Source: Paramoeba atlantica
Taxonomy: Eukaryota > Protista > Discosea
Length of the DNA stretch: 64,000 nt
Assembly: GCA_977017575.1 (NCBI GenBank)
Contig: CDRNVI010000029.1
Location: 248,001-312,000, forward strand
Reading direction: 5' to 3'
Every line of letters begins with the position of its first letter. Positions within the stretch are counted from its first letter, which is position 1. Below the pieces are notes generated by a model. The model did not search any database. It saw only the letters and a program-made list of their open reading frames with translations, and had not been told where the DNA came from. This document shows positions 1 to 64,000 of the stretch, piece by piece. The position numbers and the translations under genes were made by a program.

Positions 1-1
1 T

Positions 2-409
2 ACGTATCGCACTGGCTCATTGGGATACAGTCTTGTGGCCACCTCTGATGTCTATCTTTATGACGCCACGTGGAATTCACAAATGGAGAAGTCTGCCATA
101 GCACGTGTGTATCGCTACGGCCAGAAAAATTGCGTGAATGTGTTTCGGCTGATTTCTCAAAACACAATAGAAGCCGACCTTTTCGCGCGCTCAGAGCTTC
201 GAACCACTCATAGTGCCTGGTTGGGTCATATCACCGATATTCTCGGAGAAATGAAATCGAGTGAGCCACTGAGCATACCGTCCCCTTCTTCCGACAACGG
301 TGTCGACTGGGAGGCCGTCCGGCAACTGGACCCAGTTCTTAATTTTCTTTCTAAAAAGGAGCACCATATCAGTGCTGTAAAGGAGTGCAAGGTGCGGAGC
401 GATAGATAG
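2..409 (+). CDS. SNF2-family helicase/chromatin remodeller, C-terminal HELICc end (5' truncated by window edge)
   Basis: The frame is open from base 2: TYRTGSLGYSLVATSDVYLYDATWNSQMEKSAIARVYRYGQKNCVNVFRLISQNTIE. This matches SNF2 motifs V-VI (STRAGGLGLNL...DxxWNP...A.xR.xR.GQ...V.RL....TIE). Confidence 0.85.
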   Translation, partial: TYRTGSLGYSLVATSDVYLYDATWNSQMEKSAIARVYRYGQKNCVNVFRLISQNTIEADLFARSELRTTHSAWLGHITDILGEMKSSEPLSIPSPSSDNGVDWEAVRQLDPVLNFLSKKEHHISAVKECKVRSDR

Positions 410-601
410 AGCTTAGAAATAGAGAACTCGAATCCGATTCATTAGAAGTAAACGTGTTTCCATGTACATAACATGTGTGCATGTATTCCCACCAAAAACT
501 ATAAATTTATTCTACGTACACTGCACAAGTTCTGACTTTCGTTTGGTCTAATCTATACCGGTACTAGGAAACGGAAGTTTCATCTTTAGTCTTTTTCTGA
601 T

Positions 602-2350
602 ATGTCTGCAGACTCCAATACACCGTTATCTTTGATCAGATCTCCTTGCGCAAGCTACGATGAAAATTTTATCCGTGCTAGCACCACTCATCACACGACA
701 ACTGTGAGCCAAGAAGACAACTATCAGGAAAATGATAAAAAAGAGCCGCCGGGAGACAAGCCTCTTTTAAGTTGTGTACAACATACGTTTCATTTTCGTA
801 CTTTACGTCAAGTGAGCCGCACGGGTGTGATGCTCGTGGGATGGGGCGGAGCGAATGGTTCGACTCTCACTGCAGGCGTGACCGCCAACAAGAAACACCT
901 AAAGTGGAATACAAAGCACGGCCCCAGGACTCCAAATTATTTGTGAAGTCTGACGCAAAATGCTACCATGTATTTAGGGAAATGTCATCTAGGTGAATAT
1001 AGCAGAGACTATAACTGTGCGTACTCGCAACTGGTCCCGCTACTGGATCCCAATGATATTGTATTGGGTGGGTGGGATATTCGCCCTGCGAATCTTTATA
1101 GAGCCATGAAGGCAGCAGCTGTTTTGGACTACGATTTACAGGTTCAATTGCAAGAGGAGATGGAGTTGCTTGCGCCACTTCCCGGGTATTGTGATCCAAA
1201 GTTTATTGCGACGAATCAGTGCGATACCTCTACCCACACACTTCCCATAGAATGGACACTAGCCCGTGTGCTGCAACGTTTGCGCGAAGACATTCGCACC
1301 TTTAAATCACAAAATAATGTTGATATCGTAACTGTTATGTGGACAGGAAATACCGAATCTTGCGTAGATCACACTGCTTTACAGTTTTCTACAGCCGAAC
1401 ATCTTCTTTGTGGTCTTCAGAAATCATCTCGAGGTGAGGGATTTCCTCCAAGTCTTCTGTACGCTACAGCTGCGATCCTGGAGAACTCATCCTTCCTAAA
1501 TGGTTCACCACAAAACACACTAGCCCCGGGGTTAGTGGACCTAGCTGAGCAAGTACGCCGAGCCCACATGTCTTCCGATATTGCAGCATTGATTTCAGGA
1601 ATGACTCCACAATATAGCAAGGGAAAAAGCCCATTTTTTATTGCTGGAGACGACTTCAAAACTGGGCAGACGAAACTCAAAGGAGTTCTCTTGGACTTTT
1701 TCGTTGGAGCGGGCTTTCGACCCGAGTGTGTTGCTTCCTATAATCATTTGGGAAACAATGATGGGCTCAATTTAAGCGAGAAATCACAATTCGAATCCAA
1801 AGAAAGGAGCAAGAGCGCGCTGGTGGAACAAATTGTGCAATCTAATTCTTTGCTTTTTCGCGATGGATACCGCGGACCCGACCACACAGTCGTAATCAAG
1901 CACCTACCCTATGTGGGGGATTCAAAGCGAGCACTGGACGAGTATACTTTTAGCACGTTCATGAATGGAACACACACACTGGTCATGCATAATACCTGCG
2001 AGGACAGTCTTCTAGCTGCTGGCGTTATGATCGACATGCTCGTTCTCTGCGAACTGCTCACACGTGTTGGCGTTTCGTATCGTTCCGAAGTCAATGAGTA
2101 TGATGACAAAGTCAGACCAGAGCAGAAAATTCTTTTACATGAGTATGCTCCCATGGATGTTTTAGCTTCGAACATGTTTGGTTATTTCCTAAAGGCCCCC
2201 AAAACAAGAATTCTCAACCGTACTATTCCTGAGGTTCATTCTCCGAGTCAACAGAAATTGTGTATCGAGAACTTTATTCGCGCTCTTGTCGGATTGGGAC
2301 CTGAATCATATACACATCTAGAGCAATATGCATGTATGCAGCAAGTTTGA
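602..2350 (+). CDS. INO1: myo-inositol-1-phosphate synthase, interrupted by one in-frame TGA at 944-946
   Basis: ORFs 602-946 and 968-2350 are in the same frame and read ...PNYL*SLTQNATMYLG.... The Rossmann motif GVMLVGWGGANG lies upstream of the stop. NGSPQNT, GDDFKTGQTK, SYNHLGNNDG and HNTCEDSLLA lie downstream. Confidence 0.92.
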
Positions 2351-2547
2351 TTTCTTTTTTGTGTTGTTCTACTTAGATCCGCTGTACTTAAGAGGATCAT
2401 TGGGCTAAAGAAGGGTCTTTCTTCGGCTTACGCAGGTGTTCGGAAGTGTTTACGTATTGTAAGATTTTGTACAGCTCATGATGAGCCTTACAGCTTTCTT
2501 ATTTTCGTTACTATCTTTTTTATAAAAACATCGTATTCTAAGCCAGT

Positions 2548-3576
2548 ATGTCGTTCTTAGCCAGGCCTAGCCAAAAAACAGCCTCTAGACTTTGGCTACT
2601 TAGCCAAGGAGGAAGAATGCACTGCACTTCCAGACACCACGGATCGAACGCTATACTCACAATGCGAAATATGAATCGGACGAACGTCCAGTTACGCAGC
2701 GCAATCCGTTCCTGGATGCCTTTCGCATCCTCTTCTATTTCTAACATGCCACATGTTCAACAACATGTCGGCTGCGTTCCGAGTCGCTTTGCGTCCAATT
2801 TTGTACTTACTTCCCTTCCTACGTTACAGCAAACGCTCCGAATGCATTCCACGTCCAACACAGAGAACCAGAAAGCTTCTTCTGCAGAGGACTCGAAGGC
2901 AAGTTCAGAGGAAAATGAAAAGAGTCAAAAGGAGTTTGAAAATATGCACTTCATACGACGCGAGTACCTTGGCTTGCGCCAGGACATTCGTGAGTACCCC
3001 GACATCTACAATGCGGTGAACGCGTTCCAGTTCATTCTGTTCACCGTATTTTGCCTCAGCAGTACGGGTTCCAAAGCTGAGGAGGAGTTCTGGATCCGCA
3101 TGTGTGGGATCGACCTCCAGTGGGGCTCACTCCTTGCTCCCCTGCTCCATGTATTCCTCACGACCAACTTTCTCTCCATGGCATTTGCTATGCTTCTGTT
3201 GCACAATCTTGGCCATACGGTGATCCAGGCGGTCGGGGCTCCGTTCCTACTGCGGTACCTCTCAGTTGTAGCGTTAGGCTCCGGAGCTCTCATGTGTGGC
3301 ATGAAGATGTTCTTCCCGAATATTGGACAAGGTGAAGTACAATATGGTCCATGGGATATAATTGTTGGTCTCTTCGTCGTGAGTGCTGCCACAAGTGGGT
3401 ACTCCCCGCTGCAGCTGCTGGGGTCGTTTAGCGGATGGGTGAAGTATGCGGCGTTTCTTGGCGCAGGAGTAATCATGTACTATGACTGGCAGCCCTGTGT
3501 GTTTGGATTTCTTGTGGCCTATGGGCTGCATCGCAGTGGAATCAGTCGTATTCCATCTACAGTGGCAGCGTCATGA
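2548..3576 (+). CDS. Rhomboid-like multi-pass membrane protein, probably mitochondrial and catalytically inactive
   Basis: R/S-rich presequence-like N-terminus and several TM helices. HVFL..NFLSMAFAMLLLHNLG..V...VG..F resembles the rhomboid H.F.H...H...NM..L..FG region. YGPWD stands where GxSG is expected. Confidence 0.55.
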   Translation: MSFLARPSQKTASRLWLLSQGGRMHCTSRHHGSNAILTMRNMNRTNVQLRSAIRSWMPFASSSISNMPHVQQHVGCVPSRFASNFVLTSLPTLQQTLRMHSTSNTENQKASSAEDSKASSEENEKSQKEFENMHFIRREYLGLRQDIREYPDIYNAVNAFQFILFTVFCLSSTGSKAEEEFWIRMCGIDLQWGSLLAPLLHVFLTTNFLSMAFAMLLLHNLGHTVIQAVGAPFLLRYLSVVALGSGALMCGMKMFFPNIGQGEVQYGPWDIIVGLFVVSAATSGYSPLQLLGSFSGWVKYAAFLGAGVIMYYDWQPCVFGFLVAYGLHRSGISRIPSTVAAS

Positions 3577-3866
3577 CAGTGGACGAGAGTGCAATGTAGT
3601 CGTGTGAAGGAAGATGCTAGTTTCGGCATCGACTACTAGGGTACGATAGATTGTTGTTTTAGTTCCTGTGTGCTACAAATGGTATTATACGATTGAGCTA
3701 CCTATCCGGCATCACATAAATAAGGTCAGCTTTTAACTAACAAACATACATGTAGGAAAAGAAAACAGTTTTAAGAGCCTCTCATAATACTTGTAAGAAT
3801 GTTAAGCTTATTTCTCAACTTATTTAATCTAGACACGCATATTCTAGAATACATTAAGGAAAGTAA

Positions 3867-4550
3867 ATGCCAAAAAAGTTCGGCATCAATGATAAAAGTG
3901 CAGCGTCTAGAGATCGAAATAACCAACGTAAGGAACGCGTAGCGCAAGAAAAGGCACAGGCAATAGAGAATGCAAATTGGAAAGAAACAGACAAACATGA
4001 AATAAAAAAAGCCGAGCGAATCGCTCAACGTGAAGCCAAGGAACTAGAACGTCTAGCACGTGAGGCCGAAAAGTCCGCATTGCGCCGTGCCGAGGAGAAT
4101 GCGTTATCATCTTCATCTGCCCCTAAAAAGGTCACGCATTTTGAACTCCAAAGAGACTTAGAACGTACGTCATCTCGTAATCGAATGGCTCATTCCTCGT
4201 CTCAAAATTTTATCTCACCGGACGAGCACGCGAGTACGCTAATGAGTCACTCCACGTGCGCCACCAATGCTACCATTGCAGATGACGCACAAGTCATAGC
4301 GTCAGGCTTTGATACGGTTTCCGACGCTCTTTCTGGACTTAGTGCACAACCGGATCGACACCCCGAACGTAGGATGAAAGCTGCATTCCTACAATACCAG
4401 TCGACTCATTTACCTAAATTAAAGCGTGATATACCCGGACTACGTCTGTCGCAATATAAACAAATGCTATGGGATAAATGGCTGAAGAGTCCGGAAAATC
4501 CCATTGTCCGAGCACACTTGACTAGTTTGGTGCACCAGAACCCAAAGTAG
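3867..4550 (+). CDS. CCDC124: CCDC124/Lso2/Oxs1-family ribosome-binding coiled-coil protein
   Basis: N-terminal MPKKFGIN; C-terminal DRHPERRMKAAF...PGLRLSQYKQMLW..W.KSPENP signature. Confidence 0.9.
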   Translation: MPKKFGINDKSAASRDRNNQRKERVAQEKAQAIENANWKETDKHEIKKAERIAQREAKELERLAREAEKSALRRAEENALSSSSAPKKVTHFELQRDLERTSSRNRMAHSSSQNFISPDEHASTLMSHSTCATNATIADDAQVIASGFDTVSDALSGLSAQPDRHPERRMKAAFLQYQSTHLPKLKRDIPGLRLSQYKQMLWDKWLKSPENPIVRAHLTSLVHQNPK

Positions 4551-4937
4551 TACCGCTAAGATTTCTGATGATTTCGGTTTGGAGTAAAAAAACATCACGA
4601 GATAAAATTTGCAATTACAGATTGCAATTACAAAACCGTACACCCATGTGGGCATGTACTCCCTGATGACCATACCTACATGTATCACTGACCATGTATG
4701 AACTCTGACAATGCATCATAGACCACCATATCTACCCGTAGAGTTCGTTCCTTGTGAAATTTCGTGCTGCCAAAACTACTTCATAACCTACGTTTATCAT
4801 AAATTATGAGTCCCTCATTAATATGCCAATTGTAATGTCAAGGAGACAAGGTTTACAAGCAGTGTGTTACTATGCTTAGGAAAACTATCTGTTTTCGATT
4901 ATCCTATTCCATGAAAAGTCTATGATGGACTATCTGC

Positions 4938-5975
4938 ATGCTATCCCACAAAACTTTCATCAAGATAGATAGCTCATTGCGAAGCTCCGTAAAAGTTCTT
5001 GAATTCTTAGATGGATTATGCACTCAATGCCTCGCCCGTCTTAAACAGGACCATCCTGCTCATACACTCTTCCTGAACACTAGAGGTCGAGTACTCGCCG
5101 ATGCATTAGTTCACCTTACGCCACGAGAAAACATTATTGTTGAGTGCGATGAGTCGCAGAGCCCTTTTTTGGTACAACATCTACGCAAATTCGCAGAATA
5201 TGCAACCATTCCTTTAGACATAAGCATAGCGTCAGACATGACGGTAGGAGTTTATTCGAAGAAGAGCGAACTTGAAGAAATACCGTATCTGAAGAACATT
5301 TTACAAAGCTTATTGCTATTCCGCAAGACCGACGCCTTGCCTCAGACTAGACCAGACTTTTCTTTCGCTGCTCGTGATCCTCGCGCATCGCTTTCTCATA
5401 TTCATCGTATCTACTTTAACAAGGATGAGACTCCGTCTTCCCGGTACGAAGAAAAGGACCTAGTTGGTCTAAGGGCATCAGCATATCGTTCCTTACGGCA
5501 TATGGAAGGAATTGCGGAAGGATCAGAAATTCAATATGAAAGAGCTTTACCAACAGAGTTCAATTTCGATCTACTAGGCAGCATTTCCTACACAAAGGGT
5601 TGCTACTTGGGTCAAGAGCTTACAGCTAGAAGTCATTTTTCAGGTATTATAAGAAGAAGAGTTGTACCCTTTTATGTGCCGCATCCAATTGCTGAGAGTC
5701 AAATCAATGGGAGTATTTCTGAAGCAATATCCCTGTTAGATTCGGAGGGTAAAGCCATTGGTAAAGTTATAGCGTTTCATAAGCAATGGGGACTGGCCTC
5801 ATGTACATGTCATCCCCTTTTTCAGAGGGAATTCAATGACGTCGAGATCAATGCATCACTCTGCGCTACGTGGCAAGGTTATTTACCTTGTCGACTTCAA
5901 TATACGGAGAGCCAGACCCAGAGCAAAACCAAATGCTACCTGTATATTCCCTATTGGTGGCCTGACGATAGATAG
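4938..5975 (+). CDS. IBA57: IBA57/CAF17/YgfZ folate-binding Fe-S assembly protein
   Basis: ISYTKGCYLGQELTARSHFSG (KGCYxGQE signature); FLNTRGRVLAD N-terminal motif. Confidence 0.9.
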   Translation: MLSHKTFIKIDSSLRSSVKVLEFLDGLCTQCLARLKQDHPAHTLFLNTRGRVLADALVHLTPRENIIVECDESQSPFLVQHLRKFAEYATIPLDISIASDMTVGVYSKKSELEEIPYLKNILQSLLLFRKTDALPQTRPDFSFAARDPRASLSHIHRIYFNKDETPSSRYEEKDLVGLRASAYRSLRHMEGIAEGSEIQYERALPTEFNFDLLGSISYTKGCYLGQELTARSHFSGIIRRRVVPFYVPHPIAESQINGSISEAISLLDSEGKAIGKVIAFHKQWGLASCTCHPLFQREFNDVEINASLCATWQGYLPCRLQYTESQTQSKTKCYLYIPYWWPDDR

Positions 5976-6373
5976 AGCAAAGTTCTTAGTTACTAGTAAT
6001 TCCAGTAAGAACAAGTCATGAAAATTTTTCATGACAGTTTTTCAAAAACTGCGGATGGAGTGCAAATTAATGACATTATGTAAAATTATACAAGGCCATG
6101 TGATATTACGCAACATGATGCAAGGCCGCGTCGGATCACGCAAGATATTCTTCTACTCGACACAGCGGGTAGAGATCAAAATGAGATCACGCGAGGTCAG
6201 ACCCATAGTTTCTTTGTACTTGGTTTGGGGGTATCTAATTTCTTTATTGGCATTTATCAGCTAGATGTTTAATGTATGATGATATCTGATACTACATTGG
6301 GTGCAGTGTAACGAAAGTACTACTTCAACTCAATTGCATAATAGTATAGCTTTGTTGGATACTAAAAGATTGA

Positions 6374-7357
6374 ATGCTTCCGACGCAACATGCTGACAAT
6401 ACGTTTTTATACCAAGTCGCAGGCCATGGTGACATCCTACATTCAGGAACGGACTCACAAAAAAGTTTGTCAGTGTGGAAAGTCGCGAGAAAGCATGAAC
6501 TAGCATGTTACAATAAGATGTTGGCAAAAAACCACCCCTTACACAAGCTTTCCCACTACGTTCCACCCTTCTATGGGGAAGTCATCTCACCCTGTACGCA
6601 GAATGCTAATGATAATTGTCCATTACCTTATTCTGAGCCAAAAGTGTCTCATTCTTCATGTCGGATTTCAGCTGCTCCTAGACTGTTTCAAAGCAAACGG
6701 TGCTTAGTCAGTCGCTTAGAAATGAAGAACATGGTGTCTTCATGTGGCAATCCTCAGGCTATGGATATTAAGCTGGGAAAAGTTCATCACAACCGAACAA
6801 TGCACCCTGAGAAGGTGCAGGCGAGTAAGAAGAAAGTATCAGTGTGCACTTCAAGGGCATATGCATTGCGCATCTCCGGTGCTTCAGAAGTACATAATGC
6901 GAGACTCCGAGGACGCTCAGCTCAATCGTTGTTAGAATTACGTGACGTTCTGCAAGAATTCTTTCTTCGTTCTTCGATAGACTGCTATAATAAATTTGCC
7001 CACGAAAGCACCGTGTTACATCAATCTATTCGCGAAATTACTTCCCTTCAAAATGCGCTGCGAAACATTACTCTGCATACCAGTTTTATATCATGTTCGG
7101 TTCTTATTACCCACGACGAATCTGCGAGTCATCGCACATCAGGTTGGAATTGCGCTGCAAAAGTCATTAATGCAAAGCTCATCGATTTTGCGAATTGTGT
7201 TTCATCTTCCGAACACGGATTGCTTGATATTCATGTGGGTGCGGCTTACGGACTACGTATGTTGGCTACTCTTCTGCAACACCTTTACCACAAGTCACTC
7301 TTTATTAACACCTATAGAACAGACACTCATAACATACATGTAGACATACATGTATGA
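6374..7357 (+). CDS. Inositol polyphosphate kinase (IPK/IPMK/IP6K superfamily)
   Basis: PQAMDIKLG (PxxxDxKxG), SCSVLI (SSLL-like) and KLIDFAN (IDF) motifs; QVAGH at the N-terminus. Confidence 0.85.
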   Translation: MLPTQHADNTFLYQVAGHGDILHSGTDSQKSLSVWKVARKHELACYNKMLAKNHPLHKLSHYVPPFYGEVISPCTQNANDNCPLPYSEPKVSHSSCRISAAPRLFQSKRCLVSRLEMKNMVSSCGNPQAMDIKLGKVHHNRTMHPEKVQASKKKVSVCTSRAYALRISGASEVHNARLRGRSAQSLLELRDVLQEFFLRSSIDCYNKFAHESTVLHQSIREITSLQNALRNITLHTSFISCSVLITHDESASHRTSGWNCAAKVINAKLIDFANCVSSSEHGLLDIHVGAAYGLRMLATLLQHLYHKSLFINTYRTDTHNIHVDIHV

Positions 7358-8855
7358 ATCATATCCACTAAGCCACAGTGCAAACGTTTATCGATACCTA
7401 TGTTTCTACTGCTTCATGATTTTTTGGAACAAACCTGTCTTTGTACGCACCCAATCACTACTTCATTCTACACTAAAAAGATTCGTGTAAGTGTATTTCT
7501 ATTTAGTCTAACCTTCACTCGACTCTTTGATGCGTGAAATCGTCTCGATACAGGCCGGCCAGTGTGGAAATCAAATTGGTTCTAAGTTTTGGGAAGTGAT
7601 ATGCGATGAGCACAGCGTCGACCCGTCAGGCACGTATGTGGGTGACAATGATCGTCAGTTGGAGCGCATTAATGTGTACTTCAACGAAGCGACCGGAGGT
7701 CGATATGTTCCGCGTGCCGTGCTGATGGATCTGGAACCTGGTACAATGGACAGCGTTCGGGCTGGTCCGTATGGTCAAATCTTCCGCCCGGACAACTTTG
7801 TGTTTGGTCAGACTGGGGCCGGGAATAACTGGGCTAAGGGGCACTACACGGAGGGTGCTGAGCTCATTGATAGCGTACTGGATGTTTGCCGCAAAGAGGC
7901 TGAAAGCTGTGACTGCCTGCAGGGATTTCAAATCTCACACTCCCTTGGTGGTGGGACAGGTTCAGGTACCGGAACTTTGTTGATTTCCAAGCTCCGTGAG
8001 GAGTACCCGGACCGCATGATGCTCACATTTAGCGTGATTCCTTCGCCCAAAGTGTCTGACACCGTCGTGGAACCCTACAACACAACTCTTTCGGTGCACC
8101 AACTCGTAGAGAACTCGGATGAATGTCTGTGCATTGACAATGAAGCGCTGTATGACATTTGCTTTCGTACCTTGAAGTTGACGACTCCCACGTTTGGTGA
8201 CCTGAATCATCTTGTGTCTGCGGTGATGTCCGGTGTGACGTGCTGTTTACGCTTTCCGGGACAGCTGAACTCCGACCTTCGCAAACTTGCGGTGAACCTG
8301 GTTCCATTTCCTCGCCTGCACTTCTTCATGGTCGGGTTTGCCCCCCTGACTTCTCGTGGCTCTCAGCAGTATCGCACATTTACTGTTCCTGAGTTAACGC
8401 AGCAAATGTTTGACTACAAGAACATGATGTGTGCCGCGGACCCGCGACACGGACGCTATCTCACTGCATCCGCCCTGTTCCGTGGACGTCTCTCCACGAA
8501 GGAGGTTGATGAGCAGATGTTGAACGTGCAGAACAAGAACAGCTCGTACTTCATCGAGTGGATCCCGAACAACATCAAGAGCTCTGTGTGTGACGTCCCT
8601 CCGAAGGGGTTGAAGATGACGGTGACCTTTATCGGGAACAACACTTGCATCCAAGAAATGTTCCGTCGCGTGGCGGAGCAGTTCACTGCAATGTTTCGGC
8701 GAAAGGCTTTTCTTCACTGGTACACCGGAGAAGGGATGGATGAGATGGAATTCACGGAAGCGGAAAGCAACATGAACGACCTTGTGGCAGAATACCAACA
8801 ATACCAGGATGCCGGGATCGAGGAGGAAGAACTCATTGACGAGCCGATGGCTGAA
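7302..8855 (+). repeat. Direct duplication block, copy 1 (beta-tubulin CDS plus about 230 bp of 5' flank); copy 2 at 10737-12306
   Basis: CDS offset is 3451 bp. All alternative-frame ORFs in the track are identical between copies. The 5' flank differs by small indels, and similarity ends at GCTGAA just before the stop. Confidence 0.95.
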
Positions 8856-8864
8856 CAGCAGTGA
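7530..8864 (+). CDS. TUBB: Beta-tubulin, copy 1 (C-terminus ...DEPMAEQQ)
   Basis: [41 protein letters not shown]. The ATG is at 7530; the track start at 7527 is a TTG. Confidence 0.99.
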
Positions 8865-9398
8865 GGTTTTTAGTGACGGAATATTTTTTTCAAGTGTAGT
8901 AATATTTTGAGACAGCAGTGTAGTTAGTGTGTTTGGATTTTAAAATTTTGCTGGGATAGTGTTGCAATGTTTGAAATATTTTGGGCCCTAGAATTGGCGG
9001 AATGTTTGTGTGGTTTGGAAATTTAGTGACCTAAAGATTGTATAATGTTTGAAAGTATAACTCATTTTATTGATTTCCCATTCCCAAAACATGAATGTCT
9101 ACTTTTTGTGCTTAGGATTGAGTTTTTATTAGATAGACAGTATTTGATGGATTATACCCGGCAGATGTATTATTAAACTTCACCCTTGACTATTTTTGTG
9201 CCGGATATTTTTGTATGTAGAATGAAGCACATTTCAAATACTTGGTAGGACATTTGTGTATAATGTGTTTGACCATCGTGCGTGTATTAGGTATGCTTTT
9301 TATACCTATTTGAAGTTCATACGATTTCTTCTGTCTTTAGTGCATTATTACCGAGTCATATCCAACTTATATCCACCGAGACCTTTGCTCCATTTTTA

Positions 9399-10703
9399 AT
9401 GCTGCGATTTGTAAGTCCCTTGTTTGCACATTCCAGGGAAAAACAGTCTGGATATCACCTGATGCGCGAACTGGGCAAAAAGAAATCCAAGTTACATGTG
9501 CAGGAAGCAATGACAACAAAAGATGCCTCGGGAACCGAAATTCGAAGTACTGGTACGCGAAGTCGTTTCACATACCGGACGTTCCGGCAACAGATGTCCA
9601 AGATTGAAGAGGTTTATGTTTGGGTTTGGTATCCATGGAGAGCGCATCCAGAGCACCCCGTTCCTGCCCTTCCTTGCCCTCGCACACTGAAGAACCTACA
9701 CGGCGCGGTCGTAACTTCTTTGTCACCAAGACAGAAGCAAAATCGCGAAAATATGCTCTCTGGTGTAACTTTGCAAGCAACAGACGAAGCTCTAAGTTCA
9801 AAATTTTCTCAAAAACATCCTTTTCTTTCATACATTTGTGAGAAATTGAGGGACAAACCTAAAGGATTTCCATTTTGGTATAAGAAGTATCCCAGCACTC
9901 GGCATGCCTATGAAAACCGATTTGCAGTACCTAAAGAAATGCTAGACGGGTATGATAACGCCGAAATGAGACGAGCTTTTTCGTTTCCTAATATGCGGAA
10001 CGGAGAAAAGCTACGTGCTGAAATTACAGCTATGTGCGAAAGGTATTGCCCTGATGATACGAGCCGTCGCTCCATTCCTGCCCGGTGCATTCGACTGGCA
10101 ATATTCGTACGTGAGAAAAGGAATCATTTGCTCACCAATCCGAAAAATCATATAGGAAAACGTCAACTAGGAAATTTGGAAAGGGCACTACAAAATGCAA
10201 TGCGCCGATGGAGAAAAGAGGATTTTCGAGGTTACTGGGAGTTTGTACGCGAGCATGATATGCTGGACATCATTCAACCTGAAAATCGAGTGAAATACCG
10301 ATGGGGTATGTGGTGGCGTTCAGACTGGAGGTTCGGACACGCGCTGAGTTCAAGCACGACTGACTTTCTCGATCCAAGGGGACTAATGGGGTGTGTAGAA
10401 ACCGGTCGAAGTTGTGCCGAGGTGGCTCGGGATCTGGGATTATCCTACACGCGCACATTAAATACCAAGGAACGTAAGTATTTCGAGAGTAGAGCAACTT
10501 ACTTCGAGAGACTCCAACAATTTAAATATGATCACGTTGAAGCGAACAGAGAGCGTGAACGCCAGGAATATCTTAATAAACTACAAGCTTTATATCAAAG
10601 GAGAAGCGCTAGAAACCTCACCGTTGATATCCCTCGTAAGCTTCACCGGACAAAGAATATTAGTCTGCAGCGATGGAAGTGCTGGCGTCATGGCCCTATG
10701 TGA
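9399..10703 (+). CDS. MRPS15: Mitochondrial ribosomal protein uS15m, kinetoplastid-type extended form
   Basis: ARCIRLAIFVREKRNHLLTNPKNHIGKRQLGNLERALQNAMRRWRKEDFRGYWEFVREHD fits the S15 helical domain; presequence-like start MLRFVSPLFAHSR. Confidence 0.75.
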   Translation: MLRFVSPLFAHSREKQSGYHLMRELGKKKSKLHVQEAMTTKDASGTEIRSTGTRSRFTYRTFRQQMSKIEEVYVWVWYPWRAHPEHPVPALPCPRTLKNLHGAVVTSLSPRQKQNRENMLSGVTLQATDEALSSKFSQKHPFLSYICEKLRDKPKGFPFWYKKYPSTRHAYENRFAVPKEMLDGYDNAEMRRAFSFPNMRNGEKLRAEITAMCERYCPDDTSRRSIPARCIRLAIFVREKRNHLLTNPKNHIGKRQLGNLERALQNAMRRWRKEDFRGYWEFVREHDMLDIIQPENRVKYRWGMWWRSDWRFGHALSSSTTDFLDPRGLMGCVETGRSCAEVARDLGLSYTRTLNTKERKYFESRATYFERLQQFKYDHVEANRERERQEYLNKLQALYQRRSARNLTVDIPRKLHRTKNISLQRWKCWRHGPM

Positions 10704-10980
10704 GTATACAGTCCCTATGTTAATACGTATAGAAACTTATCAATACCTATAGAACAGATACTCATAACATACAGATACATGTATGAATCATATCCACTAA
10801 GCCATAGTGCAAACGTTTATCGATACCTACACTGTATGTACTTACACTGTATGTTTCTACTGCTTCATGATTTTTTGGAACAAACCTGTCTTTGTACGCA
10901 CCCAATCACTACTTCATTCTACACTAAAAAGATTCGTGTAAGTGTATTTCTATTTAGTCTAACCTTCACTCGACTCTTTG

Positions 10981-12309
10981 ATGCGTGAAATCGTCTCGAT
11001 ACAGGCCGGCCAGTGTGGAAATCAAATTGGTTCTAAGTTTTGGGAAGTGATATGCGATGAGCACAGCGTCGACCCGTCAGGCACGTATGTGGGTGACAAT
11101 GATCGTCAGTTGGAGCGCATTAATGTGTACTTCAACGAAGCGACCGGAGGTCGATATGTTCCGCGTGCCGTGCTGATGGATCTGGAACCTGGTACAATGG
11201 ACAGCGTTCGGGCTGGTCCGTATGGTCAAATCTTCCGCCCGGACAACTTTGTGTTTGGTCAGACTGGGGCCGGGAATAACTGGGCTAAGGGGCACTACAC
11301 GGAGGGTGCTGAGCTCATTGATAGCGTACTGGATGTTTGCCGCAAAGAGGCTGAAAGCTGTGACTGCCTGCAGGGATTTCAAATCTCACACTCCCTTGGT
11401 GGTGGGACAGGTTCAGGTACCGGAACTTTGTTGATTTCCAAGCTCCGTGAGGAGTACCCGGACCGCATGATGCTCACATTTAGCGTGATTCCTTCGCCCA
11501 AAGTGTCTGACACCGTCGTGGAACCCTACAACACAACTCTTTCGGTGCACCAACTCGTAGAGAACTCGGATGAATGTCTGTGCATTGACAATGAAGCGCT
11601 GTATGACATTTGCTTTCGTACCTTGAAGTTGACGACTCCCACGTTTGGTGACCTGAATCATCTTGTGTCTGCGGTGATGTCCGGTGTGACGTGCTGTTTA
11701 CGCTTTCCGGGACAGCTGAACTCCGACCTTCGCAAACTTGCGGTGAACCTGGTTCCATTTCCTCGCCTGCACTTCTTCATGGTCGGGTTTGCCCCCCTGA
11801 CTTCTCGTGGCTCTCAGCAGTATCGCACATTTACTGTTCCTGAGTTAACGCAGCAAATGTTTGACTACAAGAACATGATGTGTGCCGCGGACCCGCGACA
11901 CGGACGCTATCTCACTGCATCCGCCCTGTTCCGTGGACGTCTCTCCACGAAGGAGGTTGATGAGCAGATGTTGAACGTGCAGAACAAGAACAGCTCGTAC
12001 TTCATCGAGTGGATCCCGAACAACATCAAGAGCTCTGTGTGTGACGTCCCTCCGAAGGGGTTGAAGATGACGGTGACCTTTATCGGGAACAACACTTGCA
12101 TCCAAGAAATGTTCCGTCGCGTGGCGGAGCAGTTCACTGCAATGTTTCGGCGAAAGGCTTTTCTTCACTGGTACACCGGAGAAGGGATGGATGAGATGGA
12201 ATTCACGGAAGCGGAAAGCAACATGAACGACCTTGTGGCAGAATACCAACAATACCAGGATGCCGGGATCGAGGAGGAAGAACTCATTGACGAGCCGATG
12301 GCTGAATAA
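10981..12309 (+). CDS. TUBB: Beta-tubulin, copy 2 (C-terminus ...DEPMAE)
   Basis: Identical to copy 1 except that it lacks the last two residues. Confidence 0.99.
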
Positions 12310-13407
12310 CATTAAAGAAAAGGAAGGTTGTAATTGATCGCTGAAGTGTTTGTTATGTAGTTCACAGTATTTTTGAAGTATGTAAAAAATAGTAGTTCAT
12401 GTTGCTATATATCACGGTAGATTTGTACTAAGTATTTTATGTTTAATTTGCATGGGTAGAAAAAATACTTTTTTAACTTTGTTTTGTGTAATTTATTTCG
12501 TGGCTCACAAGTTGGACATAGACGTATTGCGTGAATTTATTCATTTGTTTTTTATACTGATGTCATCGCGAAAGAAGGAAAGGGAACGTCATGATTAAAT
12601 TTTATAGTTATAAAGCGTACTTTATTTACTGTGTGCGCTGCTTTGCCGCATACACAGTTTCAGTGCACGCTGTTTTTATCATCTTTTCGGACTATGTTTT
12701 TTCTCCTCTCTACGTATTGTTGTCGTGTACATGTTGTCTTGAATGTTTTTCTTGTTTCTTTATCTGCGCATCTTTAGTACTTTCTTGGTAAGACCTACAT
12801 GTATCTTTCCACTCCTGCCTTCTTCACTCCTGCCTTCACGATGTCCTCCTTACGTGTTCAGTCGGGAAATAATTTTATCGGAGTTTGTTGAGTACGGAGA
12901 GCCGTCGATAGGGAATATTGGTTGTTGCGATCACAGAAGGAAAGACATGGCTCCAGGATCCCTGTATGGTTCGAGCCGAGCCCGGTTCAGACTTTCTTAG
13001 GTTCAGACTTTTGAAGGCCAGCGCATGCATGGCTTAAAACTTTAAATGTCATTTGTAATGATTCTCGCCATAGGTGTGCGAAATGTTGCAGCAATGTTGG
13101 CCATTTAGGTGAAAGAGCTGCTGCAAGGCACACGAAGTACCTTTGGTTCATAAACGTGTCGAGGGGTTCATTTCTGAATTCGAGGATGGGGGTTGCCGTG
13201 CTTCAACGGGGTGAAGTCTTTGCGCAATGTGCGCGGGAATCCTAATGGGAATCCAGGGGGCCTAGTTGCACGAGAAGACTTGGAGAGGCGTCCCATAAGA
13301 ATGCAAGTTGCAAATAAAAAAGGGACCGCAACTATTATAATCTATAACTTATACTATTATAGTCTATAACTCCATGTACTTAAACAAGAATTACGTTGTA
13401 CATACTT

Positions 13408-13436
13408 ACAACGGTGTTCCGTGTTCCATGGAACCA
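13408..13436 (+). repeat. Dispersed motif with 12-bp palindrome GTTCCATGGAAC; inverted copy at 59458-59505
   Basis: ACAACGGTGTTCCGTGTTCCATGGAACCA is the reverse complement of 59458-59500 apart from a 14-bp insertion in the latter. Confidence 0.85.
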
Positions 13437-13590
13437 AAAACTATGGCTAAAAATACCGAGAAGTGCGCCCATTTTCTGTTTTTAAAGTTTTTCATTATTT
13501 CAAAAACAAATTTACTCTAATACAACTTATACACGTACATGTACTGTATGTCTACAGTACACTCCGACCTCCATTAAGTGTCCACGGAAA

Positions 13591-14115
13591 GGGGGGACTC
13601 GTTTATTGTTAACAATTTTTTCGAGCATTTTTTGCTAACAATAATCGAAATTTTACCCCCCAATGTTAACATTATACGAGTTGCAATGAAAGTTCGAATA
13701 TTATTAACAATGAGGAGTATTTGGGCACTCTCTGGAGGTCGCTGAAGGTCACTGGCAATCGCCGGAGCTACTACAAACGACTCTCTAATGTCACCTTTTT
13801 AGGGAACTACGCAGTTTTCAATTGCTATACAGTTTCATCCAAAACTGAGTTATGCGAATCGAAGTGCGATGTCGGGTGAGGTACCGTTTACTTGCCTTCT
13901 CAACGTTTTATCTCTGGAGGCTGCCATCGTCGGGCGACTGAAAGTCTGTTGTTTCAATAACATTATTTCGCATATCATTAAGCGCATCATTTTCCTTATC
14001 ATGAACGCTATAAAGCATGACCATCGGGAACAAAAAAATTCAAAAGTCACACGAAAAAACCGAAATTAATTCATTGTTAACAATAATCGAATGTTAATAA
14101 TAAACGAGTCCCCCC
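13591..14115. mobile_element. Non-autonomous TIR element (MITE-like, 525 bp), superfamily uncertain
   Basis: Left end GGGGGGACTCGTTTATTGTTAACA and right end TGTTAATAATAAACGAGTCCCCCC match 23/24. Subterminal (T)GTTAACAAT-like repeats at both ends. TTAA on the right flank only. Confidence 0.8.
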
Positions 14116-14302
14116 TTAAGTTTAATATTCATAAAAAGTAATAGAAAGGAGAGTAAACCCCTTGTACATTACTTATTAATTTACATGAAGGTCTGCGGGT
14201 GAGGCCCAAATCATCAGTCGAGATCATCTTCGAGTCCCCTCACATAGTGCTTTTTCACATGTGCGTCAAGACCTTTTTTCCATTCTATTCACGATTCTCT
14301 TC

Positions 14303-14374
14303 AGGATGACACAGAGACTATTATTTTCGTAGACCTGTTTTGAAGAACACATGAAAATCCATGGTCTCGACTGA
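14303..14374 (+). ncRNA. Box C/D snoRNA, U25(SNORD25)/snR56-like, copy A (intact guide)
   Basis: C box AGGATGA, D' TTGA 14340-14343, C'-like ATGA, D CTGA 14371-14374. Guide TCGTAGACCTGTT (14327-14339) pairs over 13 bp (2 G.U) with the conserved SSU rRNA AACAGGUCUGUGA. The D'+5 base (C14335) pairs with the G methylated by U25/snR56. Confidence 0.7.
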
Positions 14375-14466
14375 TTTTAAGTAGAATACATTAATAATCA
14401 TTTAAATCAAAACAGTTTTTTTTGTAAATTTTTTGAACGCCTAAAAATTGTAGTCCTATACTGTTA

Positions 14467-15583
14467 GAGGGCTGAAACATCCCCACCCGCACCCACCCGC
14501 ACCCACCCGCACCCAGTGCATCTTCAACGGCAAAGACTTAGCAAAATTTGGGAGATCCAGAAGGAACACGTTCGGGGTACTACTCCCCGAGAGGGATGAC
14601 CTTTTTTCAGTCAATGTGTACGAGTGCTTCACCATACGCGTTTTCTTTGCAGAATGCAGCCCAAAAGAAAGTGCGAGCTGTGCAGACTAAATGCCTTTCA
14701 CAAAATGAACTTTATATCCTTACATTAACATAATTTAAGAAAATAATTTGGCGTTGTCCTTTTTTTTCGCGCGCTAGATCCTTCTTTCTCTGCTTTGACT
14801 TTATTTGCTTCAAAGCGCTCTCCTGAGCTCGCTTCTGACGCATCTCTGCCTGCGTCAATTTTGTGTACGTCTTACTTCCTTTGCGTCCGTGAGAAGGGCT
14901 TTTTCCAATTTTTGTGATACCACTGCGCTGTAAATCTTGTTTTACCTCTTCTCGGTACTCTCGTATAGCATCTTTATCTTTTTCGTCACCTTTCTGAAAA
15001 TGACAAGAGCAAAAGTCTCGAGAAGCCCATTCTCTAACGACGGAATGCGTTGAATCCGAAGATTCTACGGAGTCGTCGTACAGTGTCACCTGGTGAACTT
15101 TCCAGTGCGTACACTCTGCATTCCAGAGCAACCCGAAAGTCTTTCGGGGGCAAATTGGGCACTGTTTCGTTCCTTCTGAGTCATCTTCAGATACTCCAAA
15201 CCTCTCCTCTCTTCTCAAAGGAATGTGGAGCACCTTCTTTAAGGTGTGTTGCACCCAATTTCGTAATCGATCAAAAATTTCCGAGTCTGCATGTCCGTAG
15301 GAACACGCCTCTACCTCACTATCCTTGGAGGGCAAATCGTCTATACGGAATACGTTTGAAAAAAGCATCGTAGTAAAACGGTATTCGAGAAAAGATAAAA
15401 GAGATAAAATATGAAATATTTTATTATTTGCGTCCCTATAAAAAAATTTATGAGATATTATAAGTTTGCCAATATCTAGGTATTGAGAAAAAATAAAAGA
15501 GGAAAAATATATAGAAAATTCACCCCTCCCCTAACTCAGCCGCACCCGGGCGCACCCAGACGCACCCACCTGTTTCAACGCTC
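14467..15583. mobile_element. PIF/Harbinger-like TIR element (1117 bp) with TTA TSD
   Basis: TTA|GAGGGCTGAAACA ... TGTTTCAACGCTC|TTA (TIR 11/13). Three CCGCACCC repeats with 10-bp period lie just inside each end. Confidence 0.75.
14712..15368 (-). CDS. 218-aa orphan ORF inside the Harbinger-like element (Cys/His cluster, basic C-terminus)
   Basis: ATG-initiated and stop-free, with CPIC, ECTH and FCSCH and a K/R-rich tail. It is the only long minus-strand ORF not shadowing a + gene or an identified TE protein. Confidence 0.5.
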   Translation of the reverse strand: MLFSNVFRIDDLPSKDSEVEACSYGHADSEIFDRLRNWVQHTLKKVLHIPLRREERFGVSEDDSEGTKQCPICPRKTFGLLWNAECTHWKVHQVTLYDDSVESSDSTHSVVREWASRDFCSCHFQKGDEKDKDAIREYREEVKQDLQRSGITKIGKSPSHGRKGSKTYTKLTQAEMRQKRAQESALKQIKSKQRKKDLAREKKGQRQIIFLNYVNVRI

Positions 15584-15975
15584 TTACACCCCGCTGATTT
15601 ATCGTCAAATCTGGATTTTTGACTTTTTGGAAAATGAATAAGTCAAGGGGGTTGGAATCGTTCCCCTCCTTGACATATCCTCCTGGTTAAATTGTATAAA
15701 AGAAATTAACTTACTGATGGTATGGGTTCCTATTTCTTCGAAATGTACTGCATGAGTAAAATGTTTTCCTCCGTTCCAGTCAGAGTAGCAGAATTATTGA
15801 TAATTTTTTCTGACTTTTTTCCAACTTTTTCAGTACGCATCACGGTTCGTAGTTTCAGTCATCTTATTTTCAATCTTATATTCATCTTATTTTCAATCTT
15901 TTCACATGCCGAAAAGCGTTGATCAATTATTCGAGTAATAGTTTGTGCATAACCCTGCAAATTCTATTTATTGGT

Positions 15976-16650
15976 TAACCGCATCGAAACCGCACCGAAA
16001 CCGCGGTTTGCAAATCAAGAAGAGGCCCCTTTTAGGACTAGAAGTACAAGGGAATTTTTGATTTATAGGGAAGAAAGTTTGGCGACGGGCATTGTACGTT
16101 CATATTTATTAACTAGTTTCTATATTTGCGCAGAACATCATAGACTTAACTACTTTATATTAAGTACCTATATAATAGAGTGAACTGTGGGGTTGCTGAT
16201 CCAATGCATTCTCGTCGAGAATGGCTTACAGAGCACATAGATCAGGATATACTCCAAAACCGCCACTCAAAAATGCAAAGTAGATTATCTCATTATTCTT
16301 TGTAACAGTATTCTTTGTAACAGTATTCTTTGTAACAGTATTCTTTGTAACAGTATTCTTTGTAACAGTATTCTTTGTAACAGTATTCTTTGTAACAGTA
16401 TTCTTTGTAACAGTATTCTTTGTAACAGTATCATCTTTTGTGCTCAGTAGAAACATTTTTGCAGAAAAAAACAGTCTAAATATGCATGAAACTTTGGATC
16501 CATGTTCTACATCCGCTGTTGTCGTCCCCACCACTTCTACGCTTGTCATCCTTCACCCCTTGGATCTTCACCTTGTCAGGTACTCTTAAACCGCACCGAA
16601 ACCGTACCGAAACCGTACTGAAACCGCACCGAAACACCACCCGCAGCCCC
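15976..16650. mobile_element. Candidate truncated TIR element with 11-bp AAACCG(C/T)ACCG subterminal repeats
   Basis: Repeat clusters at 15976-16005 and 16588-16635. The right end ...CCCGCAGCCCC|TAA resembles a Harbinger terminus. No matching left TIR found. Confidence 0.4.
16296..16430. repeat. Perfect minisatellite, 9 x 15 bp (TTCTTTGTAACAGTA)
   Basis: Nine identical units; they read (TKNTV)n on the minus strand within ORF 16226-16549. Confidence 0.98.
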
Positions 16651-16751
16651 TAATATATTTATGTTGCGCATAGAAAACAAAAAGAATCTCTTCTCACAGG
16701 TTTGCTGTACGCTCCTTGAGGCTCCTCTTAATAATTTGCCTTCTTATAATA

Positions 16752-17859
16752 CTGTACCCCCGCTACTTAATTGTCACCCCTCTACCCCCCCCCCCCCCCC
16801 TATTTAATTGTCCTTTTTGACAGAGCCTTGGGCACAAGGCGCCGCGAAGCGGCGCCATTTTTTTTATATTTTCATTTTTTCATTTTCTAGTGTAATGTGA
16901 TACGAGCACCTACCTATGAGCACCTACCTACGAGCACCTTATTACATCTTGTTACACAATATTTGGCTCATTTTTTTCAAAAAAATCCAAAAATCCAAAT
17001 CATTCCGGATTACTCCGGACGGTCGCTGGCAAGCCAGACCCTTCACAGACAGATTTGGAAGTTCCGAGGCCGACGTCCTCTACCAGTTTCCGCTTGTACA
17101 AAAAAACAGCACCAAAGTGCTGTTACCAAAACGTTGCGTCGACAAATTGTACGTCAACACGGCTCACCCAAGAGGTGTGATCCGGGGTAGGGAGCTGGTT
17201 CCCTGAGGGGAGGGTCCGGGACGGTCCTCCAAGTACTGGGCTTAGTCGGTTCTAAGCCCATCCTCTTAGAGTGATTCCGCCGGGAATTAAGCGATGAGCG
17301 GGTTTGAACTCGCCGTCTGAGCACCATGTGCTTCAAACTTTGAGTTCTTGCCGCTCCGCCACCTCCGCTTTCCCATTTTTGCACTGATCCCAATCCCTTT
17401 CATCTCTTCCCCTACCGGAAAATGGTAACCCTTCAGTTGACTTCCATTCATCTTTCTCTCTTCCGGAAAACGTTAATGCTCCCGGTGATTACCCTTCATC
17501 TCTCCCCTTTCCTGGGAATGGCAACCTTCCCTCAGAGGCCTATTCATCGGACACGGGAACTACCTCAAATGAACAACGGGTTACTGGTCCTCTGGGGCGT
17601 TGGGTGAGAATACGGCCTCCTGTCCCTCGGGTAGGGCCTCTAGAAAATCCTCTAGTGGTGCCCATCGTGAATTTTTTAGTGTCTCCGTTGGACCTACGCT
17701 TACATAAGAACGATAATAGCGGTTGGTAGAATAGAGTACAACATGCGGCGCGAAGCAGCGCAAAATTTCTTTCCCCTACTTTCTTCAAATTTTGCACCCC
17801 CCTATTTAATTGTCCTTTTTCCCGAAAAGCGGTGACAATTAAGTAGGGGGGGGGTACAG
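16752..17859. mobile_element. Tc1/mariner-superfamily (pogo-like) non-autonomous element, 1108 bp, TA TSD
   Basis: TA|CTGTACCCCCGCTACTTAATTGTCACC ... GGTGACAATTAAGTAGGGGGGGGGTACAG|TA. Internal direct copies of CTATTTAATTGTCC. The empty site is visible in the paralogous repeat at 61791-61830. Confidence 0.92.
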
Positions 17860-17925
17860 TAATAGAAACTACTACTAATTTCTATTACAAAAATTATTAC
17901 GGCTGCTATGGTTCCACTTTCTTTC

Positions 17926-17999
17926 CTGATGACGCACAGACTAGATTATATTCGTAGACCTTTTTTGAAGAACACATGAAAATCTGGTGTCCCGACTGA
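17926..17999 (+). ncRNA. U25/snR56-like C/D snoRNA, copy B (G>T change in guide)
   Basis: CTGATGA...TTCGTAGACCTTTT TTGA...CATGA...CTGA, with the same box spacing as copy A. Confidence 0.6.
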
Positions 18000-18284
18000 T
18001 AGATTTGATATCTTTTTGTGTTGGCAAAATTGCATTAGCAAATAAAAATGTCAGCACATTCATTACCGTTACCCCCCTTAGATATCCTAGGACGCTACTT
18101 ATACTCTTTTGTGATGAAACCTCTGGGTCTCAGCTTTTCGTTACAACTTACAAGTAGAGTGTAAATACAAGTAGGGGAATATCCACGTAACCATGTACTC
18201 TACGCGAAATTATTATTATTTATTGCAATGTACTATTTTTGTTTTTGGTTCGAAGCGGAACTATATTTTACTGTAAGTAGTAAC

Positions 18285-18764
18285 ATGACTTCAGAGTTCC
18301 AACACACTGATTCAAATCGCGACGATATTTTAATTTTTCATGAAGCCTTGAAGGCTCAAGAACAAGACGATATTGAAGTGGACTTTGCATTACACGAAAA
18401 GGTGAATATTGAAGTGATTTCAAATACAGAGGGAAACCCACCAAACGGTAGTGAGCAAGGGAAAACTGCTGCGAGTGTTCTACGAAGGACGCCGACAACA
18501 ATTATTCACTTTAATCATGAGGATCACACATTAGGAAATATACTTCGTCATGCTCTTCACAGCCGTGTAGATGTCAATATTGCGGGCTATGTTATTCCAC
18601 ATCCTTTACAGCCGATGATGAAACTCCAGGTTCAAAGCGAAAAATATGGCCCTCAATTAGTCGCTGATGAGTTGGAAAAAATTGCTTCTCTGTGCGAAGA
18701 TTCTTGTAACGAATTTGAACTTGCGCTCAAAATATTTAGTTTAGGGATCAGCGAACAAGCCTAA
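18285..18764 (+). CDS. RPC19: RNA polymerase I/III shared subunit AC19 (RPB11/RPC19 family)
   Basis: FNHEDHTLGNILRHAL...AGYVIPHPL...LQVQS. The ATG at 18285 is preferred over the AT-rich upstream extension. RPB11 is the alternative assignment. Confidence 0.75.
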   Translation: MTSEFQHTDSNRDDILIFHEALKAQEQDDIEVDFALHEKVNIEVISNTEGNPPNGSEQGKTAASVLRRTPTTIIHFNHEDHTLGNILRHALHSRVDVNIAGYVIPHPLQPMMKLQVQSEKYGPQLVADELEKIASLCEDSCNEFELALKIFSLGISEQA

Positions 18765-19018
18765 TTCTAAGAACATGTAATGCTCTAAATTGTCTATACA
18801 TCTGTATTTTCAATTATTTATTTACATATAAATGGAGCTGACGTGGTTTAAGTATTCCGAAAAGCTTGGAAATGCTGACTTCGACTATACGTAACTCTGC
18901 GAGAGCACTTCATTTTGACTCCCTACCATGTTTTTATGCCCACCCATGTATGTTTAAGGCCTCAAGCTAAGAAAGATTGAGTATTGTTAGACTTTAAATT
19001 TGCATTACTATCAAACTT

Positions 19019-22000
19019 ATGTCAAGCTGTCCAGAGAAAATTGATGCGTTTGATGCGAATTCTACAGGTTCATCACTTGAGGTAGATGATGATACACAAG
19101 GGGACGTTTCTCTATTAGACTCAATCGCACCTATATCCCCCAAAAATTCGAAAGCAGACAGTATTAAGAATCCTACAACTGCTCTTAAAACAGCAGAAAC
19201 TTGGACTCATCCCGCACTGAAAAAATTGGACGCCTCGCGTGTTTCTGCCAGTCCGAGAAATCCCGTCCCTCGTCACCCTGAGGTGATCAAAGATGAACAA
19301 CACCAAATGAGCAACAAAGGTATTTTTATAAAAACTAGTGGTGAAATGCATCAAAATGACGAAGCAAAGCGTGGCACAACATCAAAAAAGATTGACACTA
19401 CCTCCGTTACACAGGTATCTCCGAAGGATGTACATATTTCAAAGGAAGAAACGGTCACATTGTTAGAGCAAGACGCTTTGGAAGAAATAATATTTGAAAA
19501 GTTGCAGACCAAGAGTCGAATCAACGAATATGAAGAGTCGTTACGTGAAAAAAAGAATGCATGTCAGGCAAATCTTTCGGAGGCTAAGCACGTTGCACAG
19601 TCGCTTCTTGCTGGAAAACGAGCTTTGGAAAAAAAGATAGCAATAAAACAAGTGGAAATAGATGGCTTCAGTACAGAGATGGGTCGATTAAGAAAGTCTT
19701 TTGAAGACCTTTCGACACAGTGTGAACACCTTCGTAACCTTGATTTTGAGGAGCTCCAGTGCTGGAAGCTCGTTGACAAAGCTAAAGGCGCACCTTGTCC
19801 GGCTTTTACAAGTGAAGCAGCGGAACATTCGACTTCTGAGGAATCATATTTGTACCCTATTCTCGGTGAATATGGTGTTATGTGTGACCCATATGAGGTC
19901 AAGAGTTCTTGCGTGTTCCAAGTTCTTCGGAACAATAACTTAAAAGAAGAAAAGGAATGTTTAATGCAGAAGAATGCCGAGATATATAAACGTTTTGTCA
20001 AACTCTTTGCACCTAATCGCCATTTGTTCGGTTCTAAAGTAGGGTGGCGTCGACCAGCGAGAGATGAGAACTGTGTGGCAGAAAGAATTGAGGGTTTGTG
20101 TTCTCGCATTGGTTGCAAGTACCTGCATTTGGATGAAAATCCGGGTGATTGCGCTCTACTGGAGCTTCTCCGAGCGGCCCTTCATGCATTACGCACAAGA
20201 TGCATAGGTTCCACTTTCTTTGCAGAAATTAATAAAGTTCTCGAGCTTACAAAAAAGCCATCGGAGGTTCTGTCATCAGTCCAGCAATTATTATGCTTCA
20301 TACGGGAAAATAACATGGCCCACTTCCTTCTACTTGAAAATGAAGAAACTGTACAAGACAGTAATTCTACTGCACAGAAGGAGATGAACTACGTACATCA
20401 GCCGGAACAATGGTTTTCGGCACTCCGAAAAGAGCTGGAGCACAGCGTGGCTCCATCCGAAGCTGTGCAGTGGTTGTCCCGTGTACCGAACCTGGAAAAG
20501 TTGCACTTAATATTGGAAGATCAAACTGCGAAATTTCCGAAGAGCTGCCTGAATGATTTTCTACAGGCCCATTTGCAATGTAAATTGCGATACACTACTT
20601 GTTCCTGGCAATCTGAGCAATACATTATTGGGATGGATACGCTAGCGAAGGCGACAAGAAAGAAACCCCTGGAGCAAATGTTTTATTGTACTGAAGAAGT
20701 TAAACAAGAGTTATCCTTAACTCTATGTACAATGCTAGATTCGGCACAGTGGAACACGAACCCGCTTCTGTACATGGAGTGTCTTGCTGTTCTACTGGAC
20801 AAAAGTTCTAATAAGCAAAAGTGCAATAAGAGATCGCTGATTAAATCGATGATTGCCATATGTCGCACAGCGACAGACAACCTAAAACGAGCAGAGTGCT
20901 TGTGTTTACAAGATATTTTTCTGAAGAAGGGGAACTCAGAAGGTTCTGCAGAAAAAGCTTTTCATGAAAACCGAAAGGATACGACATTGGCATACTTTAT
21001 TGCATTCTCTGTTGCACTGAATCTTTACTCGGATGAAGGATTAACTGAAGCGTTGGGCACTTTGCATCGCATTACATATTTTCCAGGTCAGTTTTATCCA
21101 CTAAGCTTTGTCGAGCAGTTTAATATGTCAATCCTGCTAATAGCCGTCCTTTCTGGGTCTCTTTCCGGTGACGTATCAACTCTGAGTTGGGTATCAAAGG
21201 GATTCTTAAGCATTCATTTTTCCAGCAAAAAAATTAAAGAGTTACCGGCGCATTTATCCTTCGCTGTAAGAGGAGTGATCCAGCAAACCAAACAGTATCT
21301 ACAAGCCGTAAAATCTAATGGATCGAATCGATTACATGCTCAGGCGCTTTGTATCTTGAACGGACTATCTATGGACTGGGAATTGTCAAGTATGAAGTGT
21401 AGTGTCCGTGATATTTTGCACCATCACAGCCCTGAAGTGAATTTTTCGGACCTCGGACATGTGTTACGACTGTTTAAGCATGACCATTTTTCAGAGCGGC
21501 AGATGTCGGATGTGATAAATATGTTGGACTTACACCCAGCTAAAGGAAACCCGGAGTTGTATTTTTTGATACGCACACTGCTTTCTCAGGGCCATAATTC
21601 ATACGCCGCGTTGCTTGCTTCTGAGTTTACGACGAGATTTACGAAATCTTTCCGAACCAGCTCTGGGTGTCTTACCGTAGACCACGCACGCGAATGGCTC
21701 AAGGGACGTAAGAGCGAAACGGCGAGTCACGACGTTTTGGGAATTACACTTCTTGCAGTCAACGAATGCTTACAGGGAAAGAAGGAAAGGGGTTCATCTC
21801 TATTGGACTTGTTGTTATCGAGACACGATTTATTTCGAGACTCTTCTTTGTTGGTATTTGTTCTTATGGAACGAATCAGCTGTACATTGGCGCTCAAAGA
21901 CTCTGAGAATGACTTTTCCAGCGTAATAGAAAAAATTGTTGATTTTCCGCCATCATACCATTCAAAGGGCTACGATCGAAGTGGGTACGAAAATGAAGAG

Positions 22001-22243
22001 TTCGCCCTTGTTTTGGGTCCTACACGACCCTTATCTGCTATGCAATTCATCTTGCACATAATCCTTTCTTGGGTACAGCTATCGAGTAAAAATGAAGAAT
22101 CCAGACTGCGAAGAAAGTATTGGCATACGCTAGAAAAGAAATTGTATCGGTTACATCCGTCCACTTGGCATGCGGAAAAGAAAATGAACGCCGTGATGAA
22201 CTTACATATGATACCGATGCCGACCATGAAGCACAGTAAGTGA
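19019..22243 (+). CDS. Hypothetical 1074-aa protein with N-terminal coiled coil
   Basis: Long stop-free ORF on the gene strand with a heptad-rich region at about aa 150-240; no family recognised. Confidence 0.8.
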   Translation: MSSCPEKIDAFDANSTGSSLEVDDDTQGDVSLLDSIAPISPKNSKADSIKNPTTALKTAETWTHPALKKLDASRVSASPRNPVPRHPEVIKDEQHQMSNKGIFIKTSGEMHQNDEAKRGTTSKKIDTTSVTQVSPKDVHISKEETVTLLEQDALEEIIFEKLQTKSRINEYEESLREKKNACQANLSEAKHVAQSLLAGKRALEKKIAIKQVEIDGFSTEMGRLRKSFEDLSTQCEHLRNLDFEELQCWKLVDKAKGAPCPAFTSEAAEHSTSEESYLYPILGEYGVMCDPYEVKSSCVFQVLRNNNLKEEKECLMQKNAEIYKRFVKLFAPNRHLFGSKVGWRRPARDENCVAERIEGLCSRIGCKYLHLDENPGDCALLELLRAALHALRTRCIGSTFFAEINKVLELTKKPSEVLSSVQQLLCFIRENNMAHFLLLENEETVQDSNSTAQKEMNYVHQPEQWFSALRKELEHSVAPSEAVQWLSRVPNLEKLHLILEDQTAKFPKSCLNDFLQAHLQCKLRYTTCSWQSEQYIIGMDTLAKATRKKPLEQMFYCTEEVKQELSLTLCTMLDSAQWNTNPLLYMECLAVLLDKSSNKQKCNKRSLIKSMIAICRTATDNLKRAECLCLQDIFLKKGNSEGSAEKAFHENRKDTTLAYFIAFSVALNLYSDEGLTEALGTLHRITYFPGQFYPLSFVEQFNMSILLIAVLSGSLSGDVSTLSWVSKGFLSIHFSSKKIKELPAHLSFAVRGVIQQTKQYLQAVKSNGSNRLHAQALCILNGLSMDWELSSMKCSVRDILHHHSPEVNFSDLGHVLRLFKHDHFSERQMSDVINMLDLHPAKGNPELYFLIRTLLSQGHNSYAALLASEFTTRFTKSFRTSSGCLTVDHAREWLKGRKSETASHDVLGITLLAVNECLQGKKERGSSLLDLLLSRHDLFRDSSLLVFVLMERISCTLALKDSENDFSSVIEKIVDFPPSYHSKGYDRSGYENEEFALVLGPTRPLSAMQFILHIILSWVQLSSKNEESRLRRKYWHTLEKKLYRLHPSTWHAEKKMNAVMNLHMIPMPTMKHSK

Positions 22244-22774
22244 AAGATGTTTCTTTCGAGAATGTTGAATAATTGTGTCGATGATATTTAACTACGGGTG
22301 CATTGGAAAAGGTACGCATCTTTCAAGTTCTTCAGTATCTTCAAATATTACCGAAAATGGTATTCTGTAGCGTTTCAAACACGCGTGTATTATTATGACT
22401 TTAGATTTATGCAAAGCTTCCTATAATTCAGCCGTTCTTCTACGTATACATGAACATGCGTCAATGAAAATGTGTTATTTTCCACCTAGTACACAATCAT
22501 ACAAACGAAATGAAGTTTTCGTTAGCGGCGAATACAATGTGACGAAAATAGATGTGTTACATCTGTATGTAGCATGCAGACATCTACATGACTTGATCTG
22601 CATCCGTATAATCTCTTTTCGTGTACATGTATGTCTAACAAACATAGCACAAATGTTCATACCCCTGGTTAATAGAATATTATTATTTTTCAAAGATCTG
22701 TTATTACTTAAAGTAATTTACTGTTACTACGCTAGTACTTTACAAATTAAAAACCAATTGTACTACACATTGTA

Positions 22775-23608
22775 ATGTCTGCATGCGAAAGTAGTGGAGA
22801 GATGGGTTCACGATCATCAGAGGATGTGAAGGATCTAATTCATCAATGGCGACAAGAAACGACGGAAGTCGTTGAATTGGAAGATGAATTAGGAAATGTT
22901 GAATTAGAAATTCAAAAACTTCTCTTAGAAAAGGAGATGCTCGAAAAAGAAGTCGAAGCGCTTTGCCAGAATGAGAACGATGGGGGTTCTGATTGGGAAC
23001 ATCTGGAAGCCTTGCGTGAAGAACTTTTGGAATTGAACATGAACGCAGAAAGCGATCAAAAACATTCCCAAGAACTTGAAAAATGGTGCAAGAACCGAAG
23101 TTCACGAAATAAGTTACACCTTGACTCCCTGCGAACCCGAGTTACCGCAGTGAGAGAAAGAGAGACCCAGATAGAAGGACTCTTGAAACTGACTGAAGAT
23201 GTAGAGCATCAACAATTGGAAAATGAGCGATTAGAGAACGAAACACAAAAGGAAAAGGATGAACAGAAGGAGGCGTCCGCTTCACTAAGCATCGCACAGC
23301 ATGCTAAACAAGGATTGCAGAAATGTAAGTCTCTGGCCGGTGATATCCGTGACATAGAGAAACTGCGATTGGAAGCCAAGGAAGATAAAGATATACTTTC
23401 TGACTTTCTTACTGCCAATCAACACCTGCATGAACGAGCCCAAGAGATATTGCGCAGATCATTACAAGCGAAAGATCTTGCTCAACCTATTTTACGGGAT
23501 CGGACACAGAAACTGAGCTCAATACTCCGGGCCCTTGTAAGTCGCAGCTCGGCCGCGTCACTAGCAGGTATTGAAAAAGCCGTACGTAGCACGCACGACG
23601 TTTTATAG
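22775..23608 (+). CDS. Hypothetical 277-aa coiled-coil protein
   Basis: E/L/K/Q-rich heptads throughout. Confidence 0.8.
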   Translation: MSACESSGEMGSRSSEDVKDLIHQWRQETTEVVELEDELGNVELEIQKLLLEKEMLEKEVEALCQNENDGGSDWEHLEALREELLELNMNAESDQKHSQELEKWCKNRSSRNKLHLDSLRTRVTAVRERETQIEGLLKLTEDVEHQQLENERLENETQKEKDEQKEASASLSIAQHAKQGLQKCKSLAGDIRDIEKLRLEAKEDKDILSDFLTANQHLHERAQEILRRSLQAKDLAQPILRDRTQKLSSILRALVSRSSAASLAGIEKAVRSTHDVL

Positions 23609-23715
23609 AAAATTTCAAACGCTGTGCCCGTTCTTTCACTAACATGCCGTACACTGAATGTGCGGGATGTAGTTTTTGCACTATAATTCTGGTTTTAATA
23701 TACTAGACGTACATA

Positions 23716-24454
23716 CAGTGGTGTTCAGCCTCTTTTAAACGTCCCCCCCCTACAGGTCTTGCATTTTGTTCGATTTTGGAAATATTTTGTATGGCACTGT
23801 TTTTCGACCGAATCGTTCCGAATCCGAGGTCCTTTTCACTCGTGGACACCTGTATCATACCTAAACCGGAAAAAAACTGCAAAAAAGTCGATTCTTTTTT
23901 TCACAGAGTACACTTTTTTCAAAATTGGTATAAAGAAGCATCACCCCCTGTGCTTACCTTCCTGCCTCGTGTGCCCCGAGATGCGCACGGCACTCACGAT
24001 CGATTGAGAGCGACTTAAGTCCTATAAGACACTCGAAAAATTTCATAAACTTAGCCCCGGGTCCAAAATTGAAACTTTTCGCTTTTTTTCTGAAGATTAA
24101 CCGGAAACGTTTAAGAATGCCTTCCGGAACTATCGTAAACGTTTACTTTTGGTCAAGGAGGCCAAAGGGCATATGACTAAATACTAGAGATTACTTTGCA
24201 CTCCTTTTCCACGTCTTCTGACCTACTTTACTACTGTTCCTCATCCGAAACATTCAAAAAAATGAACCCAAAAAAGCTGTAATTAGCTTTTTTGACCCCT
24301 ACCTGGCTAGTGGGGGTATGGGGTCGCTCGAGTGAAAAGGACCTCGGACTCGGAACGATTGGGTCGAAAAACGGTGGTACATCAAATATTTCCGAAATCG
24401 GACAAAATACAAGACCTGTAGGGGGGGGGGGGTAAAAGACGCTGAACACCACTG
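23716..24454. mobile_element. Tc1-like MITE (739 bp) with long TIRs and TA TSD
   Basis: TACATA|CAGTGGTGTTCAGC ... GCTGAACACCACTG|TATGTA. Inverted similarity continues for about 135 bp (TACAGGTCTTG, TTTTTCGACC, CCGAGGTCCTTTTCACTCG). No ORF. Confidence 0.92.
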
Positions 24455-24678
24455 TATGTATTCATGGTATCACCAAGATTTGAAAATTAGTGAATTGTAT
24501 TCACACTGTACAAAATTCAAATATAAATTCATTCTCCATGCTCGACTGCATGCAACAGTTACGAATGCTGTTCGTAAAACTTTATCAACCCACGTTCAAC
24601 CTTATTCGCCGAACTATGTTCACTATTTAGAACCAAACTTCACACCGTTTGGCGTGAGTTCCCCCCTCTTCTTCCGGA

Positions 24679-27600
24679 ATGGACACCAAGCTACGCGTTG
24701 GGACGGGAAGCCCTTTAGCGACCCTCCCTTTTTCCTGGGCTTTAGAGCACTCTCTGCGTGCCTCGGCGCCCCCTTCTCCGCAAATTGGATTACGGGCCAG
24801 TACCCACAACCCCACCTCCCCCCTCGCCCTCTCACGCTGTTACGCCCACACCCACCCCGCGGCGAGTGTTGCCACATCCTCCCCTCGTGAGTTTATACGT
24901 CAGCGCACATCGGATATCTTTCGCAGGCCCTATGACCTCCCGCAGCCCTACGCCCTGGAGTCGCTCTGCGGCAACCTGTTCGGGAAGCTTCCACCGGACG
25001 TGGGCTTAACCCTCGCGGGGTCGCATTTCCCCAAGATGAGCTCATGCCCCTCCCTTCGAGAGCTTGTGGTGGAGGGCTACCCTGTGCTGCATCGTATGGA
25101 GTTGATACGGATTTTGTTGGAACACAGTATGACGGTGGAGGCCTCGATGCAAATGAGCGTGCTGGTGGATTCCCCGGGGTTTGTTTCGAGTGTGATCCCG
25201 CAGGAGTACTTGGATGCGCTGTGGGGCAGCATTACCCAGAAAGAAATCTTTTCACCCTCCTTGGTTGCGAGTTGGTTGGAACGCATGCCAGAAAAGTGGA
25301 ATCTTCCCGCGGAGATTGCCGTGCAGCTTATTATTCGACCGGTTGTGGCCCCGGTGACACTTGCGTATCGAGTAATCGAAAAATACATGTCCGGAACTGC
25401 CTCGGAAAACCCCACCCCCTACCATGCCTTCTTTCTCGTGGCACATAACAGCTTAAGGACTCGTCTACTTAGCGCAACGGACACGGTCGCCGGAACCCAG
25501 CCCATGCGCTCGGGGAGTGCTATTCGAGGAGTCTTGCACTGGAATCTGATCTGGAGGGTTTTTCAAGGAATGAATAAGCGAATCCCCAACTGGGCGCTTC
25601 AGCTTCCGGAGGAAGATGCGTCTGCGCTTGCAACTTCTCTTCTATCCGTCTTGTTGACTCACGCGCCCCCGATTTTATGTTTGTTTGTTGCCCGAAAGCT
25701 CGTAAAACTCGGGTGCCTGGGAGACGTGAGAAGCGCCGTGCTTATGATTCGACGACTTCCCAACAATTCCCTTCCGCAGTCGTCTGCTGTTGTTCAGCGG
25801 CTTTGCAATTGGCTCCTTCGCCGCTCATCATTTCACCGCAATATTCCTTTCGATGTATTCGCTGTCGCTACTTCACTTATTCGCCTGCAACTGTAGGATA
25901 CTTTGGCAGACCTGTATAATAGATTGTTTGAGGGGATCTATAGTTATACCAAGGATCAAAAAGAACGGGTCGTGTCCACGTTTATAGATATGGTATGCCC
26001 GGAATGCGCGAACATTCTGAATGAGAAAAATGTTCATATTCGAAGACTTTGCCCGAATTGTTTCGCGAGGATCGAGAAAAAGTCTACCGAAGAGAAACCT
26101 TCCTACGAACCGACAAGCGAAGTCATTAAAGCCTCACGAGAAAAGCAAAAGGACACATACAAGGATCGGCTTAAAAATCTCCGCGATCAGCAAGTTGCAG
26201 GCGCTGTTACGGAAATACGTCGTCAAGATCCTTTGAAGTTTTTTCGCCATGAACTTTTAGAAGAGCGCACTTTGCCCACGACAGCAACTATTGGAAGCCA
26301 TCCGGTGAGCATATCTCTCCCCGCCGACCAACTCGATGTGAAGGACGTAGACGCAATTCGACAAATGGTATCGCGGAGACAAGAAATAGAGAGTCGTAAG
26401 ATCGAGTTGGAGCGAGAAATTGCTCAAACAGGTAAGGTCCCCCAAGCGGCACGATCTAAGCTTCCTTCAGAGGCTTCGCTAACCCCTTTACTGGAAATTC
26501 GGTCAAGAAAAGAACCCGAAAAAAATAAAAATGCTCTTGTGAGTGATTCTATCAACATGTCCGATTCGGAACCTTATTTGGTACCAACATCACGTTGTGC
26601 ATGGGATTGTGTCTGGTGTGAGGAAAGTAATTCTGAGGCAGCCCGAGTTGCATGCTCCGGCTGTGGAGCCGACACTGGACCCGAAGCCATTTGGCGGTCC
26701 TACAAATTCTGTCCCAGAGATTGCGCAAGCGAGGATTCAGGGAGCTCCGTTCCAAGTAATTTGCAAGAATTGTCATATCGGTTAAAACGAATAGAAACAA
26801 AATCTAGAGAAGAAGTCGTAGCTGCCGCTTACTGGCTTCTTCTTTTTCGAAAGAAATTTCTTCTTGAAGCATCAGAAAAGCAACTTCATGGCCTGAATAA
26901 CGCAGTACTGGCCTTATGTTCCAACACCGAGCGCGTCATGGCTGCATATATCTTCTTTAGGATTATTCCGAGTGCAGTGAGATCTCGAGATTGCCTAAAA
27001 CCTCTAATGACTCTTTTTGGTACAAATATCAGCGCACCCTTGTTGGAACAGGAAGAGCCTGGTTCAATAGCGCCGACACTTATTATAGGCCCAGGCACCT
27101 GCCTAACGTGCTTTGATTTACAACACACCTGGAAACAGTGTCCCATTATCACACGTAGAATCTCTAATTCATCAGTATCAAAGGAAAGAAAAACTGTGCG
27201 AGGAATCTTTTCTGATAGTCCGCAGAAATTAGCCGAGCAAAATGAGCCTCTTAAGGTAAGCAAGCCCACCCTCAGTAGTGGTGAAGAAATACAACGTGGA
27301 ATTGATCGATTATTGCTCGCAATTTCTCGAACTACCGAGTCAACTGCAAGAAGAACATTTTCAATATTCCTTGACAGCCCAGGGAGAAACATATTCTGCG
27401 AAACGCATCCAATAGAGGCTAACGTTTTTGTTCGACACCTTGCCGGACGCGGGCATTTCAAGCAAGCAGCCTACGTCCTTAACCACATTCCTCGTCACCT
27501 TCGTGAAAATGAGTCGTACCAAGAGGTGGCTAAAAGATACAGTATATTACCCGACGAGATCGACCCCATGCTAAGGTATCGAAGATTGGGGGACCAAGAT

Positions 27601-29229
27601 GCAAACCATCCCTTCTTTTCCCAAGTGTTTCAGGTATGCTGCATTTGTTTGACAGAAAAACATGTGTCCTTTTCTTGTCCCATGCTGGAGTCCTGGTTTA
27701 AGGCAGAATTTTCTCCCCAAACCAGCAATCAGACTCTAAAAAAATTCAAAGGACTCACCGTAGGCCAAAACCAGGCTCTGGCTTTTGCATCCTCTGGCCC
27801 TGAGCGTCTTGCGGCATTTGTTAGGTTTCTTAAACGGAAACTATTCAGTTTAAAGGATATGAGCGAGCTCCGTGCTGTTGGTGATGGGATTAATGCTGCC
27901 ATACAAGAATTAGTGCGTGTTGATCGTGCCAATGAAGCTGTGTCTATTTTGCTTCGTGTTCCACGTACTTGTATCACTCGCGAAACTCTTGAGCGTGTAA
28001 TGGGCTATTACGGCACCGCGAAGGAGGACATTATGTACTGCTGGAAATCTTCTAATCGATTTCCTCTCGAACTTCTCCTACCTTCCACTGTGTGTTGGAG
28101 TTGTTTTCGCCCCGGACATCCGCTTTTACGATGTTTGGAGTACGAAAGTAAAACCCCCGATGTTCGAATACGTCGAATATTGGAAGGTCTTCTTGAGATT
28201 AACCAACCAACAGCGACTGCAGGTGCTGTAGATTATCTGTCCGGCCTTTATATACGCTGTCGTTACATTTCTGTCATACAATCGCGGAGTATGTCCGAGT
28301 TGCTTGAGCGACTGCTTCTACAATGCCTACAACAGGGCGATGCCGTTCGGGGTTTTAAGGTATTTCGTTTGATGGCACATTGCTCTCCATCTACTACGGG
28401 GCATTTCTGGCGTCCCTTTCAAATCTCGGCGTCGGTTATGCATCACCTTACTCCCGACAAGCCGCTACAAGAACTCAGCACCATACTGAAGCGAAATGGG
28501 GTATGTCCTATTTGCATGATTCGGGCCGACCACAACGTGGCGTGTCCCACTCTTCAAGCGGAGCAAGATCTTGGACGGAATATGCTAGCGATTTTTCGCA
28601 TGGAAATGCTACTTGGGGACGAAGTGGATGCCCGCCATATCGTTCCAGGGGAGCTACCACGTCATACTATTGTCGACCGACTGGCCAATATTGTGATTCG
28701 CTACCAAAACCATCTGCCGTATCATATTCCTCACGTACGGGTGGCTATTAACGCGATTGGTTGTCATTACTTTGTTGATAACTATGACGTGGCTCGGGGC
28801 ATGACAATATTACAAGCGATTCCTATGCAATATAGAAAACCTTTACTCTATCATCGCTGTCTTCAAGCATTTGGTCTCAGCGATGCGAAAATGATTCACA
28901 ATGTTCGGACTCGATTAGCACCCCACGTAGACTTGGACGAAATAGTTTTCCTAGACCCTGTCCCGGAAGATTTATTTGCACTACGTGAGACACCAAATCT
29001 TTGTCACAATTGCTGGCGTTTCGGACATGATTCCAAGTCGTGTCCAAATGCCGATGATCCTTTGTTGTGCGCTTTGCAAACCGTTACCCCGGTGCAAATA
29101 TTTAATTTTCAACGCCTAATAGCAGAGGTTGATGCGGTACAGTGCGACTTTGAGACAACGCATGGTATGCTAGTAGGGACACGATGCCCATTGATGCCGG
29201 ATATCGAATCATGTGTACCTTCACGTTAG
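24679..29229 (+). CDS. About 1516-codon helical-repeat protein with five CCHC-type zinc knuckles and a RanBP2-like finger, probably an organellar RNA-binding protein; one in-frame TAG at 25894-25896
   Basis: ORFs 24679-25896 and 25903-29229 share a frame (RLQL*DTLADLYNR). Motifs: WDCVWC..ARVACSGC, CLTCFDLQHTWKQC, CCICLTEKHVSFSC, CWSCFRPGHPLLRC, CPICMIRADHNVAC, CHNCWRFGHDSKSC. Confidence 0.75.
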
Positions 29230-29537
29230 TGAAACTTTATTTTCTTGTGTGTACATCAGTGGTAGTTGTGTGAATTGCATGGTACATGTAGTCGTGACAC
29301 GTCTACTATGGTACACGCTATGAGTGGTTTTGATTTATTAAACGCAAAGCAATGAAACCTAAAACCGGGTACACTGATTTCTTTCTTGATACACGACCCA
29401 TAATTTAATTTAGTGTCGAAACCTCAATAGGAAATTGTTTTATGCGAGCGCGTCGATTAGATACCGAATTTTGAAACCTGAAAGATTACTTGCTTTATAG
29501 TCAGTTCATTTCTTTTTTTATAGATTCATCATTCGTA

Positions 29538-29870
29538 ATGGAACCCAATATTAAGAAGGAAGCATATCGCGTGGAGGCCTGTACCGCGGCAGCGCAGAAC
29601 ACATGTTTTGATCTCTGCGTTGATTATTTCAATCCCTCCACACGAATGGGAAACTCATGGAAACGTTTTCAGCATGTTGTGATGTCCTTGCCGACAATTT
29701 GGGAAAGTGACCCGATCCCCAATGATGCGGAGGACAATTCTTTAACTGAGGGTGAAGCACGATGTATGGAACGATGCTCTGTGAAATATTTTCAGGCGCA
29801 TCGTATACTTGAGAATATCACACAAAATACCAACTCGAAGTCTCCACTACCGCCCAGTACTATGCTCTAA
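29538..29870 (+). CDS. Small Tim chaperone (twin CX3C; Tim8/9/10/13 family)
   Basis: CFDLC ... EARCMERCSVKYF twin CX3C with an enlarged loop; ATG at 29538. Confidence 0.85.
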   Translation: MEPNIKKEAYRVEACTAAAQNTCFDLCVDYFNPSTRMGNSWKRFQHVVMSLPTIWESDPIPNDAEDNSLTEGEARCMERCSVKYFQAHRILENITQNTNSKSPLPPSTML

Positions 29871-30174
29871 CAAGATCGACAGGAATTCATCCCTCCATAA
29901 GTCAGGTGTCAAATTTCGAAAAACAGTCAACTTCCTGTATTACGTGTTGTATGGTTTCCGTGCAACCTCACCCCTGAACTAGAATTAGACGCACGTCAAG
30001 CGAGTAATCAGGTCCTCATACCTGTAAGAACATAAATAGTTTACCATCATCTACACAATCACCTATCATCTTCTTCTGCACACTGTATTCGTTTTTCTGT
30101 ATTGCTAACCCTTTCTTAGAAATTAAAAATTCTACTGGACAGATTTCTTTCTACTTTTTTAGTGTTCATAAATT

Positions 30175-30708
30175 ATGATCTCATCGAACCGATTTGGTTC
30201 AGGATCCACTGCCTCAACGGAACATGGTGGACTCCCCCCTGCTCAGTTTGACAAAGTCGCGGAGAGGGACGTGAAGCCACCCTTTCCCATGCGCAACGTG
30301 TACTGTTTGACAGCCCTTCCACAGTACGCTGCTGATCCTCTCTCTCAGAATATCAGTATCGAAATGTTATGTTGGGAACACCTTCAGCAGCAGCGTTTGA
30401 GGCGACAGTCTGGGCCTGCCTCCTCCGGGTTATTTGGCTCGGCATCTCCTGAGGCGCTCTCTCCGCTGCTACAATCGTTTTCATCGGCCAAACCTACAGG
30501 GGGTGGAGGGGCACCGGTGGGGAGTGTAGGGGGCGCTCCCTCTCTTGAGTGGCCCAATCGCCCGACCTCTGGATTCGGAACCTCACCACCCATGCAAGGT
30601 TCGACAAATACTGCGTCCGGGAGCACCCTGTTTGGTACCGCTCCTAGCGGCACGCTTGAGAAGACATCTATTTCCTCACCCTTTAGCTCTACCGGATTTA
30701 AGTGGTAG
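30175..30708 (+). CDS. Short FG-nucleoporin-like protein with GLEBS (Rae1/Gle2-binding) motif
   Basis: VYCLTALPQY.......NISIEMLCWEHLQ resembles the Nup98 GLEBS (CITAMKEY..KSLEELRLEDYQ); RFG, LFG, GFG and LFG repeats. Confidence 0.65.
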   Translation: MISSNRFGSGSTASTEHGGLPPAQFDKVAERDVKPPFPMRNVYCLTALPQYAADPLSQNISIEMLCWEHLQQQRLRRQSGPASSGLFGSASPEALSPLLQSFSSAKPTGGGGAPVGSVGGAPSLEWPNRPTSGFGTSPPMQGSTNTASGSTLFGTAPSGTLEKTSISSPFSSTGFKW

Positions 30709-31000
30709 TGTCCCCTCAACTGCAAGTATTTAATGATCGCGCCTACAACCACCATGTAGTATACGAAGCAGGATTATTTCATGTGAAATTTTTGTTAACG
30801 GATTGTTTTTGCTTGGAATAATCATTTCAAGTCACAATATTCGATTCAACTTAGAATATGTTGGGGCGAAAATTAGACTACGTACAAGATAAAAAAGTCC
30901 CGAAACAAGGGTGTACGGGAGAACCGTAAATAAACCATTAAGGAAACAATTTTTACAGAAAAAATAGCCAAACCACACCTTCCTTAGATTCTAAGAATCC

Positions 31001-34000
31001 ATGTCCTGGGGAAATCCATCCGGTGCATGGGGAGGCGCCCCAAATCCAAACCCCACTCCAACCGGCTGGGGATCGACCACGAGCACAACCCCAGGGCCCA
31101 CCGCTTCCCCATGGGGAAGCAGCCAACCTGCCCAACCCAGCTGGGGAGCCCCACCCACTCTGGGGGCGACCAAACCCGCCTGGGGGTCGTCCACCACCTC
31201 GAGCGCCCCCGCACCGTGGTCCGGGCTCCCCACAACGGCAACCACAACCACCCCGGGCTCCGGATCCCATCCCTGGGGGGGCGTCGCCCCCTCTGCTGCT
31301 GTTTCATCCGTACCCGCGCCTACGCCCTGGGGAGCCCAGCCCCCACGCGCTGCGCCCTCCCCCCCCCTCTGGGGCAGCGCCCCCACGACAGGGATCACCG
31401 CGACGCCTGCCGGTATGGGCTCGAGCCCCGGCAACGCGTGGGGGAGTGGTGGGGGCAGGAGTAGTGCTCCCCCGAGTACGGGACCCGGGGGGTGGGGGAC
31501 TCAACTCGCCGGGAGTGCCCCAACCTCCGGGGCAGGCTGGGGTGGTTCGACCTCGGGAGGAGCCCCCTCGAGTGGGACACCGGGCTGGGGGACAGCCCCG
31601 GGAGCCCCCGTGAAGCCTGCTGGGGCTGGGGCCACGCCGTGGGGGAGTACGAGCACGGGGAGTAGTGGTACAGGGGGGTGGGGAGGGATGGGGGGAGGTG
31701 TGACGGGACTGGGCTCCACGACGACACAGACCTCTCCGTTTGGTACGGCCTCTGGGACACAGCCTCCTGCATGGGGAGGAGGGACTGGGGGGTTGGGAAC
31801 GACGGGGAGTGGAGGTTCGGTTGCAACGGTCAGTGGATGGGGTGCGGGTCCGACCCAGCCCGCTGCGAGTAGCACGCTGAGTACCTCTGGAACCTCCTGG
31901 GGGTTGGGTGCGAAGCCAGCTACGAGTTCGTGGTCCACAACCGCGACTTCAGGAGTTCTTTCTGGAACCACACCGTTTGGCAGTTCTCAGACGACGTTGT
32001 CCAGCTCCACACCCGGGCCTTCCCTTGGTTCTTCGGCGCCATGGGCTCCCACCAAACCATCGGCTCCTTGGGGGGGCAGTGGGACGAGCGGGTCGGCGTG
32101 GCCCTCCCTGGGTGGATCTTTGCAGCCATCCGCGGTCCCTGCCGTGCCCTCGTTTGCGCCTCCCGCGAGTGCACCCACAGGGCCTGTGCTAGATCTAGTT
32201 CGTCACCCCTATGGGAACCTTCTGGAGGCTTCCGGGGAGAAGTTGCGCGCTATGAGCGAATCTAAACCTTTGGCCCACACGCAGAGCATCCCACGTTCCC
32301 TAGTGACGCGTTCTCGTTCCCAAGTACATCGGCTGCCGACACATGAAAAAGCGAAAAATCAGCACAGTGAACGACAGCAAACGCCATTGACCTTGAGCAC
32401 GGGTCATATACCCACTCTACAAATAGATGCAGAAGCATTGAGGAGATCAGCTTCCACTGTACGTGTGCGACGAAATGTTGATACTTCTTCGGAAGAAGAA
32501 TTCGGAGCCGTGAAGAAACTTTCTTTACTAACCCCGCAACCAAGAGAGAACCACACGCCTGTTTGTGAACCCAACGAGCGTCCTACATGTGTGCGAGCGG
32601 GAGGATTTCCAACACTTGTGGATACGACGCATATTGGCATACTCCCAAGTCTTGATGAGCTGCAGAGTCGAACGCCGAATTCCTTAAAGGCGGTGCCCAA
32701 CTTTGTTATCTATAGAAAAGACGGAAAATTGCAGGTCAACTTCTTGGAACCTGTTGACCTTACGGGCTGCACGCTTGATGAGTGTGTACGTTTGCAAAGT
32801 AGCGGTCATGTGACTTTTCCACCCGCTTCCTCATTACAAATTCCTGCGCTAGTCCTTGTTCGTGGATTAATCGGCCTTTCACAGGATGACGTTCAAGAAA
32901 AATGCTTTCAGGATGGTAATGTATTTGTAGACTTTCTCAAGGAGAATGGCACGGACACACTAGTGTACTTAACTAATGCAGATTCCAGCTATGAAATACC
33001 TGACTTGTACAACCGCACCAATCGCTACGCCATCAACCAAGTTTTCCCGATTCAGCATGACTCGTTCCCAGGTGGTGACATTAGTTCCAAAGAGTTGCTC
33101 CCGACTGCTCTAGAATCGAATGAAGAAATCAAGAAAGCCCCAGTTTGGTCTAAAACGAGCAAACAAACTATGAACTACGACGTGTTTCTTCCACGTAAAG
33201 AAGCTGATTCTAAAATTAGACCCTTCGATGGAGCTTCAGCTCGGGATCTCCGAGACGGATATTCGGTACTTTACAGACCACGTGCGGAGGCGGAAAACGC
33301 GATTGATCTTCACGACCACGCTTATACACCTGCAGAAAGATTGAGCATACCAGAAAATTTTATGTCGCATGCTGATGTATCGGATTTTGCAGAAACAAAT
33401 TCATCAGAAGAGCAGATTTGGCTCGAGGATATTGACTTTCGAACAATGGAGCCAGATAGAGATTTTTCTGCCAGTATATCACATGATTTAATTCGTAATT
33501 TTAGCACAGAATCTCGAGCTCTGCTTAAAAATGTGCGCGGAAACTGGTCAAAGGAAGGTTTGCTGTGCATTCCGTCGGGTGCAATGTTGGGACGAAAACA
33601 CGTTCAAGCGAGCAGCATTTACTCAATGCGCTCTATCGCCACGTCATTCGACGTCGGTGATTTGGTTACCGCTTTTTCTTACATACAGTCTTGCACGAAA
33701 CCACGTGATGAATTTCCGAGCACGGCGTCGAAAAGAAATGTTTGCTTCCGTACAGAAACTACAGAGGGAAAAAACCTACTCGCATCTCTACATGCCCTGG
33801 TAACACCCAAACTGCACGACTACAAAAATTTGAGCCCGGAAATTGCGCTCAACGATTTACTTAGAGAGACAATGGAAGAGGCCATTGGATTACTTCGCTC
33901 CTGGTTCGAATTAGAAGGAAGCGTATGTATGGAAGACAAAGATTATGAGGAAACTTATAACGAAGGTATGCGGCGACAAAATATTCAAGATTGGTTGGGT

Positions 34001-35017
34001 GAGTGCGTGAAAAGAACAGCTGGAAGTCCCCGCTTCCCAGGAAAACCACTATTCAGTCTTTTGCTGAAAAGAAGAACTACAGAGGCAGTTGAGCTTTGTA
34101 TTTCAATGTCAAAGCCCGAACTTGCGGCGATTCTTGCTGGGACTGGATACGGCGCCGTTAGTAACGCCACTGATTGTGCCCGTTCATATCTGAACGAAAA
34201 GTATGAAGAATTATCCGACGATCACAAATCATGTTTAAAGCTAGCCGCTGGAGATCTCGACGAACTTCTGGACGAATGTCAATTTCAATATAAAGAGGGA
34301 AAGGTAAGACGAAATCCACTGGGAGCAGATTGGCATCATTTGCTGGGTGCCTACATGTGGTATTGTGCTCCCTGTTCTTGGTCTTTGCGGAAGTGTTTTT
34401 CTAGCTTTAGAGATGCCTTACGGAATTGTAAGGAACTCAAAAATGGTAGATATAATTCATTCGAGAGAGTAGTACCGCATTACGCCTTTCTAGGAGATGT
34501 CTTGAGCGATTCTGGTAACGACTTTTCAATAAAAATTGCCAAGAGCGCAATGAAACGGAAGGATATTACGTATCTCTTGCTTCAGCATTTTTGTGAACAA
34601 CAGCCCGATTTTTGGAACTATCTCTTGGTTCCTTTTTGCCACTCCCCTTATCCCTTGGATTACTTGTTGCCTACTATCATTGTTCTAGTTCTAAGGTCCA
34701 ATTCTTGTGCCCCAGATCAAGTAGCAGATTCAATACTACTACGTTGCATTACACAACTGGAGCACCTACAAGCACATGATTGCAGTATGACATTGATGAC
34801 ACTTCTATGTAATGAAGAAATTCGACAAAAACAGAGCGAGGAGTATATTCTTCGTAATGCTACTTACTTTAATAAGAGAGAAGCCGGATCGATATATGAT
34901 CTTGATGTAAATAGTCACGCGCAAGCCGATACTAGCGGTGTAACAACGACCGGGGTGCAGAGTAAAACTGTGGACGTGGTCAGAGAGGTACGGAGTGCAG
35001 TACACAACCGTATGTAG
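31001..35017 (+). CDS. NUP158: Nup98-96 orthologue (Nup158-type) with WG-repeat N-terminus
   Basis: Low-complexity S/T/G/P N-terminus. Autoprotease-fold domain ILPSLDEL...VPNFVIYRKDG..VNFLEPVDLTG..LDECV lacks the HFS cleavage site. Nup96-like DWHHLLGAYMWY. Confidence 0.8.
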   Translation: MSWGNPSGAWGGAPNPNPTPTGWGSTTSTTPGPTASPWGSSQPAQPSWGAPPTLGATKPAWGSSTTSSAPAPWSGLPTTATTTTPGSGSHPWGGVAPSAAVSSVPAPTPWGAQPPRAAPSPPLWGSAPTTGITATPAGMGSSPGNAWGSGGGRSSAPPSTGPGGWGTQLAGSAPTSGAGWGGSTSGGAPSSGTPGWGTAPGAPVKPAGAGATPWGSTSTGSSGTGGWGGMGGGVTGLGSTTTQTSPFGTASGTQPPAWGGGTGGLGTTGSGGSVATVSGWGAGPTQPAASSTLSTSGTSWGLGAKPATSSWSTTATSGVLSGTTPFGSSQTTLSSSTPGPSLGSSAPWAPTKPSAPWGGSGTSGSAWPSLGGSLQPSAVPAVPSFAPPASAPTGPVLDLVRHPYGNLLEASGEKLRAMSESKPLAHTQSIPRSLVTRSRSQVHRLPTHEKAKNQHSERQQTPLTLSTGHIPTLQIDAEALRRSASTVRVRRNVDTSSEEEFGAVKKLSLLTPQPRENHTPVCEPNERPTCVRAGGFPTLVDTTHIGILPSLDELQSRTPNSLKAVPNFVIYRKDGKLQVNFLEPVDLTGCTLDECVRLQSSGHVTFPPASSLQIPALVLVRGLIGLSQDDVQEKCFQDGNVFVDFLKENGTDTLVYLTNADSSYEIPDLYNRTNRYAINQVFPIQHDSFPGGDISSKELLPTALESNEEIKKAPVWSKTSKQTMNYDVFLPRKEADSKIRPFDGASARDLRDGYSVLYRPRAEAENAIDLHDHAYTPAERLSIPENFMSHADVSDFAETNSSEEQIWLEDIDFRTMEPDRDFSASISHDLIRNFSTESRALLKNVRGNWSKEGLLCIPSGAMLGRKHVQASSIYSMRSIATSFDVGDLVTAFSYIQSCTKPRDEFPSTASKRNVCFRTETTEGKNLLASLHALVTPKLHDYKNLSPEIALNDLLRETMEEAIGLLRSWFELEGSVCMEDKDYEETYNEGMRRQNIQDWLGECVKRTAGSPRFPGKPLFSLLLKRRTTEAVELCISMSKPELAAILAGTGYGAVSNATDCARSYLNEKYEELSDDHKSCLKLAAGDLDELLDECQFQYKEGKVRRNPLGADWHHLLGAYMWYCAPCSWSLRKCFSSFRDALRNCKELKNGRYNSFERVVPHYAFLGDVLSDSGNDFSIKIAKSAMKRKDITYLLLQHFCEQQPDFWNYLLVPFCHSPYPLDYLLPTIIVLVLRSNSCAPDQVADSILLRCITQLEHLQAHDCSMTLMTLLCNEEIRQKQSEEYILRNATYFNKREAGSIYDLDVNSHAQADTSGVTTTGVQSKTVDVVREVRSAVHNRM

Positions 35018-35464
35018 TTATCAAAGTCGTCCAACAAATGACTAGTATACAATGTATCTAATGATAATCTTATGCTCTCCGGGCACTGCATTCCGTCAAA
35101 AGTTGAACGGTAAGAGATTTAACAGTTTCCATTTTTTGTAATTTTATTGCACAGTGTGTGCCGTAAAAATGCAACCTTTCATACACATGAAGGGCATTTT
35201 TATTGTAATAGACAACTTGAACGATGCCGACCTTTGAAAACACTGAGAAAAACACGAAGAAACATCCAAGTCACCTAAAATGAACTATCAACGCTATTTA
35301 AATTCACCATTCCGGCCGCAATGCTTTTTGATGTAACATGTACAGCTTATTTGTTCGACGCGTCCTCGAACCTGTCTTCAGTGTTTTGTACTTAATTTCA
35401 CATATTTTTTATTTGTTCCTTTTCCACAGAATTCTGCTGCACTGCATTCCGTGATCAAATTTCA

Positions 35465-36568
35465 ATGACCGCAAGGAAGAGCAACAGAGACCAAGAGACT
35501 AAAAATTCTTCTACACTCGGAGTTGGTGAAGCTCGCGCATTTGCAGAAGATTGTTTGAAGAACGAAAAGTTTGATGAGGCCAAGAGGGCGTACGAGTACA
35601 TTATTTTGCAGGAGCCTACTTGTCATGAGACAATGGAGGCCCTTGCTGATCTATTTCAGTATGAATTTGGTGATTTCAAGGAAGCGCAAAAATATTACGA
35701 GAAAGCGATACTACTGAGTCCAGAAAATGGTGCCGAGAAGTATATGAACTATGCAGAATTGCTGTGTCAAGTACCTTCCACAACTCCCATGAGAAAACAA
35801 AGGGGTTCACAACCACAACGTACCCCAGAGGCCTTATTTCAAAAAGGAATTGACCTTTGCGAAAAACTTGCTAAGGATTTGAACACCGAGAGTAGGGACA
35901 GCGCAGTCGAAGAGGCTAGAAAAGCTGTGCAGGGTGTTGTTGCGCTCATAGAGTATTTTCTTAGCAAGTGGGAAAAGAACGATGCAGCGATAGGTCTCAA
36001 GCAAAAAATACCAACACAACAGCATGGTGTGAAAATCACGAACCTTCTGGAATACGCAGAGCGTTTAGCTGAAACCTATGAGTGCTCGAGGACAGAGATT
36101 GCAAGACTTTCGGCACTGTATTGGGGGCTATGCGCTACTCCAAGTGACAGTGCCCTTGAGAACTGTCGGCACCATAGCCTTATATTCCTGAAACATCTTC
36201 CCGAAACTATGGATATCGAACGTCCAAGCTTTGGTACAATTTTCGAGTTCGTACGAGATATTTTACTTGGCAGACTGAATATGTATGAGGAGGCATGGAA
36301 TACCACACTTGATCTCAACTTGGAAGATGAACTTAATATTGATGTTTACGAGTTGCTTGCACTAATTCGTCTTCGTGCAGGATGCCCAGTTCATGCTATT
36401 GATATTATTAAGTATAGTAAGCAGATGCTGGAAGAATCTAGTGATGAACAAGGATCGGATTGTTACGTAATTGATGAAGCAACGAAGGAGTTAAAGAAAA
36501 GAGGGCTTACTTATGACTGGGAGACCAATGTGGAACTTAACCCCTTGGAGTGTCTCCGAGAATCCTAG
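35465..36568 (+). CDS. TPR protein, Acl4 (uL4 assembly chaperone)-like
   Basis: TPR helices with ALADLFQYEFGDFKEAQKYYEKAILLSPENGAEKYMNYAEL followed by ALFQKGI, the Acl4-type P..G.EKY pattern. Confidence 0.55.
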   Translation: MTARKSNRDQETKNSSTLGVGEARAFAEDCLKNEKFDEAKRAYEYIILQEPTCHETMEALADLFQYEFGDFKEAQKYYEKAILLSPENGAEKYMNYAELLCQVPSTTPMRKQRGSQPQRTPEALFQKGIDLCEKLAKDLNTESRDSAVEEARKAVQGVVALIEYFLSKWEKNDAAIGLKQKIPTQQHGVKITNLLEYAERLAETYECSRTEIARLSALYWGLCATPSDSALENCRHHSLIFLKHLPETMDIERPSFGTIFEFVRDILLGRLNMYEEAWNTTLDLNLEDELNIDVYELLALIRLRAGCPVHAIDIIKYSKQMLEESSDEQGSDCYVIDEATKELKKRGLTYDWETNVELNPLECLRES

Positions 36569-36737
36569 ACGAGCCCCATATTCCTTTTTGCTTTATATCA
36601 AGATTTTTTTCTTAGCCTAACGTAAGCACCATTTTTCTTTATGCTAGGATCATTTGCAGAAATGTTTTGCAGTTCTAGTATTGTTTTAGTGTTGCAGACT
36701 TAGCGCAATTTACGTTTTGTAGTTTTAGAAATTATTG

Positions 36738-39700
36738 ATGGCACCGCAGCGCCATCTCGTACTGCAGAAGCAATTTTACTTTGAAACATATTTTACTACC
36801 ATTTTCATACGATCAGCGTTATCAATGAAACAAGGAAAGATGAGATTTCCTCTTGAGGCAGTTCATTGCAGACCCAAAGTGAGAAGTGCGCTATATTCGA
36901 ATGACCTTGAAATGCAAGTTCTGGACTGTACACAATACATTAGGCCGCCAAGTCCTGGGATTTCCGTAGTTTCCCATATCGAAGTTCCAGTTATCCGCCT
37001 ATACGGGTGTACCATGAGTGGCCACTCGGTTCTTTTGCATGTATATAATTTTGAGCCATATCTTTGGATCGAAGCCCCTCCCCAATGGAACGCTTCACAG
37101 CATATGGAGTATTTTCGGCAATCGCTCAATACCATGTTGGCGCCTCAGACGCGTTCTCCCGGAACCATCGTTCGAATTGAAGAACATGAGAGGGATTCCC
37201 TGCTCTACCACTCCGTGTCTGAAAACTCGAAAAAGAGTTTTCTAAAGCTTGTGTGTCAGCTTCCCGGACAAATACCAAAGGTGCGCACTGCAGTCGAAGG
37301 TGCATTGACCCTGCCACGATTGTGGAACGGCCAAAGGAATTTTCTCACATATGAGTCGAATGTACTGTTTCCTCTTCGTTTTCTTGTTGATTTGGACATT
37401 GGCGGCAGTAGTTGGGTACGAATACCGAAAGGAAAATTCCGCGAGACGCAGCCTCGCGTATCAAACTGCCAAGTTGAACTGGATGTCTCACAATCAGTTA
37501 TTGAGTCCTTCGAGGCTACGGGCGAGTGGATGAAAATAGCCCCCTTTCGTATATTATCTCTTGATATCGAATGTCAGGGACGAAAAGGGTATTTTCCGGA
37601 AGCAAGTCGAGATCCAGTCATTCAGATTGCAGTACATGGTACAACAGCCCATGGAACAGGGCATCGATCCTCAGAAGAGACTGCTGAAGAGAATGAATCC
37701 TTTGATGACGAACAAGTTGCGTGTAACAAAGTGTTCACCTTGGGATCTTGCGCCAGTATCGCCAGTTGTCATGTTCACAGCTATGAGAATGAAAAAGACA
37801 TGCTGATTGCCTTTTCAGACTTTTTGTCTACGTATGACCCAGATTTCCTCACGGGGTATAACATTTCGAACTTTGATTTTCCGTACCTTATGGAGCGAGC
37901 AACAACACTGCAAATTGCTAGCCGTTTTAGTACATGGGGTAGAATTCTTGACGAACGGACAAGCGTCAGGGACAAGTCGTTTAGCTCCAAACAGCAAGGA
38001 AACCGTGTCTATAAGGAATTAATCTGCGATGGACGTATTGTGCTGGATGTTATGCTATGTGTTCAACGAGACTACAAATTGCGATCATACTCGCTAAACA
38101 GTGTTTCACAGTCTTTTCTTGGAGAACAAAAGGAAGACGTTCACCATTCTATTATCTCTGATTTGCAGAACGGAAATGAGGAAACTCGCCGACGTTTAGC
38201 GGTTTACTGTCTAAAAGATGCGGTACTTCCTGTTCGGCTAATTGAAAAGCTAATGTTGCTTATCAATAACATTGAAATGGCTCGAGTTTCCGGAGTTCCC
38301 ATAGGCTGGCTTCTAGAGCGGGGACAGCAAATTAAGGTTTTTTCACAGATGTTACGCAAGGCGCAGAAAAAGCAATTGCTCTTTCCTGCAGTTGAGAGAT
38401 ACACCCCTAGCGAAGAAGGAGTTGGTTTTGAAGGTGCTACGGTGATTGAACCTAAACGTGGTTACTACGAAGAACCGATTGCGACACTCGATTTCGCTTC
38501 TCTGTACCCCTCCATTATGATGGCTTATAACTTGTGCTACTCCACATTGGTTCGTCCTTCTGAAGTAGGAAAGTTGCCATCCGATTCCTATACGACAACT
38601 CCATCTGGGCATGTGTTTGTCAAGCCGGAGCGATTCCGAGGTATCCTGCCCCAAATATTAGAAGAATTTCTCACTGCGAGAAAGGCAGCAAAAGCGGCCA
38701 TGAAACATGCTACGACCCCTCTTGAACACGCAGTGTTAAATGGGCGACAACTAGCTCTCAAAATCAGTGCCAATAGCGTGTACGGTTTTACCGGTGCGCA
38801 AGTAGGTAAGTTACCATGTCTTGAAATCAGTTCCTCAGTAACTTCTTATGGGCGCACAATGATAGAAAAAACTAAGGAACTTGTAGAGCAACACTATAGT
38901 ACTGCAGAAGGTTATGAGAAAGATGCACAAGTTATTTACGGTGATACAGATTCCGTGATGGTAAATTTTCGGGCATCCGATTCCTCAGCTTCTGACTGCG
39001 TAAAACTGGAGAAGTCGATGAAATTAGGCAAAGAGGCCGCGTCACTGGTAACAAGCAATTTTCCTTCTCCAATTAAACTGGAATTCGAAAAAGTATACTT
39101 TCCGTACATGTTGATGAATAAGAAACGGTACGCTGGTCTTCTGTGGACTCAACCGGATAAGTACGATAAGCTGGATGTTAAAGGGATTGAAGCCGTTCGA
39201 CGTGACAATTGTCCTCTAGTTGCTAATATCGTAAGCACCGTTCTGAATCGAATACTCATCGAACGAAGCATACCTCGTGCAGTTGACTTCGTGAAGAAAA
39301 CTATCAGCGACATGCTAATGAATCGTCTTGACATTTCACACCTTGTGATATCGAAAACATTCTCAAAAGCCGAAGATGAATACGTAGCGAAACAGGCTCA
39401 TATAGCTTTGGTCGAAAGAATGCGCAAAAGAGATCCAGCTACAGCTCCCGTTGTTGGCGATCGTGTAGCATATGTCATTGTCAAAGGTCCGAAGGGAGCG
39501 AAAGCGTATGAAAAATCGGAGGACCCTCTTTATGTTCTAGAGCACAATATTGCCATTGACGCGAATCACTATTTGGAGCATCAGCTTGCTCTGCCGTTGC
39601 AAAGACTTTTTGAAGGAATTATAGACAAACCCGAATCGCTTGTGAATGGAGATCATACCCGGCACATATCTGTCAGTACGCCAAGCAAGGCAGCCGGGGG

Positions 39701-40019
39701 TATTATGAAGTTTGCTAAAGTTAATTTACAGTGCCTGGCTTGCCGTACCGCGATGAAGCCAGGTGAAAAGGGTGCTGTTTGTAAAGCTTGCGAGCCCATC
39801 GCGTCAGAGGTCTACTTACGCATACTTGAAAAACGAAATCATTATGAAACTATGTTCGGTCGGGTTTGGACGCAGTGTCAACGTTGCCAAGGCTCTCTAC
39901 ACCAGGAGGTGCTGTGTACCAGTAGGGATTGTCCAGTCTTCTACATGCGAAAAAAAGTTCAGTCAGTGCTAAAGGAGGAGCAATCCTTCCTGGATCGATT
40001 CGGACACGTTGAGTGGTAA
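36738..40019 (+). CDS. POLD1: DNA polymerase delta catalytic subunit
   Basis: LDIEC exonuclease I motif, DFASLYPSIMMAYNLCYST, KISANSVYG, YGDTDS, and C-terminal CysA/CysB (CQRCQGSLHQEVLCTSRDCPVFY). Confidence 0.98.
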   Translation: MAPQRHLVLQKQFYFETYFTTIFIRSALSMKQGKMRFPLEAVHCRPKVRSALYSNDLEMQVLDCTQYIRPPSPGISVVSHIEVPVIRLYGCTMSGHSVLLHVYNFEPYLWIEAPPQWNASQHMEYFRQSLNTMLAPQTRSPGTIVRIEEHERDSLLYHSVSENSKKSFLKLVCQLPGQIPKVRTAVEGALTLPRLWNGQRNFLTYESNVLFPLRFLVDLDIGGSSWVRIPKGKFRETQPRVSNCQVELDVSQSVIESFEATGEWMKIAPFRILSLDIECQGRKGYFPEASRDPVIQIAVHGTTAHGTGHRSSEETAEENESFDDEQVACNKVFTLGSCASIASCHVHSYENEKDMLIAFSDFLSTYDPDFLTGYNISNFDFPYLMERATTLQIASRFSTWGRILDERTSVRDKSFSSKQQGNRVYKELICDGRIVLDVMLCVQRDYKLRSYSLNSVSQSFLGEQKEDVHHSIISDLQNGNEETRRRLAVYCLKDAVLPVRLIEKLMLLINNIEMARVSGVPIGWLLERGQQIKVFSQMLRKAQKKQLLFPAVERYTPSEEGVGFEGATVIEPKRGYYEEPIATLDFASLYPSIMMAYNLCYSTLVRPSEVGKLPSDSYTTTPSGHVFVKPERFRGILPQILEEFLTARKAAKAAMKHATTPLEHAVLNGRQLALKISANSVYGFTGAQVGKLPCLEISSSVTSYGRTMIEKTKELVEQHYSTAEGYEKDAQVIYGDTDSVMVNFRASDSSASDCVKLEKSMKLGKEAASLVTSNFPSPIKLEFEKVYFPYMLMNKKRYAGLLWTQPDKYDKLDVKGIEAVRRDNCPLVANIVSTVLNRILIERSIPRAVDFVKKTISDMLMNRLDISHLVISKTFSKAEDEYVAKQAHIALVERMRKRDPATAPVVGDRVAYVIVKGPKGAKAYEKSEDPLYVLEHNIAIDANHYLEHQLALPLQRLFEGIIDKPESLVNGDHTRHISVSTPSKAAGGIMKFAKVNLQCLACRTAMKPGEKGAVCKACEPIASEVYLRILEKRNHYETMFGRVWTQCQRCQGSLHQEVLCTSRDCPVFYMRKKVQSVLKEEQSFLDRFGHVEW

Positions 40020-40467
40020 ACACATATTGGTGTCTTAAAAAATCAATTTTGGACCACCGGAAACATATTGCCTTTGTCTGATGTTTATTCCCCGATGACC
40101 GTAACGAAAAAATATAACAGAAGTTGAGCTTGAGTACATTGTGCGTATATTTCGAGCTCTCAGGTGCATAGTAGCTAGACCTAGTAGCTGTTTATTCTAT
40201 ACAGTGTATATAGAAGCGCGACCATTAGAACGTACAAGACAAATTCTGAACAAATATCATCTTGTGAAAGATTGGAGATAATGTATTCGGTTGATAGACT
40301 AAATCGAAAATAGAACTACAACGTACGAATTCGATTCGCATACTTAATTTGCGTATGAGGATTTTCTATATTTTGTTTTGTGACATTCAGCGGATCGAAA
40401 CTTTGTGGTTATTTTTTTCTTGACAGGAACACAATGCCTGGTGTGGCTTAACAGTCTTTCAAGTGCT

Positions 40468-41313
40468 ATGGCTAGACCGAAGAAACCGAGAAACTCCTCT
40501 GAGACCGCCCAGCTAGCAGCAAGGCTTGAAAGCGATTCTTGTGAAAAATATTTCCAGGAAATCAACCTCTTGATACCTACTCCACATCGTCGTCGTATCG
40601 TTATCGGCAGTGTTGCGGAATGGTTGGGAGATGATGCAAAGACAACTGTCACCCACAACTGGGTGTGTTACGTGCGAGCTGGTACAGACGAGGACCCAAC
40701 TCTTCAGTACATATCGTCGGTCCGTTTCCGAATGCACGAGTCTGTCCCTAACCCGATTCGTGTGATTGCCTCCCCTGGTCCTTATGAGGTCCAGGAACAG
40801 GCCTGGGGAGAATTCGAGATTCATATTGACATATTCTTTGTCGATGCAACAGTTCCTCCCTACGAGACGTGTCACATGCTACGTCTTCGAAGTCCACCAA
40901 CGCATGACCCTATATCTTTTTTTCCTTCCCCAGAATCGGGAGTGAAAACGACTACACCGGAAGATGTGGAAATTTATGATTCGGCGTTGAAGTATTCTCT
41001 AGATCCCGTTGTTTCTGAATTTCATGACGAATTGTTGTTCATTAAGCCTTCGGCAATTCTTCTTAAGGCTTTAAATAGTGAAAGACAGATGCAAAAGAGA
41101 CAAACGGAGGATGTTAAATCGAATTTCCTGGCACTACAAGAGCGGGAGGCGTCATATGTCAAGTCCTTGTTGGACTCCGTAAACGATGAGGTAATCATGC
41201 TTTTACAACAGTCTGAATCTACTTTCCAATCATTTGAGACACTTCGCGGAGAATTCGACAAAGGCTTGCAGGATTTGGAAGGGAGGCTGCAGTATCCGCA
41301 ACTAAACACATGA
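40468..41313 (+). CDS. YAF9: YEATS-domain protein (Yaf9/GAS41 family)
   Basis: THNWVCYVR...VRFRMHESVPNPIRVI..PGPYEVQEQAWGEFEI; C-terminal coiled coil. Confidence 0.85.
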   Translation: MARPKKPRNSSETAQLAARLESDSCEKYFQEINLLIPTPHRRRIVIGSVAEWLGDDAKTTVTHNWVCYVRAGTDEDPTLQYISSVRFRMHESVPNPIRVIASPGPYEVQEQAWGEFEIHIDIFFVDATVPPYETCHMLRLRSPPTHDPISFFPSPESGVKTTTPEDVEIYDSALKYSLDPVVSEFHDELLFIKPSAILLKALNSERQMQKRQTEDVKSNFLALQEREASYVKSLLDSVNDEVIMLLQQSESTFQSFETLRGEFDKGLQDLEGRLQYPQLNT

Positions 41314-41618
41314 TCAACATTCCGAGCTGGTCTCCGCAAGATTCATTTAAGACCGTAATACAAACGCAACCATGTTTTCTTCAGTGGCATATTTCTAGAA
41401 AAATCGAAAATTGTTCTTTACCTAGTTCTTCGTGTGCCTTCACCCAAAGGGATTGGTAAGCTGCCCAGAAAGGAGAACCTATACTTGACAAACCCCATAA
41501 GAAATCGTGTTGTATTGTGTAATGTCTCTCTTCATTCATATATTTTCTGTTTGTATTGATTCTCTTGTTTTCTATCGAAATATGGTCATTGATTTTGATA
41601 CCGAAATATTACTAGATC

Positions 41619-42920
41619 ATGGAAAAATTACCAGGAACGTCATCGTGGCGCCCGATTTTTGATTGGTGTCGCAAAACATTGCGTTGCCACCCGCGGTACG
41701 AGATGAGAAATTCGATCGGATTGCCCAACACTCTGGTTGACCCTTTTCAACTGAATTCAGCCACCATTCGAGTCTTGCGAGAGACCAAATCTATGATACA
41801 AAGACTTGGAGGCTATTGCTTGCCATCTCCACTTTCAAAGACTTCCACAAACCGCTTTTCAGACCACGCGCAACATGCTCAGCTGCCGGTGAACTATACC
41901 ACTATATGCTCCTGGAACTGCTTACAAGATTTGCAGTCATTTCGCAAAGCAGTTGGCATTGACCTGCCGGTCGATTACACTACGGAGGAGCTTGCAGCCA
42001 CACATGTGACAGATCTGCATGCTCAATGCGCAGCAAGTGGTCTTGCTCCGGGGGCTTTTATAGGGACTATGAATTCAATCCCTTACCAATATGGATCTCA
42101 GGGCACATGGGACGGTATATCGCATGTTTTACTGCCCGGAGTTTCCCGAGAAAGATTGGCTCGTTCAAAAATAGTATTTCTTGCTTGTGACGGTGTTCTT
42201 TTTTCCGAAAAAGCAAGAAATTTTATTAAACATATTTCTCATCAGCACACAGGCAAACTTAGACTTCCTTCGAAAATTTGTTCTCTTCCGCATCGATTGC
42301 TTGAACATTTAATATGTTCTCCAAGATATAGCAGCAAAAGCTTGCTGTTAAAAAACGTTTATTACAATCATGCACTTTACGAATGGCAAAAATACGATCC
42401 TGACATACATTTTGTGATGATTGATCATCTGCAATGGTTTGATGCTGAATGCTTCCGGGACTTACTTTTGTACCCTCTTCGTGTTGTTGGCTCCGTTGGA
42501 CATGGCGCTCGGCTTCGCGGAGTCCTGGCATGGCTAAAGCAAGTCATGGGTGCTCATCTCGGAATAGAAAATGTCAAGTTTATTATTTTAGATGCCGTCG
42601 AAGCACCATACTTTAAGCATAGATTGTCCTCATTTAATGATAACAGAATTCGTGAACGGGAGGGTATTTGCCTTCCCCGACCCTTATTTACGGTTAAAGG
42701 GGGGTCTTTTTTGGTGAAAAACCTGGAGCCGGTGCAACGGCTTTTAGAAAATTCTCGGTATTCTACCTCCCTTGAAACGGTTTTGGAACAAAACGATATT
42801 CAGGAGAACTGTAAATCGTTTTGGAAAAGTACTAATTATGATTTGGAAGTGGAGCCAGACAAACCCCCGGAGCACTTCAGAATCCTTACAAACCGTAAGA
42901 CCCAGGCTAAAAATATGTAG
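41619..42920 (+). CDS. Hypothetical 433-aa protein
   Basis: Long ORF on the gene strand; no confident family. Confidence 0.75.
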   Translation: MEKLPGTSSWRPIFDWCRKTLRCHPRYEMRNSIGLPNTLVDPFQLNSATIRVLRETKSMIQRLGGYCLPSPLSKTSTNRFSDHAQHAQLPVNYTTICSWNCLQDLQSFRKAVGIDLPVDYTTEELAATHVTDLHAQCAASGLAPGAFIGTMNSIPYQYGSQGTWDGISHVLLPGVSRERLARSKIVFLACDGVLFSEKARNFIKHISHQHTGKLRLPSKICSLPHRLLEHLICSPRYSSKSLLLKNVYYNHALYEWQKYDPDIHFVMIDHLQWFDAECFRDLLLYPLRVVGSVGHGARLRGVLAWLKQVMGAHLGIENVKFIILDAVEAPYFKHRLSSFNDNRIREREGICLPRPLFTVKGGSFLVKNLEPVQRLLENSRYSTSLETVLEQNDIQENCKSFWKSTNYDLEVEPDKPPEHFRILTNRKTQAKNM

Positions 42921-43277
42921 CATGTTCTACGGGAAAGCAGAAACGGAATGACTGAAGGAATCATCCTTTGTTGCAACTGTAAACTTTATTTTCTTAAATA
43001 GATGTGACATTATGTAGTATATAACTTGCCGTGTTATATTTTCCCATTTTTTGTGAAACAGATGAAGAGAATTCACTCAGACTTTTTCTTTCGTCGCAAA
43101 TACAATACATTCGTTGTATAATATAGCTTTTTATTTTTCACTTTCTTAGCTTGCCAATTCACATTCTTTTATGTTTTTTCCAGACGTGAAGTTTATCTCA
43201 ACGTCACATTAGGTATAATTTCTTCAAGGGAGGTTTCATACTGTCATTACTAAATCAGTGTCCCACTTACCATATTA

Positions 43278-43920
43278 CTCCCCTCCCTATCCTAGCGTTG
43301 CCCCGGTACCCCCCCTCCTAGCGTTGCTTTTGAGGATAACTAATCCTGCCGCGAAGCGGCAGATTTTTTTTTTCGTTCTTTTTTTTCCGAGTTTTATATT
43401 CATGAAGACATTTTTTTATCGATTTTAATAATTTATCAATCCCATGCTATTACTGTCATTAGCCATTAGTCTCACTATATTACCATCTTAGAATCGTCAT
43501 CGACATGTCTAGAGATTCACTTGAAAATCGTGGCCCGATGAGCAAGTACATTATTCGAAATCTCCCATTGCCAAGAATCGGAGGCGTTGCAAGTGAGATT
43601 ACTTCTACTACAATCCCAGCAACGGTACCCTTTTCCACTGAGGCGCTAGGATGCAAACCCTCAAAAATACTGACCATGCAAGAAAAACTCGTCGTTTGCA
43701 GATCTTCACTATCTACGAAGGAATTGAGCGAGAAATATGGCACTTCCACACAAAGCATTAGAAAAATAAAAGAAGTGGGTGAAAAGGAATATCAGGCGCG
43801 TGTCAACCGGGATGGCAAGAACCGAAAGCGAGATTATTGGGCCCCTGGTTTTTACCCCCCCCCCCCTCCTAGCGTTGCTTTTCACCAAAACCAGGCAACG
43901 CTAGGATAGGGGGGGGGGAG
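43278..43920 (+). mobile_element. pogo/Tigger-like internally deleted element (643 bp), TA TSD
   Basis: TA|CTCCCCTCCCTATCCTAGCGTTGCC ... GGCAACGCTAGGATAGGGGGGGGGGAG|TA. CCTAGCGTTG occurs four times (3 direct, 1 inverted). Confidence 0.9.
43505..43909 (+). pseudogene. Truncated pogo-type transposase, CENP-B/Psq-like HTH only
   Basis: KILTMQEKLVVCRSSLSTKELSEKYGTSTQSIRKIK fits the LT..EK......S...LA..YG.S..TI..I HTH pattern. The ORF runs into the right TIR and has no DDD domain. Confidence 0.65.
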
Positions 43921-44165
43921 TACGAAGGTATAGGTACAGGGGTTTCAGTTGATCCCCTCACGGAAACAGGGGTTCTACAGGGATTTTTTTACGAAGTGAT
44001 CAACATTAGATTTATTCAATATTCACGTTATTAACTTTTTCATTTACCTTAGAATACTTTAACCACAGTATTCTTTTCCGCATATTGTTTTTTCTTGCTG
44101 GAGCTCGCATCTTTTGATTTTATCGTTTCATCGCCTTCCTTTCACCGCCCAACTTCAAAACAAAA

Positions 44166-45806
44166 ATGCTCACCTGTGGAATATGTTTTGAAATTATGAA
44201 AGACCCTGTCGTGCTGCTCTGCGGCGACGCCTTTTGCGCAACGTGTCTGAGAGGTCACATGGAGCGTCACGCAGGCCCGGAGGGCGCGCTTTGCTTCATG
44301 TGTCACAAAGTCTCCCCCGGAGTTACCGTACAAACCGTCTCACGGTACCGTAGCCCTGAATTAGCCGCGCGTATCCGTGAGCTGCTGGGCACTGATTCTT
44401 CCGAGGCAGCAACGTGCGAGTGGTGCGAGGAGAAGCCCCCGACGCAGTACTGTGCCCTGTGTAACTACGCCCTGTGTGCGGAGTGCACTGTCGCGGTACA
44501 TAAGAATAGTGCGAAGCGCAACCACAGCACGTTCTCCCTACAGGATGGACGGAAGCCTACAGGGTCCGCAGGGGGGTGTCACAAATGTAACCAGAAAGGT
44601 CATGAGGAGTACCGCGCGGAATTCTTTTGTGTACAATGTCAAACCACTGTTTGTGTGTATTGCCTACAAGTGGGTCATCACCGAGGCCATGAGAATATCT
44701 CCGTAGCGGATGCCGCGGCGGATGTGCGTCAGCAGCTATCTCGTCAAGTTGAGGAAGTGATTCAAATCAAGAACTCAATTGATGCCGCGGGTAAAGAGCT
44801 CAATCGTGTCACTTACCATTATGAAGATACGTATGATCATGTTGAACAAGCTCTAACAGAGCGCTTTGCGTACTACCAGCAACAGTTGCTGCGAAAAGAA
44901 TCTGAAGTGCGCGAGGTGTTACAGGGACTGCGTTCACAAGGAGACCGCGTTATCGCAGAATGTAGAAAAGAAACATTGCTACAGATGGATAAATTGAATG
45001 AAACTATTGCGCGCGGAAGGCATTTTCAGAGTTCCGCAAGCGACACGGATGTGATTGAAAATCGTGTTGCGTTAAACACATTTCAAAACTTGGAAGCACC
45101 TTGCATCCAAGGTGGTGGCTTCCATTTTAAGGATCCTGGAGAGTTGAATCTTGGCGATGTAGGAGTCAGTCTTGACATATCTGAAATAGAAAGTGCTAAC
45201 ACAGTTCCGAAATCTTTAAGGGCCCCCGTATCCGCCAAATCAGTATCTTCCGACCCAATGCGCCGTGAAGCAGGTGCAGGACGCACGCCAATATACACTG
45301 AGAAACCTTCGCATACGTCGGCTGCGTTGCCTAAAGCGAAACTTAGTTTTCCCGAGGATCGTGAAGTAAAAATACACAATTTACCCGAAGGTCAACAGTT
45401 CGTTTGTTCCGAAACGTTATCGACACCCCAAATTGGAATGAGAGCGAAAGAATCTTTCATGGAAGGTGTGCACTCATGGAGTGTTCGTATTACCCGTGAG
45501 TTTAAAGGTGGAATTGGGCTGGTGTGCCTTGGGGGAACTTCTGAGGCTCAAACAGGGGAAGCATTAGTATGGCGCCCGGCAAAGCAGCTTGTGGAGGGTC
45601 GGTTGGGTGTCCCTACTGAATTAAGTCGCCGACATCCAATTCCTCGATCGGGTGATACATTGCACTTTACATTCGATAGTGAAAGGCGCGTGCTAAAAGT
45701 GGCTCATAACGATACCCCGCGTGGGGTGCTTGTGGAACATGTCCCCGGGTGGGTTGCTCCGTGTCTGATTTTTACGTCTGGAGATAGTGTCACTGTACTG
45801 AACTGA
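44166..45806 (+). CDS. TRIM/RBCC-like protein: RING, two B-boxes, coiled coil, SPRY-like C-terminus
   Basis: CGIC..CGDAFCATC..CFMC; CEWC..YCALC..LCAEC..VH; FFCVQC..VCVYC...HHRGH; GVHSWSVRI...GDTLHFTFDSERRVL. Confidence 0.8.
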   Translation: MLTCGICFEIMKDPVVLLCGDAFCATCLRGHMERHAGPEGALCFMCHKVSPGVTVQTVSRYRSPELAARIRELLGTDSSEAATCEWCEEKPPTQYCALCNYALCAECTVAVHKNSAKRNHSTFSLQDGRKPTGSAGGCHKCNQKGHEEYRAEFFCVQCQTTVCVYCLQVGHHRGHENISVADAAADVRQQLSRQVEEVIQIKNSIDAAGKELNRVTYHYEDTYDHVEQALTERFAYYQQQLLRKESEVREVLQGLRSQGDRVIAECRKETLLQMDKLNETIARGRHFQSSASDTDVIENRVALNTFQNLEAPCIQGGGFHFKDPGELNLGDVGVSLDISEIESANTVPKSLRAPVSAKSVSSDPMRREAGAGRTPIYTEKPSHTSAALPKAKLSFPEDREVKIHNLPEGQQFVCSETLSTPQIGMRAKESFMEGVHSWSVRITREFKGGIGLVCLGGTSEAQTGEALVWRPAKQLVEGRLGVPTELSRRHPIPRSGDTLHFTFDSERRVLKVAHNDTPRGVLVEHVPGWVAPCLIFTSGDSVTVLN

Positions 45807-46142
45807 TAAGTACCGGGACGCAGGTCATAAAAGCCATAAAAGTGGGAGAACGAAAACAGGTGCAGTTAAATTGTGTGGTAATTATGCATTTCAGTTCTGA
45901 ATGTACATGCTACAGAGCATGAAGAGAATGAACTGGGGTACGAGCCCAAGCACTGGATAATAAGCAAACAACATGTATGCTCATGTATGTAGTTGATCAT
46001 TCGTAGTGATTCAAGGAAAAGAACGAATACTACCCTTATTGTCATGATTTCTTTGATCGCTGTAAAGATAAGAATTTTGTTCATTGACTAAGAATATTGT
46101 GTATCAGTACATGTGTACGATTACCTTTTTTATACCTTTCTG

Positions 46143-49100
46143 ATGCATATAAAAACCATCGCTATAGCAGGTTTTAAGTCCTATCGCGAGCAAATCTTTG
46201 AAACGCCCTTCAGCGCAAAACACAATGTTGTAGTAGGCAAGAATGGGAGTGGAAAATCGAATTTTTTCAATGCGATTCTCTTTGTTCTTTCAGAAAAATA
46301 TTCTTCTTTGAGGCAAAGTGAAAGGAAAGACCTTTTGCATGCCACTGCAGGTTCTCCTTCACTAAGTGCGTATGTGGAAATCACGTTCGACAATTCGGAT
46401 GGCCGACTTGTCATTCCTGGCATGGCGGAGGAAAAAGAGATACGCATTCGACGAACTGTAGGTATACAAAAGGATGAATTTCGTGTAAATGATAAGGCAA
46501 TATCGGCTCAAGATGTAAGACAACTCCTTGAAAGTGCTGGTTTTTCCTCTGCAAATCCCTACTACGTAGTAGAACAAGGTCGAATTGTTCGGCTAACCAA
46601 TATGGGTGATACAGAGAGATTGGAACTTCTGAAAGAGGTGGCAGGAACCAAGGTATACGAAGATCGTCGCATTGAATCTATGCACATCCTTGAGGAAGCC
46701 AAAGAAAAGAGAGAAAAAATAGATGAAACTATCCTAAAAGTCGAATCGCGGCTAAAGGAGGTTGAATCCGAAAGAGATGAATGGAGAACCTTTCAAGCGT
46801 TGGAGCAGAGGAGAAAAGCACTGGAGTATAGCTTATATGCCAAGGAAAGCAAAAAAGTGGACCTTGAGCTTGAGGATCTTGAAAACAGCAAACGCGACTT
46901 AACAACTTCCCATGATGCTCAATTAGAAAAAACTAAAGAGCTGCAGAAACAAATGCAGGAAGCAGAAAGAGAAGTTTCGAAAGCATCACGTGCGTTAACT
47001 GCCCTTGACGAAGAAAAACTGTCTCTTGAAACTGAGCGATTGAAGTTAGTTAAGCTCCTTGCTGAACTGCAATTGTCTTCAAAGCATGCAACAAACACGG
47101 TTTCTGCCTCAGATTCTGAACTCGCAACTTTGAAGCGAGAACTCAAAAGCACCGCAGTTTCTATCGAAAAAACTAAAAAGGAACTTGATGCCAAGTCGAA
47201 GATACTGGAAAATCATATGTCACATACCGGAAAAGAAGAAGGCAGCTTAATTCAACGTGAATCCCGTTTATTTCAACTTCAAACGAAGAGAGGACGACAA
47301 AGGCTATTCCATTCTAAGACAGAACGCGACAAATGGCTACATGACGAGATTCTCAAAACTGAAAAGTTACTTAAAGAGCATGAAAAAGAATTCAAATCGC
47401 TTCTGGAAGAAGAAAAACGACTAGAAACTGAATTAAGTGAGGAAATGGGTCTTGTTGAGAAACAGAAGACATCAATAGAAAAACAAGAGACAATCGCATC
47501 GAAAACGGAAACATTGGCACTGGAAGCCATTAAAAGTCGAGATTCTTTTCACAACGAGCGAAGGATCCTTTTTCAAAAAATTCACGATGCGGAGAAGAAA
47601 CTACGTGCGCAACGAGACGATCAAGAGAGAGCCCAGCATCTGCTGAATAAAACGTTTTCAAGTCACGAAATTCGTCAAGGCTTGGCTAGTATGCAGGAGT
47701 CCTTGAATGAAATTGGTGAGAAGAAGCTCAAGTCATCCGTTCACGGCTCCGTTATGGAGCTTTTTTTATGCGATCAGCGTTTCTATACTGCCGTTGAGAC
47801 AACTGGGGGGAATGCTCTGCTGAGCGTCGTCGTTGATACATTCGAAGATGGTGCAAAAATTCTTGCGCACATGAACAAACACAATAAACCTGGACGTGTC
47901 ACGTTTCTTCCACTAGATACTTGCCGAGGAAAAAAGAAGGATCTGCCACACACAAGTGACGTGGTTCCTCTCATAGACCAACTTCGATTCAAAGAAAAGC
48001 ACCAGGTAATCTTTGCGGAGCTATTTGGTCGCACGGCGTTAGCTTCATCCTTGGATTCTGCTGCTACAGCCTCCAAGCAATACAATTGTGACGCAGTGAC
48101 TTTAGATGGAGACCAAGTCAATAGAAAAGGAGGTATCCAAGGAGGATATCGGGTCACGACGTCCAGGTTGCAAGCCCATGCAGACTTAATCAGCTTAAAA
48201 GCGGACTGTGAGCGCAGCACTTCCACTCTCCACGAACTTCGTCAGAGTTTAGCCACTCTTGAAAAGAAAATCGCGTCACAACTACACGACTCAGAAGCCG
48301 CCTCAGAGAAAAGTGAGACTATGGTTGAAGAAATAAGAAATGCTCACCGTGAAAAACGTCGGGTGTATGAACATATTACCCGTAATCAACAACAACTACT
48401 CCGTACAAGAGAAGCAATTGGTACAACTAACAGTTCATTAGCAGACGTGAAGGGGAAAGTTATTACCTTTCGAGCTGAGTTAAAGGAAGATTTTCAATCC
48501 CGCATGGGTGATGACGACGAGAAGGAGCTTGACCAACTCATGAGTCAAGTTAGTGAACAAAAGAAGCAAGTGTCCAATGAAAAGCAAAAAACTGCTACAC
48601 TTTCAACAGAGGTACAAGTGTTAGAAGATACGTTAAATTCTTTGCGCAAACAATTGGATTCGGTACAGGACCGAAGTACGTGTTTACAGCATACCTCAGA
48701 GCGAACCAAGAATCATCGGATCAACTCAGAGCTCGGTTCCGTCGAAGTGGAGGTACGTGATATTACAAACCGAATTGTCAATGTTGAGAATGAAATCGCA
48801 GATCTTACTAAAAGGAAACAGGAAAATGAAAAGATATTTCAAGAAAAAAATTCCAACGAATTACAATACACTCGCGAAATGCAATCCGGAGGCGAAGATT
48901 TCGATAAATATATTACCAAGAAGGCTTTACTAGGCCAACAATTTGATGAGCTGAAGTTCAAGTTGGAACGAGTAGGTGTCATTCCGAGCAACCTATCAGA
49001 GTATGATGCAATGAGCGAAACAACTATTAGAACCGAGCTTAAGAAGTGTTCCGAAAAGTTACGATCCTTTACCCACGTTAATCGCAAAGCATTGGAGCAG

Positions 49101-49751
49101 TATACTCAATTGGAAGAAAATTTTAACGAGCTAGTAGAAAAACGAGCTGTTACTGAAAGAGAGCTTACTTCAATCCGAGAAATGATGCTTAAACTTGATG
49201 CACAGAAGGACGAGACTATTGAGCGAACGGTGAAGCAAGTGCAGTTTCAGTTTGAGAAGGTCTTTTTGGAACTTGTAACAGCAAAAGGAGCATCAGCTGA
49301 ATTACAACTGTTGCGATCAAAGGAATCACCAGGTAAAACTGGTGTGGAAGGATACTCTGGTATTCGCATTCGTATAAGCTTTGGACTCGGCACACCGGTG
49401 TCAGAATTAGCGCAACTTTCCGGAGGACAAAAGTCTCTCGTTGCTTTGTCTCTTATATTCGCGATTCAGAGGTGTGATCCGGCTCCGTTCTATTTATTCG
49501 ATGAAATTGATGCTGCCTTGGACGAGGCATACCGTAGCAGCGTCGCGCAAATGATCAAGCGGCAATGCGAGGGCGCTCAATTCATTACGGCTACATTCAA
49601 ACAGGAGATGCTTGACGTGGCTGATAAGGTTTATGGCATCGTTTTTCGCAATCGCGTGAGCAGAATCCAAGAAATTACTCACGAAGAGGGGTCGGCGCTT
49701 TTACGCAAGGCAGCGCAGGAACGGCAGGACAGCACTAAAGAGAAGACGTAA
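46143..49751 (+). CDS. SMC3: Cohesin subunit SMC3
   Basis: MHIKTIAIAGFKSY, GKNGSGKSNFF, FSSANPYYVVEQG, hinge GRVTFLPL, LSGGQKSLVALSLIFAIQRCDPAPFYLFDEIDAALD. Confidence 0.97.
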   Translation: MHIKTIAIAGFKSYREQIFETPFSAKHNVVVGKNGSGKSNFFNAILFVLSEKYSSLRQSERKDLLHATAGSPSLSAYVEITFDNSDGRLVIPGMAEEKEIRIRRTVGIQKDEFRVNDKAISAQDVRQLLESAGFSSANPYYVVEQGRIVRLTNMGDTERLELLKEVAGTKVYEDRRIESMHILEEAKEKREKIDETILKVESRLKEVESERDEWRTFQALEQRRKALEYSLYAKESKKVDLELEDLENSKRDLTTSHDAQLEKTKELQKQMQEAEREVSKASRALTALDEEKLSLETERLKLVKLLAELQLSSKHATNTVSASDSELATLKRELKSTAVSIEKTKKELDAKSKILENHMSHTGKEEGSLIQRESRLFQLQTKRGRQRLFHSKTERDKWLHDEILKTEKLLKEHEKEFKSLLEEEKRLETELSEEMGLVEKQKTSIEKQETIASKTETLALEAIKSRDSFHNERRILFQKIHDAEKKLRAQRDDQERAQHLLNKTFSSHEIRQGLASMQESLNEIGEKKLKSSVHGSVMELFLCDQRFYTAVETTGGNALLSVVVDTFEDGAKILAHMNKHNKPGRVTFLPLDTCRGKKKDLPHTSDVVPLIDQLRFKEKHQVIFAELFGRTALASSLDSAATASKQYNCDAVTLDGDQVNRKGGIQGGYRVTTSRLQAHADLISLKADCERSTSTLHELRQSLATLEKKIASQLHDSEAASEKSETMVEEIRNAHREKRRVYEHITRNQQQLLRTREAIGTTNSSLADVKGKVITFRAELKEDFQSRMGDDDEKELDQLMSQVSEQKKQVSNEKQKTATLSTEVQVLEDTLNSLRKQLDSVQDRSTCLQHTSERTKNHRINSELGSVEVEVRDITNRIVNVENEIADLTKRKQENEKIFQEKNSNELQYTREMQSGGEDFDKYITKKALLGQQFDELKFKLERVGVIPSNLSEYDAMSETTIRTELKKCSEKLRSFTHVNRKALEQYTQLEENFNELVEKRAVTERELTSIREMMLKLDAQKDETIERTVKQVQFQFEKVFLELVTAKGASAELQLLRSKESPGKTGVEGYSGIRIRISFGLGTPVSELAQLSGGQKSLVALSLIFAIQRCDPAPFYLFDEIDAALDEAYRSSVAQMIKRQCEGAQFITATFKQEMLDVADKVYGIVFRNRVSRIQEITHEEGSALLRKAAQERQDSTKEKT

Positions 49752-50305
49752 AGACCGCTTCTTCAATTGCGCGAATAGCAAATTTTGGACTTTTAGTCGA
49801 GCAAAATTTATAGTCAGGATTTACTATTATTATCTTTTCAGACATCAATATTGCTTTGTACCTTTGTACGATTCGTACGATATCGTACCCTTGTACGATT
49901 CGTGTGTCGTTATTAAATATAGTGATAACATGCGCTGTATATGTATGTGTTGGGATGGGTTGCCTGCATACGCGTTCACGTTATGTATAAAGTGCACATA
50001 CATTTCTAAGACCTTTTGCTTTGCAATATAGGCTTCACGAATTCAAAATCAATGAACTTTAGATAATTCAATAGACAACAATGTTATCTCATTTTCCAAT
50101 GGCTTTATGTCAATCACTGCAAATGTTTTAGTAGTATCATTGGGTCAATTGGGATACCACAGAGTTCCGGCACAGTAAACATCTTCATTTGTTTTGTTTA
50201 ACCATTTGACATAATTGATTGTGTGCTTCTATGATTTGAGCACTATGCAGTGTTTTTCTCATTGTAATTTTACTTTCCTACAGTATTGGGCTACCATTTT
50301 TGAAC

Positions 50306-52621
50306 ATGTGCTGCGCAAAAAGAACCACCTCCGTTACTGTAGTGGAGTATCTGTTATTTGTTATCGCCTGCGTAATTTGCACTAATACCAAGCTTTATCC
50401 CGCTGCATACATTGACTCCCTAGATGTAGAATCCTTTGTACCCGATGACGGTAGCGACTTTCACGCTGGCACAGTGAACAAACGAAGCAGGCACCAGTCT
50501 AAGGTAAAGCTTATTGGTATTCACCTTAATGCTTCGGCACCTGATGATACAATTCAGACACCGGCAACATTGAGTACGGAGTTGAATCAAGTATTTGAAA
50601 ACGCAATTCGCCTTCTTTTTGCGAATACATCAACCTCAACATCTGTCCGGCTATGCGCATCAGCACATTGTGAGGAGCAAAGAATCGAAATCGGTGGCAC
50701 AGACTCCGTCATAAATGCTGCGCCACATGCAAGTATTCCCCCCCTTCGCGCGGACCAAGTGATTAACGCAATCGACCTTCTCCAAAAATGTGCAGATCAA
50801 GGCCACTCCACTGCCCAATTTCTCCTGGGAGTGGCCCACAGCTTTGGAATCGCCACTCCTCTTTCCCCAGCAAAAGCCGTAACCTACCACACCTTCTCCG
50901 CTCGCGACCACAACACCCTTGGGGCCCTAGCCATGGCTCTTCGTCACGACATTGGGCTCCACGTACCGCCAAGTTGCGTGTCCAGTCACCGGGAGTACCA
51001 CCGGGTGGCTCGTTCCCTTATCCACGGCCGCCCCTACCCCACCCCCCGGGCGGTCGTCCGGCAGCAGCGTCTCGGTCACCACCTCGAGGGCTACGCCACA
51101 AGTCTTCTGGGGCTCGACGGCACCGAGCTCCTCCCCTCCGCGACCGATGCCGACTTCCTGGCCTACCATCACCAGGCGGCGAAAAACGGGGAGGAGAAAT
51201 CCATGATGAGTCTGGGCCTGATTTATGTGTTTGGGCTGCACGGGGCCGCGCAGAATGGGGAGCGCGCGGTGACCTACTTTGCGCAGGCCGCCCAGGAGGA
51301 CTACACACCGGCGTATGGTGCGCTGGGTCAGGTTTATCTCTATGGCGTGGAGTCCGTATGTGGGGCTGTCGCACGAAATGCGACGCTCGCGAAACAGTAT
51401 TTCGTGCTGGGCGCGGAGGAAAAGGACCCCATGTCGCTCGCAGGGTTGGGATATTTAGAGCTTCATCCGGAGTTGTTTGGTGAAAGGCCAGAGGTGTCAC
51501 CAAATTTGAAAAATCATAGTTACGCTCGTCGAATGTTTTCAAAGGCGGCTGACCTTGGTAGCGCTGAGGCGATGTACAATCTTGCAATAATGCATTTGGA
51601 AGGGGCAGGGGGTTCCACACCACGACCTGAAAGGGCGATGGAATTGCTCTTACGAGCAACACAAAGAAAACACGCACCAGCAATGTATAAATTGGCGCAA
51701 TTGTCGGGTGCAAAGCCCGACCTTAGCCCTGGAGAATGTATCTTCTCGCGCGAATTGTTTAAGACGGTAGCCTCCCAACATGATGTGCTTGAAATGATGG
51801 AAGATGCTCATCAAGCATTTCTATGTGGTGATCACACTAGAGCCCTGTTGAGGTATCTTATCTTATCCGAATTAGGATACGATGTGGCCCATATGAATGC
51901 GGCGTACATTCTAGAGGATAGGATCAGTAATGCGGACTTGGGGATTCTTTTTAGTACACCCTTGCCCAGGGTTGAGCCTCTCGCTGGAGTAATAGAGAGG
52001 GATTCACATAATTCGAACGCTAAACAGCAGCAGCAAACGAACTATAGGCATACACTTTTACACATTCTTCTCCAAAGATCCGCAAAACAAGGAAATACCG
52101 CAGCTATTCTACGTCTTGGTGATTTGTACTTTCGTGGCGAAGGTTGCGAAACTAATTATAGAATCGCTGAAAATTTCTACGAGGAAGCTTCCCGCCATCA
52201 TAATGCCGAGGCTGCGTACAATCTCGGGTACATGCATCACTATGGCATCGGCACTACTCGAGATGCACACTTGGCTAAGAGATATTATAATTTGGCTGCG
52301 AATTATGATCCTGCCATGAAGTTTCCAATGTATTCAGTGGTAGCGTGGCTACACGTTGAAGAATGGTGGAAGCATCCGTGGGCAGGTTTTCCATCACTAG
52401 ATGAGCCTGCACACCTTCAGAACGTGTCTACAGTTTTTAATGCAGAATCAAACTTGTTATCTGATGAGGACAAACGCATCAAGAGTAAGGATTTGTTCTC
52501 ACAGTATTATGACACACTGATGAATTGTTTTGCCGTAGAGAACCTCGAAATTCTGGAAACAGCAACCCTTTATTTTCTGATCACAACACTTATGTTTTTG
52601 CTGTATGTAAAGTCAAGATAG
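50306..52621 (+). CDS. SEL1L: SEL1L/Hrd3 ERAD component (Sel1 repeats, signal peptide, C-terminal TM)
   Basis: Multiple Sel1 repeats (AQFLLGVAHSFG, AMYNLAIMHLEG, AAYNLGYMHHYGIG); ALLRYLILSELGYDVAHMNAAYILE. Confidence 0.85.
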   Translation: MCCAKRTTSVTVVEYLLFVIACVICTNTKLYPAAYIDSLDVESFVPDDGSDFHAGTVNKRSRHQSKVKLIGIHLNASAPDDTIQTPATLSTELNQVFENAIRLLFANTSTSTSVRLCASAHCEEQRIEIGGTDSVINAAPHASIPPLRADQVINAIDLLQKCADQGHSTAQFLLGVAHSFGIATPLSPAKAVTYHTFSARDHNTLGALAMALRHDIGLHVPPSCVSSHREYHRVARSLIHGRPYPTPRAVVRQQRLGHHLEGYATSLLGLDGTELLPSATDADFLAYHHQAAKNGEEKSMMSLGLIYVFGLHGAAQNGERAVTYFAQAAQEDYTPAYGALGQVYLYGVESVCGAVARNATLAKQYFVLGAEEKDPMSLAGLGYLELHPELFGERPEVSPNLKNHSYARRMFSKAADLGSAEAMYNLAIMHLEGAGGSTPRPERAMELLLRATQRKHAPAMYKLAQLSGAKPDLSPGECIFSRELFKTVASQHDVLEMMEDAHQAFLCGDHTRALLRYLILSELGYDVAHMNAAYILEDRISNADLGILFSTPLPRVEPLAGVIERDSHNSNAKQQQQTNYRHTLLHILLQRSAKQGNTAAILRLGDLYFRGEGCETNYRIAENFYEEASRHHNAEAAYNLGYMHHYGIGTTRDAHLAKRYYNLAANYDPAMKFPMYSVVAWLHVEEWWKHPWAGFPSLDEPAHLQNVSTVFNAESNLLSDEDKRIKSKDLFSQYYDTLMNCFAVENLEILETATLYFLITTLMFLLYVKSR

Positions 52622-52638
52622 CGATCTACCTATGAGGT

Positions 52639-52735
52639 ACGATTAGGTCCTAATCGTCGAATTTTTATCACTTCGAAAATGACGTTCTTGTAGCTTTTAT
52701 CGCATCCCCCCTATATCGTTATGATAACGATATAG
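52639..52735. other. Two perfect short inverted repeats with 1-nt loops
   Basis: ACGATTAGG-T-CCTAATCGT (52639-52657) and CTATATCGTTAT-G-ATAACGATATAG (52711-52735). Confidence 0.9.
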
Positions 52736-52982
52736 TACGTTAGAGAGAAGTTATCCTTAACAAATGAAACGTGTTTGTTTTGAAAGCTTTGCTACTTTCC
52801 TTTGTATAAATGGTATAGTACATTTTAACGAATATTTCAAATGATTTTGATTTGAAAACGTTCAGGAATTCATCCTTTCTTGCCTTTCTTTAATACCTTA
52901 ACCACATACACTTACATTAGTAAACGAAATTTAGAGACTTACTACAAAGATAAAGTCTTTTTGATCAAATCGTCTATTAAAA

Positions 52983-55061
52983 ATGAGTGTCCCACTTCTA
53001 CACAACCCATTTCGAGACCAAAACGCACCGAACAGCGCGATCACATCCGATTCTTCATCGATATCGGAGAGATTTAATTCAGACAATGTAAAAGAATCTC
53101 AAAGGCCGTGGAATACCGAGAGCAGGTCTTCGTTTCATCACCATTTAAAGAACATTTCCCCTGACCTATACCAAAAATTGAATCCTGGTTCTCATGTTCA
53201 AGATACGAACTTTAGAGCTCCTGAAAAGAACCAGATATCCGCCAGTAAGGATGAAAACGTTACACAGAAAGCTGACTCTGCTCCAGATAGTTCCTCTGAT
53301 GGATCGCAAGCAGTTCCACTTTTTCACCGCTTTGCAACGGGAATTGGCACGAATTTGGGAGAATCTCTGGGTATTTCCCATACTACACTACTACAAAAAA
53401 AGTTACAAAACTTCTTTGACGCTTTTACGCCTTCCAATGCCCCAGAATCAAAACTTAGGAAAGATGAGTGTCCTGTTCCTGGATTTACGCCACCGATCCC
53501 TTTGTCTGCATCCGAGCAGAGAAAAGAGATGCTTCGCCTCTATAAGGTAGTAAATACTAAAGCTGCCCAACAAGCTATGCGCAAGTCGGAAGTTGAGTTA
53601 GAGTATCATCAAGCGTGCGCATCTCAAGCGGAATTGCGTCAAATTCTTCATGACCTACAAAAAGATCATGATACCATGGACGCTGATTTAGTAAAATGGG
53701 AACAGCAAGCTAATCGATGTTCTGCATTGTCACAGGAACAAGAAAAGCTGAAGCAAACTTTCCGAGATTTGGAGTTACAAAGAAAAGAGTTTGATGCATC
53801 GTTTGCTTCTCGAACCAAGCAGTGCGAAACGGAACTTGAAAGTCTACGATCAATATTGACAATGTTAAGCGCCCAGGTGTCTGAAAAGGATGTAGACCTC
53901 GAAGCCCTCAGGACTGATGTCGGCGTCGCAGAGGAAGGAAGCGTGCGCTTGTCATCGTTGGATACGGCTACTGAGACCATGGAGAAGGAGCTTCAATCTT
54001 TACAAATTGATGTTGATATCATTAAACAACGTTACACACATGAATTAGAGGCTTCAGAAAGCGAAAATGAAAGCTTTCGTTCGCTTACGCAAGAATTGGA
54101 ACAAGAAGTTTCGAGATCCCGCAAGATGAGGGCTGGTGTTGAACATCTCATACAAAAAGTGGATTCTGTCCCGGAAACGACGATTTCAAATTTGAACAAC
54201 TATGTAGCGTTTTCAAAACAAGCATTCGCGGAAGCGAATACTATAATTTCGGACTGTAAAGACGCAATTCAATCGGTTTCTAAGGAGACAAGTGCTGTTC
54301 ATGAACTAATGTTTCCTGCGGATGTTGCAATAGAAAAGTTCGCCGAGAAATTGAAAGTAAGAGACCAGTCTCACTCCAGATTTCTAGGAAAAATCCAAGC
54401 ACCCGTAAATCCAAACATCAGGAAAAATCAACAATTGATTACCACTGAACATATTGCGTCACATTCTGCTTCACCGGACTTAGCAACGGATACTTCAATG
54501 CATCTTTCTCTAGATCCCGATAGTGAAAGAAAGGCTCTGTTCGGTGAGCTTTCCCAAGAACTGGGCAATTCTTCTGTTTTTCAGTCAGTTGTTCTTTATG
54601 AGGCCGAAGAAAACACTTTGCGCGGTGAAACTGAAGGGAGGAAAATTAACGAGCAGAACACAACCTCTACGTCGCATTTGTTGTTAAAGAATGGAACGGG
54701 GGAGATGCACCTTGATGATAATACTGCTCCAAATGAATATGTTACGAATATAATGGAAACTTCAACCTTTTTTGAGCTTCCTTCCACAACTCCGTCCGAT
54801 GTGCTGCCTTCATTTCCACCAGGATTGAATTTACCTTTCAATGACTCGTTACCCTCGCAGGTATCCGAATATTGCGCTGGAAAGACGATGTCTCAAGTGA
54901 AAAACGTAACACAAGCTTCTAGCAGCGAAGCAGAATTTGACCCGGATCGTACCATTTTATTCGTGGAAGACGATCATCCACAAAATAAGAACTCTCGTGA
55001 TGAGAATAGTACGAGCGAGTTTCCCATGTCGAACAAACGTTGGAAATTTGACTACAAATAA
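52983..55061 (+). CDS. Hypothetical 692-aa protein with central coiled coil
   Basis: Long ORF; heptads at about aa 180-420; disordered termini. Confidence 0.8.
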   Translation: MSVPLLHNPFRDQNAPNSAITSDSSSISERFNSDNVKESQRPWNTESRSSFHHHLKNISPDLYQKLNPGSHVQDTNFRAPEKNQISASKDENVTQKADSAPDSSSDGSQAVPLFHRFATGIGTNLGESLGISHTTLLQKKLQNFFDAFTPSNAPESKLRKDECPVPGFTPPIPLSASEQRKEMLRLYKVVNTKAAQQAMRKSEVELEYHQACASQAELRQILHDLQKDHDTMDADLVKWEQQANRCSALSQEQEKLKQTFRDLELQRKEFDASFASRTKQCETELESLRSILTMLSAQVSEKDVDLEALRTDVGVAEEGSVRLSSLDTATETMEKELQSLQIDVDIIKQRYTHELEASESENESFRSLTQELEQEVSRSRKMRAGVEHLIQKVDSVPETTISNLNNYVAFSKQAFAEANTIISDCKDAIQSVSKETSAVHELMFPADVAIEKFAEKLKVRDQSHSRFLGKIQAPVNPNIRKNQQLITTEHIASHSASPDLATDTSMHLSLDPDSERKALFGELSQELGNSSVFQSVVLYEAEENTLRGETEGRKINEQNTTSTSHLLLKNGTGEMHLDDNTAPNEYVTNIMETSTFFELPSTTPSDVLPSFPPGLNLPFNDSLPSQVSEYCAGKTMSQVKNVTQASSSEAEFDPDRTILFVEDDHPQNKNSRDENSTSEFPMSNKRWKFDYK

Positions 55062-55838
55062 AAAGGCCGCATGTACATGTGCTGTGACCTGTTGCTACGC
55101 CTTAGTGCCGCCAAAAAAGTGGAAAACTATTCTTTCAATAAGTTACTTACTGTGCCCCGAATGAAGCCTTAGGTAGAGCTAGAATAAGTGAAGAGTTCTG
55201 GACGAACGTCGAAGAAAGTGTTTTTCTAGTTTTTGAATAGTTCAGATCAGTAAGTACAACTCATGCTTTTTTCTGTGCTGCCCACTAGTGATGCATTTCT
55301 TTTTGTCATTATTTTCTGAAAGTAACCTTAATATCATCAAAAGTATATTTTCGTTTCTTTTAATGAACAAAGTAAAGAAATTGTTTCCTTTTTTTCATTC
55401 AAAGATTCTCTTGATTCAAACCATGTAGATTTTCATATTCTCTTTATTCGAACGTTAGTCGTATCCTCAATTTTTGGCACCGAGCGCGTATGGACTGACC
55501 AGGAACTTGTATTTTAGAAAAATTTCATAAATATCTTACTGTATAGAGAACTACTATAACTTCGACTTCATACTTTGTGAATATCATAGGACACTGTAAA
55601 TGAGAGTCCTAGAATGCGTACGGTTAGAAATCAGAAAAGAATTTTATTTTTGCATTTACTTCTTATAACAAACTCTGTTCTTCATCGATGCATCACATTT
55701 CCGAGATTTCACACACTTTTTTCTTTTCTCTCCACAAAAAAGAACATCTCATTTCATCACTACCACCCCTTCTACCACCCCATCACTACCACCCCATCAC
55801 TTCCACCCCTTCTCCATGACCCTCTAATCCCCACTACC

Positions 55839-57071
55839 ATGTCAACCCCTCTATGGTGGGAACTCCGCCGTTGGTTCTCCCTGCCCCCCTCCCCCCTCCG
55901 GGCCCGTCGCGCCGGAGCCCACCCCCGCATGTGGCGCCCCGACCACCTCCTCCGCAACCTCCCCAGCTCCCTCACCGGGGACGAAGTCAAGGCCGTGGCC
56001 TACCGCCCCCTCCCCCCGGCCCACACCGTGGAGGCCGAGGAGGACTTCCACACCAACTGTGTCCTCCACCGGGAGTACTACCCCCCCGAGTCCCGCACCC
56101 ACTTCGGCACCGAGCTCGCCCCCGTGGCCTACTCCCCCACCGAGCGCGCGAGCCTCATGACCCGACTGGCGGACCAGAAACAGGCCGAGGAGCGGTCCGC
56201 CCACCGCACCCACGACACCAGCGCCCAGGTCGGGAAGCAAATCCGTTTCGCCCCCGGGGAGGATGACGGGCAGCACGGCCCCGTCTCCGGGGTCGCGTAC
56301 GAGATGGATGACCGCCGTCGGGGGTTCCTGGAGGCCCTCGCGGGGGTCCTCCCGGGCCGGGAGGCGTTGCAGGAGGCGTGTGGGCTGATCTACGGGTGTG
56401 ACTCCTATGAGGGGAAACAAGGCTGGTTGGCCATGTTTTTTGGTACCCATGATGATGGGCTGGAGCAACTCTCGGAGAAGATTGCGAATTTGCAGGAGGA
56501 TGCGAGGGATCTGGCAAAGGATGAAGCGATGCAAATGAATGAGGCGGAGGCGAGGGAGGGTCCGATTCCGAATGAGTATGTGGAGTATACTCCGGTGTAT
56601 AAGTCGTACTTGCAGTACTGCCGTGGGGAGACGCGTACACCTTACTGTGAAAGTGATCTAGGAGACACAGGTCTGCTATCGCTGTACCAAGAACGACTGC
56701 GTTGGAGGAAAATATTTGACAAACTTACGGGAAATTTGCACATGGAATCTAGCACGGCATTTGATGAGATCCAAGGCGGGTGCAAATACTCCAGCAAGTC
56801 GACTGCTAAAAAAGTTGCTGTACATTCCTGCGCTCACCTGAAGAATCTTAACCTTACGGAGCAAGAAAAGATTGATGTGGAGCGTTTGGACCACCAGCTA
56901 CGTACACTACGACTTTTCGATGCAAAGAAAGTCGAAATTCAACGTGAACTCGTGACCAGAGTAAATCTTGGGGTTGGAGGAAGTGTTACCCCAGATTATA
57001 CACTTGGCAGTCCGCATACGACACCGGGAAATCCTCAGGATCCATTAAACCCTTTGGGAGGAAATATGTGA
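55839..57071 (+). CDS. Hypothetical 410-aa protein, probably mitochondrial
   Basis: The first plausible ATG follows a pyrimidine/C-rich tract; MSTPLWWELRRWFSLPPSPLRARRAG is presequence-like. Confidence 0.75.
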   Translation: MSTPLWWELRRWFSLPPSPLRARRAGAHPRMWRPDHLLRNLPSSLTGDEVKAVAYRPLPPAHTVEAEEDFHTNCVLHREYYPPESRTHFGTELAPVAYSPTERASLMTRLADQKQAEERSAHRTHDTSAQVGKQIRFAPGEDDGQHGPVSGVAYEMDDRRRGFLEALAGVLPGREALQEACGLIYGCDSYEGKQGWLAMFFGTHDDGLEQLSEKIANLQEDARDLAKDEAMQMNEAEAREGPIPNEYVEYTPVYKSYLQYCRGETRTPYCESDLGDTGLLSLYQERLRWRKIFDKLTGNLHMESSTAFDEIQGGCKYSSKSTAKKVAVHSCAHLKNLNLTEQEKIDVERLDHQLRTLRLFDAKKVEIQRELVTRVNLGVGGSVTPDYTLGSPHTTPGNPQDPLNPLGGNM

Positions 57072-57262
57072 AGGGAATATAAGGGCTGTATTTGTAACGA
57101 AATATTTGTGTTACGATACGCAGTAGTAATCATGAAGCAAAAAAAAACGGTTTCATGACGGTAAAGTGGCGCATATGCAACTGATTTCCTCGTTGATCTA
57201 CACTGTCGGTACTGTTATGATAAGTAGCTACTTGTATGCGTAGTTGAAATAAAATTTCTTTC

Positions 57263-57847
57263 ATGCCAAATTGTTTAGCCACGGATGCAGTGGCGAAGCC
57301 GAGTACTCTAACACGTTTTAAGACCCTGGGAGATTCACGAAACGTGAATGCGCACGAAGAAGACGCAGGAGTGGAGAGACATAATGCAGTACTGCAACGT
57401 ACACTAACGAAAGCCTCAAGTTTACTCAGTTGGATATGTAAAGATGCCGACGAAGCTTGGCGTGTAGCACATGCATACTCCACTGTTGAAAAATGCAAGG
57501 TGCTGGTTGCACAGGACACAACTCGAAGCACTCTGTTAAAACAAATTTTTGGTTCTCTACCGGGCGGATCCATGGCATTCCGACTTAATCGATTACCCGA
57601 TGGGAAATATGCCGTCCGCAGTGCGGATCTGTTGTATACAGTTCATCTGGATGAGTGGAACGCAATATGTTCTCCACCATTAACGAACCAAGAGAAGAAA
57701 AGAAAGGCAATATTTGTTTCGGATTCTGCTGCATATTGCCCGCTGTGTTATGAAGAACAAGATAGCCTTGAAGCTGCCAGAGCACATCTTCTATCAGCCT
57801 GTCTACGACGGCTTGCAGTGGTTACTGACCCTCCGATTCTTTTTTAA
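57263..57847 (+). CDS. Hypothetical 194-aa protein with C-terminal C2HC-type zinc finger
   Basis: CPLCYEEQDSLEAARAHLLSAC (C-x2-C-x12-H-x4-C). Confidence 0.6.
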   Translation: MPNCLATDAVAKPSTLTRFKTLGDSRNVNAHEEDAGVERHNAVLQRTLTKASSLLSWICKDADEAWRVAHAYSTVEKCKVLVAQDTTRSTLLKQIFGSLPGGSMAFRLNRLPDGKYAVRSADLLYTVHLDEWNAICSPPLTNQEKKRKAIFVSDSAAYCPLCYEEQDSLEAARAHLLSACLRRLAVVTDPPILF

Positions 57848-58014
57848 TATTCATCAAGATATTGTACCAGCTGATATATAGAGCAAAAGTTTGAGGACTT
57901 TATTGTCTCGTATCGTTCCCCTTCGCTCATTCAGCTAAGCAAGACAACTTTCTTCTAAATTTTAATTTATACATGTGATTTTATAGATATTCGTCGCACA
58001 ACCATCGTTACTCC

Positions 58015-59256
58015 ATGACAAGCTATTCATCCATACGATTTTTTGTAAATCCTTTTTCGACGCCACTGAAATTACTGGATTCTTCTCCCAAAGTAGATCA
58101 TGAAGAGGCAGTTAAGGAACTTTTGCTATCGTTACATAATGGGTTAGCAGACGAGAAAAGGGAAGCGTACCTTTCCCACAATTACACTCTTTATACCGGA
58201 CTAGGAGGTATTACATTCACTTATTGGGAGCTTTATCGCAGGAGTGGAAAAAGCGAATATTTGAAGAGAGCAAAAGATTTGCTAGAGCCTTGTCTTCAGT
58301 GGCTACTTTCATGTGATCGACATCGTTCTGACGTTTCTACCTTTTTTTGTGGCGACGTCGGCATACTTGTTACCGCAATCTGTGTGTCGTGTGCACAAGG
58401 ACTAACACATAAAAGTGTGCGTTATTTTGATCTTTTGCAAGCAAGAGGGTGGAAAATAAAGTCTTTGAGAGAAAATTGCGACGAACTGTTATATGGTCGT
58501 GCGGGATATTTGTATGCATTATTCTATATCTGCCGGCACACATTTTTCTCGCTGCCCAGTGAATTAGTACAACGCCTGATTTCTCAAATTTTAGCCAATG
58601 CAGAATTCAGCTCTGAGTTTGGTAGTATCTGGTATTGGCATGGAAAACCGTATTTGGGGGCCGCGCATGGCACAGCAGGAATTTTACATGTCTTGTGGCA
58701 TGCATATCCCATTCTTGAATGTGCCCAAAAAGACTTTATACAAAAATCTACGCTATCTCTCTGCAGAGCCTGCACCCGGCACGCGGGTCTTCCGAATTGC
58801 GCGGAGTCGGGGAGTAAAAATTTATTAGTACACTTCTGTCATGGAGCTCCAGGTGCGATTCTACTTTTTTGTACTGCGTATAGATATTTTCCGTTCAAAG
58901 AGTACCTGGAAACTGCCGAGACACTTGCTTCTGTCGTCTGGGAATACGGGTTGCTTCGTAAAGGGGGAGGCCTTTGCCACGGAGTTGCAGGAAACGCATA
59001 TTCCTTTTTAGCTTTATACAGAACTACACAAAAACTATGCTATCTCCATGCTGCAACTCACTTCGCCTATGTAATGCGACATTCTCATGCTTGGGCTGAA
59101 TCATGTTCAGCATACGATGACCCGCAACGACTGAAGCGCGGCCAGGCCGACCATAAATTGAGCCTTATGGAAGGTGAAGCAGGATCAGCCCTATTTTTCT
59201 CCGACATGAACAACCCTATGAATTCCGCTTTTCCAGGAGTGGAGCTCGCATGTTAA
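58015..59256 (+). CDS. LANCL: LanC-like protein
   Basis: LYTGLGG, ELLYGRAGYL, YLGAAHGTAGI, HFCHGAPG, GLCHGVAGN, SLMEGEAG motifs. Confidence 0.93.
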   Translation: MTSYSSIRFFVNPFSTPLKLLDSSPKVDHEEAVKELLLSLHNGLADEKREAYLSHNYTLYTGLGGITFTYWELYRRSGKSEYLKRAKDLLEPCLQWLLSCDRHRSDVSTFFCGDVGILVTAICVSCAQGLTHKSVRYFDLLQARGWKIKSLRENCDELLYGRAGYLYALFYICRHTFFSLPSELVQRLISQILANAEFSSEFGSIWYWHGKPYLGAAHGTAGILHVLWHAYPILECAQKDFIQKSTLSLCRACTRHAGLPNCAESGSKNLLVHFCHGAPGAILLFCTAYRYFPFKEYLETAETLASVVWEYGLLRKGGGLCHGVAGNAYSFLALYRTTQKLCYLHAATHFAYVMRHSHAWAESCSAYDDPQRLKRGQADHKLSLMEGEAGSALFFSDMNNPMNSAFPGVELAC

Positions 59257-59505
59257 TCCTTTCTCGATACACGTAGTTTACCGCCAGCCTATCACATTTC
59301 CTAATTCCCCCAATTACTCCTCTCGGTGAAACCTTGCGAAAACCGAATAAACTTTTGTGAAATGCCAAGAAACGCGAAATGTCATCCGAAACGGATGCCT
59401 CCGGGATTATTTGAGATGCCTAAAACGGACACTTGAAAACCTTATTACCATACGTTGTGGTTCCATGGAACACGGAACACTGCTTCGGGAACACCGTTGT
59501 TAGTA

Positions 59506-60172
59506 CAGTGACGAAAAAAAAAATATTTTGTTAAAAATATTTTGTTAAGGGACTATCCTTGAAATGAAAGACGAATAGTTATCATAGTATATGGGGGTTA
59601 TGTAGGGGTATGTACCATCACACTGACCGTGAGGGTCGTTACCTATGAAGCAGCTTCTACGGGGACCTGTAACACCTTTAAGTTAAAACTATTATTGAGA
59701 CTTTTCTTTTGATTTTTTTCGAGTGAAGTTTTTTTGATAAAAAGATGGATTATTTCGTGATTAATAACGGTAAAAACAAGGTAAAACTAATACTTTGTAT
59801 GCCCCCCTTTCGCAGCAATCACCGCTCTCACACGGCGAGGCATGTTGCTCACTGTGGACGCGCATAGGGCACTGGGAAGTGCGTCCCACACAACTTTGGC
59901 CCGTCCTCAAACTCAATCATTCCCTCGGGGTCCTTCATACAAGCAGAGAGACGCCGTTTCAAATGGCCCCACATGTTCTCAATAGGATTGAGATCTGGGG
60001 ATTGCGGGGGCCACTTCAAAACCACATAGCTTTGGCTTGACAACCACTTGCTTGTGTGTTTTGGGTCATTGGTGAGTCTGTAGTTAGTATCTGGAGATAT
60101 GTGCGGGTGTCTGTGAATCGCTGTGGGCTGATGTGATTCGCCGTGAGTAGCTGTGAGTATTTTTTTTTCGTC
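59506..60172 (-). mobile_element. Internally deleted Tc1 element
   Basis: TA|CAGTGACGAAAAAAAAAATATTT at 59504-59526. A partial inverted copy (TATTTTTTTTTCGTC, 60158-60172) lacks the terminal 4 bp. A transposase remnant lies between them. Confidence 0.65.
59787..60070 (-). pseudogene. Tc1 DD34E transposase C-terminal remnant, frameshifted
   Basis: NDPKHTSK-WL....VLKWPPQSPDLNPIENMWGHLKRRL, then after a 1-nt shift RAKVVWDALPSALCASTVSNMPRRVRAVIAAKGGHTKY* (stop at 59787-59789). Confidence 0.95.
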
Positions 60173-60988
60173 GGAAGACCCCGAAGAAAGTATCATCGCC
60201 ATTCGTTCATCCCTTTGCTCTTTAACACTTTTCGATGCAGTTCCCTTGTACGTTACCCACATGCGGCGCAACGTTTTCGATAGAACGGATGTCGCCAGGG
60301 GGAAGCTCACGACGAAAATATTCCGCAACAGAAGTTGCCGCACGACGACTTTCGACTTACCCACAGTAAAGCTTCGCTGTATTATGCAGAGCACCTGGGC
60401 CACAAATGCGAATGTCAGTTTTCGTTGGCATACTGTCCACCCTTCGTAGACACAGCATGCTTCTTGGACTCTTTTTTGGTCTAACCCACGCTTCGCACAC
60501 TTTGCCACAACTTCGGGGCTCAAGGTCTGATGATCTTGCGGCTTATTGCAGGAGGGGCAAATGTTGCATCCAACAGGCACACAAAACTCAGAACAATGTT
60601 CACACATTTCAAGTGAAGCTCATTGCTCACTGGTGTGCTCGTTGCTGCAACCAAGGCAGGAGGGGGGAGTCCGTCACGGAACTGCGTCAACTTATCGCAG
60701 TGAAAACAGTGTAAACGCACATACCGTATAATGTGTCAACATCTTTGCAGCGACCAACGATGCCACATGCTGGATTACATGTCGATCCGATTTAAGGAAG
60801 CCCGTGAATAGTTTGCCATCGAGGAGATATTCCAAGAGTTAAGCTTCTGGTTGCATCCCCTGCTCCTTCATCCGAAACTCACACAGAACGCGAATTTGGT
60901 CATACATATTTATGTTGCGCATAGAAAACAAAAAGAATCTCTTCCACAGGCTTACTGTACGCTCCATGAGGCTTAAAAGGTCCTCTTA

Positions 60989-61778
60989 GAGGGGTGGACC
61001 GCCAAAATTACGATTACGTGGCGCACCCGGCCGCACCCAGCCGCACCCGCTAAACCTAAGCTGTTTCAATGGGCGAAAACACTTGGCGAATTTTTGGACG
61101 CCTGAGCGTCCGCTTTGAGTCCGAACTTTTTGGTCTTGGATAGAGGCAGGTGATTTTTCAAGAGGCGCATGGTAAAGCGAAACTGACATTGTTTGCAAAT
61201 CAAGAACACATCATCCGACAAAAATAGTGATTTGGGGGGCTATTGCAGGCAACGGGCAAGGAGTAGGAGTGAAATGTTGTTTAGTCCCACTTTTTCCAGT
61301 CTTCTGAAGCAAGTTGAATGTTTTTTAAGATTTCCTTGTAATTGTTCACTCACTGCAGACGAATCGCCAATATATGCTCCTAGAGTTTTTATCGTCTGAG
61401 ATGCTGCCCTAACTCCTTCGCTCTTCAGCTTGTCGGGTACCTGTGTCATGCTTAGGCCTCCGAACCATACGCATTTTTCTTTCGCCATTTTAACTTGTTT
61501 TTCGTCGAGAAGCTCGTGTAGCCTTTTGAAGGCCTTTGCGATTGAGTCGGGATTTTCGGATGCCAACTTTACCCCACCTGGTTTACGTTTCTGGAGGCAA
61601 GGCCCAACTGTAAGCGAAGCCCACATCTGGAGGTAAAAGCTCCCGTTCGCGAGCAAGGCCCTACTGTGAGCGTAGCCCTGGGACAAAATTATTTTTTTTG
61701 TAGAACTGTATTTATATTTTGAGCCGCACCCGACCGCACCCGGCCGCACCCGCTCGCACCGAGCCCGGTTCACCCCTC
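60989..61778. mobile_element. PIF/Harbinger-like TIR element (790 bp), TTA TSD
   Basis: CCTC TTA|GAGGGGTGGACCG ... CGGTTCACCCCTC|TTA ATAATTTG (TIR 12/13). Empty site CCTC TTA ATAATTTG at 16724-16738. CCGCACCC x3-4 inside both ends. Confidence 0.88.
61220..61572 (-). pseudogene. Non-LTR retrotransposon reverse-transcriptase fragment (CRE/SLACS-like), RT domains 6-7 and thumb start
   Basis: VKLASENPDSIAKAFKRLHELLDEKQVKMAKEKCVWFGG...IKTLGAYIG...KKHSTCFRRLEKVG...LLLLARCLQ*PPKSLFL; the YxDD is missing or mutated. Confidence 0.7.
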
Positions 61779-61866
61779 TTAATAATTTGCCTTCTTATAA
61801 TAATTAAAACTATTAATAATTTCTATTACAAAAATTATTACGGCTACTATGGTTCCACTTTCTTTC

Positions 61867-61939
61867 CTGATGACGCACAGACTACATATATTCGTAGACC
61901 TTTTTTGAAGAACACATGAAAATCTGTTGTCCCGACTGA
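61867..61939 (+). ncRNA. U25/snR56-like C/D snoRNA, copy C
   Basis: Same boxes and guide as copy B (TGATGA 61868-61873, CTGA 61936-61939). Confidence 0.6.
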
Positions 61940-62230
61940 TAAGATTTGATATGCTTTTGTCTTGGCAAAATTGCATTTGCAAATAAAAGTGTCAGTACAT
62001 TCATTCCCGTTACCCCCTTAGATATCCTAGTACGCTACTTATCCTCTTTTGTGATGAAACCTCTGGGTCACGAGAGGATAAGTAGCGTACTAGTTTACAG
62101 AGAAATTATTCAGAATCTTTTCTTAAAAAATTCATTCGTAAAATTTTTAAGAGTTATTATATGTAACTCTTTGTGTATAACTCAGTTATACACAGTTGAT
62201 GTGAGGCCCAATGTGAGATTACGAGAGAAT

Positions 62231-62300
62231 ACGTAAGATCATGCGAGATCACGTGAGATCATGCGAGATCACGCGAAATCATGCGAGATCACGCGAGATT
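62231..62300. repeat. 7 x 10-bp tandem repeat with alternating units (ACGYRARATY/ATGCGAGATC), 20-bp higher-order period
   Basis: acgtaagatc atgcgagatc acgtgagatc atgcgagatc acgcgaaatc atgcgagatc acgcgagatt. Confidence 0.9.
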
Positions 62301-62526
62301 AAACCCGATTTATACCCGGAGCCCCTTAGTTATATTCAGAAATACATACATGTACATCGGTAGATACAGTTCAATATGAGTGTCAGTACATCAATATCCT
62401 ATATTAGTAGTTGAACTACCAAGTTTAACGATCCGCTCTTAGTAGTAGTACTATTGTTTCGAAATGGATTTCTCCGCCACGCTAGTCGCCATTGACATCT
62501 CCTTACAACGTGGCAACACCCGAATA

Positions 62527-62846
62527 CTGTACCCCCCCTAGTTATCTGTCCCACGTCACCCCCATAGTTATCTGTCACTTTTTAAAAATAGGCAAAATAC
62601 TTTCTTCCAAAAAAAATCAAAAAATGAAACTAACAGTATTTCTTTTTGTGTTTCAAGCGAATGGTCGTGCGTGGTACTATTACAAACCGTTTCTGATTCT
62701 ATGTTCTGACTTTTTTTTTGTGACAGAACCCCTCCCTAGTTATCTGTCGCACACTGATCCGCCTAGTTATCTGTCACACCCCTATCCCCCCTAGTTATCT
62801 GTCACTACTTTTCGCGAAAAGGTGACAGAAATCTAGGGGGGTACAG
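62527..62846. mobile_element. pogo-like MITE (320 bp), TA TSD, same termini as 16752-17859
   Basis: TA|CTGTACCCCCCCTAGTTATCTGTC ... GACAGAAATCTAGGGGGGTACAG|TA; five direct copies of TAGTTATCTGTC. Confidence 0.9.
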
Positions 62847-62891
62847 TACGTCCTCATATTTTTCGACCTAGTTTTATTTCCGTTTAACCCC

Positions 62892-63353
62892 ATGTTTGGT
62901 GTTGAAAATGATAACGAAGAGGCTTGGGAGATAGCACTTCACAACTCCTTGTCACAAACCATCAACAAGATGCGATGGGATCAATATATGATTCGTGAAA
63001 ATGTGCGCCGTACCGGAGTAGCAATGCTTCCTGCGTTTCTCGTTGATGGATGCAAATTCGAAATTACTCCAGAGGTAAAATCTCAGAAGCATACGCCGCC
63101 TTTACGTAGATTGGAAGATATCACATCTGAATCTGCACTTCAGATACGACAGTCAGCATTATTGGGGGGTGCGGTAAGCTCAATAGGTCTCGCGGGAGGT
63201 GCTCTCTATTTGGCTAAGACAAAATTGATTTTTTTCGCGTTTGCCCCGTGGATGATAGCACTTTCCTACATATCGTATACAAAGTACGAGGAAGGATCGA
63301 TGGAGCTCAAGTATCTCCGAAAACGTAGTAGTTTACGAAAAAGGTTAAAATAA
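62892..63353 (+). CDS. Hypothetical 153-aa membrane protein
   Basis: ORF on the gene strand with a hydrophobic hairpin (ALLGGAVSSIGLAGGALYL...FFAFAPWMIALSYI). Confidence 0.65.
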   Translation: MFGVENDNEEAWEIALHNSLSQTINKMRWDQYMIRENVRRTGVAMLPAFLVDGCKFEITPEVKSQKHTPPLRRLEDITSESALQIRQSALLGGAVSSIGLAGGALYLAKTKLIFFAFAPWMIALSYISYTKYEEGSMELKYLRKRSSLRKRLK

Positions 63354-63935
63354 TTTCACGGCGGTCACGACACAACTAATGAAAAGAAAGAGCAATGCTT
63401 TTTCTTTGCTAATGTTGTTTTAAACAAAACCTATAACCATATCAATGTCCGGTTCCTCCTCATAGGCCTTCCCTGAATTCAGGATATACAGCTTTCATCA
63501 TAATACCACTGTTTCTTTTCAAGGTGCCGAACTTACATACCAGGTGGAGAGCAAATGAATTTTTGAATAAAGCAATCCGAAGAATTTTTTCAAAAAATTC
63601 GCGGGTGTTTCAGCAGCTATCTCGGTAAGGATGGTTATCAGTTAAGGATGGAAAATGAAAACAATAGTTCCACAATTGCCGGTTAGAGTTTCTGTGTCAT
63701 TTTGCGTAAGTTGTGTTAAAAACAAGTGTCAATAAACGTATAGATTGGTCATAAATTTTGATGAACCATACAGAGTAGATTGGCTACACTTAATCTTTAT
63801 TGCAGTCCTGAGCTTATACCCTTACTTGCGGAGGGTATCAGTGGGACTCATGAAAGAAGACCAAAAATAATCAGCAAACTTGGTCGAGGCTGAGTGATCA
63901 AATATAAATTGGGCAAATTTGGGAAAAAAAATGCC

Positions 63936-64000
63936 CAGGAATGTCCAAGAATCCTCAGGAATGTCCAAGAATCCTCAGGAATGTCCAAGAATCCTCAGGA
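63936..64000. repeat. 20-bp tandem repeat (CAGGAATGTCCAAGAATCCT), at least 3.25 units, running off the window end
   Basis: Perfect units to the last base. Confidence 0.95.

Follow-up and report, generated by a model that had tools for sequence, protein, structure and literature searches.

In a stretch of DNA of 64,000 nucleotides (hereafter the window, meaning that whole stretch at its full length), we found a nucleoporin gene of the Nup98-96 family in which the Phe-Gly (FG) repeats have been almost wholly replaced by Trp-Gly (WG) repeats. Judged by its sequence, the gene is a Nup98-96 orthologue of a very divergent kinetoplastid, of the Nup158 type, and we read it as a true orthologue in which the aromatic residue of the defining repeat motif has changed. 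Selectivity at nuclear pores is generally taken to depend on Phe-Gly motifs in all eukaryotes, and full-text literature searches (with most subscription-journal papers outside their coverage) returned no description of a natural WG-repeat nucleoporin. The gene and its parts are placed in the window as follows.

31001..35017, + strand: whole gene, a single ORF with an ATG start, predicted to encode an uncleaved Nup98-96 (kinetoplastid Nup158-type) nucleoporin of 1338 aa
31001..32170, + strand: WG-repeat domain (aa 1-390), with 19 WG, 4 other W, 2 FG and 1 further F, no acidic residue, and S/T/G/P/A spacers
32207..32224, + strand: PYGNLL motif (aa 403-408), directly 3' of the repeat domain, from alignment to kinetoplastid Nup158
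32573..33025, + strand: APD (peptidase S59) fold without the catalytic HFS (aa 525-675), ending in ...VYLTNADS, from Pfam, AlphaFold and Foldseek
34049..34867, + strand: Nup96 alpha-helical domain (aa 1017-1289), from Pfam PF12110

Orthology and structured domains

Evaluating the part of the protein downstream of the repeats (aa 401-1338) with an exhaustive phmmer search against 1.84 billion representatives, we recovered 18 matches, the best of them at 26-30% identity. All matches with a recognisable nucleoporin name were kinetoplastid Nup98-96 proteins (Bodo saltans, Strigomonas, Leishmania tarentolae, Trypanosoma vivax, Novymonas), while those in Phytomonas and T. conorhini were unnamed or labelled otherwise and 2 of the 18 came from other eukaryotes or carried a transcript label only. 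Divergence from these relatives is large, with the Bodo saltans orthologue only 29% identical to the window protein and the structured domains at 17-20% identity to relatives across the full alignment. A family profile built from 14 sequences, including that of the window, nevertheless reached human Nup98-96 (7f60_C) at 5e-41, resolved on that human protein into separate APD (1.7e-15) and Nup96 (6e-22) matches, and also matched Xenopus Nup96. Word-index searches with aa 520-1338 and with the family alignment returned only the window protein itself and one match from an unrelated lineage, because the relatives are too distant for 5-mer words, and no relatives were found when JGI metagenome contigs were scanned with the family alignment and with the mixed-repeat homologue P0006 described below.

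Model searches and structure prediction placed both expected domains in the C-terminal part, as the first-pass annotation had proposed when it named the protein Nup98-96 and described an autoprotease fold followed by a Nup96 domain. The Nup96 domain (aa 1017-1289) is matched by Pfam PF12110 at 1.1e-17 (64.5 bits). For the APD, PF04096 stayed below cut-off in the whole-protein scan, at 24 bits, and a scan of aa 525-675 alone gave 28.6 bits, above the cut-off of 28.4; the same model matches all 14 members of the Nup158 family. An AlphaFold model of aa 525-675 (pLDDT 85), used as a Foldseek query, returned as its top 21 PDB matches only APDs of Nup98, Nup145N and Nup116 (probability 1.00, TM 0.53-0.63). 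The catalytic His-Phe-Ser/Thr cleavage site, which had also been described as missing, is absent from the window protein, with HFS in 0 of 14 aligned kinetoplastid-type sequences, and TbNup158 is alike in being reported as uncleaved (Obado et al. 2016, PMC4758718). We therefore agree with the earlier assignment to Nup98-96, here of the Nup158 type, and the window Nup98-96 is predicted to be kept as a single uncleaved chain.

The position of the repeat domain within this architecture can be compared directly with that in relatives. PYGNLL in the window protein aligns with the conserved LPDF..KPYGNVLL found 3' of the FG domain in kinetoplastid Nup158, and because this PYGN(V/L)L motif directly follows the repeats, the WG domain takes up exactly the position that the FG domain has in relatives. 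In its structured part the window protein forms a very long branch in the maximum-likelihood tree (5.4 changes per site), and given that branch a relaxed constraint on the whole gene is conceivable.

Counts, spacing and composition of the WG domain

The first 390 residues contain 23 W, 19 of them in WG, together with 2 FG, 3 F, 4 K and 2 R, and no Y, Cys, D or E; these values exactly reproduce the first-pass counts of 19 WG, 4 other W and 2 FG in about 390 aa. Glycine (21%), serine (18%), proline (15%), threonine (15%) and alanine (12%) make up most of the composition, and Trp is typically preceded by P, G, A or S and followed by G, with one LWG and no GLFG. By comparison, the remaining 948 aa hold 9 W, no WG and an ordinary composition. 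The pairing of W with G is far from what composition would yield, since 19 of the 23 W precede a G that makes up 21% of the domain (binomial p=6e-10) and in 100,000 shuffles of the domain the number of WG never rose above 15.

The aromatic residues are also evenly spaced. Taking W and F together, the mean gap is 15.3 aa (sd 4.3), with a coefficient of variation of 0.28 as compared to 0.91 for random placement, and 0 of 20,000 random placements were as regular. Gaps from W to W range from 7 to 37 aa and are mostly at least 10, with the 2 FG and the lone F occupying the only large holes in the W series, which makes W and F parts of a single lattice. No DNA repeat was detected in the WG domain by Tandem Repeats Finder. 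A recent tandem amplification of one W-bearing unit was accordingly rejected, and the lack of a DNA-level repeat indicates that the 19 WG are kept at diverged sites and are not fresh copies.

Assessed against known repeat classes, the window protein gave no match to the FG-repeat model PF13634, and a word-index search for other WG proteins of the same genome, with the WG domain alone as query, gave no match at E<=1, a blank that carries no weight as to their presence because the query is of low complexity. In ESM feature space, the nearest neighbours of aa 1-390 were the Nucleoporin_FG, Nup42 and NUP98A clusters (scores 0.84-0.85) and not GW182-like proteins, which we take as a lead only. By motif the domain is not FG, and we interpret it, from its alignment and its residues, as the positional and compositional equivalent of an FG domain. 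No non-repeat island that could represent a GLEBS (Rae1/Gle2-binding) element was seen in aa 1-372; among relatives, P0002, P0003 and P0006 carry a GLEBS-like island, which T. vivax, Novymonas, P0016 and Bodo saltans lack. Elsewhere within the window a scan revealed no other WG-rich or FG-rich ORFs, and Pfam searches of 18 neighbouring ORFs identified no nucleoporin, karyopherin or Argonaute.

FG repeats in relatives and a lineage with mixed repeats

We then evaluated the repeat domains of the relatives, for several of which the database gene models lacked a repeat domain merely by being incomplete, as reading in frame upstream revealed it. Bodo saltans (L004) carries approximately 32 GGFGQQ motifs without any Trp, the metagenomic sequence P0002 (L002), which is the closest relative, has 44 FG and no WG, P0007 has GGFG repeats, and T. 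vivax, Novymonas, P0016, P0003, Cavostelium and one fungal sequence use Phe only. The first-pass annotation had held that an FG domain turned into a WG domain, a claim that would lose its force were WG-rich N-termini the norm among kinetoplastids. On the sequences compared here WG is not the norm in kinetoplastid Nup158, with Bodo saltans, T. vivax, Novymonas and three metagenomic relatives purely FG and one relative mixed, and the claim holds in the form of W-based repeats standing where relatives have their FG domain, just before PYGNLL. Motif density differs as well, with 6.7 aromatic residues per 100 aa of repeat domain in the window protein as compared to 10-12.8 in nine FG-type relatives.

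The mixed relative is P0006 (L001), the Nup158 of a kinetoplastid-like, uncultured organism read from a Logan contig of SRR34068980; it represents the only other WG-bearing lineage known and rests on that single contig. Its repeats comprise 11 GGWG (all on TGG), 19 GGFG (18 on TTC, 1 on TTT) and 3 G[G]YG (two GGYG, one AGYG). W and F stand in one shared unit, PAAGG[W/F]GKAPAA, and the units with W cluster towards the N-terminus of the domain. Spacers in P0006 average 13.8 aa after W versus 9.5 aa after F (Mann-Whitney p=3e-5), a p value that is generous because the test counts related repeat units as independent. The maximum-likelihood tree left 6 of 11 forks without resolution and gave the window protein, on its long branch, no placement, also with respect to P0006.

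Alternative explanations for the WG repeats

The repeat domain lies in a GC island (64-75% GC versus 40-51% in the rest of the gene), and we asked what composition, assembly or decoding might contribute to the WG motifs. Low-complexity DNA of this kind does give other long ORFs (31023..31613 on the + strand and 31501..31971 on the - strand), which are by-products of composition, and an automatic gene call on another assembly (P0001) begins at an internal GTG, so that a wrong frame, an assembly error in the GC-rich stretch or a non-standard reading of TGG had to be considered. Such an artefact is essentially refuted. The frame runs continuously into PYGNLL, the APD and the Nup96 domain, and, in a comparison that covered 3,000 nucleotides, three runs of a single study yielded Logan contigs in which the DNA of the WG domain is unchanged, with one run also showing a 3-SNP allelic bubble (one Gly/Ala change and two silent changes). 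None of the listed runs is on record as RNA; X5, the one guessed to be RNA, contributed a single 154-nt contig from mid-gene. TGG encodes the invariant Nup96-domain Trp residues W998 and W1111 (14 of 14 sequences), and in the neighbouring gene for DNA polymerase delta, Trp residues shared with human polymerase delta are on TGG and conserved Phe residues on TTY. TGG is thus read as ordinary Trp, and with the frame continuous into conserved domains we reject both codon reassignment and a frame error as the origin of the WG motifs. Where composition could act without artefact is in a neutral, mutation-driven change, in which GC pressure would have eroded TTY codons in a decaying or dispensable FG domain and Trp would have no special role. 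The first-pass annotation had suggested that TTY-to-TGG drift may have helped in a GC-rich island; the island itself stands, and GC3 is raised there (0.57-0.71 versus 0.33-0.49 in the rest of the gene) also when like amino acids are compared (synonymous GC3 of 0.55-0.71 in the domain versus 0.23-0.51 elsewhere in the gene), in keeping with drift, as are the extreme divergence of the whole protein and a domain that is shorter and less motif-dense than in relatives. The help from drift, however, looks weak, as the FG domains of relatives are about as GC-rich or richer (58-77% GC) yet keep Phe, and the three surviving F of the domain are all on TTT. Moving from Phe to Trp further needs two substitutions, via Leu or Cys, and the domain contains no Cys and just 6 LG motifs, of which two use TTG. 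The change would have had to happen at no fewer than 19 evenly spaced sites, each time ahead of a G. Drift also leaves unexplained the total lack of acidic residues and the intact 4-kb ORF, and we regard it as improbable.

A functional alternative, akin to the Argonaute dock that the first-pass annotation had set beside a Trp barrier with co-evolved karyopherins, is that the WG domain serves chiefly as an Argonaute hook, which would dock Ago/PIWI-small-RNA complexes at the pore for surveillance of exported transcripts or transposon RNA and would leave the barrier to other nucleoporins. Argonaute-binding sites follow a rule of at least two Trp, ten or more residues apart, inserting into Trp pockets of the PIWI domain (PMC9262622), and the window domain obeys this spacing, with Trp in a disordered stretch, small flanking residues and gaps mostly of at least 10. 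In every relative, however, the positional homologue of this domain is an FG domain, F and W of the window protein fall on a single lattice, the two residues interchange within one repeat unit of P0006, and the ESM feature neighbours are FG nucleoporins, all of which make a hook as the chief role unlikely in our estimation. A pore-bound Ago dock may still be what the motifs provide, alone or in addition to a barrier role.

A proposed Trp-based pore barrier

We consider it probable that Trp has taken over from Phe in the pore barrier, both for cohesion and for the binding of receptors, and does so at a lower density. This barrier reading is favoured because the domain is free of acidic residues, its W and F share one lattice, it occupies the FG place, W and F interchange in P0006 and motif density is lower. 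What the analysis itself provides toward it is orthology, positional equivalence of WG and FG, a regular lattice, no charge, normal decoding of TGG and FG in relatives, and from there we infer barrier function, receptor binding and compensation for density. Under the proposed mechanism, Nup98-96 would be an outer-ring nucleoporin kept as a single uncleaved chain as in trypanosomes, with its disordered, uncharged N-terminal domain projecting into the pore channel. The aromatic 'sticker' of this repeat domain in the window lineage would be Trp and not Phe, and WG motifs approximately 15 residues apart would supply the inter-repeat cohesion and transport-receptor docking that are the role of FG elsewhere. 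We propose that fewer motifs per length are present because Trp is the stronger sticker.

Work on Nup98 FG domains provides the context for these ideas, having shown that cohesion rises with shorter spacers while overall hydrophobicity is roughly constant, that cohesive domains are under conserved selection against charged and especially acidic residues, and that GLYG phases shut out native receptors in vitro (Ng et al. 2023, PMC9918544). Because GLYG phases exclude native receptors, a Trp barrier would imply adapted, co-evolved transport receptors. Counted against the barrier reading are the length of the domain (390 aa versus a typical 500-700), its lack of a GLFG-like motif and the long branch. 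A broader version would be a pore-wide switch, with Nup98-96, Nup62 and further nucleoporins all WG-based and with indole side chains matched by corresponding changes in importins, NTF2 and Mex67, which we hold only tentatively and rate at somewhat less than an even chance; if true, it would constitute a natural 'orthogonal' chemistry of nucleocytoplasmic transport, with P0006 representing an intermediate stage.

Returning to Nup98-96 itself, a natural protein of this family with Trp for Phe is a counter-example to the claimed universality, avoidance of Trp in Nup98 FG domains being listed as conserved in all eukaryotic clades (PMC9918544). Since the window Nup98-96 uses Trp and P0006 carries both residues, the two form not only that counter-example but also an evolutionary experiment performed by nature on the co-evolution of barrier cohesion, motif density and receptor pockets, such that 'how specific is Phe?' becomes testable with natural sequences. 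Were the WG array to bind Argonaute as well, it would connect RNA silencing physically and directly with the pore.

Comparison with known systems

To place the window protein among described nucleoporins, we compared it with its kinetoplastid orthologues, with Nup98 of other eukaryotes and with other WG- or variant-repeat proteins. Like TbNup158 and kinetoplastid orthologues (PMC4758718), it combines repeats, PYGN(V/L)L, an APD without catalytic residues and a Nup96 domain in what is predicted to be one uncleaved chain, and like trypanosomatids and Bodo saltans it has no GLEBS-like island. It differs from kinetoplastid Nup158 in having WG and not GGFG, in spacers that are rich in S/T/P/G/A and not in Q/A/G, and in a motif density of about two thirds to one half. 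P0006 resembles it in carrying natural WG in a Nup98-96 repeat domain with W on TGG, and departs from it in mixing W, F and Y in an A/P-rich unit typical of kinetoplastids and in possessing a GLEBS-like island.

The GLFG domains of Nup98 in animals, fungi and plants (PMC9918544) are similar in being disordered, uncharged and acid-free, with evenly spaced aromatic-Gly motifs lying N-terminal to a pore-anchoring APD. In Nup98 FG domains, Trp is selected against in all eukaryotic clades, there is one FG per 12 residues, GLFG is prevalent and lengths are 500-700 aa (Ng et al. 2023, PMC9918544), whereas in the window Trp is the main aromatic residue, spacing is approximately 15, there is one LWG and no GLFG, and the domain spans 390 aa.

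Reiterated WG/GW motifs in disordered stretches with Trp at least 10 apart are shared with the hooks of GW182/TNRC6, NRPE1, SPT5L and Tas3, but those domains belong to silencing or transcription factors and not to a pore scaffold. Unlike in Argonaute hooks, the WG lattice of the window protein is shared with residual FG and lies at the place of an FG domain. Finally, the NIFN repeats of Tetrahymena MicNup98 are a lineage-specific departure from GLFG that is tied to altered transport selectivity and retains Phe, while in the window the aromatic residue itself changes.

Mixed repeats in the Nup158 of P0006, and a divergent structured part in that of the window

Repeats of three kinds, GGWG, GGFG and GGYG, occur together in a single Nup158, that of the relative P0006 (aa 1-470, L001:5246-6660; from a Logan contig of SRR34068980), where the W units lie mainly N-terminally and carry longer spacers than the F units, averaging 13.8 as against 9.5 aa. 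P0006 may represent an intermediate stage of an F-to-W switch. The structured part of the window's own Nup158 (32171-35014) is extraordinarily divergent: it shares 17-20% identity with its relatives, its terminal branch measures 5.4 changes per site, and at aa 1259 it carries a His where all 13 of 13 relatives have Trp.

Truncated gene models and a non-repeat island

Evaluating the gene models of the relatives, we found that the annotated Nup158 of Bodo saltans (CUG94084.1, CYKH01002220.1; 953 aa) is truncated at its N-terminus, and that the open frame upstream of it (L004:3933-5000) encodes ~300 aa of GGFGQQ repeats with 32 FG and no W, opening with a Met and ending in an LADF..PYGNSLL motif. 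The metagenomic P0002 and P0007 models are truncated in the same way (L002:2-1837; L003:3-1190; L005:3-509), and the genes called upstream of them, which run antisense in L002 and L003 but overlap on the same strand in L005, fall within the GC-rich stretch of GGFG repeats and seem to be artefacts of gene calling.

In three lineages the repeat domain is broken up by a non-repeat island with the conserved sequence …M[LQ][HA]WD[ED][YFW]R[AT][AM]NN…, located as follows:

P0002 (L002 frame), aa 113-179
P0006, aa 158-198
P0003, aa 100-151

This island is probably the GLEBS/Rae1-binding motif; the window's protein, Bodo saltans and the trypanosomatids lack it.

Alleles, base composition and 5′ end of the WG-domain gene

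Two alleles 3 SNPs apart were present at window 31554-31663 in X1, a sequencing run whose Logan contigs match the WG-domain DNA, and all three SNPs leave the Trp codons untouched:

31584, G>C, Gly195Ala
31603, A>G, silent
31633, C>T, silent

Across 31001-32200, synonymous GC3 is higher in the repeat domain than for the same amino acids in the remaining gene, so the GC island is not due to amino-acid composition alone. Just upstream (30960-31000), 6-15 nt from the start codon at 31001, lies a short pyrimidine-rich tract, ccacaccttcctt, with AG dinucleotides after it; together they form a plausible candidate spliced-leader acceptor.

Genomic neighbourhood

The genes around Nup158 in the window include:

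968-2350, same strand as Nup158, myo-inositol-1-phosphate synthase
6374-7357, same strand, inositol polyphosphate kinase
7527-8864 and 10978-12309, two tubulin genes with identical Pfam scores
36735-40019, same strand, DNA polymerase delta catalytic subunit
44166-45806, same strand, RING/B-box protein
46113-49751, same strand, SMC protein

A 434-aa ORF without a Pfam match sits between the tubulin genes, and the three probably constitute a tandem tubulin repeat unit. Neither in Bodo saltans nor in P0006 is the Nup158 locus syntenic with this neighbourhood; Nup158 and its same-strand neighbours form a one-strand gene cluster in the style of kinetoplastids.
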